From Acidilobaceae archaeon (GTDB taxonomy: Archaea > Thermoproteota > Thermoprotei_A > Sulfolobales > Acidilobaceae): a DNA stretch of 64,000 nt. Numbering within the stretch: the stretch's first letter is position 1; every line of letters starts with the position of its first letter. The DNA is taken from NCBI GenBank assembly GCA_038824665.1, contig JAWBBK010000001.1, positions 320,001 through 384,000 on the forward strand. Reading direction: 5' to 3'. Position numbers and translations under genes: made by a program. Shown piece after piece: positions 1-64,000 of the stretch. The notes beneath the pieces were generated by a model. It searched no databases. It saw only the letters and a list, made by a program, of their open reading frames with translations, and was not told the DNA's origin.

Positions 1-672
1 ATAAAAAGCTCTTCCAACAACAACGCCACGAAAGCCTTCACGAGCTAATAACCTCACATCATTAATCGAGCTAATCCCTCCAGCATAGATTATTGAGCCT
101 CTATACTCTTGAGGGATCAAAACCAGAGTCTTTGCGTTAGGTCCTGAGAGCTTACCGTCTCTCTCCACGTCAGTTAACAAGAACAACCGAAAGCCGAGGT
201 TCGAGTAGAAGTTAAGACCTTCAGTGACACTAAGAGATAGAGACTCTTTCCAACCGCTTATTGCAAGCCTTCCAGATCTCACGTCGAGAGCCAAGACCGC
301 TCTGTCCCCTCCTGCAGATATCACTTCTTCTACTTTCATCATTCTCTTATGTACTCCTGTTCCTACAACAACTCTATCCGCTACGTCTAGAGCTTTCTTG
401 AAGTCTTCGAAAGACCTGATCCCTCCAGCTATTGTAACGAAAGCTCCACAGGACTTCAGCTCTTTAGCCAGCTTGAGCGCGTTCTCACTGATCTTTCCAG
501 TTTCGATAGTCGCTTCTAGGTCTACCAGATGTATTCTCTTAAGCCCTGAGTCCAATAACTTCAAGCCCATAGAGAGCGGGTCGTTAGAATAGACAATAAC
601 GTTCTCAGGTTTTCCTTCTATCATTCTCACCACCTTGTTTTTATATACGTCTAAAGCTACATGCACCTCCAT
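1..672 (-). CDS. hisA: ProFAR isomerase HisA (3' end runs off window)
   Basis: Not in ORF track; manual translation from ATG at 672 gives MEVHVALDVYKNKVVRMIEG, then IHLVDLEA, AGGIRS and LLTDVERDGKLSGPN motifs; start overlaps hisB stop (TGATG). Confidence 0.92.
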   Translation of the reverse strand, partial: MEVHVALDVYKNKVVRMIEGKPENVIVYSNDPLSMGLKLLDSGLKRIHLVDLEATIETGKISENALKLAKELKSCGAFVTIAGGIRSFEDFKKALDVADRVVVGTGVHKRMMKVEEVISAGGDRAVLALDVRSGRLAISGWKESLSLSVTEGLNFYSNLGFRLFLLTDVERDGKLSGPNAKTLVLIPQEYRGSIIYAGGISSINDVRLLAREGFRGVVVGRAFY

Positions 673-1253
673 CAGACTTCACCTTTAGTGCTCGGCACGA
701 CTTCGCTCACTATACGCGAAGCCGACTTAAGGCTTAGACCTAAAGCTTTGAATGAAGCCTCCGCTACGTGATGTACGTCTTTTCCTCTTAGTTTCGCAAC
801 GTGTAACGTAAATCTGCCCCAAAGAGCTATGCTTTTAAGCAAGTGTTCTATGAGTCCTCCATCAATCCCGTCTATCGAAGAGCCTCTGAGACCTAAACTT
901 ATCGAAACGTAAGGTCTTCTTACCAAATCTAAAGACGCTAAGACCAAAGCTTCATCCATAGGGACAATGGCATGAGCGAATCTAGCTATCCCTATTCTGT
1001 TTCCTAAAGCTTTATCTAGAGCTTCACCTAAGGCTATTCCCAGGTCTTCTATTACGTGATGTTGTATATCTCCTGACGCTTCTACTTTAAGACCTAAGCT
1101 TCCGTGATGAGCCATAGCTTCTAATAGATGAGTCAACATAGGGTAAGGAGAAACTATGTTGTATCCTGGCTCGTCTAGATTCAACTCGACCACGATGTTC
1201 ACCTCTCTGGTTTTTCTCAAGACTCTGGCTTTACGAGGCTCTGAGTACATCAT
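672..1253 (-). CDS. hisB: Imidazoleglycerol-phosphate dehydratase
   Basis: RKTRE, HHVIEDLGIALG, PMDEAL and HHVAEASFKALG motifs; his operon context. Confidence 0.96.
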   Translation of the reverse strand: MMYSEPRKARVLRKTREVNIVVELNLDEPGYNIVSPYPMLTHLLEAMAHHGSLGLKVEASGDIQHHVIEDLGIALGEALDKALGNRIGIARFAHAIVPMDEALVLASLDLVRRPYVSISLGLRGSSIDGIDGGLIEHLLKSIALWGRFTLHVAKLRGKDVHHVAEASFKALGLSLKSASRIVSEVVPSTKGEV

Positions 1254-2316
1254 AAAACACCTCCTTCACGAAACTCAGCAGACGTCTTGGAGGTACTGAG
1301 ACCCTCACGTAAGAATCGCCTTCTCTAAACAGGTTTTCGTAGACACGAACGCAGACGCCTCTTTTCCTTAGCTCTCGAGAGAGGGTTGAAGCTCGTATTT
1401 TTGTCTTAGCGAAGACGAAGTTGGTCTGTGTGTCGTAGACCTCGAGGTCGTTGAGTTCTCTGAGTTCTGACGCTAGAACGTGTCTTAGCTCTCTAGCTTC
1501 AGCAATATATTTCTCGAATTCGTGTATGTTCGAAAGAGCTAGTAGTCCAGCTCTCAAAGCTATAGAGTTTACCTGATAAGGAGTCCTCAGAACTCTCAAG
1601 AACTCAGCTATTTCTGAACGAGCTACAATATATCCTAGTCTCAGACCAGCTAGACCAAAAGCCTTAGAGAAAGTTCCAATAACTACAGTGTTTTCGTAGC
1701 TTCCAGCTAAGCTTTTAGCTCCTTCAGTAAACAGAAGATAGGTCTCATCGACTACGAACAGACCTCGCGAGGATTCGGCGACAGACTTCAAGATCTCAAG
1801 GTCTAGCAAATTGCCTGTTGGATTGTTCGGGTTACAGAAGAATACGATATCGGCTTTCGAGGACTTCTCGAGAGCGAGCTCTTTATCCACTCTAAAGTCG
1901 TTTTCGTTCATTTTGATGATATCGACTTCACATCCTTTAGCTTTGCTGAGCAGACTATACATGGGATAGCTAGGCTTGAGAGTCGCTACTAGAGGACGTG
2001 ACTCTTTAGAAAACAGTCTTACAGCATCTAGAAGCAGAGCTATAGCGTCGTCTGCTCCGTTCGTTATAACGACCATCTCAGGATCTACGGAGTATCTCTC
2101 AGCTATTTTTTCCATCAGCTCATTCTCAAGTTCAGGTAGAGGGTAAAGTCTGGCATCAGTTTCCATAGCGGCTTTAAAGACTATCTGGTCAACGAGGTCT
2201 CTAGGCACCAGTAGGTTTTCGTTTTTATCTAAAACTACGAGACAACCTTCTGTTTGAGCTTTATCGTATCTTAGTTCCTCTAAGAGCTGAGGGCTCAGCT
2301 TCTCTAAGATCTTCAG
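1231..2316 (-). CDS. hisC: Histidinol-phosphate aminotransferase (start extended to CTG at 2316)
   Basis: NPNNPTG, DETY and TFSKAFGLAGLRLG motifs; conserved LDKNEN lies upstream of the track start at 2208; frame open to a CTG overlapping the hisD stop. Confidence 0.92.
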   Translation of the reverse strand: MKILEKLSPQLLEELRYDKAQTEGCLVVLDKNENLLVPRDLVDQIVFKAAMETDARLYPLPELENELMEKIAERYSVDPEMVVITNGADDAIALLLDAVRLFSKESRPLVATLKPSYPMYSLLSKAKGCEVDIIKMNENDFRVDKELALEKSSKADIVFFCNPNNPTGNLLDLEILKSVAESSRGLFVVDETYLLFTEGAKSLAGSYENTVVIGTFSKAFGLAGLRLGYIVARSEIAEFLRVLRTPYQVNSIALRAGLLALSNIHEFEKYIAEARELRHVLASELRELNDLEVYDTQTNFVFAKTKIRASTLSRELRKRGVCVRVYENLFREGDSYVRVSVPPRRLLSFVKEVFYDVLRAS

Positions 2317-3602
2317 TTCAACTCACCTACTATAGAGGACAAATGTAACTCAAATCCCTCTTCTTTCGCTAAAGGCTCTACTGCTTGAGCTATTCTCTTC
2401 AAAGCCCCACCGTTATCTAGAACTTTCACGCGTCTTCTGAGAGCCAAGAAGTCAAGTGCTGAAAGTCCTCCTCTCCATCGAGCCCATCCTGAAGTAGGCA
2501 GTATGTGGTTAGCTCCAGAGTAATAATCATTGATAGCTGTTGAAACACAACCTTCCACAAGGACTCCGTAGTTTTCAAACGCGTCTGCGAGTTCTAAGGA
2601 GTCACTGCAGACCTCGAGATGTTCTGGAGCTATGAGGTTTATCAGCTCAAAGGCTAGCTCTTTGTTTTTAGCGATAGCTAATTTAGGAGTGCTCAGCTTC
2701 TTTCCACTTGATCTTCTTAAAAACTCTTTATATGCGTCAGCAACCTTCTGGGCTATCTCCGCATCTGTAGTTATAAGAGCTACAGCTGAAGACTCTCCAT
2801 GCTCAGCTTGTGCTAAGAGGTGAAGAGCGATCTCGCGTTCAACACCTTTTTTGTCAACATAGACTACCAGCTCTGTTGGTCCTGCCAGCAAGTCTATACC
2901 TACATCGCGAGAGACCAAGATCTTAGCGGCTGTGTAATAAGGTCCTCCAGGTCCAGCTATCTTGGATACCTTTTCTACGCTTTCAGTCCCATAAGCTAAA
3001 GCGGCTACTCCATAAGCTCCTCCTAAAGCGTAAAGTCCATCAAAACCCGCTACCGCTAGAGAAGCCAGCAGACTTTTCCTTATGGATGCAGGAGGAGCAA
3101 ACGCTACTAGCTTCTTGACTCCAGCAGCCCTAGCAGCTACACCACACATGATGGCAGTCGATATGTATGGAGCAACAGCTCCAGGCACATAGCAGGCAAC
3201 GCTGTCTATCGGCTTAAGCTCTTCTATCACTATTACAGAACTATCTACAGCTATAGTCCAACGAGATCTTGAAAGAGCGGAAAGCGGTTCTTCTACTGCT
3301 TTGGCGCGCTCAGCTAGACCTTCAAGAGCTTCTAGAAGTCGTTTGTTTTCAGATCTTAAGGACTCACGAGCTTTTTCAAGCTTCTCTTTGCTTATATAGA
3401 TGTTTTCTCTGTCTAGTTCTACTTTATCCAGCTTTTTAGCATAGTCTATCAGAGCTTTGTCTCCTCGTTTTTTCACGTCGTAGACTATAGGCTTGACTAT
3501 CTCTATATATTTATCTATGTTCAGCTCTGAGCGAAAGAGTTTGACAAAAGCTTCTACGTCCTCTTTAGACGAGACTCTAAGTAGCTCCACGGGAGCTTTC
3601 AC
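2313..3602 (-). CDS. hisD: Histidinol dehydrogenase
   Basis: YVPG, KIAGPG, AGPTE, QAEH, APEHL and GANHILPT motifs. Confidence 0.96.
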   Translation of the reverse strand: MKAPVELLRVSSKEDVEAFVKLFRSELNIDKYIEIVKPIVYDVKKRGDKALIDYAKKLDKVELDRENIYISKEKLEKARESLRSENKRLLEALEGLAERAKAVEEPLSALSRSRWTIAVDSSVIVIEELKPIDSVACYVPGAVAPYISTAIMCGVAARAAGVKKLVAFAPPASIRKSLLASLAVAGFDGLYALGGAYGVAALAYGTESVEKVSKIAGPGGPYYTAAKILVSRDVGIDLLAGPTELVVYVDKKGVEREIALHLLAQAEHGESSAVALITTDAEIAQKVADAYKEFLRRSSGKKLSTPKLAIAKNKELAFELINLIAPEHLEVCSDSLELADAFENYGVLVEGCVSTAINDYYSGANHILPTSGWARWRGGLSALDFLALRRRVKVLDNGGALKRIAQAVEPLAKEEGFELHLSSIVGELN

Positions 3603-4572
3603 CTAGTTCTTCTAGAGGGATCACGAGTTTAGGCTCATAGACTACAAGGCCTTGCGCTAAAGCTCTCAACAAAGGCATGAGCTTGATGAGGTCTTCCTTT
3701 CCTATCACAGTGTTTATTGCAACCCATTCCGGATCGGCTAGAGGGCTTATAGTTGGACTCTTTAAAGCAGGCAATGCTTTAAGCAACTTCTCTAAGTTAT
3801 CTTTCTTCACGTTCAGGAATACGTGATACTTCCCTTTAGCGTCTACAGCTCCCTTCATTATCGCTAAGAGGTCTAATATTCTCTCTCTTTTCTCTTTGTT
3901 TTTGAGACTCTCCTTATTAGCTATGAGCACAGCTTGAGACTCCATTACGACATCTATTATCTTTAAACCGTTGCTCTCTAGAGTAGTTCCTGTCTCAGAG
4001 ACGTCAATTATTGCGTCAGCTTCATCAGGAGGCTTAGCTTCAGTAGCGCCGAAAGATAAAATCACGCGAACCATATTGTTATCTCCCCATTTGCCCCAAG
4101 GGGTTACAATAAGAGGTCTCAAGGACCCATAGTATTTCTTATAGCTTTCTCTACTGGCTAGAAAGGTTGAAGAGACCACGAGATACTCTGACGATACTCT
4201 TAGAACTCTATTAGAACTTGCAAACTCTTCTATCAGTTCTTCAGCGTTCTCTATCTTCCACTCTTTAGGTATAGCTACGACCAGCTTAACTCTGCCTATA
4301 CCGAGTTCGAGGAGCTTCTCCACTTCGTTTTGAAGTCCGTGTTCGACGACCCAATCGATTCCAGTAATGCCTAAATCGTAAGATCCTTCGTAAACGTAAA
4401 GAGGTATCTCTTGAGGTCTTAAGATCTTAATGCAGATATCAGGATTACCTGCTAGAACCGGCTTATAGCTTCTCTCTCGACCTAGCAGTTGTAGCCCAGC
4501 TCTATCGAAGAACTCAAAGACAGACTTTTCAAGAGAGCCTTTCGGGATAGCAAGCTTAATACGACATGCAAT
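3577..4572 (-). CDS. hisG: ATP phosphoribosyltransferase, long form (start extended to ATT at 4572)
   Basis: KLAIPKGSL, LRPQEIP and YDLGITG lie upstream of the track start; GATE and DVSETGTTL motifs; C-terminal regulatory domain (LPALKSPTISPL). Confidence 0.93.
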   Translation of the reverse strand: MACRIKLAIPKGSLEKSVFEFFDRAGLQLLGRERSYKPVLAGNPDICIKILRPQEIPLYVYEGSYDLGITGIDWVVEHGLQNEVEKLLELGIGRVKLVVAIPKEWKIENAEELIEEFASSNRVLRVSSEYLVVSSTFLASRESYKKYYGSLRPLIVTPWGKWGDNNMVRVILSFGATEAKPPDEADAIIDVSETGTTLESNGLKIIDVVMESQAVLIANKESLKNKEKRERILDLLAIMKGAVDAKGKYHVFLNVKKDNLEKLLKALPALKSPTISPLADPEWVAINTVIGKEDLIKLMPLLRALAQGLVVYEPKLVIPLEELGESSRGAT

Positions 4573-4740
4573 AACTGATCACCTCCACACTTAGAGAGGA
4601 GAACGGCCCTCTAACGACCGAAGTCCTCTCAGAACTCTCGCTAGATTTTATTCCGAGAACTGGGTTGAGATCTGTCTTAGTGAATACACATCATCTCAAC
4701 CGACCCACTCTAAACCCTCTCGAAGCTTATATATCTTTCT
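4573..4740 (-). promoter_or_regulatory. his operon promoter (BRE/TATA) plus structured ~130-nt 5' leader with uORF MMCIH*
   Basis: AGAAAG then TATATAAG (TATA at 4733-4726); three hairpins; ATGATGTGTATTCACTAA at 4694-4677; SD GGAGGTGA before hisG. Confidence 0.6.
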
Positions 4741-4745
4741 CTTGA

Positions 4746-5393
4746 TTAGCTCTTAACGATACTCAAAACTTCTAATACCTTCAATAGCTCGTCGTACTTC
4801 ATCTGTCCTGGAGCGGTAGGCTCATCTACGTACGAGTATATTAGTTTAGAGCCTAGAAGACCGAAAGCTAGTCTTTCCCAGGGGCTAGACCCTATCGGCA
4901 TAACGGCTACGTTGTCATAACCTAAGTCTAAAACCTGAGAGAGCAGACTCTTATAACCTGGCGCAGTTACAACAGCTATCTTCACACAAAAAGCGGAGCT
5001 AGCATATCTCTCGACTGTGCTCAAAACCTCTCTTGCGGTTGGAACTCTGTCTAGATAATGAGCTGACACTATTTTCTCTTCATAAACTACGTTGTGAGAT
5101 TTGAGGAACGATACCTCTACATCGTACATGATCCCCAAGTCATGAAGTCTGTTGAGATATGCAGTCTTTACTTCTGGGCTTAGAGGGTTTACTCCTCCTT
5201 CAGCTACATCTCTTAAAGTCGCTATGATCGGTCTCTTTACAAGCGCTAGAACTTCTGGAGGAATGCTTTCTAGATCCTTCATATAGTCAAGTCTCAGCTC
5301 TACGTAGTCAGGTCCTTTAACGCTTTCTACCTTCACTACGTCTGCGTAAGATCTGACAGGCTTAGAAGCTACGACCAAAGGTCTTCTACTCAA
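4746..5393 (-). CDS. aroD: Type I 3-dehydroquinate dehydratase
   Basis: VELRLDY, IATLR..EGG, VSAH, VKIA and TAPGQ motifs. Confidence 0.93.
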   Translation of the reverse strand: MSRRPLVVASKPVRSYADVVKVESVKGPDYVELRLDYMKDLESIPPEVLALVKRPIIATLRDVAEGGVNPLSPEVKTAYLNRLHDLGIMYDVEVSFLKSHNVVYEEKIVSAHYLDRVPTAREVLSTVERYASSAFCVKIAVVTAPGYKSLLSQVLDLGYDNVAVMPIGSSPWERLAFGLLGSKLIYSYVDEPTAPGQMKYDELLKVLEVLSIVKS

Positions 5394-6639
5394 TTCTTAT
5401 CCTGCCTCCGACTTTAGTGAGGTCTTCCCAGAACGCAGGGTTGCTCTTGTTAACGCACTCAGCTTCTTCTATAACGCCTCCTACTTTTAGAGCTAAAACA
5501 GTAGCCATCATAGCTACTCTATGGTCTCCTAAACTATTGACTGAGACTTGAGATCTTAGCCTGTTTTTCGAACCACATATAGTGAGAGAGTTGTTTGAGT
5601 AAACTACGTCTATACCGAAAGAGCCGAGCGTATCTACAATAGCCTCTATTCTGTCGCTTTCTTTTATCCTCAATCTGGAGACGCCGCTAAGTTTGCTACA
5701 ACCTTCAGCTAGAGCCGTTAAGGGGGCTACAGCAAGAGGGAGGTCTGGGAAGTCTTCAAAATCAACCTCTATAGGCGAGTATGGTTCTCTCGCTTCTACG
5801 CGCCAGACGCCATCTATATATTCGCTAACTGCTCCTATTCTTCGATAGATTTCTACGATCGAGTGGTCTCCAGGATAGTCTCTCGGCTGAGGTAGGTCCG
5901 ATATGGTCAAGCTTCCTCCTGTAGCTAAAGCAGAGGCTGCATAGAACGAAGCTAAAGCATGATCTCCCCATACTCTTTCAACAACGGTTTTGGGTGCTGA
6001 TTCTCGGACCACTCGGATCTCGGTCTCATTTATTGACGTTGAACAACCGTAAAGCTTCAGGACCTCAGCTGTCATGTATATGTAACTCTTAGAGACTAAA
6101 GGTGGAACTATAGAGATCTTCCCTTCTCCTTGAAGACAAAAAGCCAACATGAAGCCAGATACGTACTGACTGCTTTCAGAGCCTCTTATTTCGATATAAG
6201 CATCAGGAAGCTTTCCTGAGATCTTCAGAGGGAGTCTAGAACTCGTCATTTGAACTCCTCTAACCTTAAGAGCTTCATATATGGCGTTTAGCGGTCTTCT
6301 TCTTAAAGTCTCATCTCCATCAAGTTCGAACTCTATTCCGAGAGTCGCAGCTAACGCTATTGCAAATCTCAAAACCGTAGCTGAACCTCCAGCGTTCAGA
6401 GAAGTTCTTTCAGGTCTTCTTTCTCGAGGTATAAGTCTGACTCTGTCTCCAGCTATCTCAACAACTGTTCCTAAGGCTTTAGCAGCTCTCAAGGCAGCCT
6501 GTACATCATCGGATAACGGAAGATCGTAGATCTCCGTAGGCGCTATAAGCGATGACATGATGAGCCTTATGGCATGACTTTTAGATCTAGGAGCTCTTAT
6601 CGAACCCTTTATTGTTGAAGGTTCTATAACCACTCTCAT
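5386..6639 (-). CDS. aroA: EPSP synthase
   Basis: SKSHAIR, SSQYVSG, RIKESDR and DHRVAM motifs. Confidence 0.96.
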   Translation of the reverse strand: MRVVIEPSTIKGSIRAPRSKSHAIRLIMSSLIAPTEIYDLPLSDDVQAALRAAKALGTVVEIAGDRVRLIPRERRPERTSLNAGGSATVLRFAIALAATLGIEFELDGDETLRRRPLNAIYEALKVRGVQMTSSRLPLKISGKLPDAYIEIRGSESSQYVSGFMLAFCLQGEGKISIVPPLVSKSYIYMTAEVLKLYGCSTSINETEIRVVRESAPKTVVERVWGDHALASFYAASALATGGSLTISDLPQPRDYPGDHSIVEIYRRIGAVSEYIDGVWRVEAREPYSPIEVDFEDFPDLPLAVAPLTALAEGCSKLSGVSRLRIKESDRIEAIVDTLGSFGIDVVYSNNSLTICGSKNRLRSQVSVNSLGDHRVAMMATVLALKVGGVIEEAECVNKSNPAFWEDLTKVGGRIRIE

Positions 6640-6643
6640 ATCT

Positions 6644-7432
6644 CTAAAGCCTCTGTACTTTAGCTGGACGAGAGACTATGATTTTACCTGTGTCTAGAGA
6701 GACGAAGTAATCGATCAGCGGACCTTCTTCTCCTTCTTTAGCTACTGCAAACATCGAAGGTCCGTTGCCTGAGATCCCAGCAGCTATTGCTCCTAGAGTC
6801 AGAACTCTTCTAATAGGCTCAACGTCGTAGCCTAGGAGTTTGGCTATAGTCATACCGTTAAGCAACATAGCTTTAAACACATCTCCTCTCAAGGCTATTG
6901 AGAACGCTTCTTCGAATAACCATGGATTGCTTCTGAGCGCGTTTACATCGATCGGCTTTCTGTTTCCTGAAGCCAACACGACCACAACTATGTCTTCAGG
7001 AGGCTCTCTTATAGTCAATACTTTCTTCTCTAAGTTGTTAGTAAACGAAATACCTCCGTGATATGCTGCAACAGCATCATCAAACGCTCCAGTTATGGAG
7101 ACTCCTGAGGCTCGTGAGAGTTCTGCTGAGAGAAGAGGCGAATACACGTTTTCTATCTTAAATCTCTTCTTAATGGCTTCTATCAACGCAACTGAGACAG
7201 CACTACTGCTTTTAAGCCCACCGCCAGAGGGTATAGGAGAGTTGACCAAGACTCCAACTTCTGGGATCCCATACGCTTTCATAAAATGTTCCACTATATA
7301 TCGTGTTAACGTAGAGTGTGAGCTTACGTCCTTAGGAACGAGGTCTACAGTTATTTTAACGTCTATAGCCATAGTCGATCCTAATCCAGAAGGGATAGCG
7401 TTGACTACAGAGACTCCCGCGAAGGCCCACAA
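6644..7432 (-). CDS. aroK: Archaeal (GHMP-family) shikimate kinase
   Basis: [20 protein letters not shown] and GISGNGPS motifs. Confidence 0.94.
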
Positions 7433-8580
7433 GCTTCTCTATACCTCTTCCAGTTCTCTTCTAATGTTTCGACCTCTTTCGCTGTAAGTCTCGTTGAGCT
7501 TATGACTCCAGCTCTAAGAGCATGATCTACTAGAACTAAAGCTACCATTGCTTCTGCTACCGCGACTCCTCTGATAGCTATTACAGGATCATGTCTTCCT
7601 CCTATTATTAGTTCTGTCTTCTCCATGGTCCTCAGGTCTACGGTCTTCAAAGGTCTTCCTATAGAGCTGGTGGGTTTGAAAGCACATCTGACTACTATAT
7701 CTTCTCCTGTCGTTAATCCTCCAAGTATGCCTCCGCTAAAGTTATACTTCCATCCAAGCTTTTTGTTATCTTTAAGCACTATCTCATCAACTACTTGACT
7801 TCCTCTCATCTTAGAGGCTTTGAAGCCGAGACCGTACTCAAAGCCTACGACTCCAGGTATTGACATCAACGCTTTAGCTAAGTCAGCTTTGATCTTGTCA
7901 AACACAGGCTCACCTAAGCCTGGCGGAGGGTTTTTGACGTATACTTCTACAACGCCTCCCAGACTGTCGCCATCTCTCATTACTTCTTCTATAGCTTTTA
8001 TGAAGAGCTCCTCTACATCACCTCTACAGGCTCTAACAGGACTTCTTCTCGAACAGAGAACTTCTTCAAAAGAAGGCTCAAAACTGACCTCGTAAGGACC
8101 TAGAGCTCTGAGATGTCCAGCTACGAAGGTCGAGATAGCGGCTAATAGCTTCTTAGCTATAGCTCCAGCAGCTACTCGAGCTACGGTCTCTCTACCGCTG
8201 GCTCTCCCGCCACCTCTGTAATCCCAGTTCTCCCAACCGTACTTCATAATGTAAGAAAGATCAGCGTGACCTGGTCTTGGCTTGAACTTAATTTCTTCAT
8301 ATGCTTTAGAATCGACATCAATGTTTGCGATTACTATAGCTATAGGAGCTCCTGTAGTTCTCCCATTGAACACTCCTGAGATTATCTGCGGTTTGTCTTC
8401 CTCTCGCCTAGGCGATGTATACAGGCTTCCAGGTCTTCTTAACGAAAGTTCGAACTCTATATCTTCTTCACTTATAGGAAGACCTGCTGGAACGCCATCT
8501 ATAACTACTCCTACCGCTCTTCCGTGACTTTCTCCAAAGGTCGTTATTTTAAACACTCTCCCGAAAGTATTTCCTGGCAT
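7405..8580 (-). CDS. aroC: Chorismate synthase
   Basis: MPGNTFG, GESHG, RPGHAD, RASGRET and GRHDP motifs; start trimmed to ATG at 8580. Confidence 0.97.
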
Positions 8581-9362
8581 AAGTATCTGTTCACCTCGCT
8601 CTCCAGATACGTGATGTCTTTGTTTTGCCATATGCTTTGAGCTAGAAGAGCTTGTCTAATGAGGACCTCTAGTCCTGTGATCACTTTAATTCCTTCTTTG
8701 AGAGCGTTCTCTATCAGCTTCGTTATCACAGGTCTATAGACTAGGTCTACTACCAGCGAACTGGCCTTACAACCATGTCTTAAAGCAAACTCCGGTTGTG
8801 GAGTTGCGTTGAGAATAACGTCATAGACACTTTTACATTCGTCTTCAGCTTCTACATCAACGGAACGACTTCTCATCTCGAAAGCTAACTCTTTCGCTCT
8901 GCTCTTCGTTCTGTTAAACACTTTTACAGAACAACCGAGTTCTGCTAAAGCCAAAATCGACGCTCTAGCGGCTCCTCCAGCTCCTACGACGAGACACTTC
9001 ATTCCATAGAGGTCGTTGAGAGAGGCTTTCACTAACTGTTTTAAAGCTTCGTAGTCAGTGTTGTATCCCACTCCTTCATATACAGTATTGACAGCTCCTG
9101 TTTTCTCAACAGCTGGACTCAGCTCTCTTAGATATGGGACCACTAGCTCCTTGTAAGGAGTGGTCACATTAAAGCCTTTAGCTAAAACGAGCAACCCTTT
9201 CACTACATCATCAAACTTATCTCTGGACACGTCAAAGACTAAGTACACAGCGTTGAACTCAGTTAGACGAAACACGAAGTTGTGTATATATGGAGATAGA
9301 GTGTAGCCTATACCGCTTCCCAAGATCCCGAAGAGCTTAGTCTCGGAGTTTACTCTAAACAA
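8544..9362 (-). CDS. aroE: Shikimate dehydrogenase
   Basis: LSPYIHN, NVTTPYK, AVNT, GYNTD and GAGGAAR motifs. Confidence 0.96.
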
Positions 9363-10408
9363 CTTCTGAGTTGCACCTCCAAAGCCTCTAGAGGGAGTTC
9401 TACTCGCTTCCAGCTCCCTAAACTTGTGGGAAGCGGTATGTCTATGAAGCCTCCTCGAGCCTTCTTGTCTTTCTTTAGCGCTGAGACTGCTTTCTCTATA
9501 TCTATAGAGACGTCTAGCTCGTCTATAGAGATAGGGAGTTTGTAGAGCTTGAGGAAGTCTATTAATCGATCTAGCACTTCAGCTCTGGACACTCCTAGCT
9601 TTTCAGATAGCTTAGCTTCACAAACCATACCGATAGCGACGGCTTGACCATGAGGTATTTTGAAATCGCTTCCAGCTTCTATAGCATGACCTATCGTATG
9701 ACCGAAGTTGAGCACTATTCTGATCCTCTTCTCTTCTCTTTCATCTTGAGAGACGATCTTCATCTTATTGAGCGCGGATCTATAGATCATCTCTTCCAAA
9801 ACATTAGGTTCTTTAGCGAACACAGAGCTATGATGATTCGACAAAAAGTCACAGAGTTCTCTGTCGAGAACAATACAATACTTAATAACTTCAGCCATTC
9901 CATGCGATATCTCTCGGTCTGTCAGAGTCTCTAAAAACATAACGTCGGATATCACAAGTCTAGGATGATAGAACGTGCCTATGATGTTCTTTGCTCCTGC
10001 GAAGTTAACGCCGTTTTTGCCTCCTAATGAGGCATCCACCATGGCTAAAAGAGTAGTAGGCACGTTCGCTAACTTGACTCCTCTTCTGTATATAGAGGCT
10101 ATGAAGCCTACTACATCTAGTAGAGTTCCTCCTCCAATAGCTACGATCCACTGAAAGCTTGGAGGAGCTCTAGACGCTATCTCTTCGAGAAAAGAAAGAA
10201 CGTTCGATAACTCCTTGATTTCTTCACCATCTTTAACTTTAAGAGTAAGAACTGGAGCTTCTAGCTTTTCTATAACGACCTTGGGGTTTATGGACTCGCT
10301 ATGAATAACTACAGCTTCTCCTTTTACGTTCTTAAGCTCTTCTAGAGCCTTTAGCCCTACAGCTATGCGCGTACTGTAATGACATAGATTGAACTCTAGA
10401 ACTTTCAA
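9350..10408 (-). CDS. aroB: 3-dehydroquinate synthase
   Basis: PTTLLAMVDASLGGKNG, LNFGHTIGHAIE and HGQAVAIGM motifs. Confidence 0.97.
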   Translation of the reverse strand: MKVLEFNLCHYSTRIAVGLKALEELKNVKGEAVVIHSESINPKVVIEKLEAPVLTLKVKDGEEIKELSNVLSFLEEIASRAPPSFQWIVAIGGGTLLDVVGFIASIYRRGVKLANVPTTLLAMVDASLGGKNGVNFAGAKNIIGTFYHPRLVISDVMFLETLTDREISHGMAEVIKYCIVLDRELCDFLSNHHSSVFAKEPNVLEEMIYRSALNKMKIVSQDEREEKRIRIVLNFGHTIGHAIEAGSDFKIPHGQAVAIGMVCEAKLSEKLGVSRAEVLDRLIDFLKLYKLPISIDELDVSIDIEKAVSALKKDKKARGGFIDIPLPTSLGSWKRVELPLEALEVQLRSCLE

Positions 10409-11409
10409 AGCCCTCTTCCCACAGCTTCAGCAACTCTTCTCAGCTTCTCTATGAGATCTTTGAACTCTTGGATCGTAAGTTGTTGTTCAGAATCGCTAAG
10501 AGCTTTCTCAGGAGCTAGATGAACCTCTATGAGAAGCATATCAGCTCCTGCGGCTATAGCAGCTAGAGCTAGAGGCGTAACGAGATTACGCTTTCCTGCA
10601 GGATGGCTTGGGTCTACGCACACAGGAAGATGTGAGAGCGACTTTACTACAGGAACGCTACTTATGTCTAGCGTGAAGCGAGTTTCTTTCTCAAACGTCC
10701 TTATACCTCTTTCGCATAGCACAACAGACCCGTTGCCTTGAAGCAAGATGTACTCAGCTCCAAGTAGCCATTCTTCGATCGTGTTACCAAATCCTCTTTT
10801 GAGCAATACAGGCTTCTTCGTTTTACCGACTTCTACCAAAAGCGGGAAGTTCTGTGCGTTTCTAGCTCCGATCTGAATCATGTCGACATATTTACTGACC
10901 AACTCTACATGGCGAACGTCAAGGACTTCGCTCACTACATACATATTCGTAGCGTCCGCTACTTTTCTCAGTATCTTAAGCCCTTCATTGCCGAGACCTT
11001 GGAAAGAGTAGGGACTTGTTCTAGGCTTGAAGGCTCCTGCTCTCAACATAGACACTCCTAGCTTGCGGAGTTCTTCAGCTACTTCGAACATCTGGTCTTC
11101 GTTTTCCACAGAGCAAGGGCCAGCAGCGATCACGATCTTCTTCCCACCTATCTTCACGTTTCCGACTTCTACTATAGTGTCCTCTTTCTTCCATGCTCTG
11201 CTGGCTAGAGGATAGGGTTTACTGACCTTTATCATTGTCTTAACTCGAACGTCTTTCAGGTCTTTCAAAACCTCATCGGGCCACGCGATAGCCAGAGTTT
11301 CTCCATAGAGTTCTGTAGTAATGAAGTGAGCTCCGCGTTCCTTGAGGATCTCGACTACCTGAGAAAGAGAATTCTTATCGTTAGTCACGATCACAATCAC
11401 TGTTCCCAC
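10405..11409 (-). CDS. aroF: DAHP synthase, type I-beta
   Basis: AGPCSVE, KPRTSPYSFQG, IGARN, CERGIRTF and DPSH motifs. Confidence 0.94.
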   Translation of the reverse strand: MGTVIVIVTNDKNSLSQVVEILKERGAHFITTELYGETLAIAWPDEVLKDLKDVRVKTMIKVSKPYPLASRAWKKEDTIVEVGNVKIGGKKIVIAAGPCSVENEDQMFEVAEELRKLGVSMLRAGAFKPRTSPYSFQGLGNEGLKILRKVADATNMYVVSEVLDVRHVELVSKYVDMIQIGARNAQNFPLLVEVGKTKKPVLLKRGFGNTIEEWLLGAEYILLQGNGSVVLCERGIRTFEKETRFTLDISSVPVVKSLSHLPVCVDPSHPAGKRNLVTPLALAAIAAGADMLLIEVHLAPEKALSDSEQQLTIQEFKDLIEKLRRVAEAVGRGL

Positions 11410-12442
11410 CTTCTACGCTTCTCACTACATCAATGAGAGCTCTGAGCGCGATCTCTCGCGCCAATCGAGCGTACTCATTATGTTTTTGTATTTCTAGCAC
11501 TGTATCCATGTTCTTTGCCACTGTTTCAAGACTCTCTCTAAGCCTTCTCATGTTTCGAGTCTCGAATCTCTCTGGAGCTCTCACGTCTAGAATCTCCCAG
11601 AGTTCAGAGAGAACTCTGTTCATAGCCATCAAGAAGATATGAGGAACTACTTGCTGTATTGCCATGGCTTTCTCATGTTCTATTGCTGAACTCACGATTA
11701 CTTCTAGTCCGAGAGATTCCCAAAACACTATGACCTCGGGAAGAACACTATAGCCACTCTCTGAAGGGATCAACACTATCTTTTCTCCATATGGAAGCTC
11801 GACAGAATAAAAGAGAGGATGAGTGGATATATAGCTAAAGCCGTGTTGTAGAGATAGTGCAGTCAGCTTTTCAAAAACTCCGCTTTTAGATGAAGCTATG
11901 TCCATAACTACTCTGCTTTTTAAATGTCCTGAAAAGGTGTCGACATATCCGCTCTCTAAAGCGCTTCTAGAAATAGCTAAAATCACATATTCTGAGTTCT
12001 TTATAGCCTCTACAACTTCTGCGCTCTCACATCCTAAAGTCTTCGCTAAGCTTTCGGCTTTTTCCATTCTACGTCCGCTTATGATTACTCTGTGACCCGC
12101 TTTAGCTAAGAGTCCACCGATGGACTTAGCCATTCTTCCGTAACCGATTAAAGCGACGTTCCTAGGAGGACCGTAGGCGAACCTCTGGACGAACTTAGAG
12201 TATTTGATCAGAAACTCCGCTATGTTTTTAGCTAGGTCTTCAGGAACGCTTTCCCTTCTAGCTCTCTCAGTCCATGAAGCCAAGACCGCACGTTCGCGCT
12301 CTGGGTCTGTCACGTCTAATCCGAGTTTCTTCTTAGCTAGCGCTATCCTTCTAGCCACTTCTAATCTCTTCTTGATCAGCATAATGATCTCCTCATCAAT
12401 TTTGTCGATCTCTGCTCTAAAGTCTTCAAGCTCTTCCAGCAC
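11381..12442 (-). CDS. tyrA: Chorismate mutase / prephenate dehydrogenase fusion
   Basis: N-terminal AroQ domain (RAEIDKID..D.ERE) plus Rossmann IGYGRM, DIASSK and STHPLF motifs. Confidence 0.88.
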   Translation of the reverse strand: MLEELEDFRAEIDKIDEEIIMLIKKRLEVARRIALAKKKLGLDVTDPERERAVLASWTERARRESVPEDLAKNIAEFLIKYSKFVQRFAYGPPRNVALIGYGRMAKSIGGLLAKAGHRVIISGRRMEKAESLAKTLGCESAEVVEAIKNSEYVILAISRSALESGYVDTFSGHLKSRVVMDIASSKSGVFEKLTALSLQHGFSYISTHPLFYSVELPYGEKIVLIPSESGYSVLPEVIVFWESLGLEVIVSSAIEHEKAMAIQQVVPHIFLMAMNRVLSELWEILDVRAPERFETRNMRRLRESLETVAKNMDTVLEIQKHNEYARLAREIALRALIDVVRSVEGGNSDCDRD

Positions 12443-13379
12443 GTTCTCTCACCCTTAGAACTGCGTCGATTATGTTCTTCTTTCCTAAGCCGTAGAACTC
12501 TATGAGGTCTTCAGGAGACTTCGCTGACCTTCCGAACTGTCTGGTGCCTAACATCTCCATCGGTACTGGATACTTTCTGACTAACACTTCAGCTACAGCC
12601 GATCCTAGTCCTCCGTATAGACTATGTTCTTCTACTGTCACTACTGCTCCCACCTTCTGAGCTACTTTCAACAACAAGTCCTCATCGAGAGGCTTCACAG
12701 TATGCATGTTGATAACCGCTACGCTAAGACCCATTTCTCGTTTCAGCTCTTCTGAAGCCTTAAGAGCGCTCCACAATATCGTTCCAGCACCTATCACTGC
12801 AACATCATATCCTTCAGTCAACACTTCAGCTCTACCGACAGTGAAGTCTTCATCACGATCACAAGTTATGGGAGGAGAGTAGTCTCGACCGACTCTATAG
12901 TACCCTGGTCCCTTAAGGCTTACCACCTTGTGAAGACTTTTTGAGACCTGACAAGCGTCTGCTGGAACCACTACTGTCATGTTAGGCAGAACTCTCATTA
13001 AAGCTAGGTCTTCAAGAGCTTGATGACTCGAACCGTCTGCGCTGTTACTAAACCCCGCGTGAGTGCCGACGAGCTTGACGTTGAGATTCATGCGCACCAC
13101 GGTGTTTCTTATCTGTTCCCATGCTCTCATCAAGAACACAGCAAAGGCAACTACGATAGGCTTCATGCCTAGAGCGGCTAGACCGGCAGCGAACGTTACA
13201 GCATGTTGTTCAGCTATGCCTACGTTGAAGTACCTTTCAGGATATCTTTCGAAAAACCTGATCGCTCTCGTGGCTTCTCCAACGTCGGCAGTCACTACTA
13301 CAACGTCTTCGTCTGTTTCTCCTAGGTCCGCTAACGCTCTTCCTAAGGCTTCACGCATAGAGTAGAGCCTCTCTGACAA
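12426..13379 (-). CDS. Transketolase C-terminal subunit
   Basis: NVGIAEQ, DGSSHQALED and EEHSLYGGLG motifs. Confidence 0.93.
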   Translation of the reverse strand: MSERLYSMREALGRALADLGETDEDVVVVTADVGEATRAIRFFERYPERYFNVGIAEQHAVTFAAGLAALGMKPIVVAFAVFLMRAWEQIRNTVVRMNLNVKLVGTHAGFSNSADGSSHQALEDLALMRVLPNMTVVVPADACQVSKSLHKVVSLKGPGYYRVGRDYSPPITCDRDEDFTVGRAEVLTEGYDVAVIGAGTILWSALKASEELKREMGLSVAVINMHTVKPLDEDLLLKVAQKVGAVVTVEEHSLYGGLGSAVAEVLVRKYPVPMEMLGTRQFGRSAKSPEDLIEFYGLGKKNIIDAVLRVRERAGRA

Positions 13380-14160
13380 CGTCTACACCCGGTCTCTGAA
13401 CGCTTTTACCCTCAAGAGCTGGAACTCCCTTCATGCGAGTAGTCAGAGCGAAGATCACTGTAGGAGAGTCTGAGTGAAGAGCTCTACTAAGAGCTCTATC
13501 TATGCTCTTTATATCATGTCCATCGCAAACCAATACGTTCCACCCTATGGACTGCCAGACCAAAGGCATATAGTGTTTGGGTTTGACCTTGTCGATAGGA
13601 CCGTCAAGCTGATTGTTGTTGTAATCTACTATGACAACTAGATTGTTTAGCTTTCTGTACGCAGCGTGCGTAATGGCTTCCCAGACTTCTCCCTCGTCTT
13701 GCTCTCCGTCACCCATGATGACATAGACTCTACCTTTACCTTTTCTCATCTTTATAGCTGTAGCTAAGCCGACAGCGAAGCTTAGTCCTTGAGCAAGACT
13801 TCCCGTTGAGGCATCTACGCCAGGTATGCTGATTTCTGGATGTCCTTGAAGTATGCCATTTATTTTGTGCATCTTGTAGAGCTCTTCTTCAGGGATCACT
13901 CCAAGCTCAGCTAACGCTATATAGAGAGTCGGAGCAGCATGACCTTTGCTGAGAACGAACCTATCGCGGTCAATAGCGCTTCCGTCTCTTTTCACATACT
14001 TGAACATAACGACCGTCAATATCTCAACAACGCTTAGAGACGAGCCTAAATGTATAGCCTGATCTATTAAGTAGAGTTCTAAAAGCTTCCTTCTTATCCT
14101 TCTTGCTATTAGCTCAAGAAAACCAACATCTAGAGACGGACTACTCGATATTGGCGGAAT
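13351..14160 (-). CDS. Transketolase N-terminal (TPP-binding) subunit; start uncertain
   Basis: HLGSSLS upstream of the track start; DRFVLSKGH, GSLAQG and GDGEQDEG motifs; no canonical in-frame start upstream of HLGSSLS. Confidence 0.92.
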   Translation of the reverse strand: MPPISSSPSLDVGFLELIARRIRRKLLELYLIDQAIHLGSSLSVVEILTVVMFKYVKRDGSAIDRDRFVLSKGHAAPTLYIALAELGVIPEEELYKMHKINGILQGHPEISIPGVDASTGSLAQGLSFAVGLATAIKMRKGKGRVYVIMGDGEQDEGEVWEAITHAAYRKLNNLVVIVDYNNNQLDGPIDKVKPKHYMPLVWQSIGWNVLVCDGHDIKSIDRALSRALHSDSPTVIFALTTRMKGVPALEGKSVQRPGVDVVREALLYA

Positions 14161-14202
14161 TCCATCCCTTCGAACCCTCTATAGTGGGTAGCTTCGTCTG
14201 AG

Positions 14203-14220
14203 CTTTAAATATTTTTCTCT
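14203..14220 (-). promoter_or_regulatory. BRE/TATA of the tkt-aro operon
   Basis: AGAGAAAAATATTTAAAG about 45 nt upstream of the tkt N-subunit start. Confidence 0.6.
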
Positions 14221-14322
14221 GTTTTTAGGAGGACAGAGAATCCGGAAAGCGGACTCACAAAAAGCTAGAGGCAGACTGGTGGGTTTCTGAGACCTCTGAG
14301 CCTTCCTAAAGACGGGAGGTCT

Positions 14323-15738
14323 CTACTCCTGGAATTCTATTCCTTCTCTCTTCAGTATACTCCTTGCAGCTATGATTCCTGTAGCTGCAGCTACGTTCAT
14401 TCCTCTAGACAGCCCAGTTCCATCTCCAGCAGCGAACAAGTTCTCCAAGCTGGTCTCAAGCTCTCGCGTAGTTCTCGCTTTAACGCTGTAAAACTTTATC
14501 TCAGGCGCATAGAGAAGCGTTTGTGGCGACGCGAGACCTGGCATTATCTCATCGAGTCTCTCTATAGCTTCTATTATGTTAGCGACGACTCTGTAGGGAT
14601 AGCCCATAGCTATATCTCCTGGAGTAACCGATTTTAGCGTAGGCTCTACAACGCTTCTTTCTATTCTCGACCAGGTGCTCCTCCTACCGGCTACTAGGTC
14701 TCCAAACCTCTGGACTATAGGCTTTCCTCCTCCTAGCTTCGTCATGAGTCTAGATATGCTTTTGCCGTAGGCTACAGTGTCCTCTAAGGGGTCTGTGAGC
14801 TTTACTGTGACCAATAGTGCAAAGTTCGTGTTTCTAGACTTCAAGCTCAAAAACCCTTCTCCATTAACGCCTACAGTATTGTCAGGATATCGCTCTTCAA
14901 CCACGAAGCCATTGGGATTAGTACAGAAGGTTCTGACCTTATCGTCATAAGATGTAGTGTAGAGCACTATCTTAGGGTCTCTGAAGATCTTGGTTATAGG
15001 CTCCATCACGTAAGCTGGAACCTCTACTCTTACCCCTATGTCCAGCGGTCCTGGCTCTATGGCTATTCCTCGTTTTTTCGCGAGCTCTGAAAACCACTCT
15101 GCGCCTACGCGACCTGGAGCTAAGATCAAGTACTTGACGCTTATCTCACCTTTATTTGTCTTGATCACATATGAGCCATTGTGCTTTTCTACGTCGATAG
15201 CTTGTGTATAGTCGAACAATTGAACTCCTCGACCTTTTATGAAGTCCAACATATTGGCAATCACTTTGGGCATTAGGTCTGACCCTATATGTCTCTGGGG
15301 CGTTGGAATAAACTTGGCTCCAGCTTTGGCAGCAAGCCTTTCGAGTTCTACAGACGCTTCTAACGAGGGAGCCACTATATTGTTTGGAGCTCCAAAAGAT
15401 ACAAGAACTTCATCAACATACCTTATCAGCTTCTCTGCTTCCTCCCAACTTCCCAAGAGCTTATCTAAGTCTCCACCGACATCTGGTCTTAGGTTCAAGG
15501 CTCCGCTACTCAGAGTCGCAGCTCCTCCTATTCCTGACATTATGTTACACGGTCTACAGTTAGCACAATCTCTATCTCTAGACAGCTTTTTGAGGTTGAA
15601 CATAGGACATACTCTTAAAGGATTACCGCTGCCCATTTCGATTATAACAGTCTTCAGCTTCTTTTCGGACCACCTCGCTATCTCATAGGCTGCAAAAAGA
15701 CCAGCTATTCCTCCTCCGATTATAGCTACGTCGTACAT
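14323..15738 (-). CDS. FAD-dependent oxidoreductase (COG2509-like)
   Basis: GGGIAG Rossmann motif; C..C.PC Cys cluster; DIGVRVE, VRTFCTNP and AGDG motifs. Confidence 0.85.
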   Translation of the reverse strand: MYDVAIIGGGIAGLFAAYEIARWSEKKLKTVIIEMGSGNPLRVCPMFNLKKLSRDRDCANCRPCNIMSGIGGAATLSSGALNLRPDVGGDLDKLLGSWEEAEKLIRYVDEVLVSFGAPNNIVAPSLEASVELERLAAKAGAKFIPTPQRHIGSDLMPKVIANMLDFIKGRGVQLFDYTQAIDVEKHNGSYVIKTNKGEISVKYLILAPGRVGAEWFSELAKKRGIAIEPGPLDIGVRVEVPAYVMEPITKIFRDPKIVLYTTSYDDKVRTFCTNPNGFVVEERYPDNTVGVNGEGFLSLKSRNTNFALLVTVKLTDPLEDTVAYGKSISRLMTKLGGGKPIVQRFGDLVAGRRSTWSRIERSVVEPTLKSVTPGDIAMGYPYRVVANIIEAIERLDEIMPGLASPQTLLYAPEIKFYSVKARTTRELETSLENLFAAGDGTGLSRGMNVAAATGIIAARSILKREGIEFQE

Positions 15739-15743
15739 TTATC

Positions 15744-16763
15744 TCACCCAGTAAATCCAAACTCTCTCCTTCTATCTACAATGCACTCAGCGTCCTCGCT
15801 CGTCCCTATGAGGGTTATAGGGACTTTAAGGAAGTCCTCTAAGCTCTCTATCCAAACTCTAACTTCAGGAGGTAGTCGCTCCCAGCTCTTAACGCATTTA
15901 GCGTTAGGGAAGAGCACATCTACTTTCGTCAAAGCGATCTGCGTAGGTGAGTTCAACATAACAGCTCTCCACGCTAGCTTCATATTGAAGAAAGCAGCTC
16001 TTCTTCTCCGTCCAGTCACAGAGCCGTATTCGACGAGACCTAATCTCTCGGCCTCTTCTGGAGATAGCTCTCCCTCAAGAGGTCCTCCTCCTACTCTGGT
16101 AACGTAGGACTTGAAGACCAATATTATATCAGTCACTCTTTTAGGACCTACACCTATTTCTGATAAAACTGCAGCTGCTGTAGTGTCTCTGCTCGTCACA
16201 TAGGGATAGGTCCCATGGTATAGACTGAGAAAAGTTCCTTGAGCCCCCTCTACTAGCACCAGGTCTCCGCGGTCCAAAGCCTCGTTTACAAGTAACGGTA
16301 CGTCACTGAGATATGGAGAGAGTTCGGAAAAGTCTTTAGCGAGCTTTAATCTTCTTAACACTCTGTCTGACATGGCATAACCTACTCCCTGTAGAGTAGA
16401 TCCTATAGTTCCTGAAAGCTCAGCATCTCGTTTCTCAAGTTCTACATGTCTTTCCTCTATGATTCCCGTGTTCATATCGATAGTTATCCTGTCCGCTACT
16501 CCTGTCTCGTTGACTTCTTTATAAAACACATCAAGTCTGATGAGAGCACCTGGGGCTACAGCAAGCTTTGTTTGCTTGTTTATAAAGCTTGAAGGCACTA
16601 CTCTGAGCTTCCACGATCTCTCTTTGTAGACTACAGTATGACCAGCATTAACAGCTCCAGTTCTCACTGCTATAGCTGGGTTGTCCTTTAGCCCTAGGTA
16701 TGCAGCTATCTTACCTTTGCCTTCGTCTCCGAAAAACCCACCTACCACTACAGTTAGAGGCAT
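15744..16763 (-). CDS. purA: Adenylosuccinate synthetase (short archaeal form)
   Basis: GDEGKGK, NAGHT, EGAQG, YPYVTS and TGRRRR motifs. Confidence 0.97.
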
Positions 16764-17135
16764 ATGACAACACCTCTAGGACGAAGGTCAGAACTTTCCG
16801 ACGTTCTGGTACACACAATGCCAAGAGGATTCCTTGAGTTTGAATAGAGGTGTTCTAGAGCTAATATTTGCTTAGCGCATATCATTTTGGAAAGTACATG
16901 GTCTACGACTTTTCAGCTTAATACCCCTCGTATTATTTTTAACCTATTATTTAGAACGTTTATAGCGTTCTTATAGAACCCAATGGGCTTCCCTCCATAG
17001 TGTATAGTAGTCGACCCATGAGTCGATAGCTTTGCGAGATATGTGAGATGATACAAATTTTATCAAATTTTCGACAAAAGTCTAGACATTTTTAGACTAG
17101 ATTTTTTAGGAGAGTGAACCACGTTTTCGTTTTGT

Positions 17136-17540
17136 TTGGAGACGCCTGTGGAAGGCTGGCTAGAAGGGCTGGCGCTACGCGATCTTTCTGCTCTCATATT
17201 GGCCCCTCTTACACTTACTTCGCTCTTAGGTATAGCTTTGTTTACGCTTTACTTGTTGCTTGGAGGAAGCAGAGCGCCAGCAAGTCTCAGAGAAAGATAT
17301 GAGTCTGGAAACCTGCCTACAGGATCGGCTAGAGAGCCCATAAAGATGCAATACATAGCCTACTTAGTTCTCTTCGCAACCCTAGAACCGATTTTGATAC
17401 TCTTTGGCTTTGTAGCTCTTGCTGGACTCGTTAAAGAGTTCGCTTTCTTGATGTTCTTTCTGCTGGCACTCTCGGTAATGGTATCGGTTTATGGAGCTAT
17501 AGAGGCCAAAAGAACTTCTAGAGGTGAGATTATCAAGTGA
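17136..17540 (+). CDS. nuoA: Complex I-like subunit A
   Basis: Three TM segments, RYESGN.P motif, first gene of the operon. Confidence 0.88.
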   Translation: METPVEGWLEGLALRDLSALILAPLTLTSLLGIALFTLYLLLGGSRAPASLRERYESGNLPTGSAREPIKMQYIAYLVLFATLEPILILFGFVALAGLVKEFAFLMFFLLALSVMVSVYGAIEAKRTSRGEIIK

Positions 17541-18091
17541 TATATGTAGGAACTCTCGATAAGACCTATCGCAATGCTCTGCGACTTCTTTTAGGACGTC
17601 TGAAATTAGGAAGACTCGTTGACTGGGCTACAGCGTTCAGCCTCTGGCCAGTTCACTTAGTTACAGGCTGTTGTGGCGCGGAGTTTGCCGCAGCCTATAG
17701 TCCTCTTCTAGACTGTGAGCAGTATGGGTCTCTACCTTGGGTTTCTCCTAGACAGACTAACCTGATAGTCATAGAGGGTACAGTAACTAGGAAGATGGCA
17801 TGCGCGCTCAAGATCACCTATGATCAGATGCCTCCACCGAAGTTCGTGATAGCTTTGGGAGCATGTGCTCTCGACGAAGGAGTCTTTAGAGGAAGCTATA
17901 ATATGGTAAAGCCTTGGGAAGTAGTTCCAGTAGATCTCTTCGTTCCAGGATGTCCTCCTACTCCTGAGGCTCTTGCCAGAGCTATCGTAGAGCTTCAGCG
18001 AAAGGTTGTGAAGCAGGAGGTGGCTCAGCAACGAGTAGCAAACACAACAACCAGCTTAGAAGCGGACTATTGTAGATGGTGGACTCCATGA
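17537..18091 (+). CDS. nuoB: Complex I-like subunit B (N2 cluster)
   Basis: GCCGAE, SPRQ, LGACA and VPGCPP motifs. Confidence 0.96.
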   Translation: MIYVGTLDKTYRNALRLLLGRLKLGRLVDWATAFSLWPVHLVTGCCGAEFAAAYSPLLDCEQYGSLPWVSPRQTNLIVIEGTVTRKMACALKITYDQMPPPKFVIALGACALDEGVFRGSYNMVKPWEVVPVDLFVPGCPPTPEALARAIVELQRKVVKQEVAQQRVANTTTSLEADYCRWWTP

Positions 18092-18531
18092 ATGAGTTCT
18101 TGGAGTTATTGAAAAGAGAGCTGAGCTTAGAAGGCATAGAGTTGACTCAACATAAGGGATTCGTTGAGATCAAAATTAACCGCGAGCGCTTGTCGGACAT
18201 AGCCAGAAGGCTCAAGGAGCTAGGTCTTGATCATGTTAAGGCGGTCGTAGCTGTAGACGAGATGGAACAAGAGAAGATAAGAGTCTCCTATATCGTCTCA
18301 AGCTTTGAGAAAAGCCATGCCTTGGTGGCGTTAACGACTGAAGTCTCTAGAGATAGCCCGCGTCTCGAAAGCCTTTCTCTTATCTGGCCTAGCGCAGAGC
18401 TACAAGAAAGAGAGGTCTATGAACTCTTTGGCATAGTCTTTGAAGGTCATAGAGACCTCAGACCGCTTCTGCTCGACCCTGAGCTGGCCAACAGGAAAGT
18501 GATGAGGAGGGATTTCAAGATTGAGATTTAG
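18076..18531 (+). CDS. nuoC: Complex I-like subunit C
   Basis: EREVYELFGIVFEGH motif. Confidence 0.94.
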   Translation: MVDSMNEFLELLKRELSLEGIELTQHKGFVEIKINRERLSDIARRLKELGLDHVKAVVAVDEMEQEKIRVSYIVSSFEKSHALVALTTEVSRDSPRLESLSLIWPSAELQEREVYELFGIVFEGHRDLRPLLLDPELANRKVMRRDFKIEI

Positions 18532-19738
18532 CTCTTTCGGTCTGAACCTGCTAGAGGCTAGGAGGGTTGAGAAAGACACGTACTACATATACATAGGTCC
18601 TCAGCATCCCGGTTCTGGTCATATGAGACTCAAGGTCAGACTTGACGGGGATGTGATTGTTAGCGTAGATCCAGATGTAGGATATGTTCACAGAGGTGTT
18701 GAAAAGCTAGCTGAAACAAGAGAGTGGATAAAAAACATACCGCTGTTCGAGAGAGTCAATATAATAGATGCTTGTAACGTAACGCTCCCTTACGTCAGAG
18801 CCATAGAGGCTTTGGCAGGTCTAGCTCCTACGTACAAGGCTAGCGTCCTCAGAACTGCTCTTTGTGAGATAAATAGAATATCGTCTCATCTTTACGGCAT
18901 AGGCATTTTGGGAGTGTTCATCGGACATTCTACTACGTATATGTGGTGCTTCGCTGACAGAGAGGTTTTCGTAAAGCTGGCAGAGGAGTTGACAGGGTCT
19001 AGACTCACTCACACTTACAACATCCCTGGAGGGGTCAGAAGAGATGCCCCTGCAGACTTTCCAGAACTTCTCAGAAAGGTCTCGAAATACATGAGAAGGA
19101 GACTTGACGACTACAAGAAGTTCATCTTGAACAATCCTGTCGTGAGAAATAGAATGGAGGGAGTAGGAGTCATATCTAAAAGCAAGGCAGTAGAGCTAGG
19201 CATTACAGGTCCCAATCTAAGAGGAAGTGGCGTAGCATACGATGTGAGGCTAGCTGAGCCTTACGAGGTCTATGCAGAACTCTCTTTTGAGATACCGGTA
19301 GCTATCGAGGGCGATGCTCTAGCCAGAACTTATGTGAGGCTAGCTGAGATAGAGCAGAGTCTGTACATACTGGAACAGCTTGCATCAATCCTAGAGAAGC
19401 TTAGAAACGAGTCTGTGCTTTCCAAAGATGTTCTTGCAAGGCTTCCCAAAAGCTATAGAGAGGCCTATGAGCAAAGAGGGATAGTAAAGCTCCTTCCGAC
19501 CACTATATCAATGAAAGTGCCTTCGGGTAGAGCTGTTTCTAGAGGTGAATCAGGTAGAGGGGAGATCTTCTATTACGTTGAAAGCAAAGGAGGAGAAAAG
19601 CCTTATAGGGTAAGATTGGTCACTCCTTCTTTCAGAAACCTAATTGCATTCAAATATGTGGTTCCTGGACACAGATTGATGGATTTGCCAACGATCTACG
19701 GCAGCCTCGATTACTTCCCTCCAGAGGCCGACAGATGA
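18521..19738 (+). CDS. nuoD: Complex I-like subunit D
   Basis: GPQHP, GYVHRGVEKL and C-terminal EADR; no NiFe CxxC motifs. Confidence 0.95.
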   Translation: MRFSSFGLNLLEARRVEKDTYYIYIGPQHPGSGHMRLKVRLDGDVIVSVDPDVGYVHRGVEKLAETREWIKNIPLFERVNIIDACNVTLPYVRAIEALAGLAPTYKASVLRTALCEINRISSHLYGIGILGVFIGHSTTYMWCFADREVFVKLAEELTGSRLTHTYNIPGGVRRDAPADFPELLRKVSKYMRRRLDDYKKFILNNPVVRNRMEGVGVISKSKAVELGITGPNLRGSGVAYDVRLAEPYEVYAELSFEIPVAIEGDALARTYVRLAEIEQSLYILEQLASILEKLRNESVLSKDVLARLPKSYREAYEQRGIVKLLPTTISMKVPSGRAVSRGESGRGEIFYYVESKGGEKPYRVRLVTPSFRNLIAFKYVVPGHRLMDLPTIYGSLDYFPPEADR

Positions 19739-20745
19739 TGTACGAGTTAGTAGGCGTTTTCTGGAACGTCATTGTTGTCGGACTGACAGGATCTGCTGTG
19801 CTTTCAGCTCTAACCATATGGTTTGAGAGGAAGGCTACAGCTAGAGTTCAAAGAAGAGTAGGTCCTCTATGGATCAGCAGACCTATCGGAGGACTCCTTC
19901 AGCCACTTGCAGACCTGGTCAGGATAGCTTTTCAAACTCCGGTGATCCCTCGCGAAGCTCACGTTGCAGTCTTCGTCTTACTTCCTATTCTGAGCTTCGT
20001 AACCTCTATCTTCCCGCTCTTCGTCTTACCTATGACTAGCGTTGAGGTCTATGCTCCTCTGAGTTCTACCGATTTCACTCTTCTTCTAGCCGTAGCTATA
20101 ATGGTACTGTCGTCTCTAACAATAATCGCAATGGGGTGGGCTAGCGGAAACAAATTTGCCATGATCGGCAGTCTAAGAGAATCTTATATTTTGATCACTT
20201 ATGAGGTTTTGATATTAGCATCAGTGATCACAGCGATCGCTCTGGTCGGCTCTTTCGACGCTATAGAAGTGGTTGAGTTCCAAAAACGTTATCTCTGGCT
20301 AGTGCTCCTCAACCCTCTAGGGTTTTTAATTCTCCTCTTGGCCATTATGCTGGCCTCCTCAACTTTCCCCTTTGAGATTGCAGAGTCTGAGTCCGAAGTG
20401 GTGGCAGGTCCTTACACAGAGTTCAGCGGATTACTCTACGTGTTCTCTATGGCTAGCGTATACGTTAAGCGCTATACATACTCGATCATAACATCGATAG
20501 TTTATCTTGGAGGGTGGACACCTCTTGAGCCTCAAGAAGGGCTTTTATCGGGCTTGGTAATGCCAACACTTGTAGTAATTGCTAAAGCTGTCCCCATAAT
20601 GTTTTTGATGAGCTTCATGAGATCAGTTTATGGAAGGTTAAGACTAGATCAAGCTTTAGACTTGGCTTGGCGTGTTCTTGTCCCTCTAGCTCTGGTAGCG
20701 ATAGCTTGGTCGATCTTTCTGCGCTTTATTCTAAGAGGTGTATAG
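19735..20745 (+). CDS. nuoH: Complex I-like subunit H
   Basis: ERK..ARVQRRVGP, PFEIAESESE..AG..TEFSG and RLRLDQ motifs. Confidence 0.96.
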   Translation: MMYELVGVFWNVIVVGLTGSAVLSALTIWFERKATARVQRRVGPLWISRPIGGLLQPLADLVRIAFQTPVIPREAHVAVFVLLPILSFVTSIFPLFVLPMTSVEVYAPLSSTDFTLLLAVAIMVLSSLTIIAMGWASGNKFAMIGSLRESYILITYEVLILASVITAIALVGSFDAIEVVEFQKRYLWLVLLNPLGFLILLLAIMLASSTFPFEIAESESEVVAGPYTEFSGLLYVFSMASVYVKRYTYSIITSIVYLGGWTPLEPQEGLLSGLVMPTLVVIAKAVPIMFLMSFMRSVYGRLRLDQALDLAWRVLVPLALVAIAWSIFLRFILRGV

Positions 20746-20747
20746 CT

Positions 20748-21260
20748 ATGATTAAGGTTAGACGCCTAAATAGAGACAGACAGAGCTTCTTAAAGAGTAT
20801 AGCCTCTAGCATTAGCGTCTTAATTCTAGGGCTTAAGTACCTGTTCTTCTCTTCTAGGTTCACTATCTTATATCCTGAGGAAAGGCCGGTTCATAGCTTC
20901 GGTTTCAGAGGTTATGTGCTTCTCGAGCTGACTAAATGCATTGGATGTAAAAGTTGCGAGAGAATCTGTCCAGCTAGCGCTATCGAGATGATGTCTGTAG
21001 CTGTAGACGAGAGAAGAGTAAGGTTAGCACCTCGGATCAATTACCAAAGGTGTATATTTTGTGGACTGTGTGTCGATGTATGTCCTGTAGAAGCTCTAAG
21101 TCATGCAAACAGGTTAGACCAGGTTTATGAAGGACTTGAAGAGATGGTTGTGAACCCAGGGGATAGTCCACTACGTCTATCTGAAGAAGGAGAGCCTAGC
21201 GTTCTCGTAGTTGATGAAAAAACAGGACTGGTTAAGGTGAGAGCTAAGTGGAGGCAGTGA
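20748..21260 (+). CDS. nuoI: Complex I-like subunit I (2x4Fe-4S)
   Basis: CIGCKSCERICP and CIFCGLCVDVCP; start trimmed to ATG at 20748 after SD GAGGTG. Confidence 0.94.
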   Translation: MIKVRRLNRDRQSFLKSIASSISVLILGLKYLFFSSRFTILYPEERPVHSFGFRGYVLLELTKCIGCKSCERICPASAIEMMSVAVDERRVRLAPRINYQRCIFCGLCVDVCPVEALSHANRLDQVYEGLEEMVVNPGDSPLRLSEEGEPSVLVVDEKTGLVKVRAKWRQ

Positions 21261-21733
21261 TACTCATAGCGGTTCTCTTAGCGCTTGTCTTGGGGCTCAT
21301 AACAGTGTCTTTAAGAGATCTGGTCTACTCCAGCTTGTCGCTCGCTCTCCTCGGGATAGCAACGGCTTCAGTGTTCGCTCTCCTCGGTTACAAACTTCCC
21401 GCTATATTGGTCATTCTAGTCTATGTTGGCTCAGCAGTGATGCTTCTAGTTGTCTCGGTCTCAATGATAGGCGGCGTTGAGAAAGAACCTAAGAACTTCA
21501 AGCTGGGCGCTACTACAGGTTTGGCAACGTTCGTTCTCTCGTTCATAATCTATTTGGAGTCTCGTGAAGTAGTGTCGAGAGGTCTTTTTGAGATTCGGTA
21601 TGTAGATGTAAGAGTTGTGGCTGAGCGTTTCGTGTCAGAACATCCCTATATAGTAGTCCTTCTAGCTCTGTCTTTGCTAGTTACAGCTATCGAAGGACTT
21701 CTGCTTCTACGATGGTGGGGTGTTAGGAGATGA
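21248..21733 (+). CDS. nuoJ: Complex I-like subunit J
   Basis: Hydrophobic; ILVYVGS motif; operon position. Confidence 0.88.
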   Translation: MEAVILIAVLLALVLGLITVSLRDLVYSSLSLALLGIATASVFALLGYKLPAILVILVYVGSAVMLLVVSVSMIGGVEKEPKNFKLGATTGLATFVLSFIIYLESREVVSRGLFEIRYVDVRVVAERFVSEHPYIVVLLALSLLVTAIEGLLLLRWWGVRR

Positions 21734-22023
21734 TAGACCATGTTGTAGCTTTTGTTGGATGTGTGTTGCTGGGTCTCGGAGCCTTTGGGCTAACTAGTTC
21801 AAACAATTTAGTGAAACAGCTCATCTCAATCGAGGTTGCTTTTAACGGAGCGCTGTTTTTAGTAGCGGCCTTTCTCAGTGGCAAGCCTGACTTCGCTACT
21901 CTCCTCCTCGTTTTGCTGGCTATAGTATCGACCAACGAGACCATAGTGCTTCTACTTCTCATCCTAGTTTATTACAGTCATGAAGGAACGCTTTCGGTAG
22001 GTGGTGAGAGCACATGGAAATAA
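21730..22023 (+). CDS. nuoK: Complex I-like subunit K
   Basis: Three TM segments; LISIEVAFN motif. Confidence 0.9.
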   Translation: MIDHVVAFVGCVLLGLGAFGLTSSNNLVKQLISIEVAFNGALFLVAAFLSGKPDFATLLLVLLAIVSTNETIVLLLLILVYYSHEGTLSVGGESTWK

Positions 22024-23582
22024 TCTCTTTACCTCTTCCTCTCTTCTGGCTTTCTCTCCTAGTGCCCCCTGTTATAGCCATGTTGATGGAGTTCCTGAGA
22101 TGGAGAGATGAAGTCCAGATCAGAGCTTTGGCATACATCTCCGCTCTGTTTCTAGCCATACCAAGCTTCATCTCGTTCTGGTACCTCTACATCAAAGGCT
22201 ACAGAGTCGTATATGACCCTCTCTTTATAGACCTGAAGGCTCAAGGATTTGGTTCAATGGGTCTCTTGGTAGACCGTTTGTCAGCTCCTATAGTATTTGG
22301 AGTCTCTTTAGTCACGGCTCTGGTCTCAATTTATAGCATCAAGTACATGAGACACAGAATTGAAGAGCTGGAAAGAGAAGGGGTTCAGGCTCATTCTATC
22401 ACAGTTTACTATACGTTCTATCTGGCTTTCGCATCATCAATGCTCGGAGTCGTGATGTCAACTAACATGATCGAACTTTACGTATTTCTCGAGCTCTCTC
22501 TCATTTCGTCCTTCCTACTGATAGCTATCTACGGTTATGGCGATAGAGTTGTGGTGTCTCTTATATATTTCGTTTGGACTCACATCAGTAGCTCTCTAAT
22601 ACTTTTAGGAGTGCTTTACTTTGGGCTGAACGTAGGTTCTTTCGATATCATCGATATCTCTACGTTATCCTACGTTACAGCATACTCTGAAGTCGAGCTG
22701 AAAGGTTTGGCAATGCTGGTTCCAATACTTTTCGTTCTGGGGTTGCTGATCAAGTTAGCGGCATTTGGGGTTCATGTCTGGCTTCCCTATGCTCATGCGG
22801 AAGCTCCCACTCCGGTCTCCGCTCTCTTATCGCCTAACATGGTCGGGCTAGCTGGTTATCTCCTGGTCAGGCCCGGTCTCCTGCTCTTGGGTGGAGCGTT
22901 AGAGACTTTGAGCACAATTCTCATAGCTGTTGCTTTCATCAGCATAGTGTTTGGCGGGCTATTAGCGCTTGGAGAGAACGACACGAAGAGGCTTTTAGCT
23001 TATTCGAGCGTAAGCCAGATGGGCTACATCCTTTTAGGCATAACGACTCTAACAGACTACGGAATCGCTGGAGCAATGCTACATTACTTAACTCACGCTA
23101 TAGGAAAGGCGATTCTGTTCATGATAGCCGGGATCTTAATAATGGAACTCCACGGACTTAGAAACATAGACAGAGCTGGAGGCCTGGCGAAGATCTATCC
23201 AATCACGTCAAGTCTAGCGGTCTACGGGTTTATACACCTAATTGGTATGCCTCCCGCTATGGGTCTTTGGAGCAAGCTCCTGATATTCTTTGGCTTGGTT
23301 AAAGCGTATTGGGAGTCTCCTGCCAAATTAGCAGCTATAGCGGTTATAGCCTGTCTGAGTTTTTTAGTTACGGTCTTCTACGCTACATCAGCTCTCTCTA
23401 GACTCTTCTTTGGAGAGCTGAAAGAACACTGGGATCATGAGGAGGAACTAGACGAACCGAAGGCATCTATATTAGTTTTAGCGTTAAGTGGGTTACTCTT
23501 CTTCCTCTTCGCCATCTTGGCCTCCGGACCTCTAGTTGAAGCATCTCATGAGCTTCTAAAAGCAGGAGGTGTAATGAGATAG
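22014..23582 (+). CDS. nuoM: Complex I-like antiporter subunit M
   Basis: HVWLPYAHAEAPTP and LLAYSSVSQMGY motifs. Confidence 0.9.
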   Translation: MEIISLPLPLFWLSLLVPPVIAMLMEFLRWRDEVQIRALAYISALFLAIPSFISFWYLYIKGYRVVYDPLFIDLKAQGFGSMGLLVDRLSAPIVFGVSLVTALVSIYSIKYMRHRIEELEREGVQAHSITVYYTFYLAFASSMLGVVMSTNMIELYVFLELSLISSFLLIAIYGYGDRVVVSLIYFVWTHISSSLILLGVLYFGLNVGSFDIIDISTLSYVTAYSEVELKGLAMLVPILFVLGLLIKLAAFGVHVWLPYAHAEAPTPVSALLSPNMVGLAGYLLVRPGLLLLGGALETLSTILIAVAFISIVFGGLLALGENDTKRLLAYSSVSQMGYILLGITTLTDYGIAGAMLHYLTHAIGKAILFMIAGILIMELHGLRNIDRAGGLAKIYPITSSLAVYGFIHLIGMPPAMGLWSKLLIFFGLVKAYWESPAKLAAIAVIACLSFLVTVFYATSALSRLFFGELKEHWDHEEELDEPKASILVLALSGLLFFLFAILASGPLVEASHELLKAGGVMR

Positions 23583-25825
23583 TGAAAGAGATTGTGCTAG
23601 CTCATCTAGCCTGGTTAGCTCCTATCATAGGCTCGACAATAGCTCTTGCAGGTTTACTTATCAAGATCAGGACCGAACGATTCTATTCACTCATAACATC
23701 GTTAAGTATTCTGATATCGGCTCTAGTTTCTACCTATTTGGCGACTCTTGTTCTAACTGGTGGAAAGCCGATCTTGGTTCCTGGTGTGACACTTCTTGAA
23801 GACTACGAGATCTCTCTCACTATGAGAGTTGACGGCGTCTCTGTCGTTATAGCCCTTATAGCTTCGTGGCTGAGCTTCATTATTTCTATTTACAGTATAG
23901 AGTACATGAAAGAGGAAAGAGGCTATGGGAGGTTCTTTGCTCTCCTATCACTATTTGTTGGAGGCATGATGTTGCTCGTCTTAGCCGACAGCTTGGTGAC
24001 TATGTTCGTAGGGTGGAAGATAACCGGGCTTTGTAGCTATGCGTTGATAAGCTTCTGGTATGAAAACCCTCCAGATAAGTGGGTGGGTAGACCAGGAAGA
24101 TATAGACTCGGTTTTCCTATGTTCTTCTCGCCCACAGAGAGCGGGGTTCGGGCGCTAGCTTTCACCATGGCTGGAGACGCATGGCTCATGACGGGGATAG
24201 CGGCTCTAGCGTACCTAACGGGAACCACGAGTTTGACCGAACTCTCCATAGGCTCTTGGATGTCAGGACTAGCAGAAGCGGGACTGCTAGTCCCTATACT
24301 ACTTTTCATTGTCATAGGGGCTCTAGCCAAAAGCGCTCAGTTTCCATTTCACGAATGGCTTCTGACAGCTATGACAGCTCCCACTCCGGTCTCGGCGCTG
24401 ATACATGCAGCTACTATGGTGAATGCAGGGGTCTACCTGTTTCTCAGAATAGTTCTCATTACAATAGAAGCTACAGCAAGAGAGGAGACGCTGAACGTTT
24501 TAGCTGGGGAGCTCTCTATCCTCTATTCACTTGTTCTTGTAATAAGCATACTTACTTCTATCTTCACGTCGCTGATAGCGTTAGCGGCTGACGAGCTTAA
24601 GGTAGTGCTGGCGGCGTCTACATCAAGTCAGTTAGGACTCATGTTTTCTTCGGCTAGCGTTGGCGGACTGTTGGCTATCAAAGGACGGCTGGACGAGGCT
24701 CAGCTCGCCTGTTTTGCTTCACTTCTTCATCTAGCCAGCCACGCTATATTTAAAGCGTCTCTCTTTTTGGCTTCAGGCTGGATCATACACTCGTCGCATA
24801 GCAGATTCCTAGACGGAATGAGAGGAGTTCTAAACAAGTCTAAGATCACAACGATAGCTTATGTTCTGGCTAGCGCTAGCTTGGCTGGAATACCTCCGAC
24901 TCTCGGATTCTTCAGCAAAGACGTGATCTTCCACGTTTTAAAGTTGGAAAGTTCGTCCCTTCTGTTCGTAGTCCTCTTCAGCTCAGCTATTACGTCTTTG
25001 TACGTAGGAAGAACTCTAGGATTGCTTCTGGGAAAAGCTAGCGACCAACATATAGATAAACATCACGAAGAAGGAAGACCTCTATTCATGATTACAGCTT
25101 ACTCATTCTTAGCCATCTTATCTTTAGCTCTCGGAACGCTCTGGCCTCTTTCCAGCAGGTTCATGATTACAGCTCTAGTCAGTTCTCAGACCAACGGATG
25201 TTGTATTAGACCTCATCTTAGTCTAGAACTCGCCACACTTTCGACAGCTCTCAGTGGAACACTTGTTTTGCTAGCAGCAGTACAAAGCTTTAGAGGTATC
25301 AAGGTCTTTCAGAAAGTCTTTTCAAGAGCTATTATTAGAAAGCTCTACGAGGTAGTTTATGACAGGTTTTTAGTTAGTCCACTTATTTACGCTCTTGTGG
25401 GAACTCTAGGCCGTAGCTTTTCTCTAGTAGCTGGGCTGCTACACAACTTTGTAGCCTATCCTACTCTTACTTTAATTATATGTCTTACAGAGTTTGGAAG
25501 AATTAAGATATCTGGAGCTTTAGTAGATAGATCAACAACCAAAATGAACAGATTTTTAAATTCCTTATATAAGCTTCATTCAAAGAGCACGCTGTTGTCA
25601 GGTCGAGAAGCCGTTTGTCTAATGTTTTCTTGTGTTGATATCCACAATGTCCACCTTAGGCTAGACAGGACATATCATAGTATGCTCGTATCTCTCGCTA
25701 GAACGTCAAGTGGCGTTCTCAGGTCGTTAGTTCAAAGAGGCGACTCTCCTTATTTGGTTGGAGCATATATTCTGTCGGTCCTGGCGATAGTCATAGTTCT
25801 TCTAGTGATAGTCATAGACCTTTAG
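23582..25825 (+). CDS. nuoL: Complex I-like antiporter subunit L (with C-terminal insertion)
   Basis: KSAQFPFHEWL..AMTAPTPVSALIHAATMV and HAIFKASLFL motifs. Confidence 0.93.
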   Translation: MKEIVLAHLAWLAPIIGSTIALAGLLIKIRTERFYSLITSLSILISALVSTYLATLVLTGGKPILVPGVTLLEDYEISLTMRVDGVSVVIALIASWLSFIISIYSIEYMKEERGYGRFFALLSLFVGGMMLLVLADSLVTMFVGWKITGLCSYALISFWYENPPDKWVGRPGRYRLGFPMFFSPTESGVRALAFTMAGDAWLMTGIAALAYLTGTTSLTELSIGSWMSGLAEAGLLVPILLFIVIGALAKSAQFPFHEWLLTAMTAPTPVSALIHAATMVNAGVYLFLRIVLITIEATAREETLNVLAGELSILYSLVLVISILTSIFTSLIALAADELKVVLAASTSSQLGLMFSSASVGGLLAIKGRLDEAQLACFASLLHLASHAIFKASLFLASGWIIHSSHSRFLDGMRGVLNKSKITTIAYVLASASLAGIPPTLGFFSKDVIFHVLKLESSSLLFVVLFSSAITSLYVGRTLGLLLGKASDQHIDKHHEEGRPLFMITAYSFLAILSLALGTLWPLSSRFMITALVSSQTNGCCIRPHLSLELATLSTALSGTLVLLAAVQSFRGIKVFQKVFSRAIIRKLYEVVYDRFLVSPLIYALVGTLGRSFSLVAGLLHNFVAYPTLTLIICLTEFGRIKISGALVDRSTTKMNRFLNSLYKLHSKSTLLSGREAVCLMFSCVDIHNVHLRLDRTYHSMLVSLARTSSGVLRSLVQRGDSPYLVGAYILSVLAIVIVLLVIVIDL

Positions 25826-25838
25826 GAGGTATGTCGTT

Positions 25839-27179
25839 ATGAAAGAGCTACTACTTGTAGTCATATACGCTAATATTGCGTTTTCTCTAGCAGTGCCTCT
25901 TCTAAGTCATTTCAGCTCGAGATCAACAGTCTTGTGGACGGCTTCCATTCTACCTCAAGCGGCCACTCTTGCCTTTCTCTTCACAATTATAGCATTGGGA
26001 ATCGACACAAAGGTTGGAGCACTGAACTTTGAAAGAAGCTATGTTCTCCTGGCCGCGTCAACTGCTCTCGGTTGCGTCATCTCAACTCTAGCTATAGGAC
26101 TTTCAGCGTACGTTTGGCTAAGTCATCCTGGCATTTATAGCTTGTTGCCGTTAACACTCTTCGGATTGGTATATCTAGCTATGAGGTCCAACCAGTTAAC
26201 GCTCTTAGCCGCATGGCTTCTGATCGCGATATCCAGCTATGTCATAATTGCCCTTCCTGGAGACAGGGCTAGCGTAAGAGCTGCAACAATGTACGGAATT
26301 GTCGGAATGTTGTCAACGCTTCTGCTGATCTTAGGGATCTCGCTGAGCGTTCTCTTAGCTGAATCAGGAGGAGAACTTCTCTCCTTAGCTGCTTCTGGAA
26401 CGTTCATTGCAGCTTTTGGTCTCAAGCTAGGACTCTTCCCTTTCCATTGGTGGATACCTCAGGTCTATGGAAAAGCTGACGGAAGACCTATTGCAGTCCT
26501 AGCTAGTGCCTATAAACCAGCAGTAGCGGCTGCTTTGCTCTATGTCTTCTCAGAAGTGATCCCCCAAACCGTGGCATCCCACATGTCCTATGTCCTTCTC
26601 TTGTTAGGCCTAGCTAGCATTACTTACGGCAATGTAGCGGCTTTCGTTGCTTCAGGGCTTCCTGATCTTCTGGCTTTCAGCAGCATCGCTCATGCTGGGT
26701 ACATGGTTGTAGCTATAGCTACAATCATTGCTGTAGACGAACTAAACATAACTAAGCTAGCTACGGTAGGACTCGTCCTTTTGGCGTTCACAATAGCATC
26801 TACCAAGCCTCCGCTCTTTGTTTTAACGTCGTCGGTGGGAAGGAGCATAAGTGACCTCAGCAAGATTTCATGGAATAACGCGATAGGTGCTTCAATAGTT
26901 CTGCTGACTCTGAGTCTGTTAGGCATACCTCCTCTGTTGGGGTTCTGGGGCAAGCTACTGATAGTAATGGCTGTGGTTAGCTTATCACCTTTAGCTGCAG
27001 CTGTGATTCTAATTAACATAGCAACAAGCTCTGTATACTATCTGAGACTCGCTTTCTCGGCTTTGAGAAGTAGCGAGGATCGCTTAGAGCTAGAGGCTCC
27101 CTTAAAGTCAGCTCTTGTACTCTCGGCTTTAATAAACGTTCTTGGGCTCATAGCGGCCTTAGCAGTCTATAGTCTTTAA
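25839..27179 (+). CDS. nuoN: Complex I-like antiporter subunit N
   Basis: KLGLFPFHWW.P.VY, LAFSSIAHAGY and GIPPLLGFWGK motifs. Confidence 0.92.
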   Translation: MKELLLVVIYANIAFSLAVPLLSHFSSRSTVLWTASILPQAATLAFLFTIIALGIDTKVGALNFERSYVLLAASTALGCVISTLAIGLSAYVWLSHPGIYSLLPLTLFGLVYLAMRSNQLTLLAAWLLIAISSYVIIALPGDRASVRAATMYGIVGMLSTLLLILGISLSVLLAESGGELLSLAASGTFIAAFGLKLGLFPFHWWIPQVYGKADGRPIAVLASAYKPAVAAALLYVFSEVIPQTVASHMSYVLLLLGLASITYGNVAAFVASGLPDLLAFSSIAHAGYMVVAIATIIAVDELNITKLATVGLVLLAFTIASTKPPLFVLTSSVGRSISDLSKISWNNAIGASIVLLTLSLLGIPPLLGFWGKLLIVMAVVSLSPLAAAVILINIATSSVYYLRLAFSALRSSEDRLELEAPLKSALVLSALINVLGLIAALAVYSL

Positions 27180-27518
27180 AAGAGCTGTCAGGAAAGTCTT
27201 AGGGTCTTCTAAAAATATCTTGATTAGCCTATCTGAATCGAGTTCAGTTATGTCTATACCTTCCAGCTGAGACAAAGCGCTCTTAATAATATCTCCCAAT
27301 ATATGCTCTATGCATGCTTTATTACCATCACAAAATCGGAAAAGCGAATCTCTGAAACACTCTGGTTTCGTTATGAGAGCTCGAGCTAAATTACATCCAC
27401 ATTTCATATTTGAGATCATCTCAAGCCTTAAGTAGAGTCCAGAATACTTAGTACACATACAGCTCAAAAGGAGAACAGAAACTTTAAGTTTCTTCTCATC
27501 ATCGTTCAAAGTGAGCAT
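27159..27518 (-). CDS. Hypothetical Cys-rich protein
   Basis: 119-aa ORF with SD-like GAGGG; AT-rich; convergent overlap with the nuoN end. Confidence 0.6.
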   Translation of the reverse strand: MLTLNDDEKKLKVSVLLLSCMCTKYSGLYLRLEMISNMKCGCNLARALITKPECFRDSLFRFCDGNKACIEHILGDIIKSALSQLEGIDITELDSDRLIKIFLEDPKTFLTALLKTIDC

Positions 27519-27592
27519 CCCTCTGAGCTAAGCTTCTCCTAAACAGGAGTCACGAATGACTATAGTTATGAGCTAGACGAAGCTAAGGAACC

Positions 27593-28225
27593 TCATGATA
27601 AACGGTTTATTAGGCTACGGTCGCGTAGAGAGTTAAGAAAAGTTAAAGCCAGAGAGAGAGCCAGGAGCATTGAAGACAGCATTAGAGCTTCAAACAGCGT
27701 TAGTCGTTCATAATCTAAAGTCTTTCGACTTACTTCTACTTCAATAACTTGAGACGAGGGTCTCGCTATAACTATGAGAACAGTCCCGGCGTCGAGTTCT
27801 TCCGAAAGCAAAACTTCATTTCCATCGGCTCTGATCAGCGTGAGGTTTCCAAGTCTCTTTATAAAACTCACCGCGGTTTCTAGACTGCTTAGCGAGCCCC
27901 AGAAATAAAAGACCCCTCCGCCTACGTCGGTGCGCATTGAGAGGTCTCTGATAGCTTCTGACGTGAGCAAAAGCCTCATAAATTCTCTAGGATCTGTTCT
28001 TACCAAGCCTGTCAAAGCTCCGCTAGCTCCTCTAAGCTCTAGTTTCACCTGTGATTTCGTTGAGATAGAGGAAAAGGCTACTATGACGGCCTCTCCCTGT
28101 TCAGATGTAACCGTTAGCTTGTATGTGCTTTCGAGATCGACTCCGAAGAAGAACGCTATTATACTAGACAGCAGAATAGCTAGAGCTATCACTATGAGCA
28201 GTCTAGAGAGCAGGAAGTGTCTCAT
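27593..28225 (-). CDS. Hypothetical membrane protein (N- and C-terminal TM), ABC operon accessory
   Basis: ATGA overlap with the permease stop; two terminal hydrophobic segments. Confidence 0.75.
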   Translation of the reverse strand: MRHFLLSRLLIVIALAILLSSIIAFFFGVDLESTYKLTVTSEQGEAVIVAFSSISTKSQVKLELRGASGALTGLVRTDPREFMRLLLTSEAIRDLSMRTDVGGGVFYFWGSLSSLETAVSFIKRLGNLTLIRADGNEVLLSEELDAGTVLIVIARPSSQVIEVEVSRKTLDYERLTLFEALMLSSMLLALSLALTFLNSLRDRSLINRLS

Positions 28226-28977
28226 TTGGGCTCAAACCTCCTACTGAAATAAAGAACAGCTACGATCGCGAGAAATACAGCTCCAAACGGTATTAGAGCG
28301 TATTGCCAAAGTTGGGGCTCAGCTCCTCTTGTGTTTTGATACACTATATCGGGGAGGCTAAGAGCTGAGCCGAAGTCTACGAGAAACTCGATGTCTCTAG
28401 CGGTTCCGATGAGTGGTAATACTGCGTTGAGAGCTACAACTATAAAGTATGCTGTGACTCCAGCTATAGCGCTTACAGCTTGACTCTTAACCAATAGAGC
28501 GATAAACAAGAAGAGAGATCCATAGAATAACGCTTGAATCAGAAAAGCCAGGTAGAACAGAGCTATTCTCTTCAACTCGTCTAACATAGTCGTCTTTAGA
28601 GTGATCAAAGCCGTTAAGAGAGGGACAAACAGCATTAGAGCTGAAGGCAATAAGACTCTGCTAATTAACAAGACTAAAAACACTCCAGGTCTGGATAAAG
28701 GATAGGACATATATAGACTCATGATGCCGGACTCGGTGAGAGAAGCGACACCTGTGGTGCTTCTAGCTGCGAGGAAGATGACCAGAGCTAGAAGAGTGGG
28801 ATCTAAGACCCCTCTGGAAAACGATGCTGGGTCAGTTACCGGTTGTACAGAGACTATTACTGCTCCAATAGCAGCCACGATCGTTAAAAGTATATCTATT
28901 CCAGGCGGTCTCAAGACCTCGTTAGCGTCTATAAAGAACAGTTCTACAAGACCCCGTAGAAGAGAGCCTTTAGCCAG
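28222..28977 (-). CDS. ABC-2 type exporter permease (start extended to CTG at 28977)
   Basis: Six TM segments; ESG..SLYMSYPLSR motif; downstream of the ATPase. Confidence 0.85.
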   Translation of the reverse strand: MAKGSLLRGLVELFFIDANEVLRPPGIDILLTIVAAIGAVIVSVQPVTDPASFSRGVLDPTLLALVIFLAARSTTGVASLTESGIMSLYMSYPLSRPGVFLVLLISRVLLPSALMLFVPLLTALITLKTTMLDELKRIALFYLAFLIQALFYGSLFLFIALLVKSQAVSAIAGVTAYFIVVALNAVLPLIGTARDIEFLVDFGSALSLPDIVYQNTRGAEPQLWQYALIPFGAVFLAIVAVLYFSRRFEPK

Positions 28978-29863
28978 CTTTGATCATCTCCTCTATAGAG
29001 ACTCCAGCCAAATCAACGCTAAGGATTGTCAATCCGGACCTAGCGATCGAGGCCAAAGCTTCCAGCAGTTGAGGGTATTCGCTGTAGTCGTTTAACCTAA
29101 CTATCACTGAAAACCCTTCCTGTTCTACTAAAAAGCCCTGATCGGCTAGAGCTGAGGCTAGAGCTTCAGGGTCTGGAGCTCTGACTCTTGCCAATGAGGC
29201 TTTCTTCAAGATCTCGCTAGGAGAACCTGACGCTACAGTCTTGCCTTTGGCTAAAGCCACTATTCTATTGGCTACGTTCACCACCTCGGCTATGATGTGA
29301 CTTGATATGAGAAAAGATATCCCTTTGTCTTTGTTGAGTTCCGCTATTAGTTCTAAAATCCTTCTTCTCTCGAGGGGGTCTAAGTTGCTAGTAGGTTCAT
29401 CGGCTATGATGAAGTTCGGTTCGGCTACGAGAGCGTGAGCTATAGCTGCTCTCTGTTTGAGTCCTGCACTAAGTTCTTCAAAAGTCTTTAGCTCATGCCC
29501 TTCTAGCCCAGCTAGCTTTATCGCTTCTCTAACGGAAGCTCTCGATGAACCATATATTCTAGCTGCTCTCTCTAACAAGTCCGCTATTCTGATGGAGTTT
29601 GGTAACATAGGTCTTTCGAAAACCACGCTAACGCCCTCTCTAGCCCTATAGTCCAAGAAGGGATCACGTCCGTTGAGAAGAACTGTTCCAGAGTCTCTTC
29701 TCAGAAGCCCTAGAGATATCTTTATGAGCGTAGTCTTTCCGGTCCCGTTGGGACCTACGAGCCCTACTATTTCTCTTGTAGACACCTCGAGGCTCGCTCC
29801 TCTTAAAGCCTTTATGTTACCGTAGCTCTTCTCAACGTCTTGAGCTATCAATATCTTAGCCAA
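28970..29863 (-). CDS. ABC exporter ATP-binding protein
   Basis: GPNGTGKTT, LSAGLKQR, IIADEPT and SSH motifs. Confidence 0.95.
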   Translation of the reverse strand: MAKILIAQDVEKSYGNIKALRGASLEVSTREIVGLVGPNGTGKTTLIKISLGLLRRDSGTVLLNGRDPFLDYRAREGVSVVFERPMLPNSIRIADLLERAARIYGSSRASVREAIKLAGLEGHELKTFEELSAGLKQRAAIAHALVAEPNFIIADEPTSNLDPLERRRILELIAELNKDKGISFLISSHIIAEVVNVANRIVALAKGKTVASGSPSEILKKASLARVRAPDPEALASALADQGFLVEQEGFSVIVRLNDYSEYPQLLEALASIARSGLTILSVDLAGVSIEEMIKAG

Positions 29864-29985
29864 GCCTGAATCCCATCTCTCTTACGAATTCTGTTAAATA
29901 GCTTTCAGCTAGGTACAGCTTTTAAGGGTTCTCGAAGGCCTAGAGTCCGACAGCTAGAGTTTGTTGGTAGTTGGGGCGAGCCAAT

Positions 29986-30832
29986 ATGAGGAGACTCTAC
30001 GTATCTCTAGATGCAGAGGGTCTACCTGGAGTTTTTCCATCCTTCTCAGCTGAGTCCTGAAGGTAGACTCTTTAGGGAACTTCAAACGCTTATGAGAAAG
30101 TTTGTAGAAGCAATAGCCGAAGAGTCTAGGAACCTTGGATATGATGAGATTTGGGTAGCTGATAGTCACGGATTTATGGGTAACGTAGAGTACGTCGAGT
30201 TACCCGATAACGTCGTTCTCATAAGAGGATTTCCGAGACCTATATCGATGGTTTATGAGGTGGACAAAGGATTTGATGCCGCAGTCTTCATAGGCTATCA
30301 CCCCAAAGCTGGCACGGTTTACAGAGTTCTGGACCATACGTATAGCGGTAGAGTCTTTTCAGACATCAAGATCAATGGGGTCTCTGTCAGCGAGTTCTAT
30401 ATAAACGCTATCGTGGCCGGCTACTACGGCGTTCCTTTAATCTTAGTGGCAGGAGATGACAAGCTGAAGACGGATGTGGAGAGCGTTGCTCCTTGGGTGG
30501 TCTACGTGGTACTTAAAGAAAGCGCGTCTAGATACTCTTCTGTCTCGAAAAGTCTCAACAAAGTGTTAGATGAAATAAGAAAAGGGCTAAGAGAAGCTGA
30601 CAAGAGGTTAAGAGCAGGTGAAGCTAGTCCGCTTAAGATAGAGGGACCTTTTCTTCTAGAACTAACCTTCAGAAGACCGGACTATGCAGAGATCGCTGAA
30701 CTCTTGCCAGGAGCCAAGAGAGTTACCGGCTATACGGTTGCTGTTGAGGTACGAAATCCTATCGAGATGTACAATGTTTTAGACTTATTAGTGCTTGACG
30801 CATTCGGTCTGGACTCTTTGCTTCGAAGCTAG
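29986..30832 (+). CDS. dppA: D-aminopeptidase DppA (peptidase M55), with an extra base at T5 30032-30036
   Basis: ATG at 29986 gives MRRLYVSLDAEGLPGV (DxEG metal motif) in a different frame from ADSHG, FIGYH and LDHT; removing one T joins them. Confidence 0.85.
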
Positions 30833-30842
30833 AGTTCATTTC

Positions 30843-31565
30843 TCAACACAGCGGCGAGGGCGCTGGCTTTATAGATATGAGTCCATAGGATAGCAGAGTT
30901 GCTGATAGTAGCTTCAGAGCGGAGGTCCATAGAGAGTAGGTAGCACTAAAGTCTTCAGTCAGAACAGCTATAGCTAAGACTACGAGCCCACAAGCAGTTA
31001 TCAGATAGGGAACTCTTTCAGAGCTTGTACCTCGTTTGTAGGCAGAATATAGATAAAGAGCAGTGGCTAGAAGAGTTCCTCCTAATAAGATCGTTAGAGC
31101 TATTGAGGAGGGAAGAGGCTCAGAGAACGCTGCGTTGAATCCGTCAGCGACAATGTTTTCTAATAATACTGTTGTCTTTACGATAGTTATTGCAAAACCT
31201 ATAGTAACGAGTATGAGAATTGCAATAACGACCAGCGATATAGCGAACAAGTCTAAGTGCATGATAATGCTCACGGTTAACGTCGCGGGCACTATATGTT
31301 GAAAGAAATAGGCAGTTTTGAAAATTGCCGAGATCGAGTTCGAGTCCTCACTCGAGCTCCAGCCTCTCAGATAGCCGTAGGCGAAAAGAGCTAAGGCAAT
31401 CGAGTAAAAGCTCATAGCCGCTCCTGCTACAGCTTTACATGCTAATCTTCTAGCACGAGTCTTCAAATACGTTCTGATGAGTTTATCTGATGCAACAAGA
31501 GAAACGATAAGAGCTACAGTGAGTAAGACGACCTCCACATCCAGCACCGAGAGACCAGTATTCAA
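30843..31565 (-). CDS. Hypothetical polytopic membrane protein
   Basis: About seven hydrophobic segments. Confidence 0.7.
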   Translation of the reverse strand: MNTGLSVLDVEVVLLTVALIVSLVASDKLIRTYLKTRARRLACKAVAGAAMSFYSIALALFAYGYLRGWSSSEDSNSISAIFKTAYFFQHIVPATLTVSIIMHLDLFAISLVVIAILILVTIGFAITIVKTTVLLENIVADGFNAAFSEPLPSSIALTILLGGTLLATALYLYSAYKRGTSSERVPYLITACGLVVLAIAVLTEDFSATYSLWTSALKLLSATLLSYGLISIKPAPSPLC

Positions 31566-31659
31566 CGTTAAAAGTAAAATAAATATTTCGAGAGATTCTC
31601 GTAGAGCTTAGTTGACGAGAAAGTTAGAACAATTTAAGATAAGAAGAAATAGAGGATGA

Positions 31660-32664
31660 CTAGGAGAGTTCAACTAGCGTTATGTACATCGTGATTAGAG
31701 CTAGCACAGATGAGAGTCCGGTCAGAAGCACTGAGACCGCTAATATCTCGGGCTCTGAAAGAGGCGTTCTAGATAATATCAGAGTGTAGATGCTAACAGC
31801 TCTAGAAGCTCGTTTCACCTTAATTAACCATCCTTCGATCTCAACAGGTCTCTCAAAGCTTCTCCTCTCTCTAAACCCAACGTTAGTTATTTTGAGAAAT
31901 CCGTTGAGTCCGATGGGAAGAGCTAATAGAACAGCTGCTGCCTCAAGTCTTCCCATTATGGCTATAGAAGCGTATGCGGCTCCTAAAGCAAAACTTCCTG
32001 TATCTCCGTTAAACGCAGTAGCTGGGTAGAAGTTGAGTGGTAGAAGCGCTAGCACGGTTGCCAGAACGACAACAGACGCCAGAAAGCCGAAGCTCGACTC
32101 CTCTATTCCGACGGAGACCTGCATCAGAGCTATGAAAGACATAGCCGTCATAGATATTAGAGCGGTTGATAACATGACTCCGTTATACGCATCATACATA
32201 TTGAATCCGTTTGTTGAGACCGTGTACGCTAGGAACACTAAGAGAGGGTAGATTATGGTGAGTCTAGCGAATCCGTTTAAAGGAATTAGAGGTCTTGGCG
32301 TATATGCCTCAAGAAGCACAACAGGAAGCGCTGGAATGACTCCTGAAGCTATTTTCACATAGGCAGGAAGCGTTTTGAAGTCGTCTATGAGGCCTATGAT
32401 CGTAGCCAGTAAGACGCTAAAGGCTGTAACCAGAGCTCTCTCGTTTTTCGTCATAGCGTAGACCAAGAGCATAGAGGTCGAGATCCCAATAGCGAGCGCT
32501 AATCCTACGCTTTCGGGAACTTCGATTTTACATGGTTTATGCACATCTGTTCCTAAGTGTCCTATCTTCTTGAAGATCTTCGAGAGCGCGAAAGCAGAAG
32601 TCGCAGTCAACACGAAAGAAGAAAGTCCAGCGATCATAGCTACCTTTAGCTCATCGAAAAGCAT
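31660..32664 (-). CDS. UDP-GlcNAc:dolichyl-phosphate GlcNAc-1-P transferase (GPT/AglH, MraY family)
   Basis: GTDVHKP, VPESVG, GLIDD, NGFNMYDAYNG and AFNGDTG motifs. Confidence 0.88.
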   Translation of the reverse strand: MLFDELKVAMIAGLSSFVLTATSAFALSKIFKKIGHLGTDVHKPCKIEVPESVGLALAIGISTSMLLVYAMTKNERALVTAFSVLLATIIGLIDDFKTLPAYVKIASGVIPALPVVLLEAYTPRPLIPLNGFARLTIIYPLLVFLAYTVSTNGFNMYDAYNGVMLSTALISMTAMSFIALMQVSVGIEESSFGFLASVVVLATVLALLPLNFYPATAFNGDTGSFALGAAYASIAIMGRLEAAAVLLALPIGLNGFLKITNVGFRERRSFERPVEIEGWLIKVKRASRAVSIYTLILSRTPLSEPEILAVSVLLTGLSSVLALITMYITLVELS

Positions 32665-33089
32665 GAGAAACCCCCTTTACAACACACTTTCAGGACGATT
32701 ACGTCTCCGTCTTTGAGTTTCAACTCTTCTCGTAACGAAACGTTTGAGATAAGCTCAATGACTTTGTCTCCGTGTTTGGTGACCAAAGGTCTTATCAGAT
32801 AGACCTTTACAGTAGGTAATGTTTTCAGCTCTGCTGGGTAAGCTAGAACAGGGTTGAGCCAGGCCTTGTCTACCGGAGGCTTTACGACCACAGGCTCTCC
32901 TTCAGCTAGACACTTCTTCAACTCTTCAAGTCCGTCTAACACTCGCATATTGAGTGTCCCAGGATAGGGCTTAAGTCCTAACGCTTCTTCAAAGCTTTTA
33001 GAGTAGAGTTCTACATAGTAAGCTCCTTCCTTCAGCCCTGATTCGACTAACGCCGTTATGTTTGTACAGATACAGTCCCTTTGCGCTAA
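32646..33089 (-). CDS. ribK: CTP-dependent riboflavin kinase (start uncertain)
   Basis: VESGLKEGAYYV and LGLKPYPGTLN upstream of the track start; IELIS...LREELKLKDGD. Confidence 0.88.
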   Translation of the reverse strand, partial: LAQRDCICTNITALVESGLKEGAYYVELYSKSFEEALGLKPYPGTLNMRVLDGLEELKKCLAEGEPVVVKPPVDKAWLNPVLAYPAELKTLPTVKVYLIRPLVTKHGDKVIELISNVSLREELKLKDGDVIVLKVCCKGGFSCFSMS

Positions 33090-33161
33090 GACGTCTCCCT
33101 ATTTAAGGTCGCTTCAAGTAAACTTTAAGTAAACAAAGCTACCCTAGGAGGCCGTCTTGTC

Positions 33162-34322
33162 ATGAACTTCATAGAAGCTGACGTGGCTGTGGTCTATGGA
33201 AACGTTATCGAAAACGCTAAGATCCCAGCTCCTATCAGCGGTAGCTACAAGCTGGTGATCGTTCCTGGCTTTGTAGACGCACATGCTCATCCTCAGCTAG
33301 TAGATGGAGGACTAGAGTTCGCTAAAGTTTGGCGAGACTCCTATGAGTGGTTTGAGAACAGAAGGCTCTCTATTGATGAATTGAAGGTTAGGAGAGACCT
33401 AGAGCTATCAGAAAAGCTAGCGACGCTTACATTCGCTAGAGCTTTGCTTGAAGGAGTTACGTTCATAGCGATTACAGGAAGGCTTTTAGCCAACGTGAGA
33501 GCCTGGTTGAACATGCCCGCTAGACCTAGAGTTGCGTTTCTACCTTCAGTAATGGATAGAGCAGGATGGACCTTTAGAGAGCTCTCTATGGATTACGAGA
33601 AGGTCTCTATGATTGTTGAAGATGGAACAGCTAAGCTGGGAGTTTTCGTACACAGCTTAGGAACTTCTAGTTTAGATACCGTGAACTCTGCCATAAGGAT
33701 CGCTCTGAGAGAGGGGAAGATCTTAGGGTTGCACTTCAGCGAAGGAATCAACGAGGTTGAGAAGTTTGAAGAGGTCTTTGGAAAACCTCCTTATCCTATT
33801 AGGATAGTAACAGTTCATTGTATAGACGGCGATCTGAGACATAGAAACATACCGTGTGTAGCGTGTCCAGCTACTAACTTGGTTCTTTACAGGAGGATCA
33901 GGAGGTCTGTAGAGACGTATTCAGGCATAGGAAGCGACTGGCCTCTGATCTTAGGCACCTCTCCTCGACACTTCCCGTTAGTCGCTAGAGTCTATAGAGC
34001 TTCGATACAGAAACTCATATCTCTATATACTATCGAGGGCTATAGAGTCTATTCCATGCCTCACGACGGAGACCTCGTAGCTTATGATGAAGACCTCGAT
34101 CTGGTGATTGAAGGCAAGGCTTTACCGAGCCTCGTTACCGTAGCCGGCAAAGTTGTAGTCGAGGAAAAGAGACTTATAGAGAGTGAACTCATGCTCTCCG
34201 ATATAGAGAAGAAGATAGAAGAAGCAATAAGAGAAGCTTACGAGCGATACAAGACAGATGACAGTCTCAGACCTCCAAGACCTCTCGGGGTCGAGGAGAT
34301 CCTCAGTTTTGCTTCGCTCTAA
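33162..34322 (+). CDS. Amidohydrolase-family metal-dependent hydrolase
   Basis: PGFVDAHAH, LHFSEG, VHC and GSD motifs. Confidence 0.85.
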   Translation: MNFIEADVAVVYGNVIENAKIPAPISGSYKLVIVPGFVDAHAHPQLVDGGLEFAKVWRDSYEWFENRRLSIDELKVRRDLELSEKLATLTFARALLEGVTFIAITGRLLANVRAWLNMPARPRVAFLPSVMDRAGWTFRELSMDYEKVSMIVEDGTAKLGVFVHSLGTSSLDTVNSAIRIALREGKILGLHFSEGINEVEKFEEVFGKPPYPIRIVTVHCIDGDLRHRNIPCVACPATNLVLYRRIRRSVETYSGIGSDWPLILGTSPRHFPLVARVYRASIQKLISLYTIEGYRVYSMPHDGDLVAYDEDLDLVIEGKALPSLVTVAGKVVVEEKRLIESELMLSDIEKKIEEAIREAYERYKTDDSLRPPRPLGVEEILSFASL

Positions 34323-34512
34323 GCTTTTTCAAGATAGCTCCTAAGACCATAAGAGAGATGTAAGCAACTATGATCGCTAGAAGAGCTAAAGCTAACCTGA
34401 GATTTACTACAGCAACTCTTGAAATAAAGAAAAAGAAAAGAAGGAGAACAGCTAGCGTGAGCATTGAGAAGAGTTCTTTCAAGAATCTCCTAAAGCTGCT
34501 CGAACCTCCCAT
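34303..34512 (-). CDS. Small two-TM membrane protein
   Basis: 69 aa; two hydrophobic helices with basic flanks. Confidence 0.6.
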   Translation of the reverse strand: MGGSSSFRRFLKELFSMLTLAVLLLFFFFISRVAVVNLRLALALLAIIVAYISLMVLGAILKKLRAKQN

Positions 34513-34607
34513 ATCTGTTCATCCAAACGCTTAACGCGCTCAAAGTATTTAGCGTGTATGAGTTCTCATCGCTAACGATAATAGCTTCAAAGTTCGACTA
34601 GCACAAA

Positions 34608-34666
34608 GGCGGGATGAAGAATCGCAAACCGAGGCTACGATGGCCTAGAGCTCTCGCACGACCGCC
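34608..34666 (+). ncRNA. Candidate box C/D-like (K-turn) sRNA
   Basis: Terminal stem GGCGG/CCGCC enclosing ATGAAGA, CCGA, hairpin GGCTA..TGGCC and ACGA; GC-rich island in an intergenic gap. Confidence 0.4.
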
Positions 34667-34754
34667 GCTTCTTTAAGAGAACCAACCTAACGTGCGAGTT
34701 AGCGTTAAATTTTAATTATTTGGTTTACTTGGTTTGTGAAAGCAGAGGTGTGAA

Positions 34755-35939
34755 ATGTTGGTAACACGCAATATAGCTTTCTTTCTCGCTTTATTGCTTT
34801 TGCTGTATTCTCTACCAGTTTTAGCTCTCTCGCCTTCTCCTATCAGCTTCGTCGTAACGGACAACATAATGAAAGTGACTACTCCCTACTACTCTCTTTC
34901 GTTAGACCTCAAACAGGGTCTACATATCCTCTCTTGGTCGATAGGAGGTATAAACGTCGAGTGGAAAGAGGTCAATGCCGTAGTCTTAGACTTATGCTCT
35001 CTTAATGGTGTTGAGAAGGGGGCTTCTCCTCTCAACAAAGCTGAGTGGTCTCACGAAGTGCTTGTAGGCTCAGGAGAAGTCCTCAGAGTCTTGCTGAAGC
35101 CTAAGGACGAGAACACGTGTCTCTCGCCTCTCAACGTTGAAGTCATACTTAGCTTTTACTCTTGGCTTCCCTATATAGAAATCGAAGCTACAATCTCGAA
35201 CCCTTCAAACGAAACAGTTAGACTGGTCGGCTCTAAAGGGACTCCAGCACTTTCGCTCAGTCTACCTTCAGCTGTAGGTTCTAGAGCGCTGTTGTTGACT
35301 TTCGATCTCTCAGGTCTAACCATACACAAAGACTCTGGAGTATATCCTAAGCAACGACTTCAATCTATAGCTCTAGCCATGTTTGCAAACGACTCGCTGA
35401 GATTCATCTATGGACTCTCAGACCTTTCAAAAGAAGAATACAGTCTTCTCATCTTTGAGAATAACGATAAAAAAGCATGGCTCGACGTGTTGCTCAGCTC
35501 TCGAGAAATCAGTTCGGGAGCTAGATTCGTGTTCAACTTCAAACTGACATTGGTCTTCAACGACCCTGCTGTAGCCTCTTTTGCTGGTCTAGCTCCAGTC
35601 TATGCGGCTTTAGAGCCTAACAGGTTTAAAGAAATGCTTGAAATGCTTCCACTCGAAAAACATATGGAAGACGTCAAGCAGACTATAGAGAGTCTCAGAG
35701 CGACTAACGAAATGCTCGAGGCTAAAACAAAAGAGCTCGAGAGCTTAGTTGAGTTCTGGAAGAAAGAGGTCAAAGTGAGAGAGGAGAGTTTACAAAGTCT
35801 AGAGACCAGGCTAGAGAAAGAGACATTACTTGTTATGGGAGTTGCGGCTCTAGGTATTGTGCTAGGGTTCTTCGGAGGAGTTTTAGCTCATAGAGCTAAG
35901 GTCGAGCATGAGAGAGGTAGGATAGCTAGAAGGAGGTGA
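34755..35939 (+). CDS. Exported membrane-anchored protein with coiled-coil stalk
   Basis: Signal peptide, beta-rich body, heptad-rich segment, C-terminal TM and basic tail. Confidence 0.75.
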   Translation: MLVTRNIAFFLALLLLLYSLPVLALSPSPISFVVTDNIMKVTTPYYSLSLDLKQGLHILSWSIGGINVEWKEVNAVVLDLCSLNGVEKGASPLNKAEWSHEVLVGSGEVLRVLLKPKDENTCLSPLNVEVILSFYSWLPYIEIEATISNPSNETVRLVGSKGTPALSLSLPSAVGSRALLLTFDLSGLTIHKDSGVYPKQRLQSIALAMFANDSLRFIYGLSDLSKEEYSLLIFENNDKKAWLDVLLSSREISSGARFVFNFKLTLVFNDPAVASFAGLAPVYAALEPNRFKEMLEMLPLEKHMEDVKQTIESLRATNEMLEAKTKELESLVEFWKKEVKVREESLQSLETRLEKETLLVMGVAALGIVLGFFGGVLAHRAKVEHERGRIARRR

Positions 35940-35945
35940 GTTTCG

Positions 35946-36954
35946 ATCAGTCTGAAAAGATACCCCTTTCCTTAGCGATCCCGAGTCTTATGCTTCAGTT
36001 AGGCTTTCGGTAGCGAGAGCGTTTGTTGAGCTTATAGCTTCCGATGAAGAGCTAATTAAAAGAAGTCTCGAAAGAGTAAGGGCAGCCGTAGAGGGAAGGC
36101 TGGAAGAGTTTACAAACAGATTAGACGTGGACTCTCAAGTATACACCTTCTGGCTCGCTTTGCTAGCGCTTCGCGAAGCTGGAAGCGTTAGGTTGTTCAG
36201 AAGTTTTGTTGAAAAAGAGCTAGAGCTAGCATACAAACACCTGCTTTCAGAAGAAGACAGAGACGTATTGAAGATTGCTGAGAGCTTAGGGCTGAAAGCG
36301 ATTAGCAAAGAACTCAAAGTTCCAGTCTATCGCGATAAAAGAGATAGACTTCACTATAAGATCTTCAGCTACGCAGTGTCTGTGAGAGACTTCTTAAAGG
36401 TCTCAGCAAGGTCTAGAGAAAGTAAGTTAAAACTCACTAACATGCCGGTCAAGGAGGGAACTGTATATCTCGATGGAGAGATGCTTCGAGAACTCGTGCT
36501 AGCGATGTTTAAAGTGAAGATGTTCGACAAGCTAAATGAGCTAGAAGCTCCAGAGACGTCAGCTTTCAGAAAGCTAGTAGAGGAGTTGAGAAGAGCAGAG
36601 CTGATAGCGGTCAGTGGCTTCGATAAGCACTTGTTGCCTAATTGTATTAAGGAAATTTTAGAGAGAGCAGGTCATGGTGAGTTGAGCGATGCAGAAATCC
36701 ATACGCTTTTGTCTTTTTTAAAACGAATTGAGACACCAAGAGAGGCAGTGGTAGAGATGTTAATGACTCTAGATATGAACAGCGACTTAGCTGAAACCAT
36801 AGCGTTAGCTCTAGAAGAGGTGGACTCTCCAGGTCCTCTCAAGTGTGAAGAGCTGAAAAAAAGAGAGATCTGCGACTGCGAGAAAGACCTTACTCTAGAG
36901 TATTCAGACCGCAAAGCCCAGGTGTCTCAGAGAGCTCTTGAGAAAGGTCGGTGA
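35946..36954 (+). CDS. priL: DNA primase large subunit (extra base at 35963-35969; start uncertain)
   Basis: KRYPF-L N-terminal motif one base out of frame; KLTNMPVKEG.VYL and LPNCIKEIL motifs. Confidence 0.8.
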
Positions 36955-37516
36955 GCCTCTTCCTAGATTCTCTGAATAGAGCGTTAGCCTCAGAGACCAA
37001 GATCTCAAGTTTTGACTCGTTGAAAAGGTCTACGCCTTTTAGTCTTAAAGGAACGATCATTTGAATGCTACTCATGAGTTCGAGAGAGTAGCCGAGTCTT
37101 GAATGTCTCGACACAACTCCGCTATGCTTAAACCCGTGCTTTCTGGCTAGACTCAGAGCGTAAAACGCGCAAGCGAGTCTCGGAGTTCTGAAATGTATTA
37201 TCGGTCCGCTAACTTTAAGCCACAACGTCGAGAAGCCTCTAGCTAGCGTTTTGTTGAGTTCAGAAATCTCTATGAAGTCATGAGTTTTGTATACTACTCT
37301 TGCTCTCTTTCTGCTCCAATGCTCTTCTCCTTCAACTAAGGTTATCCTCCCAATACAACTGCTTGTTGTGAGTAGCAAAGGAGGAGAGTTAAGCTTGTTC
37401 AAAACCTCTTCTGCTCCTGGATCCAGATATCCTATAAGCCTCTCTTCGAGAAGTCCTTCAAGTACTGACTTTTTGTATTTGAGCCAACTCTCAAGCTCTA
37501 TGCTCGACTTCAGCAT
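36890..37516 (-). CDS. taw3: tRNA wyosine-derivative methyltransferase Taw3/TYW3
   Basis: YLD, TTSSCIGRI, YKTH, PIIH and GFKHSG motifs. Confidence 0.92.
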   Translation of the reverse strand: MLKSSIELESWLKYKKSVLEGLLEERLIGYLDPGAEEVLNKLNSPPLLLTTSSCIGRITLVEGEEHWSRKRARVVYKTHDFIEISELNKTLARGFSTLWLKVSGPIIHFRTPRLACAFYALSLARKHGFKHSGVVSRHSRLGYSLELMSSIQMIVPLRLKGVDLFNESKLEILVSEANALFRESRKRLTDLSQELSETPGLCGLNTLE

Positions 37517-38345
37517 CGACCACCACTTGAACTCGTTTGGGTCCTACTTTCCTAACGGGTCTTGAGCTAAGCGAGATTGTCTTCCAACCTAGCTCTTCAA
37601 GTCTCTGCGACACCATTCTCTCCGCTTCCTTTAAGAACTTCTTCTCTTTGTCCATCAGCAGATGGAGATAGAAATGCATCCACCCTCTTTCCTCTTTTAG
37701 AGCCTTCAGAGCATAGGGAGTATACTCGAGAGCTAGGTCAGGTAAAGGCATTAAGACCCTGTTGGCTACTCCTATTAGCTTCTCTTCTACTACCTTAGCG
37801 GCATCACCTAAGTGTGCGATCACCCTATCAGCTACTTTGTTAAGAGCTATGTTCTCAAGCATGAGCTGATAGGCATGTTCATTTATGTCTATACTGTGAA
37901 CTAGTTTGACATCAGACCTCTTGGCTATTATTATCGAGAACGTGCCAACTCCGGCGAACATGTTTACAACTATCTCTCCTGACTTTACGAGTTTAGCTAC
38001 TCTGAGATGTTCATAGGAAAGCCTAGGAGTGATAAACACTTTAGCTACATCAACCTTGAAGACGCATCCGTGTTCTTTATAGTAGGTGACAGTCTTTGGC
38101 TCTCCGGCTAGGTGAATGAGCCTTCTGGTTTTAAAAGGAGGCTCGGTAGGACTAACGGCAAGCCATACAGACTTCACGTATGGAATGCGTTTCATCAACT
38201 CCTCAGCCACAGCTCTGAAGTCTTCGAGAGTTAGATTAGAAGAAAACGGTTTCTTCATGACAGCTATGTCTCCAACTATCTCAAGAGACTTCCACACTTC
38301 TCTTGCCTTCTCTCTTCCTAACACTTCTTCAGCTATGACTCTCAC
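37491..38345 (-). CDS. Trm5/Taw2-family tRNA methyltransferase lacking the D1 domain (Trm5a/Taw21-like)
   Basis: VGDIAV, YKEHGC.F.VD, NMFAGVG and LMPLP motifs; adjacent to taw3. Confidence 0.85.
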   Translation of the reverse strand: MRVIAEEVLGREKAREVWKSLEIVGDIAVMKKPFSSNLTLEDFRAVAEELMKRIPYVKSVWLAVSPTEPPFKTRRLIHLAGEPKTVTYYKEHGCVFKVDVAKVFITPRLSYEHLRVAKLVKSGEIVVNMFAGVGTFSIIIAKRSDVKLVHSIDINEHAYQLMLENIALNKVADRVIAHLGDAAKVVEEKLIGVANRVLMPLPDLALEYTPYALKALKEERGWMHFYLHLLMDKEKKFLKEAERMVSQRLEELGWKTISLSSRPVRKVGPKRVQVVVDAEVEHRA

Positions 38346-38372
38346 TATCCTGCTCGCTTTCAGACACCTCCT

Positions 38373-38421
38373 TCAGTCGGGATGGATTCTATCACCGCTC
38401 AATGTTGGAGTCACTCATCAC
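38373..38421 (-). ncRNA. Box C/D guide sRNA
   Basis: GTGATGA-12 nt-TTGA-gcg-GTGATAGA-11 nt-CTGA, canonical archaeal spacing. Confidence 0.75.
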
Positions 38422-38816
38422 CGCTTTCTGCTATGCTTCCAGACTTAATCAGGTCTAGTCTTCTTTCTGAGTTCAAGGTCGTTTAACTTCAGCTTTCTCT
38501 CTTCTAGTCGCGTTCGTCACAAAGCTCTTAACGATATCTACTGTTTTTACATCTTGTAGTCTAATTCGTCTATCTTCTCAGAGCTTCTGCTCGTTGTTTC
38601 GACTTAGACTCTTAGCCCTATAGTTGAGCTTGTCGTAAATTTGAACGAACTCTACGACTGTTCAAACAATGAGCTTCTTGACTGTAAGTCTAAGGAGAGG
38701 TTCTAAACTAAGCAGAAACATCAGGAATAGACAACGGGAGACGTTTAAGAAAAGAAAAATGTCAAGTTTTTGTTGCGATACCGCCATATTCACGCTAATC
38801 TTAAATTAATCGACCT

Positions 38817-39056
38817 TTACGACAGAATCTCTATCGTCACTATCGAGAGTAGCATTGAAATAATAAATTTTGAGCTAACCTTAAACTCTTCGGTGCCTAT
38901 GTATAGCTCAGGTAGTAGAGGTAGTAGAACACCCAGTCCCACCCACATCGCGATTAAGACCGAGATTAGCAATATCTCCCGCACGTATCTATCGCTTAAG
39001 AGCGTCTTCAACAACGTTCTCTTTACGGTTCCATACATTCCTCTAGCTTTGCGCAC
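38817..39056 (-). CDS. Small two-TM membrane protein
   Basis: 79 aa, GTG start preceded by a purine-rich AAGAAGGAG, two hydrophobic helices. Confidence 0.5.
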   Translation of the reverse strand: MRKARGMYGTVKRTLLKTLLSDRYVREILLISVLIAMWVGLGVLLPLLPELYIGTEEFKVSSKFIISMLLSIVTIEILS

Positions 39057-39231
39057 CTCCTTCTTACCTTGGTTTGTATAATGTAGGTCAGAGGAAATAA
39101 AGCTTGTGCTCGACTATTGCTTGCAGTAGCAAGTACCTTAAGAACTTAGAGTCAGGTCAGGGATAAATAAGAGTTCTAGGACGGTCATGTTGAAGACAAT
39201 GCCTCTAAACGAGTTATGATTCTGCTCTTCT

Positions 39232-40005
39232 CTATCGTCGTTCAGATTTCCCTATAACCACCATAGCTTTGAGGTCTCTCAACACCATTGCCTCAACTCC
39301 ATAGACCTTTTCTACCAGCTGAGAGGTTAGAACCTCTTCAGGATGTCCTTCTGCCACCACCTCTCCGCTGTTGAGCACATAGACCCTGTCGGAAAGCCTC
39401 ATGGCTTGAGTGAGGTCGTGAAGCGCAACCAATACCGCTATCCTCTTCTCTTTAGCTATTCTGGATATAGCTTCCGCTATCTCTAACTGGTTTCTCAAAT
39501 CTAGCTGTGACGTAGGCTCGTCTAGTAGAAGCACTTGAGGTTCAACAGCTAGAGCTCTAGCTATAGAGACCAGCTGAAGCTCTCCACCGCTAACTCTCAA
39601 AACGCTCTTCTCGACTAGATGTTCTGCTCCTACAGTTCTGAGAGCTCTAAGAGCGATCTCATAATCTCTTCTCGTAGGAGCGAGCTTTATCCAAGGTCTT
39701 CTTCCAGTTAACACGAAGTCTATGACTGAGATGTCTTCAAGAGCCTGTAGTCTTTGAGGAACGTAGCCTACGAGCTTAGCGATCTGCTCTCTAGGAGCTC
39801 TTAACACATCAACTCCGTCTATGAATATACTACCTCTTCTGGGTTTGACTAAGCCAGCTATGGCTCTAAGAAGCGTGGTTTTCCCGACGCCGTTAGGACC
39901 TACTAGCGCTACCAGCTCTCCAGCGTTAGCTCTTAGAGAAACCTCTTTTAACACTATACGAGAACCATAAGAGACCTCTAAGTCTTGAACTTCTACTTTA
40001 CTCAC
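39232..40005 (-). CDS. FecE/BtuD-type ABC ATPase
   Basis: GPNGVGKTT, VSGGELQ, LLLDEPT and LHDL motifs. Confidence 0.94.
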   Translation of the reverse strand: MSKVEVQDLEVSYGSRIVLKEVSLRANAGELVALVGPNGVGKTTLLRAIAGLVKPRRGSIFIDGVDVLRAPREQIAKLVGYVPQRLQALEDISVIDFVLTGRRPWIKLAPTRRDYEIALRALRTVGAEHLVEKSVLRVSGGELQLVSIARALAVEPQVLLLDEPTSQLDLRNQLEIAEAISRIAKEKRIAVLVALHDLTQAMRLSDRVYVLNSGEVVAEGHPEEVLTSQLVEKVYGVEAMVLRDLKAMVVIGKSERR

Positions 40006-41032
40006 GTCTAAACACCTCTCTTCCTAGCAGTAACGCTATGAGAAGAGGAGCTCCCAGAAGTGAGCCTACAACTCCTACCGGTAATGTCGCAGGAGATATG
40101 ATAGATCTGCCCACAGCGTCAGCTAACACCACCAGAAGAGCTCCCGTTATCGAGGCCGTTAAGACAACGAACCTATAGCTATGTCCTACTAAAAGTCTCG
40201 CTATATGTGGAGCTAGTAAACATATAAACGCGAGAACTCCCATGAACGCTGTAACCAGAGCTGCTGCAATCGTAGCGACTAGAGCTAACTCCAAACGGGC
40301 TCTACGAGGATCGACTCCAGAAGAGGCCGCTATCTCGTCTCCCATGCTCAGAAGGTCTAGGTCGAGTCTGAGAGATCTGATGATGAGATAAATTACCGCT
40401 ATGAGAGTTGGTACAGATATGAAGTAAAGTTCTTGCCAAGCTGGTCTACCGACGTCTCCAAAAAGCCAGAAAGTCAGCATAGCGACTCTTATCTCGTTGA
40501 ACTTTAGGTACTGAATTAGGTTAACTAGAGCTCCGTAAAAGAAGCTCATAGATATAGCGGCTAATATCAGAGCTCTCTCAGTAAGCCCTGCTACATAGGC
40601 TAGAGATAAGACTATAGCTAGCTGAACGAAGGCTGAAGTCAGAGCAGCTAGAGCGAGTAAGTAGGGACTCTCAACCGCTATAAAGGCTCTTTCAACTCTA
40701 CCTCCTAACTCGAAAACCAAGAGAGCAACAGCTACTCCTAGAGCTGCAGCTTGAGATATGCCTAACGTGAAAGGCGAAGCTAGAGGGTTTCTCAAAGCTG
40801 ATTGCATTGTAGCTCCTGCAACTCCTAGAGCGAACCCAGCTAGAAGAGCTGAAGCTAATCTTCTGAGCCTCAAGTTTGCGATCAATGAGATCGAAGGGTC
40901 GTCGTTAAGACCTATCGTACTTTTCAACACGTCCACAACAGAGATGTCATAAGCTCCAGTAGAGAGGTGGTAAGCAGATACGATCAGAAGAGCGAGAACT
41001 AGTAAAGAGAGAACGAAGACTTTTCTTCCCAT
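39998..41032 (-). CDS. FecCD/BtuC-type ABC permease
   Basis: LRNPLASPFTLGIS, APHIAR and LPVG motifs. Confidence 0.94.
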   Translation of the reverse strand: MGRKVFVLSLLVLALLIVSAYHLSTGAYDISVVDVLKSTIGLNDDPSISLIANLRLRRLASALLAGFALGVAGATMQSALRNPLASPFTLGISQAAALGVAVALLVFELGGRVERAFIAVESPYLLALAALTSAFVQLAIVLSLAYVAGLTERALILAAISMSFFYGALVNLIQYLKFNEIRVAMLTFWLFGDVGRPAWQELYFISVPTLIAVIYLIIRSLRLDLDLLSMGDEIAASSGVDPRRARLELALVATIAAALVTAFMGVLAFICLLAPHIARLLVGHSYRFVVLTASITGALLVVLADAVGRSIISPATLPVGVVGSLLGAPLLIALLLGREVFRRE

Positions 41033-41046
41033 GGCTATAGCTACCT

Positions 41047-42261
41047 TTATGATGAACACTTAAAGAGATCAGAGAGGTTCGTGAAGCCCGGAAGTCTGTT
41101 CTTCACGAACTCTTCGTATAGAGGTTTGCCTAAGAACATCGAATATATTTCGTTAGCTTTGACTACAGGATCGACGTCAGCAAATCTCTCCGGGTAGAGC
41201 ACTTTCCCCATCCAGTAAGCGTTCGCTAACGCTGTAGCTACGTTTGTGTGATAGTGATTATAAGGAAGTACTCCGAAGACTTTGTTCTCTTTAAACGCGA
41301 AAAGACTACAATAAGGTCTAGAGTCTTTCTTGAAATCGTTCAACACGATTGCTAAGTTGTTTTCATCAATGAATACGAGTTCAGGCTGTTTTTTGATTAT
41401 AAATTCGAAGTCTACACTCACAAAGCCTCCTCTACTAAGCTCGTCTACTATTGAGGGAGTGTTGAGAAGCACTAGAGGAACGAACTGACCTTGACTTGAA
41501 GTGAAAGGCTGAGATCCTCTATAAGAGACTGCACCTACATAGACGCTCGGTCTCTTCTCTATAGCTCCAGTTCTAGCTCTCAGGTCTAGAACCACGCGCT
41601 CAACATACATAATGAGTTCTAAAGCTCTCTCCTCTTTACCGAGAGCTTTACCTAAGATCGTGATCGCTCTCTTAAAGTCTTCTAACCTTAAGTATCCTGG
41701 CTCACCATAATCGATGACTATGACTTTAGCTCCTGTCTCTTGCTCGAGTCTATCTGGGTCTATGAACTGCATATACAGTTTGCTCATAACGATCACTTGA
41801 GGTCTTACTGAGACAAGAAGCTCAACGTTAGGAGGTCTTCCAGGTCCTCCAGGTCCTATCGTAGGAAGACCTTTAAGTATCTCATAATAAGCTAAAAGAT
41901 AGTCTCTCCCTGTAGGAGTTCCTGGAGTCCAGGTCTTCTCTATTTCTTCTACTCCTACCACTAGGTCTATAGCTCCAAGGTAGAGCACAAGTCTCAACGC
42001 GCCTGGACCTATAGCTGCTATTCTTGTGATATTTCTTGGAACTGAGACAGTTCTGCCTGCGAAATCTACTATCTCAACATAACTTTCTGATTGGCTTTCC
42101 TCTACTTCTGTTTTCTCTAACGCCTCCGTTTTCTCTAAGCTTTCCGAAGTTCCCATAGAGTCTCGGAAAAACGGACTCAATACATAAGCTGGAAGAGCGA
42201 TCAAGAAGATTACAACTACGCTTATCAAGAACGCGTTTATTAAAAGCCTCTGATAGCTCAT
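41047..42261 (-). CDS. Metal-chelate/cobalamin ABC substrate-binding protein
   Basis: N-terminal TM anchor; DFAGRTV.VP..I.RI, PNVE and YPERFAD motifs. Confidence 0.9.
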   Translation of the reverse strand: MSYQRLLINAFLISVVVIFLIALPAYVLSPFFRDSMGTSESLEKTEALEKTEVEESQSESYVEIVDFAGRTVSVPRNITRIAAIGPGALRLVLYLGAIDLVVGVEEIEKTWTPGTPTGRDYLLAYYEILKGLPTIGPGGPGRPPNVELLVSVRPQVIVMSKLYMQFIDPDRLEQETGAKVIVIDYGEPGYLRLEDFKRAITILGKALGKEERALELIMYVERVVLDLRARTGAIEKRPSVYVGAVSYRGSQPFTSSQGQFVPLVLLNTPSIVDELSRGGFVSVDFEFIIKKQPELVFIDENNLAIVLNDFKKDSRPYCSLFAFKENKVFGVLPYNHYHTNVATALANAYWMGKVLYPERFADVDPVVKANEIYSMFLGKPLYEEFVKNRLPGFTNLSDLFKCSS

Positions 42262-42266
42262 GAGTT

Positions 42267-42947
42267 CTACACCTCGAAGAGCTCGTCAACGCTTATGTTT
42301 AAAGTGATGCCTTTTCCAACAACTGCAGGAACTTTAACTCTAGCGCAACCAGGACATAGAGTCATTCCGCTCTTCTCTACAGCCTTGTTAGCCATAACGA
42401 GCTCTCCGCAAACACTACATCTAAAGCTCTTCACTATAGGAGCTCTTTCAGGTACTCTTTGTAACTTAACTCTTGTCACTTTGAAGTAGCTTTCCGAGAG
42501 GTCTGTCAGAGCTAGAGCCGCTTTCTTCCATAGTTCGTGAAACCTTTCGACCTCTTCTCTTGTAGCGCTTCTCTCTACGAGCACTTTGCGTCTAAGTTCT
42601 AGAGCTTCTTCAGGAACCAGTTCCGTGAGGCGTTCAGCATCAAAATAAACTCTTACAGCGTTACCTGATTCTCTTTTGGCTAGAGTAACCGCGTTTTTAC
42701 CTAAATCTAAATATATGAGCGAGTTGTTACCCAAAGTGCAACCTGTCTTGATTTGAACGCCGTCTGCGAAGCAGTTGTTAACCTCGACTATAGCCACTAC
42801 TTCTTCATAAATCGACTCGTAAGCTCCTAATCTACTTACGCCTAGCTTCTCCATAGCGATCTCAGCTGCTCTCATACCGATGACGAGGAAGGGACAGATA
42901 TGACCGTGAAACTCTTCAGCTCTTCTTAGGTCTTCTGAAGAAACCAC
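42267..42947 (-). CDS. FmdE/FwdE-family protein with C-terminal Zn ribbon
   Basis: FHGHICP, CFADGVQ..TGCTLG and CSVCGE...CPGC motifs. Confidence 0.92.
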   Translation of the reverse strand: MVSSEDLRRAEEFHGHICPFLVIGMRAAEIAMEKLGVSRLGAYESIYEEVVAIVEVNNCFADGVQIKTGCTLGNNSLIYLDLGKNAVTLAKRESGNAVRVYFDAERLTELVPEEALELRRKVLVERSATREEVERFHELWKKAALALTDLSESYFKVTRVKLQRVPERAPIVKSFRCSVCGELVMANKAVEKSGMTLCPGCARVKVPAVVGKGITLNISVDELFEV

Positions 42948-42951
42948 ATTA

Positions 42952-42993
42952 GTGCACCAGCTAGCTCAACATGTGCACCAAGGCTTTTATATC
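42952..42993 (-). promoter_or_regulatory. TATA plus tandem GTGCAC operator candidate for the fmdE-ABC operon
   Basis: GTGCACCA at 42952-42959 and 42973-42980, between the TATA (ATATAAAA) and the GTG start. Confidence 0.55.
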
Positions 42994-43061
42994 TTCAAAA
43001 CGACGCGATACGAAATCCTAGTTTATTATCTTCTCTATATCTATTTGACTGGGGACAGACT

Positions 43062-43703
43062 CTGAGGCTCGAAGAGAAGCTAAAGCTAATAGTGATAACC
43101 GATAAGAGGCTCAAGCCAGACGTAGTGAAGTCAGTCGAAGAAGCTCTCAAAGGAGGAGCCCCTTCGATACAGCTTAGACTCAAGGACTCGTCTACTATCG
43201 AGATGGTAGAGATAGGTAAAGAGGTCAGAAAGCTCACTAGAGAATACGGAGCTCTATACTTTGTCAATGACAGAGTAGACGTAGCTTTAGCGACAGATGC
43301 TGACGGAGTTCAGCTAGGAGCTGAAGACATGCCGATCGAGCTGGTCAGAGAGAAGATAGCTCCTCATCTGATCGTAGGAGCTTCAGTGCACAGCGTTGAA
43401 GAAGCGATAAGAGCTCAGAAAGAGAGAGCTCATTTCCTTGGAGCTGGTTCTGTCTACTTCACGTCTACAAAACCTGGAGCCAAGGTGATAGGTTTAGAAG
43501 GGCTCAGAGAGATAGTAAGATCAGTAAGTCTACCGGTAGTAGCGATAGGCGGCATCACTGCAGAAAAGGTTACTGAAGTGATAGAAGCTGGAGCAATAGG
43601 AGTTGCAGTAGTGTCAGCAGTTATGGGAGCACCTGACGTGAGGAAAGCTACGAGAGAACTTCTTGACGCTATAGAGAAGGCTTTGCTCAAGAGATATCGC
43701 TGA
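43062..43703 (+). CDS. thiE: Thiamine-phosphate synthase (start extended to CTG at 43062)
   Basis: QLRLK, VNDRVD, GASVHS, TSTK and VAIGGI motifs; LKLIVITD first strand begins upstream of the track start. Confidence 0.95.
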   Translation: MRLEEKLKLIVITDKRLKPDVVKSVEEALKGGAPSIQLRLKDSSTIEMVEIGKEVRKLTREYGALYFVNDRVDVALATDADGVQLGAEDMPIELVREKIAPHLIVGASVHSVEEAIRAQKERAHFLGAGSVYFTSTKPGAKVIGLEGLREIVRSVSLPVVAIGGITAEKVTEVIEAGAIGVAVVSAVMGAPDVRKATRELLDAIEKALLKRYR

Positions 43704-43795
43704 GCGGTTTCTAATCTCATAACTTAAAACTTCTTAGCTGTTTATAGCGTACGAACTTTTCATTCGATTAATCAGACTTTATGAAGACCTTTTCT

Positions 43796-44575
43796 CTAAA
43801 TCATCTCTTTCGGAACCTTCCCTGGCTCCACAGCTCTCAATGGTTTTAATCCAACGTTCTCAAGCTTTTTCTTAACGTGTGGATATAGGATCACGTACTC
43901 CCAGTCTACGTCTTTTAGACTTTCGTGAATTTCTTCGAGTCTCTTAACGAACTTCCTTATAGCCTCTTCTCTACTGAATCCTATCATCGCAGCTGCATAG
44001 ACCTCTCTTCCCGGTCTGAGACCAGCGTTGATCAGATTCTCTAACGCTTTGAACTGAAGCTCAAAAGCCTCAGGTCTAGCCCCTGTGAGCATTGCGAACT
44101 CCGAAGGCTCGACTCCCTTAAAAGAGACCCTCACGACTATGTTGGAAAACCTGACCACGTCTCTTGCATAGCTCTCGTCGTAGCCTATGAGTATACCGTT
44201 GGTTTCTATTATGAAAGTAGTATCGGGATGTTCTGAGAACAGCTTAAGAAGTTCAAGAAGATGAGTTCTACCTATAGTGGGCTCTCCTCCGCTAAGCCGT
44301 ACTTGAGAGAGTTCAGCCGATAGCTGAAGACTTCTGATCCTCTCAAAAGCCTTCTCTGGCGACAGGAAGAAGCCTCTTTCATAACAATTCTTGAATCTAG
44401 CGCTCCAACAGAAAACACAAGTCAGGTTACAACCCATAACGTCTCCAGTAGCTATCCCTCCATACCATTTGTCTTTTCTGAACCTGTAGTACATTCTGAG
44501 CGGAGAGTTCTTCTCTACACGAAACACCTTTCTCTCTACGAGTTCAGCTATCTCGATAGGGTCGTAACCTCTCAC
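43796..44575 (-). CDS. Radical SAM protein (COG5014-like)
   Basis: GCNLTCVFCW, SGGEP and ETNG motifs. Confidence 0.9.
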   Translation of the reverse strand: MRGYDPIEIAELVERKVFRVEKNSPLRMYYRFRKDKWYGGIATGDVMGCNLTCVFCWSARFKNCYERGFFLSPEKAFERIRSLQLSAELSQVRLSGGEPTIGRTHLLELLKLFSEHPDTTFIIETNGILIGYDESYARDVVRFSNIVVRVSFKGVEPSEFAMLTGARPEAFELQFKALENLINAGLRPGREVYAAAMIGFSREEAIRKFVKRLEEIHESLKDVDWEYVILYPHVKKKLENVGLKPLRAVEPGKVPKEMI

Positions 44576-44632
44576 TTACGAACTCCTGATTTAAATGTTA
44601 AGAAGCTAGACCTAATCTCAATGATTGAGACC

Positions 44633-46073
44633 TTATAGGTCTCCTAGCTCTTTTCTGTAAGCTTCTACTAGCTGAGCTCCCCATCCGTCTACGTCTTCTA
44701 GTCTGCCTAAGAAGAACCTAAGCACGGGAGGCTCGTAACGCCAGAACAGCCCTTTGACTAACTCTCTGTGTTCGTAAAGCCAGAGCAGTCTGTCTATGAG
44801 GTAATCCGCGTGAGACCTCAAGTAGGTCCTTCTGGGGAAGGCTGTTCTGATCAGCTCTAGGTCCGCATAGATCTCTCTTTCGTCCTTAGCTCTATCGAGA
44901 GACAAAGTGCCTCTTTCCATCGACCTTATCCCCGAGACTATATAGAGCGCTGCAGAGAGACTACCGGCAGGGTATTTGCTTCTAGGTAGATGATCTAGAA
45001 ACGCAGCAGCATCTACATGGACTCCTAGCCCTCCAGGAGGCAGGACTACTGGAACTCCTTTTCTGTTCAGCTCCTCAACCACATATCTTATCAGCTCGAC
45101 CTCTGAGCCTACGAGCTCTTCTTCTACCATCTCTCTTAAGCCTACAGCCATAGCTGCTACCTCTTTGACAGACATTCCGCCATAGGTTGGAAACCCTTCA
45201 TAAACCGGTACAAGCGTGTAGAGCTTCTCGTAAACATCGCGTCTGTTAGTAGCAATAAGTCCACCTCTTACTGATGGAGCCTTTCTAGCACTCATGTAGA
45301 AAACGTCTGCATAGCCTACGAACTCGCGCGTTATCTCCTTTAAGCTCTTCGAGCCGTAGCCAGGCTCTCTCTCCTTTATGAGATACGAGTTCCAATCTAT
45401 CATGCTACCGTCTATCACAAGCGGAACGCCATACTTATCGCAGAGCTCTCTTACCTCCTTTACGTTCTTCATAGAAACCGGCTGTCCTCCTAGAAGGTTC
45501 GCTACAGCTTCGACCCTTACGAAAGCTACTCTTTCTTTTTTCCTTTCTCAACGTTTCCTCAAGCTTAATCACATCTATGTTACCCTTGAATGGATAAGGG
45601 TTTCCTAGGATCAAATGCTTCTTTCACTGGGATCTCGATCATCTCTCCTCCAGCGAGTTCTACGTGAGCCTTAGTTGTAGTGAAGTGGTAATTAGTCACA
45701 ACGTAGCTACCGGGTTTCACGAAGAGTTTAGCGAGCAAGTGTTCAGCTGCTCTTCCTTGATGAACCTGTAAGACCATACAGAAACCCAGGACCTCTTCTA
45801 CAGCCTTTACGAGATCGTAAAACGAGTTGCTACCTGCATAAGCGTCTTGAGCTTCTATCATTGCAGCTAACTGTTTGGTGCTCATAGCGTTAACTCCGCT
45901 ATCTGTTAACATGTCTAGAAAACCTCGTCTGCTTTCAGCAAGAAAGTGTTCCATCCAGCTCTCTTTATAGCATTGAGTCTCTCCTTTACTGGTAGCAAGG
46001 AGATCTTCTCGAAAACTCTGACTCTAAATCCTTCTACTTTGAGGAAGCCGTCTCTTGACTTGACAACGATCAA
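44633..46073 (-). pseudogene. tnaA: Tryptophanase / tyrosine phenol-lyase family gene broken by three homopolymer frameshifts (pseudogene or assembly error)
   Basis: LDMLTDSG, HQGRAAE, HFTTT, PFKGNID, GGQPVSM, MSARK and YEGFPTYGG motifs spread over four segments in different frames. Confidence 0.82.
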
Positions 46074-46106
46074 GGTAAACCACACAAAAGAGTGAGCAAC
46101 TAACGC

Positions 46107-46925
46107 CTAAAAGGAGACCTTCTCGCAAACCTCTTGCCCCTGGTTACATCTAATCGCTAGTCTATAGACTCTAGACCTTCCGTTTCTTTCCTCTAGCACT
46201 ACTCCATATGATTTGAGAACCTCTAGATGCCACTCCAGCACCGCTCTGCTGATGTTCAGCTTTTGCTGGAGTTGTGAAAACGACATAGAGGATTCTCTAA
46301 GAGCCTCGATTATCGAAGCTCTGATGGGATGATCGAAGACCTCGCTTTCTTCGAGCTTTCCTCGCTTTCTTAGCTTGAGATATAAAGCCGCTAAGACCGC
46401 TGGGGTCTCTTGCACTTTTTCGACTACTTTGTTAAGAGTGTTTGTAGAACTCTTCAAGATCGCTAAAGTCACCGCCAAGACTCCAAGCGTCAGTAAAGGA
46501 GTCATAGAGAAGTCGTCAGCTTTTAAGCTTTCTGCAACTCTGAGCAAAGCTTTTTCGTCGTTTAGCTCACACCAAGCCCTAAGGTCTTCGGAGGAGACAG
46601 TTCTAGAAGACTGTAAAGTCAATAGATCTGAAGAGGCATAAACGTTTGTTCTTCCTTCTTCTACTAATTTCAAGAAGGCTTTTAAATTGGTTTCTTCAGG
46701 AGGATATGCGGTCAAAACGACCAGTCTAGCTTTCCGGAGGTCTAGAGTCTCGAGTTCTGAAGGATATACGATTACGCTCTCTACGAGCTTTCTTTCAGAA
46801 AGTTCTCTGGAGACCTCGAAGCTACATGAGTCTAAAGGGACTACGGTTAGAGCGTCTCTAGAGAGAGCTAGTTGCGACGCTAGCGCTATCGCTATAACTA
46901 AGATTAACACGACATATCTCTTCAA
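46107..46925 (-). CDS. Membrane-anchored ArsR-like winged-HTH transcription regulator
   Basis: Signal/TM, ~110-aa extracellular part, TM, then HPIRASIIEAL..SFSQL..LEWHLEVL..G wHTH. Confidence 0.78.
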   Translation of the reverse strand: MKRYVVLILVIAIALASQLALSRDALTVVPLDSCSFEVSRELSERKLVESVIVYPSELETLDLRKARLVVLTAYPPEETNLKAFLKLVEEGRTNVYASSDLLTLQSSRTVSSEDLRAWCELNDEKALLRVAESLKADDFSMTPLLTLGVLAVTLAILKSSTNTLNKVVEKVQETPAVLAALYLKLRKRGKLEESEVFDHPIRASIIEALRESSMSFSQLQQKLNISRAVLEWHLEVLKSYGVVLEERNGRSRVYRLAIRCNQGQEVCEKVSF

Positions 46926-47008
46926 GTCTTACATTCCTCTTACAACTTTAGGTTGTGAGGCTTAAAAAGAGAGCGTTAGAGAAAAACACGTTGCTGAGAG
47001 AAAGCGAA

Positions 47009-48109
47009 CTACGTTACGAACTTCCTAACTAGTGCGTAGTATAGAGATACTGTAAATATAGCTAAAGAGACTACTAAGAACAACAGGATCACTGCGATTG
47101 CTAGAGCGACCTGGCTAACGTTGAGATAGTAGTTGAAGAAGGAGCTTATCTCAACGCCTCCGCTATCTTGAACGACCATATAAGGATGTCTTGAAGCATC
47201 GTTAACGAACTCTCCCAAGACGGCCACGACTAAGGCTATAGGACCTAAGAGCTTAGCCGTTTCCGGTAAGGTGTTTGAATTCAAGCTCTCGTAGAGTTTT
47301 AAAGAGAGATATATCAGAACTAACACAAGAGCTAGTTTCAGGTAGAAGATAGGCGCTGTGAGACCTATTGTAACTCTTTCAGCTATGTAGCTTGCATTCC
47401 TAAACAAGACGAACCAGTAGAGAAAGCCCACTATAGGCTGAAGTAGCAGAAAGCCCACTGCATACGGTAGAGCTATCTTAGCGCCTTTCACATCTTTATC
47501 TATAGCGGAAACAGAGATCACCACAAAGCCTCCTACAGATATAGCTGCGAAGACTGTATGTACATAGAGCGCCCAGAACAGCGGATTGGTATAAGCTTGA
47601 AACGCTGATGGGTAACCTCCATTTATGAATTCCGTAATGGCATTAGGTGCCGTTATCTCAGCGAATATCGTTCTAAAGCCTAAGGGTACGAGAAATCCTG
47701 AGATAGCCATCACGAAACCTAAAACGCTGTGGTATCTAGGGTTGATCCTACCCCATGTATACCAAAACGCAGCTATTGACGGTATTCTGATCATTATGCC
47801 AGCAACGGCAATAGCTATAGGCATGAACAAAATGTTTGTCGTTAGAGCAACTAAAGAGGGGAAGAAACCAGCTAGTACAACGGTTATTACAGTCCCCCAA
47901 ACTCCTGAGATTAGTTCCGACACCGCTAAAAGTCTGAACGCTCTGCGACTGAAGAGTTCTAGCTCTGGGTCTCTCTTAGCATAGGCTAGGTATCTGTATA
48001 TAGCGGTTATCAGCCCTACGCCTAGAGTTACGGTAACGAACGCTATATGAACTAGTGTGGCCACACCTAGGATTATGAAGAACAGGTTCTCGTAGACCAC
48101 TGTTGTCAC
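47009..48109 (-). CDS. Cytochrome bd oxidase second subunit, CydA-like (CydA')
   Basis: CydA-type motifs VHIAFV, VHTVFAA and DASRHPY rather than CydB motifs. Confidence 0.82.
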   Translation of the reverse strand: MTTVVYENLFFIILGVATLVHIAFVTVTLGVGLITAIYRYLAYAKRDPELELFSRRAFRLLAVSELISGVWGTVITVVLAGFFPSLVALTTNILFMPIAIAVAGIMIRIPSIAAFWYTWGRINPRYHSVLGFVMAISGFLVPLGFRTIFAEITAPNAITEFINGGYPSAFQAYTNPLFWALYVHTVFAAISVGGFVVISVSAIDKDVKGAKIALPYAVGFLLLQPIVGFLYWFVLFRNASYIAERVTIGLTAPIFYLKLALVLVLIYLSLKLYESLNSNTLPETAKLLGPIALVVAVLGEFVNDASRHPYMVVQDSGGVEISSFFNYYLNVSQVALAIAVILLFLVVSLAIFTVSLYYALVRKFVT

Positions 48110-49722
48110 CTCGAAAGCTTCTCAAGAACTTTCTTTAAAGACTCCTCGATCTTATCGTAACGAGAGGCCACGAGAGCAATTATTGTGATTCCGCTTATGC
48201 TGATCACGATGATCATGATAGAAGCAAAAGCTAAGAACGGAGCGGAATAAGCGTAGTTCACTGTCGTCATTATTTCTTCTGGATACAACAAACCATAAAC
48301 TGTCCAGGGTTTCCTTCCAACCTCTCTGACATACCAACCTAAGCTAGCTGCCACAATAACGCCTAGAGCGACCAGAATTCCAAGAGTCAAGACTGTAGCT
48401 CTAGATCCAGCTCTGTTAGCTATAGACCTTGAGATACCTGAAAGAACAGGCACATCGTAAAGGATCCCTGTCATTAGTAGAGACGAGACTATAGCTATTC
48501 CTGCTCCGAGCAACTTCGTGTAATATGCGACGTTAACTATATTGATCAGCCTTTCAGCTTTTTCGAGGTCAGCTAGACAGACGTCTTTAGCTTTAGTTGT
48601 CAAAACAGCATCGATCTTACTTCCATCTAGCTCCAGCCCTATGTTTGTAGCTATGTTTTCTACATCTCTCTTGCTGATTCCAAGCTTTGTAGCCAGTTCT
48701 CCAAGAGTGATGTCTCCTAGAGCTTCGCACTTCTCTCTGAACTTATCGAATCCTTCAATTGGATGATTAGGATCTCCGTAAGCTATTATGCCGATTATTG
48801 GGTTATAGTATGTCTCTTTAGCTCTCTCCATCATTGCGAACTTAGTGGGATTGTATTCTACCACCATTGCGCCCATGTAATGAGCCGACACAGTAGCTTG
48901 TATTAAGAGCAACAACAGGATCGGAGCCATGAACGTAGCTATGATCTTAAGTTTTTTCTCATCTCCGGTCTTGTAATATCTGTAAGCCCAGACAGCAAGC
49001 GCTATCGAAGAGCCTACTAAGACAGCAGCGATCAAGTTATGTATTATAGAGGCCCAGGCATAAGGGCTCTTGAATGCCACATAGGGGTCCTCTATCAGGA
49101 GGCCTATCTTTTCAGCTACCTCCGGTCTCTGAATGATCTCTTGAAGAGGTTTATCTGATGCAAGCAGAAGGACTTTAACTATCAGTAGCTTGCCGAGGTC
49201 TATAGATTCCGGTCCATATTCAGGCATAAAGGGATATATGACACTAGCGAGTCCTCCTGTACCCCATGGAGCTATCAGCCACGAGTTGACGCCAGTTATC
49301 AGTGCTCCAGAGAGCAAAGCAAAAGCCCAGTAGGCTAAGATTATCGCTATGCTCTTTCTTGTGCTTATTCTGCCTAGAGTGACTACAAAGAGGATCAAGA
49401 AAGCTATCTCCATAACGAAAGCTATCAGCTCGAGAGCAAGAGGAGCTAAAGCGCTAGTGGCTATAGCTATTATAGTCCCTGGCCATATCTGAATGAGACC
49501 GAACTCCACCAGAGTACCGGTTACAGCTCCTAGAGCAAAGTTTACAGCTAGAACAGCTGTAGCGATCTTGACAGCCTTGAAGTAGGTCTCGTCTCCTGTT
49601 TTAGAGTACTTGTAAAGCAAGAACGCTACAACTAGGGGGAGACCTAGCGTTATGCTAACAAAGAACCCGTGAACGTATATTCCTAGAGCAGACAGCTTGA
49701 GTAAAGAATCCACTTGAGACAC
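48106..49722 (-). CDS. cydA: Cytochrome bd quinol oxidase subunit I
   Basis: HGFFV, NFALGAVTG..EF, IHN, PTKFAMME and GWYVREVGRKPW motifs. Confidence 0.95.
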   Translation of the reverse strand: MSQVDSLLKLSALGIYVHGFFVSITLGLPLVVAFLLYKYSKTGDETYFKAVKIATAVLAVNFALGAVTGTLVEFGLIQIWPGTIIAIATSALAPLALELIAFVMEIAFLILFVVTLGRISTRKSIAIILAYWAFALLSGALITGVNSWLIAPWGTGGLASVIYPFMPEYGPESIDLGKLLIVKVLLLASDKPLQEIIQRPEVAEKIGLLIEDPYVAFKSPYAWASIIHNLIAAVLVGSSIALAVWAYRYYKTGDEKKLKIIATFMAPILLLLLIQATVSAHYMGAMVVEYNPTKFAMMERAKETYYNPIIGIIAYGDPNHPIEGFDKFREKCEALGDITLGELATKLGISKRDVENIATNIGLELDGSKIDAVLTTKAKDVCLADLEKAERLINIVNVAYYTKLLGAGIAIVSSLLMTGILYDVPVLSGISRSIANRAGSRATVLTLGILVALGVIVAASLGWYVREVGRKPWTVYGLLYPEEIMTTVNYAYSAPFLAFASIMIIVISISGITIIALVASRYDKIEESLKKVLEKLSR

Positions 49723-49816
49723 AGTTTCACCCTAAGGGATTTACATCAGCAGTTCGAAAATGTTTCGGAAAGAAATAAGTTTTTCTTATGACTAGAACAA
49801 ATTCTTCCTGAAGACA

Positions 49817-50344
49817 CTATGAAGAATAGAAACCTACTCTGAAGGACTCAAAGCCTACGTTCATAGCTTTGATTTTGAGAGTCAGATCCACTGTTGAAAC
49901 TCCTTTATCGAAAACTAGATGCTTAGTGCTTCCGCTAGCTAGCGGGAGTTCTATACTCCATTCTGAACTAGCTATGATCAAGCTGGCGACCGATCTCTCT
50001 ATCCCGTCTTCTATGTAAACGGTTATGACTACAGGCCTCTGAGCGCTTACGTAGAGCTTCCCTATATTGATAACGTAATAGCCTGGAACAAGCGTCGCTT
50101 TCAGCTTTAAGCTTTCGTAAAGTGTGTTGTTTCCACATTCTATAGTTCTTCCAACTTCTATCTCGATCCCTGGAAGACCATAAGTAGGTGCGAACATCAG
50201 ACCGAAACAAACTTCTCTTACAGTCTCTTCTCTTATAGTGCCCACAACGCTCTCTAGCTTATAGGCGTACGCTAGAGAGTTAGATATGCTTGAAGCCATG
50301 AAGGCTAGTAGCAATAGCATAATTAAAGCTAGAACTCTTTTCAT
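49817..50344 (-). CDS. Hypothetical exported beta-rich protein
   Basis: Signal peptide; SD AGGAG. Confidence 0.7.
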   Translation of the reverse strand: MKRVLALIMLLLLAFMASSISNSLAYAYKLESVVGTIREETVREVCFGLMFAPTYGLPGIEIEVGRTIECGNNTLYESLKLKATLVPGYYVINIGKLYVSAQRPVVITVYIEDGIERSVASLIIASSEWSIELPLASGSTKHLVFDKGVSTVDLTLKIKAMNVGFESFRVGFYSS

Positions 50345-50412
50345 TTAAAACTCCTATAGCTAGTTCTATGAAAGAAATAGTTTTAAGTGTTATAGTCTAA
50401 ACTAAAAAGGTT

Positions 50413-50925
50413 TTATCGTTCAGTTATGCCTAGCGCTCTAGCTACAAGAGGTACTAGAACTAGAGCTCCTATGCTCATCGGTATGAGCGTTTCACCAGTG
50501 AGGAGCACAGCGAGCTTGAGAGGGTCTCCAGCCTTAGCTATCGTACCGAGAAGCACGATCCCTATGTATATCCCAACGACAATCGAATCAATTAAGGCAA
50601 CGACTGGTAGGAGGACTCTTCGATAGCCAAAGAGCTTAAAAAGACCATAGTTTATGATGCAGTAAGTAAAAGTGCACGCAGTCCCTATCACGACATCCCA
50701 AAATCCATAAGGTGAAAAGAAATTGGCTAAGAACGTTCCTAAGGTGAGTCCTGCCACTCCAGGTAGTCCTAAGATGTAACTGAGAGGAGAGAGAATGTCT
50801 GACATCCTTACTTGGATAGGTCCATAGCTTATGGGGTGAAGTGCTACCGTCAAAACAAAGTAAACAATAGCCAAAGTTCCAATGATGATCTCTTGTGCCG
50901 ATACTGGGAATCTTTTATTCATCAA
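50413..50925 (-). CDS. queT: QueT-family ECF S-component (7-deazaguanine precursor transporter)
   Basis: PISYGPIQVR.SD and GLTLG.FLANFFSPYG.WD motifs. Confidence 0.85.
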   Translation of the reverse strand: MMNKRFPVSAQEIIIGTLAIVYFVLTVALHPISYGPIQVRMSDILSPLSYILGLPGVAGLTLGTFLANFFSPYGFWDVVIGTACTFTYCIINYGLFKLFGYRRVLLPVVALIDSIVVGIYIGIVLLGTIAKAGDPLKLAVLLTGETLIPMSIGALVLVPLVARALGITER

Positions 50926-51011
50926 TTTTGGAGCTTCACCGGAACCCGAATCTGAAAAAGTCAGAACATAATAAAGCTTTCGCTTATCCTCAGCCTCTAG
51001 GGCTTCTCATA

Positions 51012-51719
51012 GTGACTTCGTTAAGACTAGACAATGTTTCCGTGCTGTTTGAGGGAAACAAAGCAGTCGACTCTGTGAACGTAGAGTTTGAGTCAGGAGT
51101 TCACGTAGTTCTTGGAAAGAACGGAGCAGGTAAGAGCACTCTCCTCAGAGCTATAGCCAAACTTGTAGACTTTCAGGGAGAGATCTATGTTGATGGAAGA
51201 AGCATTAGGTCTATGAGCAGAAAGGAGTTAGCTAAAACTATAGGCTATTGTTGGCAAAACCCCTACTACGGCTTTATAGAGCAGACCGTAGAGGAAGAAA
51301 TACAGTTCATCCTTAAGAGCCTAGGAATTCAAGGAGACAACAGAGTAGTCGAGATCTTAGTTCCTAAAGAACTCATGAAGAGAAACCCGTTTACATTAAG
51401 CGGAGGTGAGGCTAAAAGAGTGTCAACAGCTTCTATTCTCATTGCTAACCAGCCGATCTGGCTTCTTGACGAACCGTTTTCTTTTCTCGATAGAGATGGA
51501 GTCTTTTCAATGATAGAGCTGGTAGACTATGGCAGAAAGAAGGGCAAGATCATAATAGTGGCTTTACATGACGCTACGCATTCACATCTCTTAAAGCCTG
51601 ACACTTACGTGCTTTTGCACAAAGGTAAACTTGTAGCTAGAGGATCATGGGATTCCCTCAGAGATGAACAACTAGCTCTTGCCGGACTGTTGACAAGAGG
51701 GGAACTCTGTGGCCGCTAG
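51012..51719 (+). CDS. ECF transporter ATPase (EcfA)
   Basis: GKNGAGKST, QNP, PFTLSGGEAKR and LDEP motifs; start trimmed to GTG at 51012. Confidence 0.9.
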   Translation: MTSLRLDNVSVLFEGNKAVDSVNVEFESGVHVVLGKNGAGKSTLLRAIAKLVDFQGEIYVDGRSIRSMSRKELAKTIGYCWQNPYYGFIEQTVEEEIQFILKSLGIQGDNRVVEILVPKELMKRNPFTLSGGEAKRVSTASILIANQPIWLLDEPFSFLDRDGVFSMIELVDYGRKKGKIIIVALHDATHSHLLKPDTYVLLHKGKLVARGSWDSLRDEQLALAGLLTRGELCGR

Positions 51720-52281
51720 GGTTCTCGAAGAAGTATTGAGCTACAGAAGCAGAGCCCATCCTGTGCTTTCGAGTAAATGGTTTCTAGTTACAAAAGCGCT
51801 TCTTCTCGCGTTTGCAATGCTTGCGCCCCTCCTCGCTCCTCTACCGCTAGCTCTTGCTCTTCTGGCATTTACCATGTTGCTTCTGCTGGCCTTAGGGCTT
51901 AGAGCCTCGATAGCTTATGTGGTGATGTCTACAGCGTTTGTCATAAGCTCGAGTGTCGTTCTAGCGGTGCTTTTCAAAGGAGATCCCATAGCGGCTTTCA
52001 GGTTCGGGCTATCTGCTGGCTCGAGCTTAGCTGTAGCTCTTTTCGTATTCGCTACCACGAAGCCAAGCGCGTTCAGAGCCCTTCCAGCTCTCTATGTGTC
52101 TCTGATTATCATAGACGGGGTTCTCAGAGAGACTCTAGACGTCTACGTTTCACTCAAAGCCAGAGGGTTGGAAAGCTGGAGGCTCTATGTAGCTGTTACA
52201 GTAGACTCGGTGCTCAGAAGCTTCGTCAGATCCGAAGCGCTAATAGATTCACTCAAAGCCAGAGGGTTGGAAATACAATAA
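51709..52281 (+). CDS. ECF transporter T component (short EcfT)
   Basis: Hydrophobic with two ARG coupling motifs; follows EcfA. Confidence 0.8.
   Translation: MAARVLEEVLSYRSRAHPVLSSKWFLVTKALLLAFAMLAPLLAPLPLALALLAFTMLLLLALGLRASIAYVVMSTAFVISSSVVLAVLFKGDPIAAFRFGLSAGSSLAVALFVFATTKPSAFRALPALYVSLIIIDGVLRETLDVYVSLKARGLESWRLYVAVTVDSVLRSFVRSEALIDSLKARGLEIQ
52149..52273 (+). repeat. Exact 26-bp direct repeat TTCACTCAAAGCCAGAGGGTTGGAAA
   Basis: Copies at 52149-52174 and 52248-52273, both encoding SLKARGLE. Confidence 0.9.
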
Positions 52282-52343
52282 AGAGCGTCTCTAGAACTCA
52301 CAGACTTGAACTTATCAGAAAGCGTAAGCTAGGAGAGATCTCT

Positions 52344-53033
52344 ATGAGCGAAGTCGAAGTCGTCTATTCGGAAGAGAGGTGGAAATTGCTTAGAGAGAAA
52401 AGAGCTATGGCTATAGCTATTATAAAAGCTCTCAGCTCTTCAACGATATACTCTATAGTTCACGGTAGCGTCGCTAGAGGAGATGTAAGTGAAAACAGCG
52501 ATATCGATGTGTTTGTGATAAACCCCGTGCCGCCTCTTCTAGTTGAGCTCGCTCTCGAAAGAGCTGGCTATAAAGCTAAGTGGAAAGAGATCGTTCAGGC
52601 TACTCCCTCAAGTACTCCTAAGGCTTACATCTATCTTGATGACAAAGGACTTCTCGTAGTCAGTCTCCCTCTTGGAACTTGTTCGAAAACTGAAAGAGAG
52701 TTCTACAAATGGGGAGGAGAAGCATCACTTGAAGACCTTGAGAAAGACAGACGAGTTCCTGGAGTTGATAAGAGGTTGATGTTGATAGAGCCAACGCCTA
52801 CAGGACATAAAGAGTCTCCTGTAGTGGGTAGAGAAACCTACGTAGCCAAGGTCTTAAATATTTCGGTAGAGACAGTGCTTGAGAGAGTACGAGTTCTCAC
52901 TAGACGAAGAGAACACGGAAGAACTGGAGTCTTTATTAAGAAAGTGATAGACGCTTCAACACCTATAGAGGAGGCTGTAATGAAGCTCTCTGAAGAGAAC
53001 CAATATTTCAGAAGGAAGATCTATGGCCTCTAG
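52344..53033 (+). CDS. Archaeal nucleotidyltransferase (COG2413-like)
   Basis: HGSVARGDV..SDID, EFY..GG, RVPGVDKRL and GRTGVF motifs. Confidence 0.88.
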   Translation: MSEVEVVYSEERWKLLREKRAMAIAIIKALSSSTIYSIVHGSVARGDVSENSDIDVFVINPVPPLLVELALERAGYKAKWKEIVQATPSSTPKAYIYLDDKGLLVVSLPLGTCSKTEREFYKWGGEASLEDLEKDRRVPGVDKRLMLIEPTPTGHKESPVVGRETYVAKVLNISVETVLERVRVLTRRREHGRTGVFIKKVIDASTPIEEAVMKLSEENQYFRRKIYGL

Positions 53034-53734
53034 CTGGAAAACTCTTCACACATTATTCCTTTCTCCTTCAGCATTGACGCTAAAGGCTTTATATGATCGC
53101 CACCTCTTACTATTAAGACCCCTTTAGCTCCTGATCTTGCGAGTTCCGTTATTCTATTAGCTACAGCCTCATCCCTTAATCTCATAGATGTGTGCGAAAA
53201 AACTAAGAAGGAGAAAGCTAGAAACAGGAAAGCCAAAGCACCGAGATAGAGAAAATAGAAAGGCTCATACATATTTTTAAGAAATCATGCAGAAAGCAAT
53301 TAGCGGAAGCAGAGACACGGTTTCAGCTAACAACAGGCTGAAACGTAAAGACTTAACCAAAAATCCTGCATCTGGGTCGAATATTAAGAGTCTTACTTTA
53401 TTTCCAGGCTCTTCTCTTAACGTAAATCTCTACGAACTGGTCCCCATAAAAAGTTGCCTTTCCATAGACAACTAGAAAGAAACACTCCTTAATCCAGATG
53501 AATGTCCGTAAGAGCAGAACGTAGAAGTAAAAAGCCAACACCAGCGGGAGCGCCGCTATCCTGTCTAAAAAGCTCATAGATTCAAACTCCAGCGTGATAC
53601 CTTCTAAAACGATGTGATCGACTTCTTCTAGAGCTTTGTCTAAAACTCGGACGTCTGGGCGAGAAATATGTGTTGTGCCTAACATGTAACACTTGAAGTC
53701 TTCTGAAGTCTTCGAATTTCGAGAAGGAATCCAT
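53030..53734 (-). pseudogene. TraB/PrgY-like membrane protein pseudogene (three frameshifts)
   Basis: GTTH..LE, RDE and GGDH motifs in separate frames; 10-nt tandem duplication at 53694-53713; SD GAGGAG before ATG at 53734. Confidence 0.6.
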
Positions 53735-53800
53735 TGTATAACTCCTCATCCATGGTTTCCGAAATAATCTATAATTAGCGTTCCTGAAATATCTTCTATC

Positions 53801-53866
53801 TTGATGAGGTGTACTGGGCCGGCCTGGAAGGCCAGAGGCCGATGTCGAGACCCTAGCCCTCGCCGA
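53801..53866 (+). ncRNA. Candidate box C/D sRNA with internal hairpin
   Basis: TTGATGA...CGGCCT/AGGCCG stem, then ATGTCGA-14 nt-CCGA; GC-rich; TATA-like TATAATTA about 25 nt upstream. Confidence 0.55.
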
Positions 53867-53905
53867 TATCTTGAATTTAATCCTGCGTTTTGCCGTTTGG
53901 TTGCG

Positions 53906-54511
53906 GTGAGCAGATTGAGCGCTTCAGAACAGAGCAGAGAGCTACGTTTAGAGCTAAACAAAGAGGAACTAGAGAAGCTCATCAAGCTCTCAGAGAAACT
54001 AAAGAGTTCACCGGAGCGCGTGATCAAGTCGTTAGTAGACGTTCTCTCTGACTACTCAGACAAGATAGGAGCTTTAGGCTCTAAGCTGAAGGTCAAAGAT
54101 GAAGTCTTAGCAGAGAGCGTTTTTGAAGAGCTTGTCTTCTACGGCGTTGTAGTCTGGGAGGAGATAGTGAACAAAGTGCTGGACAGCCTCGGAGCTAGCG
54201 GCTGTTACGAACTTCATGACATGGAGTTCGAACCAGTTAAATCTTATTTAGGGCTCGAGTTCGTAGCTTTAGAGCGGTGTGACCTCAAAGCAGACGTAGT
54301 TGTAGTAAAATGGGATCCTAACGAAGTCGTGCTTGAAGTCTTCTACTACTTAGAGGAGAAACCTGCACCTCAAAAGACTATCAAGACCTCCTACGAGTGG
54401 TTCTACGAGCCAGACGAACATGCAGTAATCATCAGAGTTCCTCTCAAAAGTCTCTTAGAAGCTCCAAAGCTAGCGGACATAGACGTAGAGGTTAAAAAGC
54501 TAGGTATATGA
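53906..54511 (+). CDS. Hypothetical protein (possible N-terminal RHH-like segment)
   Basis: Start trimmed to GTG at 53906 because the upstream track part overlaps the sRNA candidate; TATA-like ATTTAAT at ~53875. Confidence 0.7.
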   Translation: MSRLSASEQSRELRLELNKEELEKLIKLSEKLKSSPERVIKSLVDVLSDYSDKIGALGSKLKVKDEVLAESVFEELVFYGVVVWEEIVNKVLDSLGASGCYELHDMEFEPVKSYLGLEFVALERCDLKADVVVVKWDPNEVVLEVFYYLEEKPAPQKTIKTSYEWFYEPDEHAVIIRVPLKSLLEAPKLADIDVEVKKLGI

Positions 54512-54580
54512 GGTTGTCTTCACGAGTTCCTTAAGCTGTAGGATATAACCGCTCTAAGCTCTGAATATTTTTATGAAGTC

Positions 54581-55528
54581 TTGGGGATTCGTTTGGCAGA
54601 ACTCTCTATAAAGGTTGGAGAGAACTTCAAGGCTTCCGACATCCTCTACCCGTCTTTCGCTAGACCTCTTTTCGATATATCTGAAGACGGAAAGAAGGCA
54701 GTTAAAAGATGGGGTTTTTGTTCTGGAGCAGTTCTGAGTTCAGAAGGAGATCATATTGTTGTGAGACACGAGAAGAGAGAATGTGTAGACTACGGAGCAT
54801 ATCTCACTGGTGTCTGGAGCGTCCCCGAACGCTCAAGTCCTCCTAGAGGAGGAGTTCTGAGCGAACTAGTTGAACTCATGCTCGAAAGCTATCGAACCTT
54901 CGGCGTTTCCACTTCTCCTAAAGACGACTATGTAGTCTTCACAAGCATATTTTTATCGCGCAACACCGACTACGATAAAAACACCATAAGGTGGGTTAGA
55001 GAACTCTTGTACAGACTTGATGACTTTTCTAAAATAGCTGAGCTTAAAGGCAGAGACATCTTAAAGCTTGTAGGCTCTAGCTATCAGCTCAGACAGCTCC
55101 CTTCAGCTCTGAAGTGCTATTCAAGAGTGAGAAGCGAAGTACTTGAGGGAAGACATCAAGAGATGCTTAAGTGTAGTAACGTGGGTCCAAAGGTGTACCA
55201 CTCCTATATGCTCCATGTGTTGTTGAGAAAAGACATCGCTCCTATAGACATAAATCTCACTAGGTTCTTAAACATGTTTTCAGATTGGAAACTTGGACTC
55301 GAGAAACCGGAGAAAAGGAAGTGTTTAAAGCATCAATGTGAATTTTGTCCCACATCACATAAATGTGCTGAGAGTATGCTCAGAAGAGAGTTAGGCGATC
55401 TTCTAGGCTGGTTTCAGAACGCTACTTACTATCACTTTAAGAACTATTGTAAGCTCTCTAGATGCTTCAAGTGTCCGCTAAACAACATATGTCTAAAGAA
55501 GAAAAGATTAAAGCCTAACCATATCTAG
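54581..55528 (+). CDS. HhH-GPD DNA glycosylase-like protein with two Cys4 motifs
   Basis: IFLSRNT, NVGPKV (HhH), PID, CLKHQCEFCPTSHKC and CKLSRCFKCPLNNIC. Confidence 0.72.
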   Translation: MGIRLAELSIKVGENFKASDILYPSFARPLFDISEDGKKAVKRWGFCSGAVLSSEGDHIVVRHEKRECVDYGAYLTGVWSVPERSSPPRGGVLSELVELMLESYRTFGVSTSPKDDYVVFTSIFLSRNTDYDKNTIRWVRELLYRLDDFSKIAELKGRDILKLVGSSYQLRQLPSALKCYSRVRSEVLEGRHQEMLKCSNVGPKVYHSYMLHVLLRKDIAPIDINLTRFLNMFSDWKLGLEKPEKRKCLKHQCEFCPTSHKCAESMLRRELGDLLGWFQNATYYHFKNYCKLSRCFKCPLNNICLKKKRLKPNHI

Positions 55529-57340
55529 AACATCTTTTGAGTAGTCTCTTCTAAGAGCGAACTCGGCTTTTCTGCCTGAGTTCCACATTCTGACAGGTCT
55601 GTAATAGCCTACTATTCTGCTCCATACATCAACTATTTCTCCACATTTAGGACATCTCTCTTCTCTACCTACTTTTCTGAATCCGCAATTAGGACAAACA
55701 GTAATCGTTGGAGTTATGCTCATATAGACTATCTTGGTCTCTTTCATCACTTTCATTACGAACTTAGCTATAGCTTCTGGCGGCAAGCTTCTTTCTAAAA
55801 ACACGTGTTTCATAACTCCTCCTGTAAACATAGGCTGTACTTCAGACTCTAGCCAAAGCTGGTCTTTTAGATGAATTGTAGAATAAGGAGGAGTTAGCTG
55901 ATTAGTGTAGAAAGGTTTTCTACCTTGAGGGGTTTCGCCTACAGGAATAAACGGAATTAAAGAAAGCTCTTCAACTAGGTCTAAGTCTTTTTCTGCAAGC
56001 TTTACTCCTAAAGTCTCTCCAGGCACTTCTTCTACGTTGTAAAGGTCTCCGTCTTCTTCTTCAAATTCGGCTAATCTTTCGTGTATATAGGAGAGCAGGC
56101 TTCTGTAATAGCTTAGGGCTTCGGGTAACTTGTTTGTTTCAAACCAGAACTCTGGATCGCCTGACATTATCGAAGCGTATTCAGCAAGCCCTATGAGCCC
56201 TATGGTGTTGTAGTAGAACTTAAACGGATCGTCTTTATCTATGTACTCTGCTGTCATAGGATACATTCCGAGCTTGTGAAGCTTTAGGTATTGTTTTCTG
56301 AAAGCTCTAAGAGTTTTTCTAGCCGCTTGTAAAAGCTCGTCTAGCTTATCGAAAGCTTTAAAGTCGTCTGAAGCAGAAGCCAACATAGCTAATCTAGGAG
56401 CGTTTATAACCACGACGTTTATTGAGCCAACGCTTGGAGGCATATCCCAAACCCCTTTAGCTGTTTTAAGAGCCTCTTTGACTTTTTTCATATCTGAGAT
56501 CAGTCTACAGCAAAATGAAAACAGGTCTTCTGCTCTGTGGTTGAAACCGTTTAAGAAATACATTTGACCTACTTCAGAAACCATGCTCCAATAGGAAGTC
56601 CAGAGCTCGCTATCTGAGTTCAAGAGCTTCTCGAAGTCGCTGTTAACTAGGCTGGTAGCTATGGGGAACGTGAAGGGTTGCTTCAAAGCATCGCCTTCCG
56701 CAAAGACTTCCACTAACGCTTTGACTATTGTCATAGTGTGCTCAAGATGGCTATCGTAAGTCTCTCTTAGCCTTAATCCCCAAAGAGGTTGAGACCTGTA
56801 GAATTTATTAGAGAACGCTAACACTGTGTTTGTGAACGGACTCTGTCCTGTTTTAAGCGGATAGTTAAGGTTATAAATGAATCTCTGTAGATTTTGTTTT
56901 ACCTGCTTATAGCTTAGCTTGTCCCAATCGACGAAAGGAGCTAAATTCAAATCGATAGCGTAAAGCCCTATTGCACCAGTTCTTTCGAAACTGAAGGTGT
57001 ACAATGTGTTGACCAACTGATCTACAGCTGAATCCATATGTTTAGGAGGTCTTGAAGTAATCGTTGGAGTTTTCAAGCCTCTCTCTACTATAGGTCTTGA
57101 ATCTATCCCACCACAATAAGGTTTAACTGCGCTACCGTCTTTCAGCTTGTAGATATATATCCAACCTTCTTCATGTAGCTTAATAGCGTCGCTCGGTAGT
57201 ATCTTTTGAGCTATGCTGCAATACACTTCTCCTAAAAGAGCGTATTGAAGACCTCCGATACTCTCCGGTATGTTTGCGTTATCTCTTACCAGCCATTCCG
57301 TTCTCTCTACATACTGACTGTAAACATCGAAGATCTCCAC
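55508..57340 (-). CDS. nrdD: Anaerobic (class III) ribonucleotide reductase
   Basis: PYC, QSPFTN, FTFPI, CCRL, CPNC..CPKC Zn site and RIVGY glycyl-radical loop. Confidence 0.95.
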   Translation of the reverse strand: MEIFDVYSQYVERTEWLVRDNANIPESIGGLQYALLGEVYCSIAQKILPSDAIKLHEEGWIYIYKLKDGSAVKPYCGGIDSRPIVERGLKTPTITSRPPKHMDSAVDQLVNTLYTFSFERTGAIGLYAIDLNLAPFVDWDKLSYKQVKQNLQRFIYNLNYPLKTGQSPFTNTVLAFSNKFYRSQPLWGLRLRETYDSHLEHTMTIVKALVEVFAEGDALKQPFTFPIATSLVNSDFEKLLNSDSELWTSYWSMVSEVGQMYFLNGFNHRAEDLFSFCCRLISDMKKVKEALKTAKGVWDMPPSVGSINVVVINAPRLAMLASASDDFKAFDKLDELLQAARKTLRAFRKQYLKLHKLGMYPMTAEYIDKDDPFKFYYNTIGLIGLAEYASIMSGDPEFWFETNKLPEALSYYRSLLSYIHERLAEFEEEDGDLYNVEEVPGETLGVKLAEKDLDLVEELSLIPFIPVGETPQGRKPFYTNQLTPPYSTIHLKDQLWLESEVQPMFTGGVMKHVFLERSLPPEAIAKFVMKVMKETKIVYMSITPTITVCPNCGFRKVGREERCPKCGEIVDVWSRIVGYYRPVRMWNSGRKAEFALRRDYSKDVLDMVRL

Positions 57341-57492
57341 CGCGCTCCCTATAACTAGTGTTAAAACCTGAATGCTTAAGTTTAAAGATCTAAAGATCTA
57401 AAGACTTGAAGTCGTAACTTAGAAGAGATATATGAAGACTTGGTTAGACTTTTAAGTTCCTGGAACTTAAGGAGGGGGAAGGCGGTCAAACC

Positions 57493-58851
57493 ATGAATGG
57501 TGAAGTCAAGATAAAGTCGATCCCAAAGACCGCTTTGAAGAGGTCTATTCATAGTCACATAAGAGGTCTAGGAATAGACAAAAACGGGAAAGCTAAGAGA
57601 GTCGGAGACGGGCTTGTAGGTCAGGAGGAAGCTAGAGAAGCAGCTGGAGTCATAGTTCAACTTGTAAAGGAAGGTAAGCTCGGAGGCAGAGGCGTTCTGA
57701 TCGTTGGTCCACCCGGTACAGGCAAAACAGCTATAGCTATGGCTATGGCTAAAGAGCTAGGAGAAGACACACCCTTTGTAGCCATAAGCGCGAGCGAGAT
57801 CGTTGGGAGCAGGAACAAGATAGAGGTCCTGATTCAGTCGGTTAGGAAAGCAATTGGGTTGAGAGTGAAAGAGTTAAGACCAGTCGTGGAGGGTGTCGTA
57901 ACCGAAGTGAAGTACACTAAGAGACAAAGTAGCTTGTACCCCTACGCGACTCTAGCTGGTGCGAGGATAACTCTTGAAACTAAAGACGATTCTGCGTCTT
58001 TCAGCGTAGGTCCTGAAATAGCCGAGCAACTACTAGCTCTAAACGTGAGGAAAGGAGACGTGATAGTTATAGATACGGAAACTGGAGCTGTTAGAAAGTT
58101 GGGAAGAGTTAGAGAAAAAGCTGATAAGCGTTACGATATTGAACTCGAAAGAGAAGTCGAGATGCCTAGTGGTCCTGTCAAAAAGACTAAAGAGTTCGTC
58201 AGAGTCTTCACTCTACATGACCTCGACGTATCAATAGCTGCTCGTAGAGTGGTTTTAGGAGGAATATTTGCGCTCTTCGAGAGCGAGAAAGAGATAAGCG
58301 ATGAAGATAGAAAAAGAGCAGACGAATATGCTAAGAAGCTCATAGATGACGGTAAAGCTGAGCTGTTGCCAGGAGTGCTCTTCATAGATGACGTCCACAT
58401 GCTAGATCTCGAGTGCTATTCGTTCTTGACTAGAGCTATGGAAAGCGAGCTTGCGCCTCTCATAGTTATGGCAACTAACAGAGGGATCACGAAGATAAGA
58501 GGTACCGACATAGAGTCTCCACATGGTATGCCTAGAGACCTGCTTGACAGACTCCTCATAATAACCACAAGGCCTTATACAGAAGACGAGATACGAGAGA
58601 TCTTGCTCCTTAGAGCCGACGAAGAAGAAGTATCGCTTTCCGAAGATGCACTTAAAGCCTTAACCAAGATAGGCAAGGAAAGGAGCTTAAGATATGCTGT
58701 TCAGCTTCTCGAACCAGCGAAAGTGCTAGCTTCAAGAAGAGGCTCTAGCAAGGTTGAAGAACAAGACGTACTCGAAGCTTCTAGACTCTTTGCAGACCTC
58801 AAGAAGAGTATCAACATAGCCGAAGCCTTCAAAGACCTGCTCTTAGCCTAA
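57493..58851 (+). CDS. TIP49/RuvB-like AAA+ ATPase
   Basis: HSHIRGLG, GPPGTGKT, FIDDVHMLD, ATNRG and DLLDRL motifs. Confidence 0.96.
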   Translation: MNGEVKIKSIPKTALKRSIHSHIRGLGIDKNGKAKRVGDGLVGQEEAREAAGVIVQLVKEGKLGGRGVLIVGPPGTGKTAIAMAMAKELGEDTPFVAISASEIVGSRNKIEVLIQSVRKAIGLRVKELRPVVEGVVTEVKYTKRQSSLYPYATLAGARITLETKDDSASFSVGPEIAEQLLALNVRKGDVIVIDTETGAVRKLGRVREKADKRYDIELEREVEMPSGPVKKTKEFVRVFTLHDLDVSIAARRVVLGGIFALFESEKEISDEDRKRADEYAKKLIDDGKAELLPGVLFIDDVHMLDLECYSFLTRAMESELAPLIVMATNRGITKIRGTDIESPHGMPRDLLDRLLIITTRPYTEDEIREILLLRADEEEVSLSEDALKALTKIGKERSLRYAVQLLEPAKVLASRRGSSKVEEQDVLEASRLFADLKKSINIAEAFKDLLLA

Positions 58852-58891
58852 GCCAATATTTAATAGCTTCGAGAACATTAAATGTGACGGA

Positions 58892-58948
58892 GTGATGAAC
58901 GGAGAGTACCTCGGAGATCTGCTCCGTGAAGAAGTGGTCCTTCGCTGA
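58892..58948 (+). ncRNA. Box C/D guide sRNA (first of a tandem pair)
   Basis: GTGATGA-13 nt-CGGA...GTGAAGA-12 nt-CTGA. Confidence 0.72.
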
Positions 58949-58953
58949 CCAAG

Positions 58954-59003
58954 ATGTGGAGGCACGAGCGAGCCGAGTTCGATGAGGAACGTGCTTGTTC
59001 CGA
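58954..59003 (+). ncRNA. Box C/D guide sRNA (second of a tandem pair)
   Basis: ATGTGGA-12 nt-CCGA-gttcg-ATGAGGA-11 nt-CCGA. Confidence 0.6.
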
Positions 59004-59081
59004 AAGCCTTTCCACGACCTCAGTAAAGATAAAATTCTATAAAATCCTGTTTACCTTCACTTCGCAGGGTGTTCAGCGGCA

Positions 59082-60245
59082 TTGGAGAGCTATATGAGGC
59101 TTGTAATGTTTCTAGTAGCTCTTCTAGCGTTTTGGATTCTCCTGTTAGTCTTCTCAAAGACTAAGAAGTTCGAAAGGTTGGAGGTCAAACCTTTTCTTCT
59201 TATCTACAAAATCGGAAAGAGCATAGAGAGAAAAAGAGGAACTTTTTTTGACTTCTTAGGTTCTATCGGTTGGATAGGACTTCCTGTACTGTTCGTCTCG
59301 GCTCTCTTTTTCTACTTCATCATAGGCGACGCCGTTTATTACAGATACTTCAGTCCAGAGCCTCCTCAAGACGAAATACCTAGAGGAATAGTGCCTCTAC
59401 TCCCAGGAGTCACGATACCTCTTGACATCAATTTGGTCTTAGCGCTTTTTTCAATAGGCTTAGCCGTATTAGTGCATGAGGTTGGTCACGCTCTTTCTGC
59501 AGCATCATTAGGTCTTAGAGTTAAGGATAGCGGCATGATACTTTTAGCGTTCATCCCTGCGGCGTTTGTAGAACTTGATGAAGAGTCCTTCAGAAGAGCT
59601 AGCTGGAGCGTTAAGACCAGAGTTCTATCGGCTGGAGTGACAAGCAATATCGTTTTAGCCTTTCTAGCTCTAGCTCTGCTACTATCAGCTCCGATTCCAC
59701 AACCGGATGGAGTTATGATAGAAAGCGTAGAACTAGGTTCTGTAGCTGAAAAAGCAGGGCTCGCTCCTGGAGACGTGGTACGGTACGTAAACGGTCTCGA
59801 AGTAAAGAGCGTAGCTGATTTCAGGAAAGTTCTAGAAGAACTAGGAGTTTTCGATGAGAGCGTAGAGACCTCTTTTGAGATCGCTATAGTAAGAGAAGGC
59901 AAGGTCTTAGTTTTGTCTATAACGAAACCAGTTGGAGAGGACAGGTTAGGAGTTACTCTCAGCAACGTCTACTCTGGGATGAACAACGTGCTCCTAGCCT
60001 TAATTATCACGCTTAGAACGCTCTTCGTTATCAATCTAGCTCTAGCTTTGATTAACGCGGCTCCTCTCATTATACCAAGCCCCTGGGGCAATCTGATGAC
60101 AGATGGGGCTCAGGTAATCAAGGAAACCTTGACTCCTCTGCTAGGAGAGAGGCTGTCTGGAGTGACTCTCTCAGCTCTTGGTTTAGCTACCCTCTTACTA
60201 ACCTTATCTGTGATCACTCTAGAGCCTCTCAGGTTTGTGCCCTAA
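59082..60245 (+). CDS. Site-2 protease (M50) with PDZ domain
   Basis: HEVGH, AFVE, SAGVTSN, PDZ (AEKAGL.PGD) and NAAP...DG motifs. Confidence 0.93.
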   Translation: MESYMRLVMFLVALLAFWILLLVFSKTKKFERLEVKPFLLIYKIGKSIERKRGTFFDFLGSIGWIGLPVLFVSALFFYFIIGDAVYYRYFSPEPPQDEIPRGIVPLLPGVTIPLDINLVLALFSIGLAVLVHEVGHALSAASLGLRVKDSGMILLAFIPAAFVELDEESFRRASWSVKTRVLSAGVTSNIVLAFLALALLLSAPIPQPDGVMIESVELGSVAEKAGLAPGDVVRYVNGLEVKSVADFRKVLEELGVFDESVETSFEIAIVREGKVLVLSITKPVGEDRLGVTLSNVYSGMNNVLLALIITLRTLFVINLALALINAAPLIIPSPWGNLMTDGAQVIKETLTPLLGERLSGVTLSALGLATLLLTLSVITLEPLRFVP

Positions 60246-60255
60246 GGGAGATACA

Positions 60256-60372
60256 ATGGACCTCTGGAAGTTGCTGATCGCTGGGATCATAGCTGTCAGC
60301 TTTGTGACTACATCTCTTCTCGTTACTACTTATTTCAGAAGCAGAACTGAAATCTGTAGAGAAGACAGCTGA
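60256..60372 (+). CDS. Small single-TM protein (38 aa)
   Basis: MDLWKLLIAGIIAVSFVTTSLLVTTYFRSRTEICREDS; SD AGGGAG right after the S2P stop; below the track cutoff. Confidence 0.55.
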   Translation: MDLWKLLIAGIIAVSFVTTSLLVTTYFRSRTEICREDS

Positions 60373-60470
60373 AGCATAATGTGTCAGTAGACTCTCTAGC
60401 TTTCATGTATACTTTTTGTTGAGTCAAGATATTTTAGGTTGTTTGAAGAGAGAAGCTTGAGGCGAAACCG

Positions 60471-61001
60471 ATGCTAGTAGGCGTTATAAGCGACACTCAC
60501 GATAACCAATTCAACGTGCTCAAAGCTGCGAGGAAGTTTCGAGAACACGGAGTACAGCTTGTAATTCATCTAGGCGATATAGTGGCCCCCTTTACATTGG
60601 TTACCTTAGCGAAAGAGCTAGAAGGAGTCAAGATAGAAGCCGTTTTCGGGAACAACGATGGCGAAAAGAGGCTACTAGTTCAAAAAGCCAACGAGTTAAA
60701 AATCAATATAGACGAACCTCGTAGCATTGTGATCAACAACAAAAAGCTGTTTCTTCTCCACGGCATAGGCACTTTTGATACCACCCAAGAGGTCGTAAAC
60801 GCTTTAGCTGAGTCTCGAAAGTGGGACGCAATCCTCTATGGACACACTCATGAGCCAAGAGTAGAGTATATCAACGGAGTTCTTGTGCTCAATCCTGGAG
60901 ACGCAAGCGGTTATTTGAGCTACTTAACTAAAGCCAAGCCGAGCATAGCTCTTCTCGATGTAGAAGTCATGAAAGCGAGGATAGTAAATCTTGAAGATTA
61001 A
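60471..61001 (+). CDS. YfcE/MJ0936-family metallophosphoesterase
   Basis: SDTH, HLGD, GNND, GHTH and NPG motifs. Confidence 0.93.
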   Translation: MLVGVISDTHDNQFNVLKAARKFREHGVQLVIHLGDIVAPFTLVTLAKELEGVKIEAVFGNNDGEKRLLVQKANELKINIDEPRSIVINNKKLFLLHGIGTFDTTQEVVNALAESRKWDAILYGHTHEPRVEYINGVLVLNPGDASGYLSYLTKAKPSIALLDVEVMKARIVNLED

Positions 61002-61374
61002 GCTAGGACCTCTTACAAAAGTGTTGACGGCTTTAGCTAAAGGAGAAGTAGAGGCTGTAGGGTTTCTCTTAGGTCAGAAAAGAGAAGGAGAGATAGTCTG
61101 TAACTCTCTGTTTAGAGCAGAAAACAAACTCAAGGCTAGAGACCTCTTTGAGATCGAGCCGTGGCATGTGGTACAGGCTTATGTAGCGGCTGAAGCTTAC
61201 GGTCTTGAGGTGGTCGCGCTGTTCCATACACACACGTTCTGTCCTCCTCTACCTAGTCCTTTAGACGTTAAGGGAATGAGTAAGTGGCCTCTTCCATGGA
61301 TTATAGCGTGTCCACAAGAAGTACGAGCTTGGATCGTTAGGAATGGACAAGTTGAAGAGGTCTTCGTAGACTAA
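60991..61374 (+). CDS. JAMM/MPN+ metalloprotease
   Basis: EAVGFLLG and HTH.....PS..D motifs. Confidence 0.9.
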   Translation: MKIKLGPLTKVLTALAKGEVEAVGFLLGQKREGEIVCNSLFRAENKLKARDLFEIEPWHVVQAYVAAEAYGLEVVALFHTHTFCPPLPSPLDVKGMSKWPLPWIIACPQEVRAWIVRNGQVEEVFVD

Positions 61375-62042
61375 ACGGCTTCTAGCTCTATAGCTTCTAT
61401 GAGGTTAGGTAGCTCAGACAGACTATTAATGAAGTAGCGAGCTATCCCCTTCAACTCTTCTCTAGCTTTAAGACCGTATCCAACAGGATACCCTACTATC
61501 CTCATAGCTGGAGCGTCCCAGATGCTGTCTCCAATGAACATAGTCTCGGAAAGGCTGACGTTTAGATGAGAGGCTATTCTTTTAACTGCGTCGTCCTTCC
61601 AGACGCCGACTATAGGAATACCTCCCGGTACTAAGTAGCCCTCTTTATCGAAGGAGAGCTTGTTAGCTAGCCAGTAGTCAGCTTCAACTACTTGCGCTAC
61701 TCTCTCAACCCAGAGGTCTACTCCGCCGCTTACGAGAGCAGTCTTCAAGTTCTTTTTCTTCAGCCAATCAAAAACAGGTCTTGCCGCAGAGTCGATCTCG
61801 ATATGAGAGAAGACTTCTAAGAGTTCGCTCTTGTGGAGCCTCCCTCCTCTGGCTTCGATCCATAATCTCGTGTCTAACTCCATCCACTTAGCATAAGATA
61901 TCTTGTTTTCAAGAAAGAGCTTGAAGTTCTCTTTAGCTTTATTTGAGACACCCAAAACTTCGTGTACGAAGCCCCAGCTGTTTCTAACACTAGTCAGAAC
62001 TCCGTCTACGTCAAAGATCACCAGCTTTAGCTTAGAACCCAC
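61371..62042 (-). CDS. HAD-IB phosphatase (phosphoserine phosphatase-like)
   Basis: FDVDGVL, VSGG and IGDSIWD motifs; start trimmed to GTG at 62042. Confidence 0.88.
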   Translation of the reverse strand: MGSKLKLVIFDVDGVLTSVRNSWGFVHEVLGVSNKAKENFKLFLENKISYAKWMELDTRLWIEARGGRLHKSELLEVFSHIEIDSAARPVFDWLKKKNLKTALVSGGVDLWVERVAQVVEADYWLANKLSFDKEGYLVPGGIPIVGVWKDDAVKRIASHLNVSLSETMFIGDSIWDAPAMRIVGYPVGYGLKAREELKGIARYFINSLSELPNLIEAIELEAV

Positions 62043-62171
62043 TTTACACACCTTTAGCTTATGGCCGTTCAAACCTATATCTTTATCTCGAAATAGCTTT
62101 CTAACTAGAATACCAATTAAAATATATAAGTTTTCGAAATGCAACTATCTTAGTGTGCGAGGCGATAAGAT

Positions 62172-62876
62172 ATGCCAATAAGCGTCCCTAGCATAGGAGA
62201 GAAGTTCCCTCAAATGGTTGTAGAGACTTCCCACGGAGTTAAAGTGTTACCTGACGACTATGCTGGCAAGTGGTTTATACTCTTCACACATCCTGCAGAC
62301 TTCACCCCTGTGTGTACTACAGAGTTCGTGTCTTTCGCTCTTTACTACGACGAGTTCAAGAAGCTAAACACAGAGTTAATAGGACTTAGCGTTGACCAGT
62401 CGTTCTCTCACATCAAGTGGGTCGAGTGGATAGAGAGCACGCTAAAAGTCAAGCTACCGTTCCCTATAATAGCTGACCCTGCTGGCAAGATCTCCCAAAC
62501 CTTAGGGCTTCTCCACGCTCAGAGTGGGACCAAGACCGTAAGAGCAGTGTTCATTGTAGACCCTAACGGCGTTATCAGAGCTATACTCTACTACCCGCTA
62601 GAGCTAGGTAGAAACATTAAAGAAATAGTCAGAATGGTGAAAGCTCTACAGGTCAGCGACAAGCTAGGAAGAGCCATGCCTGCCAACTGGCCTGAGAACG
62701 AGATCATAGGGGAGAAAGTAATAGTGCCTCCACCTGCAACAGTACAAGAAGCTAAAGAGAGACTGAAGCAGTTCAAGTGTTTCGATTGGTGGTTCTGTTA
62801 CGATGAAAAAGTAGATGAGTCAGACGTCAAAGAAGTCAAAGAAATCATAGCTTCTAAGAAAGCTGTCCGAGTGTAG
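62172..62876 (+). CDS. Peroxiredoxin (archaeal Prx6/AhpC type)
   Basis: [18 protein letters not shown] and C.DWWFC motifs. Confidence 0.96.
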
Positions 62877-62939
62877 ACGTGGAGACAGCTAGAAAAGTCT
62901 CACTTACTCTCTTTTTTCTCTGTTTTGTTTTGTTCTCGT

Positions 62940-63617
62940 TTATTTCGTTCTTACCTCTTCTGCATTTTTACAGAAGACCGAACCTAGTTCTACAGACCTC
63001 TCTTTACAGAAAAGCTCTATTAGATAAAGGCTGTGCTTCTCTAAAGCTTCAATGACCTTATCTCCTTCTTCTGCTAGCTTCTTCCTCACGGCCTCTAAAA
63101 TCGCTCTTTGTTCATCGCTAGTGCATAGAGGAGCACACTCCCTCACTATAGCTTCTACTCTGCCTACGATCCTTTCTTTGTTTCTCCACGAAGAGGTTAA
63201 CCTTAAGAAAGCAGTCACTTGATAGAAGTCGCACGGACTTGCTCTTCTCAGCAGATTAAGTGTCGAAATCTCCTCGTCAAGACACCTTATTAGAGATAGC
63301 GATAGCCTTTCAGGACTTGGCGCTTCTATAGGCATGGAAACGCGCTCATCTATTTCGAGCCGAAGAGATCTTCTCGCAGCACAATCTACCAAATAGGGTA
63401 TCCTTTCTAGATAGAGAGCTAGCACATATACACATAGGCTCTCTTCTCCTTTTTTCAGTTTTTTTAAAATCTCATGGGCTAACTTAATGAGGTCCTTGCA
63501 GTGAACTCCTCTCTTTGTTCTTCTAGCTTTTTTCAACTTATCAACTATATCTGAATCTAAATCCGATTGTCCACACACTGTTGCTACTAACTCTGTGATA
63601 AGCTTAGATGAGAGCAT
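62940..63617 (-). CDS. Hypothetical helical protein
   Basis: 225-aa ORF with typical composition; no recognised motif. Confidence 0.65.
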   Translation of the reverse strand: MLSSKLITELVATVCGQSDLDSDIVDKLKKARRTKRGVHCKDLIKLAHEILKKLKKGEESLCVYVLALYLERIPYLVDCAARRSLRLEIDERVSMPIEAPSPERLSLSLIRCLDEEISTLNLLRRASPCDFYQVTAFLRLTSSWRNKERIVGRVEAIVRECAPLCTSDEQRAILEAVRKKLAEEGDKVIEALEKHSLYLIELFCKERSVELGSVFCKNAEEVRTK

Positions 63618-63697
63618 ACTCTATCGTCTCTCGTTTTTTAAATGTGCTAAGCCTAATTGAGTCTCTGCTAGTACGCTATTATGTAGGAGAATCAGAA

Positions 63698-64000
63698 GTG
63701 AGCGAAGTAGAGAGACTTCTAGAGGAATTAGCGACCAGGTATGGAGGAAGAGTAGCGTTTAAGTACTCAGAGGAGAGCAGAGAGCCCGAGCCGGGTCCTT
63801 TCGTCAGAGAGTTGGGGATCGATGAGAGATTAGCTGAAGTCCTAGAGTCAAGAGGTATAAAACGCTTCTATAAGTTTCAAGCTGAAGCCTCAAAGCTGAT
63901 AATGGAAGGCAGAGACGTAACGATAGTAGCTGGCACCGGAACAGGAAAGACAGAAGCGTTTCTCATTCCTATTCTTAACAAAGCGTTAAAGAGCGACCAA
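63698..64000 (+). CDS. DEAD/DEAH-box helicase, 5' part (runs off window)
   Basis: Manual translation from GTG at 63698: GIKRFYKFQ (Q motif) and AGTGTGKTEAFL (Walker A). Confidence 0.9.
   Translation, partial: MSEVERLLEELATRYGGRVAFKYSEESREPEPGPFVRELGIDERLAEVLESRGIKRFYKFQAEASKLIMEGRDVTIVAGTGTGKTEAFLIPILNKALKSDQ

What the first reader, a model, noticed from the sequence alone, without database searches (positions are those of the whole stretch)
4573..4735. Structured his-operon leader with a His-ending micro-uORF: candidate archaeal attenuation-like switch
Seen (minus strand): BRE/TATA (TATA at 4733-4726), then about 130 nt before hisG holding three hairpins: P1 GGTTGAGAT/ATCTCAACC (4701-4693 with 4671-4663), P2 TCTCG/CGAGA, and P3 GAGAGGA/TCCTCTC with inner CGGUC/GGCCG. 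A uORF ATG ATG TGT ATT CAC TAA (MMCIH*, 4694-4677) starts in the P1 5' arm about 10 nt from the inferred TSS, and its last sense codon is His. GUUCUC occurs twice, so P2 and P3 can swap partners, freeing UCUCC to pair weakly with the SD GGAGG. Established: His-codon leader peptides control bacterial his operons; to my knowledge such control is essentially undescribed for archaeal his operons. Inference: His-tRNA-dependent stalling toggles hisG translation or termination. Caveat: only one His codon.
Basis: partly seen in the sequence, partly recalled or inferred. Interest (0 to 1): 0.7.

Follow-up and report, generated by a model that had tools for sequence, protein, structure and literature searches.

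The report
Histidine-sensing frameshift leader before archaeal hisG
The tiny His-ending reading frame in front of this archaeon's histidine operon is real and widely conserved, but it looks like a ribosome frameshift switch that senses scarce histidyl-tRNA, not a hairpin attenuator.

Summary
The hairpins are no more stable than shuffled sequence (z -0.91 and -1.28) and are not conserved.

The micro-uORF ATG ATG TGT ATT CAC TAA is conserved. All 16 hisG loci at 60-78% identity carry ATG-YGT-ATT-CAC about 35 nt after a TATA box.

In all 13 distinct leaders, the frame +1 to the uORF stays open across the otherwise unalignable 100-130 nt leader. It stops on the hisG start. In the window this frame has no ATG, GTG or TTG for 32 codons.

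Eighty-one further loci, mostly Bathyarchaeia, show the same design. Most have two NUU-CAY sites exactly 19 nt apart. A blind '+1 shift at each NUU-CAY' rule ends on the hisG start in 86 of 94 loci. No shift gives 1 of 94 and shuffled leaders 7.4%.

Every site has a Shine-Dalgarno-like element just upstream. His codons are depleted in the shifted frame.

Best reading: when His-tRNA is scarce, ribosomes shift +1 (prfB-like), translate the leader and switch on hisG. No experiment or RNA data supports this yet.

The parts
4726..4733 (-). TATA box TATATAAG of the his promoter, with an A-rich BRE-like stretch just upstream
   Evidence: Read. A TATA-like box lies 33-37 nt before the uORF ATG-TGT in every clade leader (counted by eye). 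No TSS data exist, so the transcript start about 10-14 nt before the ATG is inferred.
4677..4694 (-). Micro-uORF ATG ATG TGT ATT CAC TAA (MMCIH*), frame 0
   Evidence: The core ATG-YGT-ATT-CAC is in 16 of 16 clade loci. The stop varies (TAA or TAG), one lineage has an extra in-frame codon (CAC ACC TAG) and the window's genus has an extra in-frame ATG.
4690..4695 (-). Shine-Dalgarno-like GAUGAU just upstream of the shift codon (overlaps the ATGs)
   Evidence: The duplex with the 16S tail GAUCACCUCC (read in the sister genome) is -6.3 kcal/mol. All 162 sites examined are <= -4, against 7.5% of 7735 background windows.
4679..4685 (-). Proposed +1 shift site A-UUC-AC-U: P-site AUU, A-site His CAC, re-pairing on UUC
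   Evidence: UU-CA is invariant in 91 of 91 distinct site contexts. The genome has tRNA-Ile(GAU) and a single tRNA-His(GUG). The shift itself is inferred.
4556..4684 (-). Leader ORF in the +1 frame, from UUC to TAA (4558-4556), 43 codons with no ATG/GTG/TTG in its first 32. TGA closes this frame two codons before the UUC codon.
   Evidence: Reading ATTC as one step gives MMCITKTDLNPVLGIKSSESSERTSVVRGPFSSLSVEVISYCMSY*. The other two frames carry 3 and 4 stops. Independent assemblies of 3 runs cover the stretch without indels.
4577..4586 (-). hisG Shine-Dalgarno GGAGGTGATC, a 10-nt perfect complement of the 16S 3' tail
   Evidence: It ends 4 nt before the ATT.
4565..4574 (-). Invariant TTATTGCATG holding the ATT start of hisG, an out-of-frame TTG-CAT (start then His codon) and an out-of-frame ATG
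   Evidence: Identical in 13 of 13 distinct clade leaders. The Cys codon wobble (TGT/TGC) varies, so the ATT frame is coding.
3577..4572 (-). hisG (ATP phosphoribosyltransferase, long form), probably starting at ATT 4572
   Evidence: Pfam HisG 3.4e-41 and HisG_C 5.1e-18. No canonical in-frame start between the upstream stop and codon 24 in 6 of 13 distinct clade leaders.
4663..4701 (-).
   Evidence: Present, and in the MFE fold, but the 3' arm is not conserved in the sister species and there is no consensus structure.
4594..4630 (-).
   Evidence: Present. It lies inside the +1 leader ORF. The sequence is not conserved in any relative.
4746..5393 (-). aroD (type I 3-dehydroquinase), last gene of the upstream aro operon
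   Evidence: Pfam DHquinase_I 3.8e-15.

Best explanation
The spacer before hisG is a translated leader that senses histidyl-tRNA through a programmed +1 ribosomal frameshift. It is not an RNA hairpin switch.

Proposed steps:
1. Ribosomes start at the uORF ATG and read Met-(Met)-Cys-Ile.
2. With AUU in the P site, the His codon CAC waits in the A site.
3. If His-tRNA is plentiful, His is added and the ribosome stops at once at UAA. The 110-nt leader then stays untranslated.
4. If His-tRNA is scarce, the empty A site gives tRNA-Ile(GAU) time to slip one base forward. On AUU it holds only through a G.U wobble. On UUC it gains a G-C pair.
5. A Shine-Dalgarno-like element a few bases upstream helps the slip, as in bacterial prfB.
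6. The shifted ribosome reads a 43-codon, His-free, otherwise meaningless frame. That frame ends 14 nt inside hisG.
7. Arrival of ribosomes at that point switches hisG on. It may act by coupled re-initiation at hisG's weak AUU start, which has a perfect Shine-Dalgarno. It may also act by shielding the nascent leader from premature termination or decay.

Shown: the conservation of the site, of the frame relations, of the SD-like element and of His-codon avoidance. Inferred: that the uORF is translated, that the shift happens, that it depends on His-tRNA, and how it turns hisG on.
For: (1) The uORF core is present in 16 of 16 loci with hisG at 60-78% identity, giving 13 distinct leaders.

(2) In 13 of 13 distinct leaders the +1 frame is open from the site to a stop at +14 (10 leaders), +8 (2) or -5 (1) relative to the hisG ATT. 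Frames 0 and +2 hold several stops. Leader lengths differ (101-132 nt) and the sequences do not align.

(3) The window's +1 frame has TGA two codons before the UUC codon and no ATG/GTG/TTG for 32 codons. Ordinary initiation therefore cannot enter it.

(4) hisG loci chosen only by protein similarity show the same design. 69 of 94 have two copies of the site exactly 19 nt apart, so the second is in phase only after a +1 shift at the first. The +1 frame closes 0-2 codons after the second His, and the +2 frame runs to hisG.

(5) An outcome-blind rule was applied: take the first NTT-CAY within 7 codons of a start, and shift +1 at each NTT-CAY met. It ends within +-15 nt of the hisG start in 86 of 94 loci. 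No shift gives 1 of 94, and shuffled leaders 347 of 4700.

(6) There are 29 groups with no detectable similarity between their variable parts. Over 93 loci the path frame has 0 stops, against 373 and 359 in the other frames (sites there were picked by outcome).

(7) The U, U, C, A of NUU-CAY are invariant in 91 of 91 distinct contexts, while the E-site codon varies (TGC, TGT, CGC, CGA, CAA, AGT, TAC). The constraint is therefore on nucleotides, not on a peptide.

(8) An SD-like duplex of <= -4 kcal/mol is found at 162 of 162 sites, against 7.5% of background windows.

(9) A prediction made after discovery held. His codons are depleted in the shifted frame: 16 observed against 39.4 expected in 29 group representatives (Poisson 2e-5), and 18 against 82 and 113 in the other frames over 93 loci.

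(10) The frame-0 start codon varies among ATG, GTG and TTG at the same position.

(11) Contigs of three runs (two studies) that span the stretch, plus a partial one from a fourth run, show no indel.
Against: There is no expression, TSS, ribosome-profiling or peptide evidence. No run on record as RNA holds the stretch.

The uORF would sit on a leader of only about 8-14 nt without a well-spaced Shine-Dalgarno. How it is initiated is unclear.

In most two-site Bathyarchaeia loci the final frame also contains a GTG 42 nt and a TTG 24 nt upstream of the second site. There the long ORF could have its own start. A single -1 shift at site 1 would reach the same frame, and a -1 rule succeeds in 64 of 94 loci.

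Eight of 94 loci miss under the blind +1 rule. Two have the frame broken mid-leader (L144, L182). Two stop 30-34 nt short (L123, L126). Four are misled by chance NTT-CAY triplets.

Nine of 29 groups still have 1-3 His codons in the shifted frame.

One related locus (L030, hisG 49% identical) has no site. Several hisG genes of the same order have no leader at all.

Open frames abutting gene starts are common genome-wide because of small genes, so openness alone proves little.
Confidence: 0.6

Rival explanations
1. One reading: a structured leader in which His-dependent stalling on the uORF re-partners hairpins P1-P3, masking or freeing the hisG Shine-Dalgarno or forming a terminator.
For: The hairpin arms exist at the stated coordinates and P1 appears in the MFE fold. 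The uORF overlaps the 5' arm of P1.
Against: Folding energy is within shuffles (z -0.91 and -1.28). The six other clade leaders give z -1.02 to +1.24. RNAalifold finds no consensus helix and no covariation in 7 leaders. P2 and P3 are unalignable even in the sister species. No run of five or more T is seen in the leader. The model does not explain the open +1 frame, the 19-nt phase of duplicated sites or the His depletion.
Confidence: 0.03
2. No frameshift. The long leader ORF is started on its own (by a canonical codon where present, otherwise a non-canonical one) and is coupled to hisG. The overlapping short His uORF modulates that start by ribosome occupancy.
For: In most two-site Bathyarchaeia loci the final frame holds a GTG at -42 and a TTG at -24. 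The L109 group has an ATG 27 nt upstream in the long frame. L105-110 have TTG/GTG/ATG 15-27 nt downstream of the site. Openness and His avoidance of the long ORF would also be expected here.
Against: No canonical start upstream of the site in the long frame in G000, G001, L105-107 and L111-112, nor in L114, L116, L118-121, L125, L127, L128, L131, L133, L134, L136-138 and L031. In the window the frame is closed by TGA two codons before the UUC codon. The rival does not explain why the second site lies exactly in the +1 phase of the first. It also does not explain the invariance of NUU-C or the SD-like element 3-4 nt before the P-site codon.
Confidence: 0.12
3. The conserved motif is a binding site for a protein and the reading frames are incidental. 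It could be an operator just downstream of the TSS. On RNA it could be repeated sites for a TRAP- or HutP-like histidine-binding protein.
For: The motif lies at a fixed distance from the TATA box. GTGTATTCAC is a near-palindrome. In Bathyarchaeia the 15-nt motif is a direct repeat. The motif is unique in each genome, as a dedicated operator would be.
Against: It does not explain an always-present start codon that switches among ATG, GTG and TTG, or stops placed right after the His codon. It does not explain the stop-free, His-poor frame running 100-170 nt to the hisG start in 29 unalignable groups. It does not explain the 86 of 94 against 1 of 94 contrast between shift rules.
Confidence: 0.05
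4. A nascent-peptide arrest uORF (TnaC or arginine-attenuator type): the peptide M(M)CIH senses free histidine in the ribosome and stalls at termination.
For: The His codon is the last or near-last sense codon in the window's clade and at the second site of most two-site leaders.
Against: The peptide is not conserved. Residues before Ile/Val/Leu-His vary (C, R, Q, S, Y), the length before His is 2-7 codons, and after the first site of two-site leaders the frame continues 9-17 codons. The wobble positions of NUU and CAY are more conserved than the amino acids.
Confidence: 0.03

Closest known systems
prfB (release factor 2) autoregulatory +1 programmed frameshift of bacteria (site recalled as AGG GGG UAU CUU UGA C; compare PMC10798248, abstract seen)
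   Same: A shift-prone NUU codon in the P site, a slowly decoded A-site codon whose decoder is the sensed quantity, an internal Shine-Dalgarno-like element a few bases upstream, and a +1 frame that continues (sequence features measured).
   Different: The A-site codon is a sense codon (His), so the sensed molecule would be an aminoacyl-tRNA and not a release factor. The shifted product is a non-conserved peptide, and the output is expression of the next gene. Many relatives chain two sites. It is archaeal.
Bacterial his operon leader peptide (hisL) transcription attenuator
   Same: A short translated leader before the first his gene that reads His-tRNA availability through ribosome behaviour at His codons.
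   Different: One His codon per site instead of a run (seven in E. coli, recalled). There are no conserved terminator or antiterminator hairpins and no U tract. The proposed effector is a change of reading frame.
'Hungry codon' frameshifting: Ty1 CUU AGG C (recalled) and starvation-induced shifts in E. coli (PMC5009743, passages seen; PMC8211752, section 7 read)
   Same: P-site tRNA slippage while the A site waits for a scarce aminoacyl-tRNA.
   Different: Those cases are a transposon expression trick or an error. The passage of the 2016 review seen describes its extent and role under natural starvation conditions as unclear. Here it would be a dedicated, conserved amino-acid sensor.
Antizyme +1 frameshift (polyamine sensor) and the C. 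elegans zip-2 uORF frameshift (PMC11831180, abstract seen)
   Same: Frameshifting acts as both sensor and effector of a regulatory circuit. [quoted passage not shown]
   Different: Eukaryotic, with different signals and different shift sites. Neither is tied to a biosynthetic operon or to translational coupling.
Cysteine-responsive leaderless short ORFs of mycobacteria (bioRxiv 10.1101/834739, abstract seen)
   Same: Very short 5'-proximal ORFs rich in the cognate codon that control downstream operon genes.
   Different: Poly-Cys runs and no frame change. Bacterial.

Membership tests
Leader-peptide transcription attenuator (hisL type) | Run of consecutive regulatory (His) codons in the leader peptide | tested here: not met
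   The window uORF has one His codon. Relatives have one per site and at most two sites.
Leader-peptide transcription attenuator (hisL type) | Conserved mutually exclusive terminator/antiterminator hairpins with a U tract | tested here: not met
   z-scores within shuffles. No consensus helix or covariation in 7 leaders. No T5 run in 4573-4735.
Leader-peptide transcription attenuator (hisL type) | Leader ORF is translated and expression responds to histidine | not testable with these tools
   No run on record as RNA holds the stretch. Conservation of the start, frame and stop is only indirect.
T-box or any curated RNA family (Rfam 15) | Match to a covariance model | tested here: not met
   0 matches at E <= 10 in 4200-5200, both strands.
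prfB-type programmed +1 frameshift site | P-site codon that can re-pair one base downstream (NUU followed by a suitable base) | tested here: met
   UU-C-A invariant in 91 of 91 distinct contexts. G34 tRNAs for Ile, Val and Leu are present in the genome.
prfB-type programmed +1 frameshift site | Shine-Dalgarno-like stimulator a few nucleotides 5' of the shift codon | tested here: met
   162 of 162 sites are <= -4 kcal/mol against the 16S tail, versus 7.5% of 7735 background windows. G at -8 in 97% and at -6 in 87%. In the window the element ends 4 nt before AUU.
prfB-type programmed +1 frameshift site | Slowly decoded A-site codon | tested here: inconclusive
   The A-site codon is always His CAY and there is a single tRNA-His gene. 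Slowness under starvation is assumed, not measured.
prfB-type programmed +1 frameshift site | Open +1 frame continuing from the site, zero frame closed soon after | tested here: met
   13 of 13 clade leaders. 86 of 94 loci by the blind rule and 90 of 94 with the motif-defined site.
prfB-type programmed +1 frameshift site | Trans-frame product demonstrated | not testable with these tools
   Needs mass spectrometry, ribosome profiling or a reporter.
Translational coupling (termination-reinitiation) | Upstream ORF stops within a few nucleotides of the downstream start | tested here: met
   The stop lies within +-15 nt of the hisG start in 90 of 94 loci. In the window TAA is 14 nt after the first base of ATT.
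Nascent-peptide arrest uORF (TnaC/AAP type) | Conserved peptide sequence | tested here: not met
   Residues before the His vary and the length varies. Nucleotide wobble positions are more conserved than the residues.

The most novel reading that the evidence does not exclude
Many archaea of the phylum Thermoproteota (the window's order, Bathyarchaeia, Wolframiiraptor and relatives) control histidine synthesis with a 'frameshift staircase'. One or two prfB-like +1 shift sites each have a His codon in the A site. Only ribosomes that fail to find His-tRNA at every step climb into the frame that carries them to the hisG start.

This would be the first natural amino-acid sensor built on hungry-codon frameshifting. 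It would also be the first programmed +1 frameshift reported in a cellular archaeal gene. Two chained sites would act as a built-in AND gate.

In the window's clade the invariant A-UUG-CAU at the AUU start of hisG could add a further His-gated choice of frame at initiation.
Probability: 0.5. Interest if true: 0.95.

Novelty: new variant of a known kind. Interest (0 to 1): 0.88.

Why it matters
Regulation of amino-acid biosynthesis in archaea is poorly understood, and attenuation-type control by leader translation has not been established there.

If this reading holds, archaea solved the same problem as the bacterial his attenuator with a different effector. Instead of an RNA fold they would use a change of reading frame that delivers ribosomes to the gene.

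It would answer a question that the 2016 recoding review describes as unclear (PMC5009743, passage seen): how far 'hungry codon' frameshifting matters under natural starvation conditions. It would add a +1 case to an archaeal list that a 2021 review limits to one -1 case, some viral cases and a suspected chelatase case (PMC8211752, section 7 read).

It would give gene finders a reason why hisG here lacks a normal start codon. It would also provide a compact, portable aminoacyl-tRNA sensor.

The model is directly testable with a handful of point mutations. Five full-text searches found no description of it. Subscription-only papers and supplements were not seen.

Tried and rejected
- Rfam scan of 4200-5200: no match.
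- C/D-box sRNA idea (AUGAUGU ... CUGA), checked by eye: dropped because the sister species has no D box and the spacing is wrong.
- Exact 22-mer in metagenome contigs: 0 hits.
- Motif elsewhere in G000 or G001 with up to 3 mismatches: only the hisG leader. It is therefore not a multi-operon operator.
- Two-site scaffold pattern in five Bathyarchaeia genomes: one hit each, always the hisG leader. No sign of the same scaffold for other amino acids.
- RNA evidence: no RNA holder listed.
- Distant hisG loci as a control (L034-L104): uninformative, because a real upstream gene abuts hisG in most (50 of 67 'positives').
- Genome-wide distribution of open runs ending at gene starts and a genome-wide hunt for start-less frames with NTT sites: too noisy because of small genes and antisense frames. 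Not used.
- First clustering of leaders by global identity lumped unrelated AT-rich sequences. It was replaced by blastn grouping.
- A fusion of the leader peptide to HisG by a further shift near the ATT: no plausible re-pairing site found by eye.
- Earlier notes of this scan: none.
- The 3' end of the window genome's own 16S is missing because the contig ends there. The sister genome's was used instead.

Full report
**What is in the window.** On the minus strand the window carries an aro operon. Its genes are transketolase halves, chorismate mutase/prephenate dehydrogenase, DAHP synthase, aroB, aroE, aroC, a GHMP kinase, aroA and aroD. A 173-nt spacer follows, then hisG, hisD, hisC and hisB. 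The hisG Shine-Dalgarno GGAGGTGATC is at 4586-4577. It is a perfect 10-nt complement of the 16S 3' tail read in the sister genome. The window genome's own 16S is cut by a contig end.

**The hairpins.** They are not more than chance. The spacer folds with z = -0.91 and the 142-nt leader with z = -1.28. Six related leaders give z between -1.02 and +1.24. RNAalifold on seven leaders returns three invariant pairs and no covariation. Rfam has no match. In the sister species (hisG 78% identical) the region of P2 and P3 cannot be aligned, whereas a 22-nt block over the uORF is identical.

**The uORF is conserved.** hisG relatives were collected by protein similarity only. The sources were 41 relatives (13 with a match), the whole order (11 of 325 genomes at E <= 1e-30) and metagenome contigs. 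All 16 loci with hisG at 60-78% identity carry ATG-YGT-ATT-CAC followed by an in-frame stop. These are two genomes of the window's genus, six of genus g30, two of g31 and six metagenome contigs, giving 13 distinct leaders. The motif lies 33-37 nt after a TATA-like box. The stop is TAA or TAG. One lineage has an extra codon (CAC ACC TAG), one has CGT for TGT, and the window's genus has an extra in-frame ATG.

**The unexpected feature.** Translating the three frames from the uORF to hisG shows that the frame +1 to the uORF is open in 13 of 13 leaders. It runs from TGT-GTA-TTC-ACT across the whole leader. It stops 14 nt (10 leaders) or 8 nt (2) after the first base of the hisG ATT, or 5 nt before it (1). 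Frames 0 and +2 carry several stops each. The encoded peptides are unrelated. Leader lengths are 101, 104, 113, 119, 125, 131 and 132 nt, and all but the 132-nt one keep the same phase. In the window this frame is closed by TGA two codons before the UUC codon and has no ATG, GTG or TTG for 32 codons. Reading ATTC as one step gives a continuous 45-residue product from ATG 4694 to TAA 4556. Contigs of three runs (two studies) that span the stretch, plus a partial one from a fourth run, carry it without indels. They show one substitution (4606), which keeps the frame open.

**Wider distribution.** Two contigs with hisG about 50% identical (L031, L033) showed a related motif. I therefore fetched the 80 closest genome loci to L033 hisG. 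By record title they are mostly Bathyarchaeia MAGs. One is Wolframiiraptor, and a few are labelled Nitrososphaerales, Thorarchaeota or Nanoarchaeia. 79 have upstream sequence.
- In 75 of 79 a TTCAY site has a +1 frame that stays open 23-59 codons and stops within -12..+30 nt of the hisG start.
- 69 of the 94 loci analysed in all are 'two-site'. The same 15-nt unit (GGNGAU-YGY-NUU-CAY) occurs twice, exactly 19 nt apart.
- Frame 0 starts with ATG, GTG or TTG four or five codons before the first NUU.
- The +1 frame contains the second unit in phase and closes 0-2 codons after its His.
- The +2 frame then runs to hisG.
- Single-site forms also exist, for example TTG-x-G-[DEG]-R-[IV]-H-xx-stop, with the +1 frame open to hisG.

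**Two more lineages of the window's order have it.** G010 carries ATG TGC GTT CAC GAC TAG plus a 66-codon +1 frame ending on the hisG TTG. G025 carries ATG AGC CGG GTT CAC CGC TAG.

**Tests.**
- *Blind rule.* Take the first NTT-CAY lying within seven codons of a start, and shift at every NTT-CAY met. With +1 shifts the path ends within +-15 nt of the hisG start in 86 of 94 loci. With no shift it does so in 1 of 94, and after shuffling the leader in 347 of 4700 trials.
- *The -1 alternative.* A -1 rule succeeds in 64 of 94 loci, all of them two-site, because one -1 shift equals two +1 shifts. It succeeds in none of the 25 one-site loci, which include the window.
- *The eight misses.* Two have frames broken mid-leader (L144, L182, possibly indel errors). 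Two stop 30-34 nt short (L123, L126). Four are misled by chance triplets. With the motif-defined site, 90 of 94 end within +-15 nt.
- *Independent groups.* The variable leader parts fall into 29 groups with no blastn similarity. Over 93 loci the path frame has 0 stops, against 373 and 359 in the other frames (sites there were chosen by outcome, so one search is the fair test).
- *Site anatomy.* The U, U, C and A of NUU-CAY are invariant in 91 distinct contexts. The first base of the P-site codon (G, A or C) and the E-site codon vary.
- *Shine-Dalgarno-like element.* All 162 sites have a duplex of <= -4 kcal/mol with the 16S tail in positions -14..-3, against 7.5% of 7735 background windows.
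- *tRNAs.* The genome encodes tRNA-Ile(GAU), Val(GAC), Leu(GAG) and one tRNA-His(GUG). These G34 tRNAs read NUU through G.U and would gain a G-C pair on UUC.
- *A prediction made afterwards.* A frame that must be read when His-tRNA is scarce should avoid His codons. It does: 16 observed against 39.4 expected in 29 representatives (Poisson 2e-5), and 18 against 82 and 113 in the other two frames over 93 loci.

**Mechanism.** The anatomy matches the bacterial prfB +1 site (recalled: an SD-like element, a 3-nt spacer, CUU, then a slow stop codon), with a His codon in place of the stop. The most likely sequence of events is as follows.
- With ample His-tRNA the ribosome reads His and terminates at once.
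- With scarce His-tRNA the P-site tRNA slips to UUC, and the ribosome translates the leader up to the hisG start.
- Ribosome arrival at the hisG start then raises hisG expression.

How arrival raises expression is inferred. It could be coupled re-initiation, since the stop lies within +-15 nt of the start in 90 of 94 loci. It could also be protection of the nascent leader from termination or decay. Two chained sites would make the response steeper.

**The hisG start.** In the window's clade hisG has no canonical in-frame start in 6 of 13 leaders. All 13 share TTATTGCATG, with ATT 7 nt after GGTG. A weak AUU start would make hisG depend on delivered ribosomes.

**Caveats.**
- There are no RNA or protein data.
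- Initiation of the uORF on a very short leader is unexplained.
- In most two-site loci the final frame also holds a GTG and a TTG upstream.
- Some leaders keep His codons in the path frame.
- L030 and several operon-internal hisG genes lack the device.

**Literature.** Five full-text searches found no description. The 2021 review of archaeal recoding contains neither 'histidine' nor 'hisG'. It lists one -1 case in a cellular gene, viral cases and a suspected chelatase case (section 7 read). In the passage seen, the 2016 recoding review calls the extent and role of hungry-codon frameshifting under natural conditions unclear. Supplements and subscription journals were not seen.

Noticed in passing
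window 4565-4574 (minus strand), and the same place in L002, L105-L112 and L025-L029: hisG appears to start at ATT. No ATG/GTG/TTG is in frame in 6 of 13 distinct leaders, and TTATTGCATG is invariant in all 13. The block also holds an out-of-frame TTG followed directly by a His codon (TTG CAT) and an out-of-frame ATG opening a 1-4-codon ORF. The invariance of the GCA wobble base is unexplained. A His-gated choice between UUG and AUU at initiation is conceivable but untested.
   Followed up: partly
window 14109-14181 (minus strand); L203-L206: The aro operon has its own conserved leader peptide rich in aromatic residues. It reads MEFRQYRVVRL* in the window, MEFRQYLAL* in the sister species, MEFQYQW...* in two g30 genomes and MEYQYR* in G010. 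It overlaps the start of the first gene, the transketolase N-terminal half. In the window's genus that gene also lacks a canonical start (ATA where g30 has ATG) and lies in the -1 frame of the uORF. The +1 rule does not fit here.
   Followed up: partly
L010 and L018 (G013, G023; same family, another genus), from about 115 nt upstream to 17 nt inside hisG: A different hisG leader: a TATA box, a Shine-Dalgarno, then an in-frame ORF MAHHRHHSG... of 38 codons. It has four His in the first seven codons and stops inside the hisG start. This is a more classical His-rich leader peptide. The downstream peptide is not conserved.
   Followed up: partly
L144 and L182: In these two Bathyarchaeia loci the leader tail (…NLGEKLWI[NK]*) is in frame 0 instead of +2, as if one base were missing or two were added mid-leader. 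This could be assembly indels or natural constitutive variants.
   Followed up: no
L141-L193, about 10-45 nt before the uORF: The promoter-proximal sequence TTTATTAGG-N13-CAGGTG-N7-AGTG is conserved. The AGTG lies about 25 nt after the TATA box and may mark the transcript start. Its GTG falls in different frames in different lineages.
   Followed up: no
L105-L110, L025-L029, L091: The TATA region of g30 leaders is a perfect palindrome, ATGCTTATAAGCAT.
   Followed up: no
G000 contig C3 122901-123879: The only 16S rRNA gene of the assembly is cut at a contig end (model positions 4-857), so the anti-Shine-Dalgarno had to be read from the sister genome.
   Followed up: yes
window 4606: Contigs from two runs of another study carry A for G on the plus strand. 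This changes CCG to TCG in the leader +1 frame. It creates no stop and no indel.
   Followed up: yes
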